This document shows positions 1-64,000 of a stretch of 64,000 bases of DNA, in pieces (the first letter of the stretch is position 1; the number at the start of each line of letters is the position of its first letter). The stretch lies in contig CM102286.1 in NCBI GenBank assembly GCA_046563655.1, positions 8,060,001 to 8,124,000 of the forward strand, in the 5' to 3' direction. Source of the DNA: Yuukianura sp. NJ FZ-2021. Its lineage: Eukaryota. The position numbers were made by a program, and so were the translations under genes. The notes beneath the pieces were generated by a model, which made no database searches, was not told the DNA's origin, and saw only the letters and a list, made by a program, of their open reading frames with translations.

Positions 1-259
1 GAAAATTATGTTCAAATAGCCTAGAATATTTTGCATTTAAATTCGTATAAATCTATAGACTAATTAGGGGTTAAGGGCTCAGGCTTGACGACGGGGTGCC
101 AACGTTTTTGGCACTTTGTGATTGTGTTGTAAATTCAGTTCATGTCAAAAGGTTCCATTATGCTTGGTTCCTTTTGTTCTCAGCAATTTTAGTTGAATAG
201 ACGCGGAGGTGGTGAACCGACACGGTGAAAAGGAAACACTTAAAGACTTCAAGGCATCA

Positions 260-3152
260 CTACCCTGGACGGACGCCCAACTTTTCTAATACTCGAACTC
301 CCTTTTCTTGAAATTCCTCTCTGGACATCCAAAATGTTTCTTTATCCTTCATTACATTTGCCAAAACGGCACCGCCAATGAACACCATGTCCTTTCTCCT
401 TGGTGGATCCTCAATTTTAATTTTGAATTTCTGTGATACAAAATCCAAACATCACGAGTAAAATTCAAAATTGATACGTTTACCTTAACGCCAGTAAAAA
501 CCACCCGCAATGTATAAACTCACAGAAAGTTTGTCCGCTTCTCCTTTGAGTACACGCTCCAAGTAAAGTTGTTTGATTTCCCTTTCCAAACGACTAGGAA
601 GACCAGGGTACATGGTGGAACCACCAGACAAAACAATATGTTTGTACAACTCTGGTCGAATGTCGATATCCGCTTGCTGAATGGTACTGAAAACAAGCTC
701 TGCAATGCCTGTAAAATAACTACGGTTTAGTTAATGAGCTATTACGACAATGGGCCAGATGTTGACGAATAACGACAGGAGCGCCAATGGCGGGAGAAAC
801 GTATTATTATAGTACCTTGTCCTTCTACATTGATAAGGTGGGGTTGAAAAAGTGCTTCGGGAGCCTCGAACCTTTCACCTCCGACTTTGATTACCCTGCC
901 GTCGGGTAACTGTGAAATATAAGTAAAAACAACGATGAGTTTAGGTTTCACGTTTTTACTCAACGTTTTCCTAATTCACTTACCGTGTAAGACTCGACGA
1001 GAACAGTTGTTTCTAAGGCTAATCTCTGCTCTGTTTCCAAATTGTAGCCAATGTAGCAAAGTTTTTCCTTCATCATTCGAACGGTTTCGAAGTCGGCAGA
1101 ATGGTTGAATGCGTACCCCCGAAGCAGAAGTAGCTGCAATGAAATTGAACAAACAAGTTCTAGTTCACATCGAATCGAATGTAGTGCGAACCTTAATATT
1201 AAGGGGCAAATGTGTATGGATTGAATACCTTTATAAGATATCTGGTAATATCTCTTCCGGCGATGTCGAGCCTACGCGTTAGATGGGGTAGCGCAAACCC
1301 ATCGTATACCGGGCAAATATGAGTGACACCGTCGCCGGAATCCACAACAACTCCAGTCAGAAGCCCTTGTGCGTAGAGAGTAAGTACTGCTTGGATTGCT
1401 ATGTAGGCTCCTGCGAATCCATACTTCTCGAACATTACCTAAACAGCATCAGCATAATATTGACAACACCATCACAATAACATCAATTCATACAATTAAT
1501 TAGTAAAGCCAACTAATATAAGACAACCTCACCTCAATCATTTTTTCGCGGTTTTTGGTAGGATTCATCGGTGGCTCTGTAAGCATGACTTTGCATTCGG
1601 TGGGATTTATGTTCATTTTCTCCGGTCCAAAAGTGTAATCCCATAAATGAATCATGTCTTCCCAATTCCTGGTTCAGAAAATGGAAATATTTCTAAGTTA
1701 AAGCTTCCAATACTTAGCAAAAATACTTCTTCAAAGATTGATTTGTCCAACCCATAAGCTTACCGAACGATTCCATTTTCCATTGGATAATTTACTTCCA
1801 ACATAGACCTCAGTTGACTCGCGTCATCCCCCAGCATTAAGTCCTGAATGGTTTTCAAAATGTTGTAAATTAGTATTTTATCACTGATTCCATGCGTTTA
1901 CGAAGCAGTTACCACTTTCAACGAACAAATATGCAGTTATAGCATGCAATGAAATTGTTTGTTCCTTGTTCGAAGGTCAGCAAACTAAACCACATAGTAA
2001 TTAATAACGTTGAAGACGTGGAGCTTTAAATAAGGCTCAATTTCATGCACTGGAGCCGATAAACAATCATGCGCTCGTAATACTCCATGCGACAGCCAAA
2101 GCCAAGTGTGATTCATGGTGTTCTCAAAGGTCATCTTACGGGTATCTGTTGATCCATCTTGGGCAGCAATTTATAAAATTAAAAGTTATTAAATCGTCAA
2201 TTTAATTCCAAACTACACCTCCCTAACGTTACACTGTTATTGTTTTCATGAGCATTTCAGTGGTGAGTAAAACAAAAAACGATGGCCAAGGCCACATCGG
2301 AGGTCGGGGTGCGATTTTAAAATCAAGTCACGACTGTTAACATAAAGTTCGATGTTCCAAGCGAGTTAAAGTGTTTTAAAATATCTATTAGAATCTCCAG
2401 TGAGCACTCTGCACTCTGCAGCATATCGTTAACATTCAATACACTAACATTGAAAACGGGTCAAAAACTTACTTTAACCTCAATTCCCTGCATGAAAAAG
2501 AAAAACAATATTAAAATTCGGTTGCACAATTTATCAAATACTAGCCTAGATGTAAGTCGTATTTACCGGTATCCCATGCTTTCTAAATTAGGAATTAAGA
2601 TTCTTAATTTAAGAATGACCCACACGATTACCACAGCATCTAAAACTGTAAAGCCCAAGCCCGTGCCGGTATGGAACTTATAATAAAACACATGAACACG
2701 TAATTTAAAGGTGGTAGCATGATTCGTTCGTAACCCAAGCTCGTTTCGTTACCCTAAAACTTTAAAATGTACTAACTAAGTTTGTAAGACCAGCAGTTTT
2801 GCCAAGTAAATCATAAGAATCCTTAATCGTATCGTGATACGACAGTGCAGTTAACTTCCAGTACATTGCGAAAAATTCGTTTATGCTTATGCTACGTATT
2901 ATGTAGGTACCTTGACTTCTATATCGCCGATTTTGTTGGCAGCTCTTATAATCGGCCTTCCTACCATTGATGGGAATATATGTTCCGGAAAGTTGGATCC
3001 CGCATATCCACATTTCACAAACTGTAATAAAGAACAGATACATTTAAAGCCAAATGAATAATTTACTACTTAACATTGGTTTAAATCTAGAAGACCAATC
3101 CTACCCCGGTTCCATTATCACACACTATAACTTTCCTTCCTTGACTATCCAT
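260..3152 (-). CDS. Arp2: Actin-related protein 2 (Arp2/3 complex subunit), 9 coding exons, 394 aa
   Basis: Exons (minus): 3105-3152 ([16 protein letters not shown]), 2911-3021 ([26 protein letters not shown]), 1764-1843, 1533-1668, 1229-1438, 984-1133, 816-909, 524-708, 260-430. All introns are GT-AG and phases are consistent. The total of 1185 nt gives 394 aa plus stop, the canonical Arp2 length. Motifs such as [24 protein letters not shown] and [19 protein letters not shown] are Arp2-typical. Confidence 0.97.
2140..2157 (-). CDS. Arp2: Candidate alternative 18-nt microexon of Arp2 (MDQQIP, inserted in the D-loop after IEVK)
   Basis: The minus strand reads ttttaattttataaattgctgcccaag|ATGGATCAACAGATACCC|gtaagat. 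It is phase 0/0, stop-free and lies in the only long Arp2 intron (1844-2910). This is the junction where fly and vertebrate Arp2 carry a short alternative exon. Confidence 0.65.
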
Positions 3153-3527
3153 TTCGGAACGAAGTCTGTCAAAGTTCGTCAGCCGGTTGAAGTCGAGTTT
3201 ATTGGATTGACAGTTCAAATGTTGAATAAATTAATTGTCACTAATCCCAAAGTAAATAGACCGGCTACCGGCGTTAATTGAGTAATTGGATATTTGTAAA
3301 CAAGAGGAAGTTATAAGGAAAATGACAGTTAATCCAGTGGAATCAGACACCACCCAATTCCAATCCGTTTCCTGCCTTTCAAATTCAGTGATTCACTCGT
3401 ATCAAACAAACCACTTCACCGCACAAGAAGCGGAACACCAAGACAACGTAGCACTTTCAAACACACTTGAAAATTTCACACCTTCACCCCACCTCTTCTC
3501 AAATCCAAATTCAGATTTACAGTTGAG
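3153..3527. promoter_or_regulatory. Probable bidirectional promoter region between Arp2 and the PAK gene, with a candidate non-coding first exon of the PAK gene ending at 3527
   Basis: The Arp2 ATG at 3152 points left. A strong plus-strand donor GAG|gtaagg lies at 3527/3528, and acceptors (ttttgccag at 7243, cctag at 7266) precede the PAK ATG. No transcript evidence is available. Confidence 0.35.
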
Positions 3528-3911
3528 GTAAGGCTGACCGAAAACATTTGTAACCACGTAGAGTAGCCACTGCACTGCTACAATGACCGGTGACACTATG
3601 ACGTAACAGATTTTGCCACTTTAGGTTAGAGTGCTTACAGAAGTTGGCACTTAGATGCGGCCGACTATTCTAAGGCTTGTTAGCCACCGAAGAAAGCCGA
3701 TGCAGTGGTTGCAAGCTTGGTGGTTGCTTTAATGTACCCTAATGCTTACGGCAACCAAATTCACTCGACATTTCAAATTTCCCGCATCCCGGCGTTCTCC
3801 AAACTCACAGACACTTTCTTATATGATAACATGAAATAGCGTTGCTCATTTAGTTCGATTTATACTTATGAAATTAGGTCCACAAGTCCACATTTCTAAA
3901 AATTCCAAATA

Positions 3912-4847
3912 CCGTAAATGCTCTAATATAAGCGCGCCGCTTATAAGAATTTTCGACCATTCGGACGCGCCTCTATTAGAACACTATTTATTACCGCAAT
4001 AATTAATAAGTTTGAAGTGAGCCAAAATTCAATTAATAGTGATCCCATTCGTCGCTGGCGTCACTGTTGCTTTCTTCAAGCCTCCTCCAAATGTGCCCAC
4101 TGTAGTAATACTTGGCATGTCAAAAAATGTTCCAGTCATGGCAATAATATTTGGGTTGGAAATTTTATTCGTAACAGCCAGCTTGGAAGTCTACATGACG
4201 AATTCGACAAGCTACTCAAATAACGAATTTGGATCTTTTTGAGCCGACGACGCTTTCTTTCTCAAACTGAGGTCATGGTGCATCATAAATTTTTGTAGCC
4301 AACCACTGCTGGCCTGAAATTCGTTTGTTTGAAGCACTGCAGAGTAGACTTCCCCAGCTTTCACACGAATAGATTTGAAGGAGACACTTTGCTGGTTGGT
4401 GCGCTGAATTAAAATCCAATCGTAAACCATTTTGTCTGCTTCTTTAGAAAGTTGTTTTCTCGAGTCGAAAGGTAAAATTAGTTAAATTTTTCCGATTTTA
4501 TCCTTTTGCTTCAGCCAACTGAAGACTTGTTTTGGGTGTATTCCGAAGTGAGCTGCGTTACCATCCGTGGTATTAGTAGAAGCGTACTGAACCACTTTTA
4601 ACCTAAACTGAGATCAAACGATCGTATTTTAGTTACACCATTTTTAAAACTTGTATTTAAGTGCTACATTTTGATTTCAGTCAAATTAGCAACATAGAAG
4701 TTGAACAGATGGTGTCACTTTGCTCTAGGCTCTGCTTTAAACTCAAGTTAGCTACCGCGCTTATATCACAATTTGCCCCCGCTGAAACCGCGCTTGCATT
4801 AGAGTATGCGCTTATATTAGAATACGCGCTTGCATTAGAGCATTTAC
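3912..4847 (-). mobile_element. Degenerate pogo/Tigger-like DNA transposon (internally deleted, HTH fragments only)
   Basis: Imperfect TIRs (cc)gtaaatgctctaatataagcgcg and cgcgcttgcattagagcatttac, flanked by TA. Minus-strand fragments FRLKVVQYA...AHFGIHPKQVFSW and VYDWILIQR...FQASSGWLQKFMMHHDLSLRK resemble pogo N-terminal and CENP-B-type HTH domains. The frame is broken. Confidence 0.75.
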
Positions 4848-7270
4848 TAAATTCAAACCCAACCTTTTACGCCAAACCGAATTCGAAAAAATTCAAACCA
4901 ATTCAATTGCTGCGTGTTCACAAATTGTCATGATTGGATTTCCTAACTATTTAGTAATTTATCCAAGCAAACCTACCCCAAACATTATAAAAATTCATTT
5001 TAGTAATAAAAAGTTACGCCTATGGTAATATTTGAAAAAATAAATTAAATAACTTGAAATGTAATGTAACGTAATGGAAGTAACTTTATGAATATGATAT
5101 GCCATGAACACAACTAAACTCTTGGTATCTAGAATCAAATTTCGCCAATTCGGCTTCATCAGAAGTGAAACTGACTTGATTTTACAATCGCTCAAGTTTT
5201 ATTTTGCAACTGGTGTCAAATGTCAGTTACTGACCCTTCATTTTACTTTTGAAAAAAAAAAAAACGACATAGCATAGTATTAATATCAATTGCTGCTAAA
5301 ATATTCAACTTTTTTGAAGTCAACCCACAATTTTCATATGTTCTGTTTGGCCCTTCATTCTAGAAAAGTTCAACTGGTAATTTATGATTGAATTTTAGAT
5401 TAACAAAAAACAGGAGGATACAGGATGTTTAGATTCTAAATCAAGGCTCATTTCCCATATTTTCAAGTTCCCCCTAACCGTAAGGGCCGAAATGTACAAC
5501 GTTGTACTTTTTCCCACGGAACAACGACTAACACAACGCCCTACAAAGGGCCCTTTCAAGTCTTTCTACTGCTGCTGTTATTTTCTTCCATCCTAAAGTC
5601 AAATCCGGCTCCGTTGTTCTATCAATGGATCTCTCCTTGGTTTTTTTTTTGGTCGAAGTGTTATAATATTTGAAGTGGTTCAGTAGCCCTGGCTCTCAGA
5701 GGGGTAGAAATTTGAAGGAGATGTCATGGCAAAACGGCGTCCGGTCCAGAACTTTTTCGTCTTCTTCGTTATAACTCTTATTGTAATACAAAGGGAAAGC
5801 GTTCTTGACTGCGGGTTATATCCACCTCACCTGTCCATTTGCTTTTACCTGTGCAAGACTTGGCGTCTTAACAAGCTCTATGATCAAAACCTAACCTAAA
5901 CCATTGTATTTTTGTACTGAAACACTCCTATGGTTAGTCGCAGAAACCAAAAAACTTTGGTTTAGAAAGAAGCATCCCCAGCCCAAGGATCGTATACCTT
6001 CCAAGAAGTTGCATTTGGGATGATATAGAATTTCAGAATGGTTTTTGGGCTGTTGGAAATTCATCGTCATCATGTTGAATGTAACGATATACTCTAGCAG
6101 TATCCCTACTTTTTACCAATACCTAGTACCTAGTGTAACTCAACAGTCAATCTGCCACAACTACAAAGTCAAAGCAAAACATTTACGTTTTTAGACACTA
6201 TAGGAGAGCAACAGAAAACTAACCATTCATCGCACCGTCTGCCATCAGAGATTTTATAACTAACTATTATTCATTCTGGATCAAGGACATACACACCTAC
6301 AGTACACAACTAAATCTTGCTGAACCAGCATCAAACATTCCATAGAGATCACAATTCACAACATTCAAAAATTTAGCATTAGCAACACAACATCACCACG
6401 TTTACCTTGGATCTACCCTGTTAACTACGCGTTTCGTTACATTCACAGTATTAGTTGAACTTTTGCATTTTAGTTTCCCTTGTTTTGTTAAAAAGTGAAG
6501 TGCCTACGTTTTTGTTACAATAGAATCGATCGATACCAATTCCGAATTGTATCTCCCCCGGAACCTCAAATATTGACGAAACTTTTTTAGACTTTTTGTG
6601 TTTACCTAAAAAAGTCCATTGATAAAGGACCAACTTATTCTGCTGTGACAGATTGTTGTGACTTTTGGAGTTTCTACGGAAAACGCCTTCATCACACATT
6701 CAAACAAAAACTAACTTGGACACACACGGAAGATCAAGAAGTGAACAAAAGTTGAGAATTTAATTAATTGTTGGTGAATTTTGGAATTGGGCGGATGCTC
6801 GCAGTGGTACGCTTGACTGAATTTGCAGTGGATTTATACTAATTTCTACTCGTGCCTAAACTAAACTCAACGGCAAATGACAAAAGATCCATTGTTGTTC
6901 GTAAGTAGAGTGAAAAGGATTCTGGTTTGGCCAAACTGTCATTTTGGAACCTGTGTATGTTAAGCAACCTAACTTTGGCAGACCAGAACGGTACAGAGGA
7001 TGTGTCATATCCGACGACGTCTTAAGTTTTAGTAACCGCAAATCATCACTTAAGTGAACTGACGCCGCGGAATACCAAAAGAACTGAATCACGACGAAGT
7101 CAAGTCACTTCATTGTCTTAATTTTGTGCCATTAATTTGACCAAATTCAACGGAAGTTCAGTTGACCACTTGAAAGCTCTGGGCTTTTGTTTCTCAGTTT
7201 TTGAAGAAAGTTTAAATTATTTTGTTTATTAAAGTTTTGCCAGAGTTTCATGAAAATTAAGCCTAGGGAA

Positions 7271-10132
<2,862 letters not shown>

Positions 10133-12525
10133 ACCAATCGGCTGTTGGTTGATGTTTTGTTGTATTGTTATTAGCGCACTGCACACTGAACCGTCCTACC
10201 TCATTTTGTAAACTTAACAAAAATTCCAAAATTCATTGCCGAAGTTTAAAAGAAAAACTTAGCAGGGACTTCCATTTTAAAAATTCCACTTTTGAAATTT
10301 TTGCATACCTCAATTTAGCTAGCAAAACTTTAGTAAACTATGCAGTTAAAATTTGTAACAAAAATTAGAGTTAGTCTTTTTCTTTGACAACTTAAGTTGT
10401 ACGCAGTACAACTATTAACAGTATTGCTATGATGGTTCTATTAATAGTTAGTTAGGTTAGCACAAGTTAGTTTTAGTTCTGTATTTGCCATACCGAATTC
10501 CATATGCATTTTTGTAACGAAATTCCACATTCTAATGTGATTTGACAACATGGAACAAAGAATCACGTTATACGTAACGTATTTTTTATCTGAATTAATG
10601 CTATTACTCGCTAAAATTTTATAACTACAGTTGACTACACATGGAACGTACGCCGTCCGTTAGATGCCAAACGAAAAGATAGAAAGATAAAGATGAAAAG
10701 ATTTTTAAAACCAATGTTACTAAACAGAAAAATTTAAAAAAAAAAGGAGGTTTTTTGAAACAAATAAGAAGTTAGAGTATTAGTGAAGTTATCGAAATTT
10801 GAACAACAGAGAACGCAAACCTAAATGAAACGTGCTAAATTAATCACAAATTCTAGAAATCATAAAAACTCTTTCAGTTTGTTTAATTGTGTAGGAATTA
10901 AAAAAAACTTTTCTTAAGTTTAATTTTAGTAAACTGCTACTTTTGTAAAAACATTTTGAGTTAACTCTTGTTGGTACATCCCACCGTAACTTTGTTTTTA
11001 AGTCAATTAAGTACTCATTTATTAAACTTTTTTGACACATTTCTTTTTTGTTTTACAAGTGGACCGAGTCAGAGGTTAAGAACATGACGCAAGTAAATTC
11101 TACCCTGGTCAAGTCACATTTCAGAGTTGTAACTATATTGATAGTTGGACCATTTCAATTAAAAAAGAGAGCTGTAATACGACTCATACCTCAAACTGTC
11201 ACTTCTTTTCCTTTAAAACATGATGATTTAGAAAAGTTAAGATGAATAGCAATATAATTTTAGTTTTGGAAGAGTATTTCGATATATTCCGAAGAATTAA
11301 AACAATTAACTGAATTTCCGTGCTGCTAACGCTACTTAACCTAACCATCGAACGATACGTTAACTAATTTATTTTTAATTATAAAAGAGCAAAAGATGCT
11401 AAAGATACTACCGTATAAGAAAATGAAGTTTAAAAGTACAAGTTTATAATTTTCTTAACGTTCAAGATAGTATTTCTTTCAAAATTTGTTTACCCCACCT
11501 AGCTTATTCTGCTAAAAAATTAACTTTTTGTTAACCTAACTATGATTAGTTACTTTATCTTAGCTTTGATTAGCGTACAAGGGTTCGATGACAAGTTTAA
11601 CAATTGCACCATCGATTCAATCACGGATTTCGCAAACACCTTTGATAGTTCTGGAACATTAAGTTAGCGACCTTAGTTTGGGGATTTTGGAAGTCAACTT
11701 ATCAATTTGACAGTTCATATCAATTTTTTAATTAAAATTTGAAGATTTTAGTTAAGTTCTTCTTTTCTAGTTTTGAATTTCAAAGTTTGAACATCAGGCC
11801 CAAATCATCTTGAGTTTTCAGGTTTTTTAGGAACATGAACAGAAAAAGTTAGTAAGTATTTTAGGCTCGAGCGTCCCTTTGTGCTCATGTTAAACGTTAA
11901 CCATTAAACGCGTTTCCAGAGTACAGTCAGGTAAGCTAACAAATTAATTAACTAAAAATAAAATCATTTGGGCATTCTAAGCACGTTAACATTTTAACGT
12001 GACTAGCTTTAAAACAAAAGTCTAAGTGACACGTGAATCTGTATGTTTGACAGGAAGTCACGGCTATTCGTTTTCCTGTTAACTTTTAGTACTGTGATTA
12101 ATGTGTGTTTTCACATTCCGCAGAGGGTTTAGTTACACAAATCTACGACGACAGCACCAGGTAAATCTTTTACGTAACATTCCAAGACTTGAGTAAGAAC
12201 CACAATAAAACATTTCATTTGCACTACGAACTTAATACATTTTCGGCGGGACTTAATTTGAGGTGGGGTTTATGGGAAAAAGTTGTTCACAGACGTTTTG
12301 GTTTGCTCCGTGACTACGTGGATAAAAAAAAGAATACGCTGGACATGAAACTAGGTTAACGCAATACATTTTGCAACAATTTTTTTCATGTCCACCAGAA
12401 ACAATACAAATTAACCAACAATAAATTGTGGAACAATACAAAAACAATGTGTTTGAGGCTATATCGGTAGTATCAAGAGTGACCGCACTTCCGTCGACTT
12501 TGAGTCCAGCGATGTTCTGAAGTTT

Positions 12526-55992
<43,467 letters not shown>

Positions 55993-57911
55993 TTTGACTT
56001 CTTGTGTTTTAGGAGGGTTTCAAAACTGAAGTTGGTCCCATCTAGTGGTATCCAGGCAGAAGATTCGCTCAAGGGGCATTTCATCCTCTTCGGAGCACAG
56101 TTGCACCATCCATTTTAAATCTAAAGTAGAAAAAAAATGTAGGATAAAAGAAAATGGAGAATTTCGAAACAAAAATATTCAAGTTTGATATTCTCTTCTG
56201 TGAGTCGCGAAACCAAGGCAAATAAAAAGGTATCTACGCATGTGCAAAATCGGACTTTCGAAAAACACTTTTTTTTTTTGCTAATAGTCACTAGTCAAAT
56301 TTAGTTGCAAATACAGAAAACGCCCCATTTCCAAAAATTGTGAAAAATGTCACGAACTTTTTATAGATTTGATCTTTAGTCATTTTCTACTCCTCCTCCA
56401 CACTTTGCACTTTTTGTATCCCGAAACCATTTTGGCAAAAGTGCCAAAGTTGAAACTACTACTATATTTCCGTCGTTGAGGCATGGTATCGCTCCGCTTC
56501 TCCAGCAGTATACACTAACTTCGGAGGAGTGAAAATGACATATGAAATTGGAAGATTAGACAAAGTTACTAACAGTGTCACACTATGGTTTCTTTCGATA
56601 TACGTTTTCAATTTTCTTCAACTTTGGGTCTGAGTATACCACTAAGCTAACATAACTTGACTGCAACTGCCGAAGGGTTTAAATGTTTGAATTACTTTCC
56701 CTGGTAACCGATAACAATATGAACCACACATATATAGGTTTTCAAATTGCTTTTCTCAGATTTTTTATTTTTATAATTGAAGCGGAAAAATATTGCTGTG
56801 GCTACTGTAATTTCTTCTTCTTTTTTTTTCAATTTCGAATTTCTTGTAACTCAATTTATGAAATACCATGGAACGATTATTTCCGGAATTCGTTTAACTT
56901 TTTACCGTTGTAACAGCCACATTGACTTTCGAATTTTGAATCCATCAGAATTTGCAATAAAGTGACTTGGTACTTCACTCTTGGAGGAAGAATATAGAAT
57001 CTGTAGCGAAATCAAAGCTAGAAATCCTCTGATGCCGCTTAAGTTTGCTCGAATGAACATGAACAAGTAGGGAAATGAGTCTCGTTGGCTGCTGTTCGGT
57101 TGCCTGGTTCCCGTGCTTTAACTTTTGGAGACACACAAAAGCGAAAAGTCTTCTTTTGTGCAATGTTTGTCGCTTGAGACGAGATACAAGGTCGATTCAA
57201 GTTTATAACTTCAGCTGAAAATAACGTAATAGCAGAAGCACTACTCTAAAAATGAAACGCTGAATTTTGAAAATTTCAAAATACGCACGCTAAACTTTCC
57301 ACGTCAATAAATTTAGTTTCGTTCACGAAAGCTCCTTCACAGAGACCCAAGTGAAAATTAATATGGCAATCGCTTAAAGTGAAATCCCAGTGATACTGGT
57401 TCTATCTTCTTCATCTGACTGACATGACAATAGAACGAAAGAATATCCGATATTCCCCTTGCCAGCTCTCCAACTTTCTGGTATTTTTTAAAGTTAATTT
57501 TAAGTTCCATGGGCACTGACAGGCATCGTAAACTCAATCTGCCAACTCTCGTCAAAGTGGAACAAAGGCAAAATTCTTGTGCAGTATTTTTAAAATTTAA
57601 AACATATTTTCAAAGCTGATCTAAACATTAGATTCTAGATCTCTCTACAATGTATGTAAGTAAGGGGGCTCTTTAGTAGCCAGTTCGTTTTCCTCGTCTT
57701 TTTTTTTTCTTTGGCAATTTTATCTCGCTAATAAGTCTACCACAAACCACACGCCGGTTACTTAGGTTTCCTTTTTCGAATTTCAAAGAGTGAACCCTCA
57801 GCTTCTATCACTAACCAAAAAAGTCGACAATTTACTCACTCTAAAAATAGGAAAAAAAAATTAAAGAATAGTGAAAAAGATTAGTTAGTGATTTTGGACT
57901 CATTTTCTTTT

Positions 57912-58096
57912 TTATTTTTTTTTTATTTTTTTTTTTTTATTAGTTATTGCCGCTCCCTTCAGGCTCGCAGCCTATGGAGCCATATAAAGTTACATATTAA
58001 TTAACAGGATCTTCTGGAGTTTGGTTATTAGTCTACATTATTGGACAGTGCGAAAGTTCTAGGGCTTTACAAAGTATTATTGTTTTTTTTTTTTAA
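57912..58096 (-). mobile_element. Short 5'-truncated poly(A) retro-insertion (non-LTR/SINE 3' end)
   Basis: A 14-bp direct repeat actcattttctttt at 57898-57911 and 58097-58110 flanks a segment that on the minus strand ends in a GC hairpin, AATAA and an interrupted poly(A). Confidence 0.7.
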
Positions 58097-59266
58097 ACTC
58101 ATTTTCTTTTAAACCTGTAAATTATAGGACTCAAGATTACTTTTTACAAAAAATTTGCAATTTTTGTGCCAAATTGCCAAATTGGAACCCATATTTTACA
58201 CTGTGGTTTCAGGCTAAAAATCATACTAGGACTTCCAAAGGTTTTGTAGCTTTACTTTAATTTCAGCAAGTCGTTGGATGAAACCGGAAAAGTTGTACCA
58301 TATGCAACGCTCCTGTGATTGGTTTTAATTGAATTAAATCCAGGAAAACCAAAATATTAAGCAACTGGTGAGCTCCTTCCGACAGTTTCTAGGATGAAGT
58401 CATGCTCAAACCAGTTTTCAAAATTTATAATAATTAAGCTTAATTATTAATTTAGCTACGGCCCACCTTTAGCTAGCATTTTTACTTAAGCGCAGCCTAA
58501 CTTCATATTGAATTTTGGTTTGTATATTCTGATACTCCTGGCTTTTTTTTTAAATCAACTTTCTAGGAAATGCGTATTATAAAACTCAGGTTTTATGGTA
58601 ATTCTACAAACAAAAAGTCGGAAGCTTTATCTTACACAAATATTATTACAGTTCGTCACTAAAAAAAATTGGTTCTAAATAGAAGCAAGAAAAATATGAA
58701 GAGGTTCCTCCGGTGTTTATAAAAGAAGTTCAAAAGGACTTGCATGCCGTCACCAGTTCCAGTGAAAGGAATTCAAATAGAAAACTTTTTACAAACTGTC
58801 TAAATCCAGTGAAAGACTAGCACTATGTTAAGAATCTTCTGTAAATATTAGGACCAGCAGCATCATAAAAATGAAACTTTTTTTTTCCATCTTACCCCAC
58901 CTGTGTAATCAAACTACTGTTCTCACCATCTACTTCTTTACATTCCTCTAACATAACCTAAACAACCTAATGTCCTCACCTTCACAGTCCAAACGTTCAC
59001 TTTCTATTGTAAACAACACTGACATAAAGGCTACACAGCCACTGTCAAGTTTACAACTTTCTCTTTGTAAGGTGTTTCAAGTCCATTAGGACACAACAAC
59101 AACGTCTGCTGTCAACTGTTTCAGAATCTCACGACTCTCTTCAAATCGAAGCCAATAATCTAAAGCTGTTTAGTTTGAAAGTATTAAGAATAGCATTGGT
59201 GCTATAAACTAAAATCCAGAAGTCTAGAGATACACGCTTTTAACAAAAGAATATGTTATAACTTAC

Positions 59267-60132
59267 CTTTAGAATGTTGGATTTTAAGTAGGGCGTGAGT
59301 GGCAGCAGGCGCTGTGACAAATCCCAACTGTACCAAAAACTTGGCTCTGCACCGAACCAAACTTAAGTCGAAAGTTGTTTCACTCTGGAAAGTCAGAATG
59401 GTACTGACAGTCAAGTCTCTTGGAAAGAATTTTCTCGGGGAACTGGGAAGCGGGAGGAGAGAGGGAATTGAACCGATTTTCGGAGGAGTCCGTACGACTT
59501 CCCGTCTAACAGAAGCAGAAAGTTCAGGAGGAGGAAAAAGTAAAGCGACGACTAGCGGATTTTTAGCACTGCACCACAAGAACTATAACCTAGGCAAGCC
59601 GCGTAAAGAAATACCCACCTAAGTTTGCATCTTCTAGGATCCTGGAAGGATATGGAGAGAGATGCTGCAGAAAAAAGAGAAAGCAGCTTCACAGCACCAC
59701 CACTACCACTCGCCGCCTTTCATCGGCTTCGGTTGCCCGAAAAGACATCTTTCCCATACAAACTAATTTTAAGGCAAAACCCACCGCCACTCGCTCCTCC
59801 GCTTTCAGCTGGAGATCCCTAGTACACTAAGGCTAGGCCCTTTAAGGTTCCTTTACTTTTACTAGGTCTAACCTCTTCAGCTCCAGACCAAAAGCCACAC
59901 TAGTACGCACGTGTAGCCCACTTTGGAAAGTTTTTGGCAAATAAGAACCGCAACATTATCACCATCACCAACTCCGACTGCCAGAATCCCCGAATTCGGT
60001 GGCAAATTTGTTGCAAATCCAAGCTCTTTCCCTATTCACATGTTCCTTCCAGAATTCAGATTCTGCTTCTCACTTCACTTCTCTTCTCCAGGTTGATCAC
60101 AGTACAAATGAGACGCTCGCTATTCCACTGAA
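59267..60132 (-). promoter_or_regulatory. Candidate non-coding first exon and start site of norpA
   Basis: A perfect donor AAG|gtaagt lies at 59267/59266, a matching acceptor ttttttttctactttag precedes 56120, and an Inr-like TTCAGT occurs on the minus strand near 60127-60132. The upstream boundary is a guess. Confidence 0.35.
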
Positions 60133-61148
60133 CTCCGCTCGAAGTAATTTGGTAGATTCATTATGGTAATGGCGGAAGTTGAGTTTAATACGGCCGCACA
60201 AAGGTTCCTGTTGCTCACACTTTTAGTTTTTAAGCTCACTTGTAGTTACATCATGTAACTTACATGTATTCCATTTAAGTCCATTACGAAAACCCTCGTA
60301 ATAGTCTCTAATGACCCACGTTTTGTTCGTAAACTTGAGTGGCCTGTGTGGCCTAATTGAAAGGCAGTGGAAGTGGCCACTTTACGAAAACCAAATGACA
60401 GAGGATGTTCCAAAAGGATTTTAAACAAGATCAAGATATACTTAAATTCCTAATTTCAAACAACATCTCTGATATCTGTTCAGAGTCTAATAAGCTAACA
60501 AGCTAAAGTGCTCTGGAGGTAGATTACAGTCGTACTTTAAATACTTTTCATTGTGCTCTAACACACACCTAACCTTCAAATCTTCATTAAATATTTATTC
60601 TATCTCAACAAAAATTGTGTGATAGACAAGCAGCTTTTTTTACGAAACGAGTTTGACTCACTTTTACAAATGAGTTGTTTACCCGGTATAATTAAATCAC
60701 TAATGAATTTTCAAATCAGCATTTTCGGAGGTTTGCAAGGAGAAATTGTCAGATAATTACGGCTGTGACAATTAATGCCAATTATAAAATCGTTATGCCT
60801 AAAAATTTGGACTAGTTTTTTAGAGTTTAAGATTATTGCTAAACTCTGTTCAAGGAAAAACAGCAAGTTTTGGGAAGTGATAAACGGAAAAGGCCAAAGT
60901 TTGCAATTTAGTTTAATTTTTAAACGAACGACTTTTTAATTAGCGTTAATTGGAATGATTTAACCTTCACTCCAGGGTTAAATTGAAAAAAGTTTGAAGC
61001 TGATACGGCAATTCTCGTTTTGCAGGTGGTTTTAATTGACGCTATTCTTGTTTTCTACGTAGCTACTTGAAGTTCCAATTTTCAGCTTCTTTGCTTTATA
61101 GCGTTTTCCCGTTAACAGCTACAAACGTATTTATCAAAGACCGGCTTA

Positions 61149-61985
61149 AATAAACCGGTTGTAAACCGCACATAAAAAAGTAGCTTTAGCGTTTAGGTGT
61201 TTTTTTTTAACAAACAGGACTAATCAGCCCCCAGTGGAAGTGGGGGCGGGTCCCCCACTTTCCCGCACCCCACTCCCGGGGGAGTGGGGGTGTTTCCCCC
61301 ACTTTCCGCCACCCGAGGGGGAGTGCGGCAGTGTTTTCCACACTTTCTCACCCCCCCCCTCCCCCCATGCAAATGGGGGTGAGGTCAAGCAAAGATGTGA
61401 AGAGGTAGGATATGGATAAAGCAACAACAGAAGGAATGGGCACTGGACAGTGCATGAGTGTGTTGGTGAACTGCTGCGTAGTTGATTTTTTGCTAAGCAG
61501 AAAACCAACTCCCATGCCATTTACCTTTCCAGTCCCACAAGCAGAGTTTTTTATACCCACACTTCCTCCATCTAACAATTCACGTGAACTTTGAGATCGA
61601 TTTTGACCCGGAATGAGGTCACTGACCGGAATGATTTTGCAAACTTGATCTCACCCGGGTCATTAGCTGTTAAATGGTGAAAACCGGAACGAAATCGATC
61701 CAGTAGTTTCCGAGATAATTGTGCGGATATTTTCACCATTTTTCCATGGTGTTCCCTATGCCAAGACGGAAAACGCGATGACGGACAGGCTTTTCTTACG
61801 GGGCAAGACGGAAAACGCAATGACAATGCTTTCTGCTATGCCAAGACGGAAAACGCAATGACAATGCTTTCTGCTATGCCAAGACGGAAAACGCGCTGAC
61901 GGACCGGCTTCCCTTATGGGGACAAGACGGAAAACGTGATGACGGACAAAAACACATTTATAAAGTAGCTAAAGCTACTTAATAA
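61149..61985 (-). mobile_element. Family-A DINE-like element (~840 bp) with internal ~41-bp repeats
   Basis: It has the same end as 21351 (aataaaccggttgtaaaccgc.cataa), perfect 13-bp subTIRs aagtagctttagc (61178-61190) and gctaaagctactt (61968-61980), a G/C-tract core, and five caagacggaaaacg repeats at 61760-61950. Confidence 0.8.
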
Positions 61986-62309
61986 CTGAGGCAAATGAAG
62001 TCGTACGTTTAATTAAGCTTGTCAGTTTAGTTTATTCAAGGGCAAATTTCATGGCCACGGCTTAGACAAACTGGTCAAGCAAAGTAAGTCTGGCTAATGA
62101 ACGAGCAAGGTTGTCTTGGAATTAATTTCTAATTGAAAGTAATCTCTGTCTTGAGTTTGCAATTATAAGAAAGTAAAACCAAACTTCATCTGAAGACGAA
62201 CATAGCGGAAAATATTTTCAAAATTTTGTTCATCTTTCTTTTCGTGTCTAAACAGCTTTGGGATTCTGGTTAAGTCTCAATGAATTTGACTTCAATCTTC
62301 ATCATATTA

Positions 62310-63030
62310 ATTTCCTCGACTACAAGACGCACTCGTGTATAAGACGCACCCACAAATTATCAAAAATACATAAATAGTGGGAAAATCTAAAGTTTGAATA
62401 AGTTGACAACTCACATTTCACACTGGTTTCATAACTTTGCGGTCAAGTTAATTTCTACATCAGTATAACTTTTAAGTTTTTAACGATGGATGTGACACCG
62501 AAGGTCACTCGCAAATCAAAGGGATCCCGGATTTTTCTGCTAGCAACGAGTGATTTCATGAAAAGACACAATTTCTCACTTCGGTGCAGAACGTCCGTTG
62601 GTCAGCCAGAAAGTTGGGATTTTTTCGCGCTTATGGGGCTGAAAAGTGTCTGGGTTCAATTTCTCCAAAAAAACATTTATAACAATGTTCAATCTGAAAG
62701 GATGTATAAGTGGAGATTTGATGAATTAGATGAACAACGTTTTCTACAAATGCAAGTCGTCATTTTTTTTTTAAACTTTTTAGGAAGAGGCAGACAACTT
62801 GCCCAAAAGCATCAAAAAACGTCTGACGACGATTTGCAAGGGGGATCTATTTGATGGATTTGATGAATTCACACTAGATTAGAACAGATTAACGTAGAGT
62901 CTAGTACGTTTTCACACAACTCCTACTCTTGATGAAAAAAAAGTCTTTAGTTTTCAGGAAAAAAACAATTTTTTTTCAAAATCTTCCGAAATTTCTTGGA
63001 TAAGACGCGTCTTGTAGTCGAGGAAATACG
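62310..63030 (+). mobile_element. pogo-like non-autonomous element (~720 bp)
   Basis: Perfect 21-bp TIRs atttcctcgactacaagacgc (62310-62330) and gcgtcttgtagtcgaggaaat (63007-63027). The internal fragment DFMKRHNFSLRCRTSVGQ is a CENP-B-type HTH relic. Confidence 0.82.
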
Positions 63031-64000
63031 TATTTGAATTTTTCATTTTATTTATATCTATACTCATTCAGTTCATTTAAATAACGGCTATAATTATTAC
63101 ACTAAGTTGATGATATTATATGACTAAGTTGATAGTTAAATTAACGAGATATATGGTTGCTTGCCACGAGCAAGGTATTTTTATATGGAATACTCAAGAA
63201 TATGGAGCACTTACACTAGCTATACTTAGTGGCAAGGGAATGGCACTTTTTTCAAAATGGCCGCCGTCCTAATCAGCAATTGCATCTGAATAAGACGTTT
63301 TTTGCTCATGCGCAAAAACGTTTTGCACATGCGCAAAAAAACGTTTTGATGATGACGTCATCACCCCCCCCCCCCACTTCCGCACCCCCCACACCCCCAC
63401 TATATATCCCTCCCCCTATATCCTTTCCCGCCACGTGACCCCTAAGTCACGTGGCCCCGCCCCCAAACCACAATTGAAATTTATTTATTTAAAAAAAAAT
63501 ATTTAAAAAAAAACAATTATTTAAAAAAAAAAACAATTTTTGAAAAAAATCGTTTTTTGAAAAAAAATTTTTTTCTGGAATTTGGAAATTGGAAAATGTT
63601 TTGAAACTCGGAAATTGAAATTAAAAGTTAAATTAAATTTCCCTAGATTACCCCAACCTGAAATGTCAAGGTTACGCCAATTCTTTCAAGGTCACGCCAA
63701 TTTTTCAAGGTCATGCGCGCCCTTTGCATTGGCATATGAATTTGTGTCAGGTCATGCGCGCCCATTTCCAATTTCATGTAAATTCTCAAGGTAATGTAAC
63801 TCTTTTTTTTCAAAGTCAAGCGAGCATTTTGAAATTGTCAAGTCCCGGGAGCCCTTTTCTGGGATCCCGGGACCAAGAGGATCAAGTGTGGTGCATGGGC
63901 AGTATTTTCGGCTGGTCAGAGGATTAGTAGGGTGCCACTCGGCCACTGCCAAAACAAACCGCAAACCACTTCCGGTTAGCCTGCCCAAAGAAACCGCAAA

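Follow-up and report, generated by a model that had tools for sequence, protein, structure and literature searches.

Does the one long intron of the Arp2 gene of Yuukianura sp. NJ FZ-2021 conceal coding microexons, are these an invention of the lineage, and what would control their inclusion? The original prediction placed here a single 18-nt exon adding six amino acids to the D-loop, with neural-type splicing motifs in its flanks, and took the insert to be a lineage-specific product of divergent or convergent evolution. The window analysed is a stretch of 64,000 nt (contig CM102286.1, positions 8,060,001 to 8,124,000), in the first 3.2 kb of which the gene is found:

260..3152, minus strand: Arp2 coding region, nine exons, spliced by script and translated without stops
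3152-3105, 3021-2911, 1843-1764, 1668-1533, 1438-1229, 1133-984, 909-816, 708-524 and 430-260 (stop included), minus strand: the nine exons, from high to low coordinates
1844..2910, minus strand: intron 2, 1067 nt, phase 0, at K53/D54 of the D-loop, host of candidate microexons A and B

The short isoform has 394 amino acids and is 94.4% identical to protein P0012, 93.9% to Arp2 of Orchesella dallaii (P0013), and 92.5% to isoform X1 of Folsomia candida (P0062), the nearest named proteins being springtail Arp2 (92.5-93.9% identity). Intron 2 is indeed the sole long intron, as had been stated, the other seven measuring 74-107 nt. It contains 37 in-frame AG..GT units of 51 nt or less, so one such unit is unremarkable in itself. 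Both candidates lie inside this phase-0 intron, which separates the ...IEVK codons from those of DLM...:

2473..2487, minus strand: candidate microexon A, 15 nt, GIEVK; acceptor tttttctttttcatgcag; donor gtaagt
2140..2157, minus strand: candidate microexon B, 18 nt, MDQQIP; acceptor attgctgcccaag; donor gtaaga (2139-2134)

Microexon B is the unit originally described, and the in-frame 18 nt (ATGGATCAACAGATACCC, MDQQIP), the bordering AG and GT, and the gtaaga donor are all present at 2157-2140, with the frame running from aag to gtaaga without a stop. Its acceptor is poor (AAG, with pyrimidines at 12/20 positions), and an internal CAG at 2148-2146 makes a 6-nt variant (IP) possible. Microexon A was overlooked in that description, and is both the best-looking in-frame unit of the intron and a stronger candidate than B, with a CAG acceptor after 16/20 pyrimidines, a donor reading AAA/gtaagt, and an in-frame sequence without stops. 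The peptide it encodes, GIEVK, resembles the GDIEVK with which exon 2 ends.

Conservation was assessed in four metagenome relatives, whose Arp2 proteins are 90-98% identical to that of the window. One of these (L017) has the same nine Arp2 exons and 98.5% amino acid identity, and three exon segments, aligned separately, share 81-89% nucleotide identity with the window. In blastn against this locus, only the two microexons plus their splice sites form islands in the intron interior at E below 0.01. The first island (window 2518..2467, E 1e-4) pairs A with GIEVR at 5283-5297, with three synonymous third-position changes and one K-to-R, and the second (window 2186..2130, E 2.7e-4) pairs B with LDQQIS at 5594-5611, where D-Q-Q-I is kept and one change is synonymous. 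The splice sites and frame of both are preserved, and the substitutions in these putative exons fit coding constraint. An intron-hosted small RNA was considered as the cause of the islands and rejected, since no Rfam family reaches threshold in window 1-5000, where the sole weak match (ceN30, scoring 21.6 bits where the gathering score is 65) falls outside the gene.

Microexon B also aligns to QEEHDIA in a second relative (L008; E 0.005), which shares 6/7 residues with the insert QEDHDIA of Folsomia candida isoform X1. The units of two others (L041 and L001) were picked by pattern, not by significant alignment. Across the window, L017, L008, L041, and L001, the B units measure 18, 18, 21, 18, and 18 nt, respectively, and all five have no stops, an AG before, and a GTAAG after. 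The final residue is P in the window only, S in L017 and L041, and A in L008; therefore, a rule that B-type inserts end in P is a loose one. Elsewhere among the metagenome loci, L019, L020, L027, and L030 gave no convincing microexon and have exon-2 tails that differ from the hexapod-type tail, L035 (a DLHVD locus) has no B-type unit ending in P, L005 offers candidates with weak donors only, and the cDNA-like contig L003, whose protein is 97.4% identical, corresponds to the short form. No inserts occur in the 18 of 66 loci where exon 2 adjoins exon 3 (cDNA-like, or with no intron there). The check proposed at the outset, conservation of the 18-mer and of GCATG motifs in relatives, has come out in favor of the exon, with LDQQIS in L017 and GCATG downstream in four relatives. 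Judged by its sequence, mini-exon B looks real and conserved, and the claim that it is exon-like appears sound: it seems to behave as a selected coding microexon, conserved and with the named motifs in its flanks.

Whether such an insert is peculiar to this lineage can be judged from annotated proteins. The junction could be read in 203 Arp2 proteins; an insert is present in 53 of them, and 33 different inserts occur. Those resembling A in arthropod Arp2 include DMYVK, EEIYVK, GYCVR, QEFCVR, DLHVD, and GLHVD, and those resembling B, mostly ending in P, include EYANVP, EWAHFP, DMLNMP, EVLEMP, GVTTNLP, ELP, and DMP. Joined inserts (DMYVKEYANVP, GYCVRELP, DLHVDGVATNLP, and QELSVRDVLEMP) always place A before B, which is the order of the microexons in the window. 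The two types recur in this order, alone or joined, among RefSeq Arp2 isoforms of insects and a prawn (e.g., Hetaerina americana X1-X3, Homalodisca vitripennis X2-X5, Folsomia candida X1, and Macrobrachium rosenbergii X7), with sets such as DMYVK, EYANVP, and DMYVKEYANVP, or GYCVR, ELP, and GYCVRELP; these are protein records, and several are automatic predictions. The Folsomia insert occupies the B position.

Annotated A+B isoforms with that position and order come from four insect orders, and annotation of the B-type insert extends to damselflies, bees, wasps, beetles, bugs, and a prawn. Among the isoforms retrieved, those of Diptera have DLHVD and no other insert. One of four springtail-level proteins, Folsomia candida X1, has an insert, and protein searches with the whole of P0012 and with residues 31-80 of P0062 found no further springtail insert proteins. 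The proposal of a lineage-specific insert of divergent or convergent origin is not supported: the same intron carries the 5-aa GIEVK upstream, and the 6-aa unit, far from being peculiar to this lineage, matches the second, mostly P-ending type of these arthropods, so it is an old shared feature and not a lineage invention.

The motifs around the microexons bear on control:

1891..2090, minus strand: five sense GCAUG, at 2090-2086, 2072-2068, 2048-2044 (UGCAUG), 1947-1943 (UGCAUG), and 1895-1891
2163..2168, minus strand: UGCUGC at -11..-6 relative to the acceptor of B, within an AG-free zone of 53 nt
2575..2579, minus strand: one isolated GCAUG, 88 nt before microexon A, with no counterpart in the four relatives

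The GCAUG cluster lies 50-245 nt downstream of the B donor, and the five copies within about 250 nt, two of them TGCATG, were found exactly where they had been reported (plus-strand 1891, 1943, 2044, 2068, and 2086). Rbfox proteins follow a positional rule, in which (U)GCAUG downstream of an exon goes with its inclusion. The cluster is beyond chance: 296 nt hold five copies against a shuffle mean of 0.48, none of 20000 dinucleotide shuffles reaches five, and of 6371 sliding windows of 296 nt on each strand, 10 on the minus strand and 0 on the plus strand contain five. In a three-way alignment, the copy at 1947-1943 is an invariant block in the window, L017, and L008, and the copy at 1895-1891 aligns with L008 2377. 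Over the five loci, 12/13 intronic GCATG lie downstream of B, a region making up 31% of the length (binomial 8e-6), and in the four relatives alone 7/7 do (p 3.9e-4), p-values that are optimistic because the relatives are not phylogenetically independent. The antisense control, CATGC, is found five times upstream and four times downstream of B in the five loci. B shows (U)GCAUG above background in the proximal downstream intron, at a position conserved across species, two of the features expected of an Rbfox-activated cassette exon.

Repression of A by the GCATG at 2579-2575 was entertained and dropped, since no upstream copy exists in L017, L008, L041, or L001.

On the acceptor side, the original prediction had TGCTGC immediately upstream of the AG; the motif is near the AG (window 2168-2163) and not flush with it. 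A UGC occurs within 20 nt of the B acceptor in 5/5 loci, the window copies being at -11 and -8, and the AG-free zones of the four relatives extend over 40-80 nt. According to Torres-Mendez et al. 2022 (PMC8797185), eMIC-dependent exons are marked by UGC near the 3' splice site and by long AG exclusion zones. B has both of these marks and is without the other two, a long, UCUC-containing polypyrimidine tract and a strong branch point of the CUAAY type: upstream of B, the window contains neither UCUC/CUCU nor a perfect CUAAY, the nearest thing being TTAAT-type sites at -35 and -25, and an exact CTAAY is seen in 2/4 relatives. That acceptor UGC and downstream GCATG together flank B was part of the earlier claim, and both recur in relatives (UGC in 5/5 loci, GCATG in 7/7 copies). 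Their recurrence fits Rbfox-type control of B and may perhaps also fit control of the Srrm type.

We think it probable that intron 2 carries two independent in-frame cassette microexons, with B likely skipped by default and included in an Rbfox-type manner. A and B would represent the two types of insert known from annotated arthropod Arp2 at this junction, each lengthening the D-loop between K53 and D54, with predicted isoforms of 394, 399, 400, and 405 aa; we infer that the long forms are transcribed in this species. With its strong splice sites, A probably resembles the fly DLHVD exon in being broadly alternative. The weak AAG acceptor of B, the UGC in its long AG-free zone, and the conserved downstream (U)GCAUG suggest an exon most likely skipped by default, and predicted to be included where Rbfox-type proteins bind the GCAUG sites, with an Srrm234 eMIC-type activator as a possible added contributor. 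The predicted tissue is likely nervous and possibly muscle.

The reading that survives best beside this one accepts B as real and conserved, and holds that it is under neither neural nor eMIC-type control, the exon answering instead to Rbfox in muscle or germline or to some other factor, with the UGC incidental to a T/C-rich acceptor. Rbfox proteins are expressed in muscle too, and two eMIC marks, the UCUC tract and the exact CUAAY, are missing in the window. Moreover, the fly DLHVD exon, the sole Arp2 microexon with published regulation data in the sources cited here, belongs to the ASE class of Torres-Mendez et al. 2022 (PMC8797185), not to the eMIC-dependent or the Neural one, and Powell, Palafox & Schroeder (bioRxiv 10.1101/2025.10.12.681909; PMC12632905) report expression of its insert in embryo, ovary, and head. 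However, Table S1, version 1, of the latter work reports B-type inserts from head and brain libraries (bee DVLNMP from worker head, locust EFAHVP from head, and the 12-aa bee form from queen and drone brain) and A-type inserts from larva, gonad, and thorax, though it records detection and is not a quantitative tissue comparison. The UGC in all five loci and the long AG-free zones also speak against an incidental motif, and we regard non-neural control as unlikely.

Less likely still is use of B through its internal CAG, which would add the 6 nt for IP instead of 18 nt. As an acceptor this CAG is superior to AAG, and it lies only 12 nt downstream; L017, too, has internal CAGs there that would give QIS or IS, and some insects have 3-aa B inserts (ELP and DMP). 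Yet of the 12 nt that precede the CAG, 10 are identical in L017, with one of the two changes synonymous, and in L008 it is the most upstream AG (7 aa) that matches the Folsomia isoform. The usual scanning rule, under which splicing takes the first AG to follow a long AG-free stretch, likewise favors the 18-nt form. Finally, it is very improbable that the 18 nt are an intronic regulatory element (e.g., one that enhances or silences A or the removal of the intron) and is open in frame by chance, with only A spliced in: the number of in-frame AG..GT units in the intron, the weak AAG acceptor, the short forms of the cDNA-like contigs found, and the frequent conservation of intron flanks of alternative exons (Torres-Mendez et al. 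2022, PMC8797185) would allow it, but AG, GTAAG, a length divisible by three, and freedom from stops are kept in five loci, the orthologous unit of L008 resembles an annotated Folsomia insert (6/7 residues), and annotated A+B isoforms of four insect orders keep position and order.

Two independent cassette microexons therefore remain our preferred reading, and a broader version can be offered tentatively, as something quite possible on which we would not rely: Pancrustacean Arp2 may have two anciently separate D-loop microexons, A broadly alternative and B skipped by default, with the GCAUG cluster and UGC serving as a switch toward a nervous-system form of Arp2/3, and B absent in flies, so that Drosophila work would not have encountered it. 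The D-loop of Arp2 contacts ArpC3 as the Arp2/3 complex activates, and the fly insert alters inhibitor sensitivity and sperm actin structures (Powell et al., PMC12632905). Should a second insert, under its own control and with a conserved Rbfox-type code, exist in most arthropods, what goes by the name of "the" Arp2 microexon would amount to two regulatory switches, of which flies would allow the study of only one. For annotation, models with the short isoform only (e.g., the Orchesella record) would omit up to three isoforms.

Among known systems, Rbfox-activated cassette exons share with B, as far as its sequence goes, five GCAUG downstream of a very short candidate alternative exon, enriched by position and partly aligned in relatives. 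RBFOX-regulated microexons were reportedly described by Li and colleagues in 2015. The eMIC (Srrm234/SRRM4) neural microexons, in the features given for them by Torres-Mendez et al. 2022 (PMC8797185), have in common with B a short length, a weak 3' splice site, a nearby UGC, and a long AG exclusion zone, but B differs in its host intron, which is long rather than short, and in having neither a UCUC-rich tract nor an exact CUAAY.

The closest parallel is Arp2L, the Arp2 D-loop microexon of Powell et al. (PMC12632905), whose invertebrate inserts vary in sequence and length, with three variants of up to 12 aa in bees. It is found in the same gene at the same junction (after ...IEVK and before DLM...), in frame, and adds 3-12 aa. 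Table S1 includes no springtail and neither GIEVK nor MDQQIP, and the main text does not mention springtails or Collembola, Rbfox, SRRM4, or brain, nor do its passages on the variants sort them into two positionally distinct exons. A and B share with Arp2L the position at the junction, the frame, length, and AG-GT borders, and conservation as a coding unit in relatives. This kind of Arp2 microexon is already known; the pair in the window is an additional instance, and leaves the known picture unchanged in kind.

The Arp2 coding region of the window, spliced by script, gives a protein of 394 aa without stops, whose best matches are P0012, an unnamed assembly protein (94.4% identity), P0013 of Orchesella dallaii (93.9%), and P0062, Folsomia candida isoform X1 (92.5%). 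These matches place the source of the window among springtails or very close to them. As originally predicted, intron 2 is the only long intron, with 1067 nt versus 74–107 nt in the remaining seven. The features discussed here are as follows.

260-3152, minus strand: Arp2 coding region, nine exons
2910..1844, minus strand: intron 2, 1067 nt, phase 0, splitting the codons of K53 and D54
2487-2473, minus strand: microexon A, 15 nt, GIEVK; CAG acceptor with 16/20 pyrimidines before it, donor gtaagt after exonic AAA
2157-2140, minus strand: microexon B, 18 nt, MDQQIP; acceptor ...attgctgcccaag, donor gtaaga

Because intron 2 contains 37 in-frame AG..GT units of 51 nt or less, any single such unit constitutes little proof of an exon. 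Microexon A, which the original prediction did not mention, has the best splice signals among the 37, strong on both sides. Microexon B, which it did describe, has the acceptor and donor claimed; the acceptor is AAG with 12/20 pyrimidines, and the exon-side donor bases are CCC. An internal CAG (2148-2146) could, if used, shorten B to 6 nt.

A metagenome scan using the open frame containing Arp2 exon 2 as query returned 66 loci. In one of these, L017, Arp2 shares the nine-exon structure and encodes a protein 98.5% identical to that of the window, while nucleotide identity in three separately aligned exon segments is just 81–89%, indicating considerable silent-site divergence. When intron 2 of the two was compared by blastn, the two islands with E<0.01 were exactly units A and B with their splice sites. 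The A island (window 2518..2467, L017 5248..5303, E 1e-4) reads GIEVK versus GIEVR, three of the four differences being synonymous third positions and the other K to R; the B island (window 2186..2130, L017 5567..5621, E 2.7e-4) reads MDQQIP versus LDQQIS, retaining D-Q-Q-I with one synonymous change. At the aligned place in L008 (94.4% identity) there is a 21-nt unit, QEEHDIA (E 0.005), which shares 6/7 residues with the annotated Folsomia isoform insert QEDHDIA. In L041 (GFAHIS) and L001 (EIFNVP), units of 18 nt followed by GTAAGT donors occupy a comparable position; these two were chosen by pattern and without significant alignment.

The one closely related cDNA-like contig, L003 (97.4% identity), is of the short Arp2 form, and none of the 18 loci in which exon 2 runs directly into exon 3 carries an insert; since assembled contigs tend to retain the main isoform alone, such contigs are weak evidence either way. 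In the Arp2 3′ UTR (94-151, minus strand), some 45–58 nt align at 81–83% identity to L003 1382-1423 and L017 7426-7480, the remainder giving no alignment to either; this stretch may be a conserved regulatory element. The minus-strand segment 4215-4613, just upstream of the Arp2 start, is the broken remnant of a pogo/Tc5-type transposon, and repeats that look like it occur near 3920-3990 and 4790-4870. Its frames 4215-4481 and 4485-4613, both interrupted by stops, match HTH_Tnp_Tc5 (E 2.3e-11) and a Brinker-type DNA-binding domain (E 1.9e-5), respectively.

The motifs flanking B are conserved as well. TGCTGC occupies −11 to −6 of the acceptor, placing UGC at −11 and −8 within a 53-nt AG-free zone; UGC occurs within 20 nt of the B acceptor in 5/5 loci (the window, L017, L008, L041, and L001), and AG-free zones of 40–80 nt precede B in the four relatives. 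The five sense GCATG motifs, two of them TGCATG, were correctly placed by the original prediction, 50–245 nt downstream of B. Their clustering is beyond chance: 5 per 296 nt compares with a shuffle mean of 0.48, none of 20,000 dinucleotide-preserving shuffles reaches 5, and sliding windows with at least 5 number 10/6371 on the Arp2 strand versus 0/6371 on the opposite strand. Across the five introns, 12/13 GCATG lie downstream of B, a region comprising 31% of the length (binomial 8e-6), and in the four relatives alone 7/7 (p 3.9e-4), statistics that overstate independence because the loci share ancestry. The antisense control, CATGC, has 5 copies upstream and 4 downstream. A three-way alignment contains one invariant GCATG block, and another copy aligns between the window and L008. 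Much of the strand asymmetry in CATGC (87 vs 33) is owed to two long tandem arrays (15331-21355 and 22458-29396; unit 387–389 bp, ~15.5 and ~17.9 copies, 97% matches, 194-bp half-period), between which sits a 44-bp G/C-rich repeat (21520-22028).

Protein searches gave 235 proteins, with the junction readable in 203; 53 of the 203 carry inserts, of 33 distinct kinds, two being long runs that resemble retained intron.

Inserts at the Arp2 junction
Arthropods, A-like: DMYVK, EEIYVK, GYCVR, QEFCVR / QELSVR / QELCVR, DLHVD, GLHVD, DICIG
Arthropods, B-like: EYANVP, EWAHFP (a prawn), DMLNMP, EVLEMP, GVTTNLP, ELP, DMP
Arthropods, joined, invariably A then B: DMYVKEYANVP, GYCVRELP, GLTVRELP, DLHVDGVATNLP, GLHVDGVASTLP, QELSVRDVLEMP
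Chelicerates, single, 7–8 aa: EILSDTHH, ESAADNH, DQPTDAR
Vertebrates: NNKKM, NSKKM

The order of the joined forms is that of the window, GIEVK upstream and MDQQIP downstream. The original prediction that this lineage had exchanged a 5-aa insert for a different 6-aa one is wrong, since the window has both and each is of an old arthropod type; what stands is a very probably real exon with a conserved splicing code. Metagenome locus L035 has a fly/beetle-type A exon, DLHVD (692-706), in a 1425-nt intron with no in-frame unit ending in P, in line with the absence of B where DLHVD isoforms alone are annotated.

The GIEVK of A (2473-2487) echoes GDIEVK at the end of exon 2 (2911-2928, minus strand), and many insect A-type inserts end in V/I then K/R, resembling the exon-2 tail. 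All five shared codons differ, at the third base only, which excludes a recent duplication. Microexon A may derive from duplication of the exon-2 end, or its terminal K/R may simply be exon-side donor consensus.

The phenomenon itself is already known. In the account of Powell, Palafox and Schroeder (bioRxiv 10.1101/2025.10.12.681909), the Arp2 microexon is conserved among vertebrates, and in invertebrates it varies in both sequence and length; bees have three variants of up to 12 aa. Their Table S1, version 1 (PMC12632905), which records detection only and not relative levels, lists DLHVD (fly), DICIG (silkworm), DMYVK (damselfly), EILSDTHH (horseshoe crab), EFAHVP (locust head), EDVYVK (locust thorax and head), and, in the bee, DVLNMP (worker head), QEYCIRDVLNMP (queen and drone brain), and QEYCIR (larvae, ovary, gonad). 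A nervous-system form of B would fit the head and brain libraries with bee and locust B-type inserts. The main text makes no mention of Rbfox, SRRM4, brain, springtail, or Collembola, and a later version's supplements may add species. The window newly adds a springtail case with both exons and the surrounding intron sequence, and is chiefly useful in pointing to a second Arp2 microexon, possibly neural, that lies beyond the reach of fly work.

GCAUG downstream of an exon promotes its inclusion through Rbfox. From its AAG acceptor with 12/20 pyrimidines, CCC donor side, UGC in an AG-free zone, and five downstream GCAUG, B would be skipped by default and would need activators for inclusion. The fly A-type exon, found in embryo, ovary, and head (Powell et al.), is classed in Table S2 of Torres-Mendez et al. 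2022 as ASE (alternative in many tissues), neither eMIC-dependent nor Neural. Among the marks of eMIC-dependent exons given by Torres-Mendez et al. (eMIC referring to Srrm234/SRRM4), B shares UGC near the 3′ splice site and a long AG exclusion zone, but differs in that the window has neither a UCUC-rich tract nor an exact CUAAY branch site there; with GCAUG present downstream, Rbfox-type control of B is likely and eMIC dependence possible.
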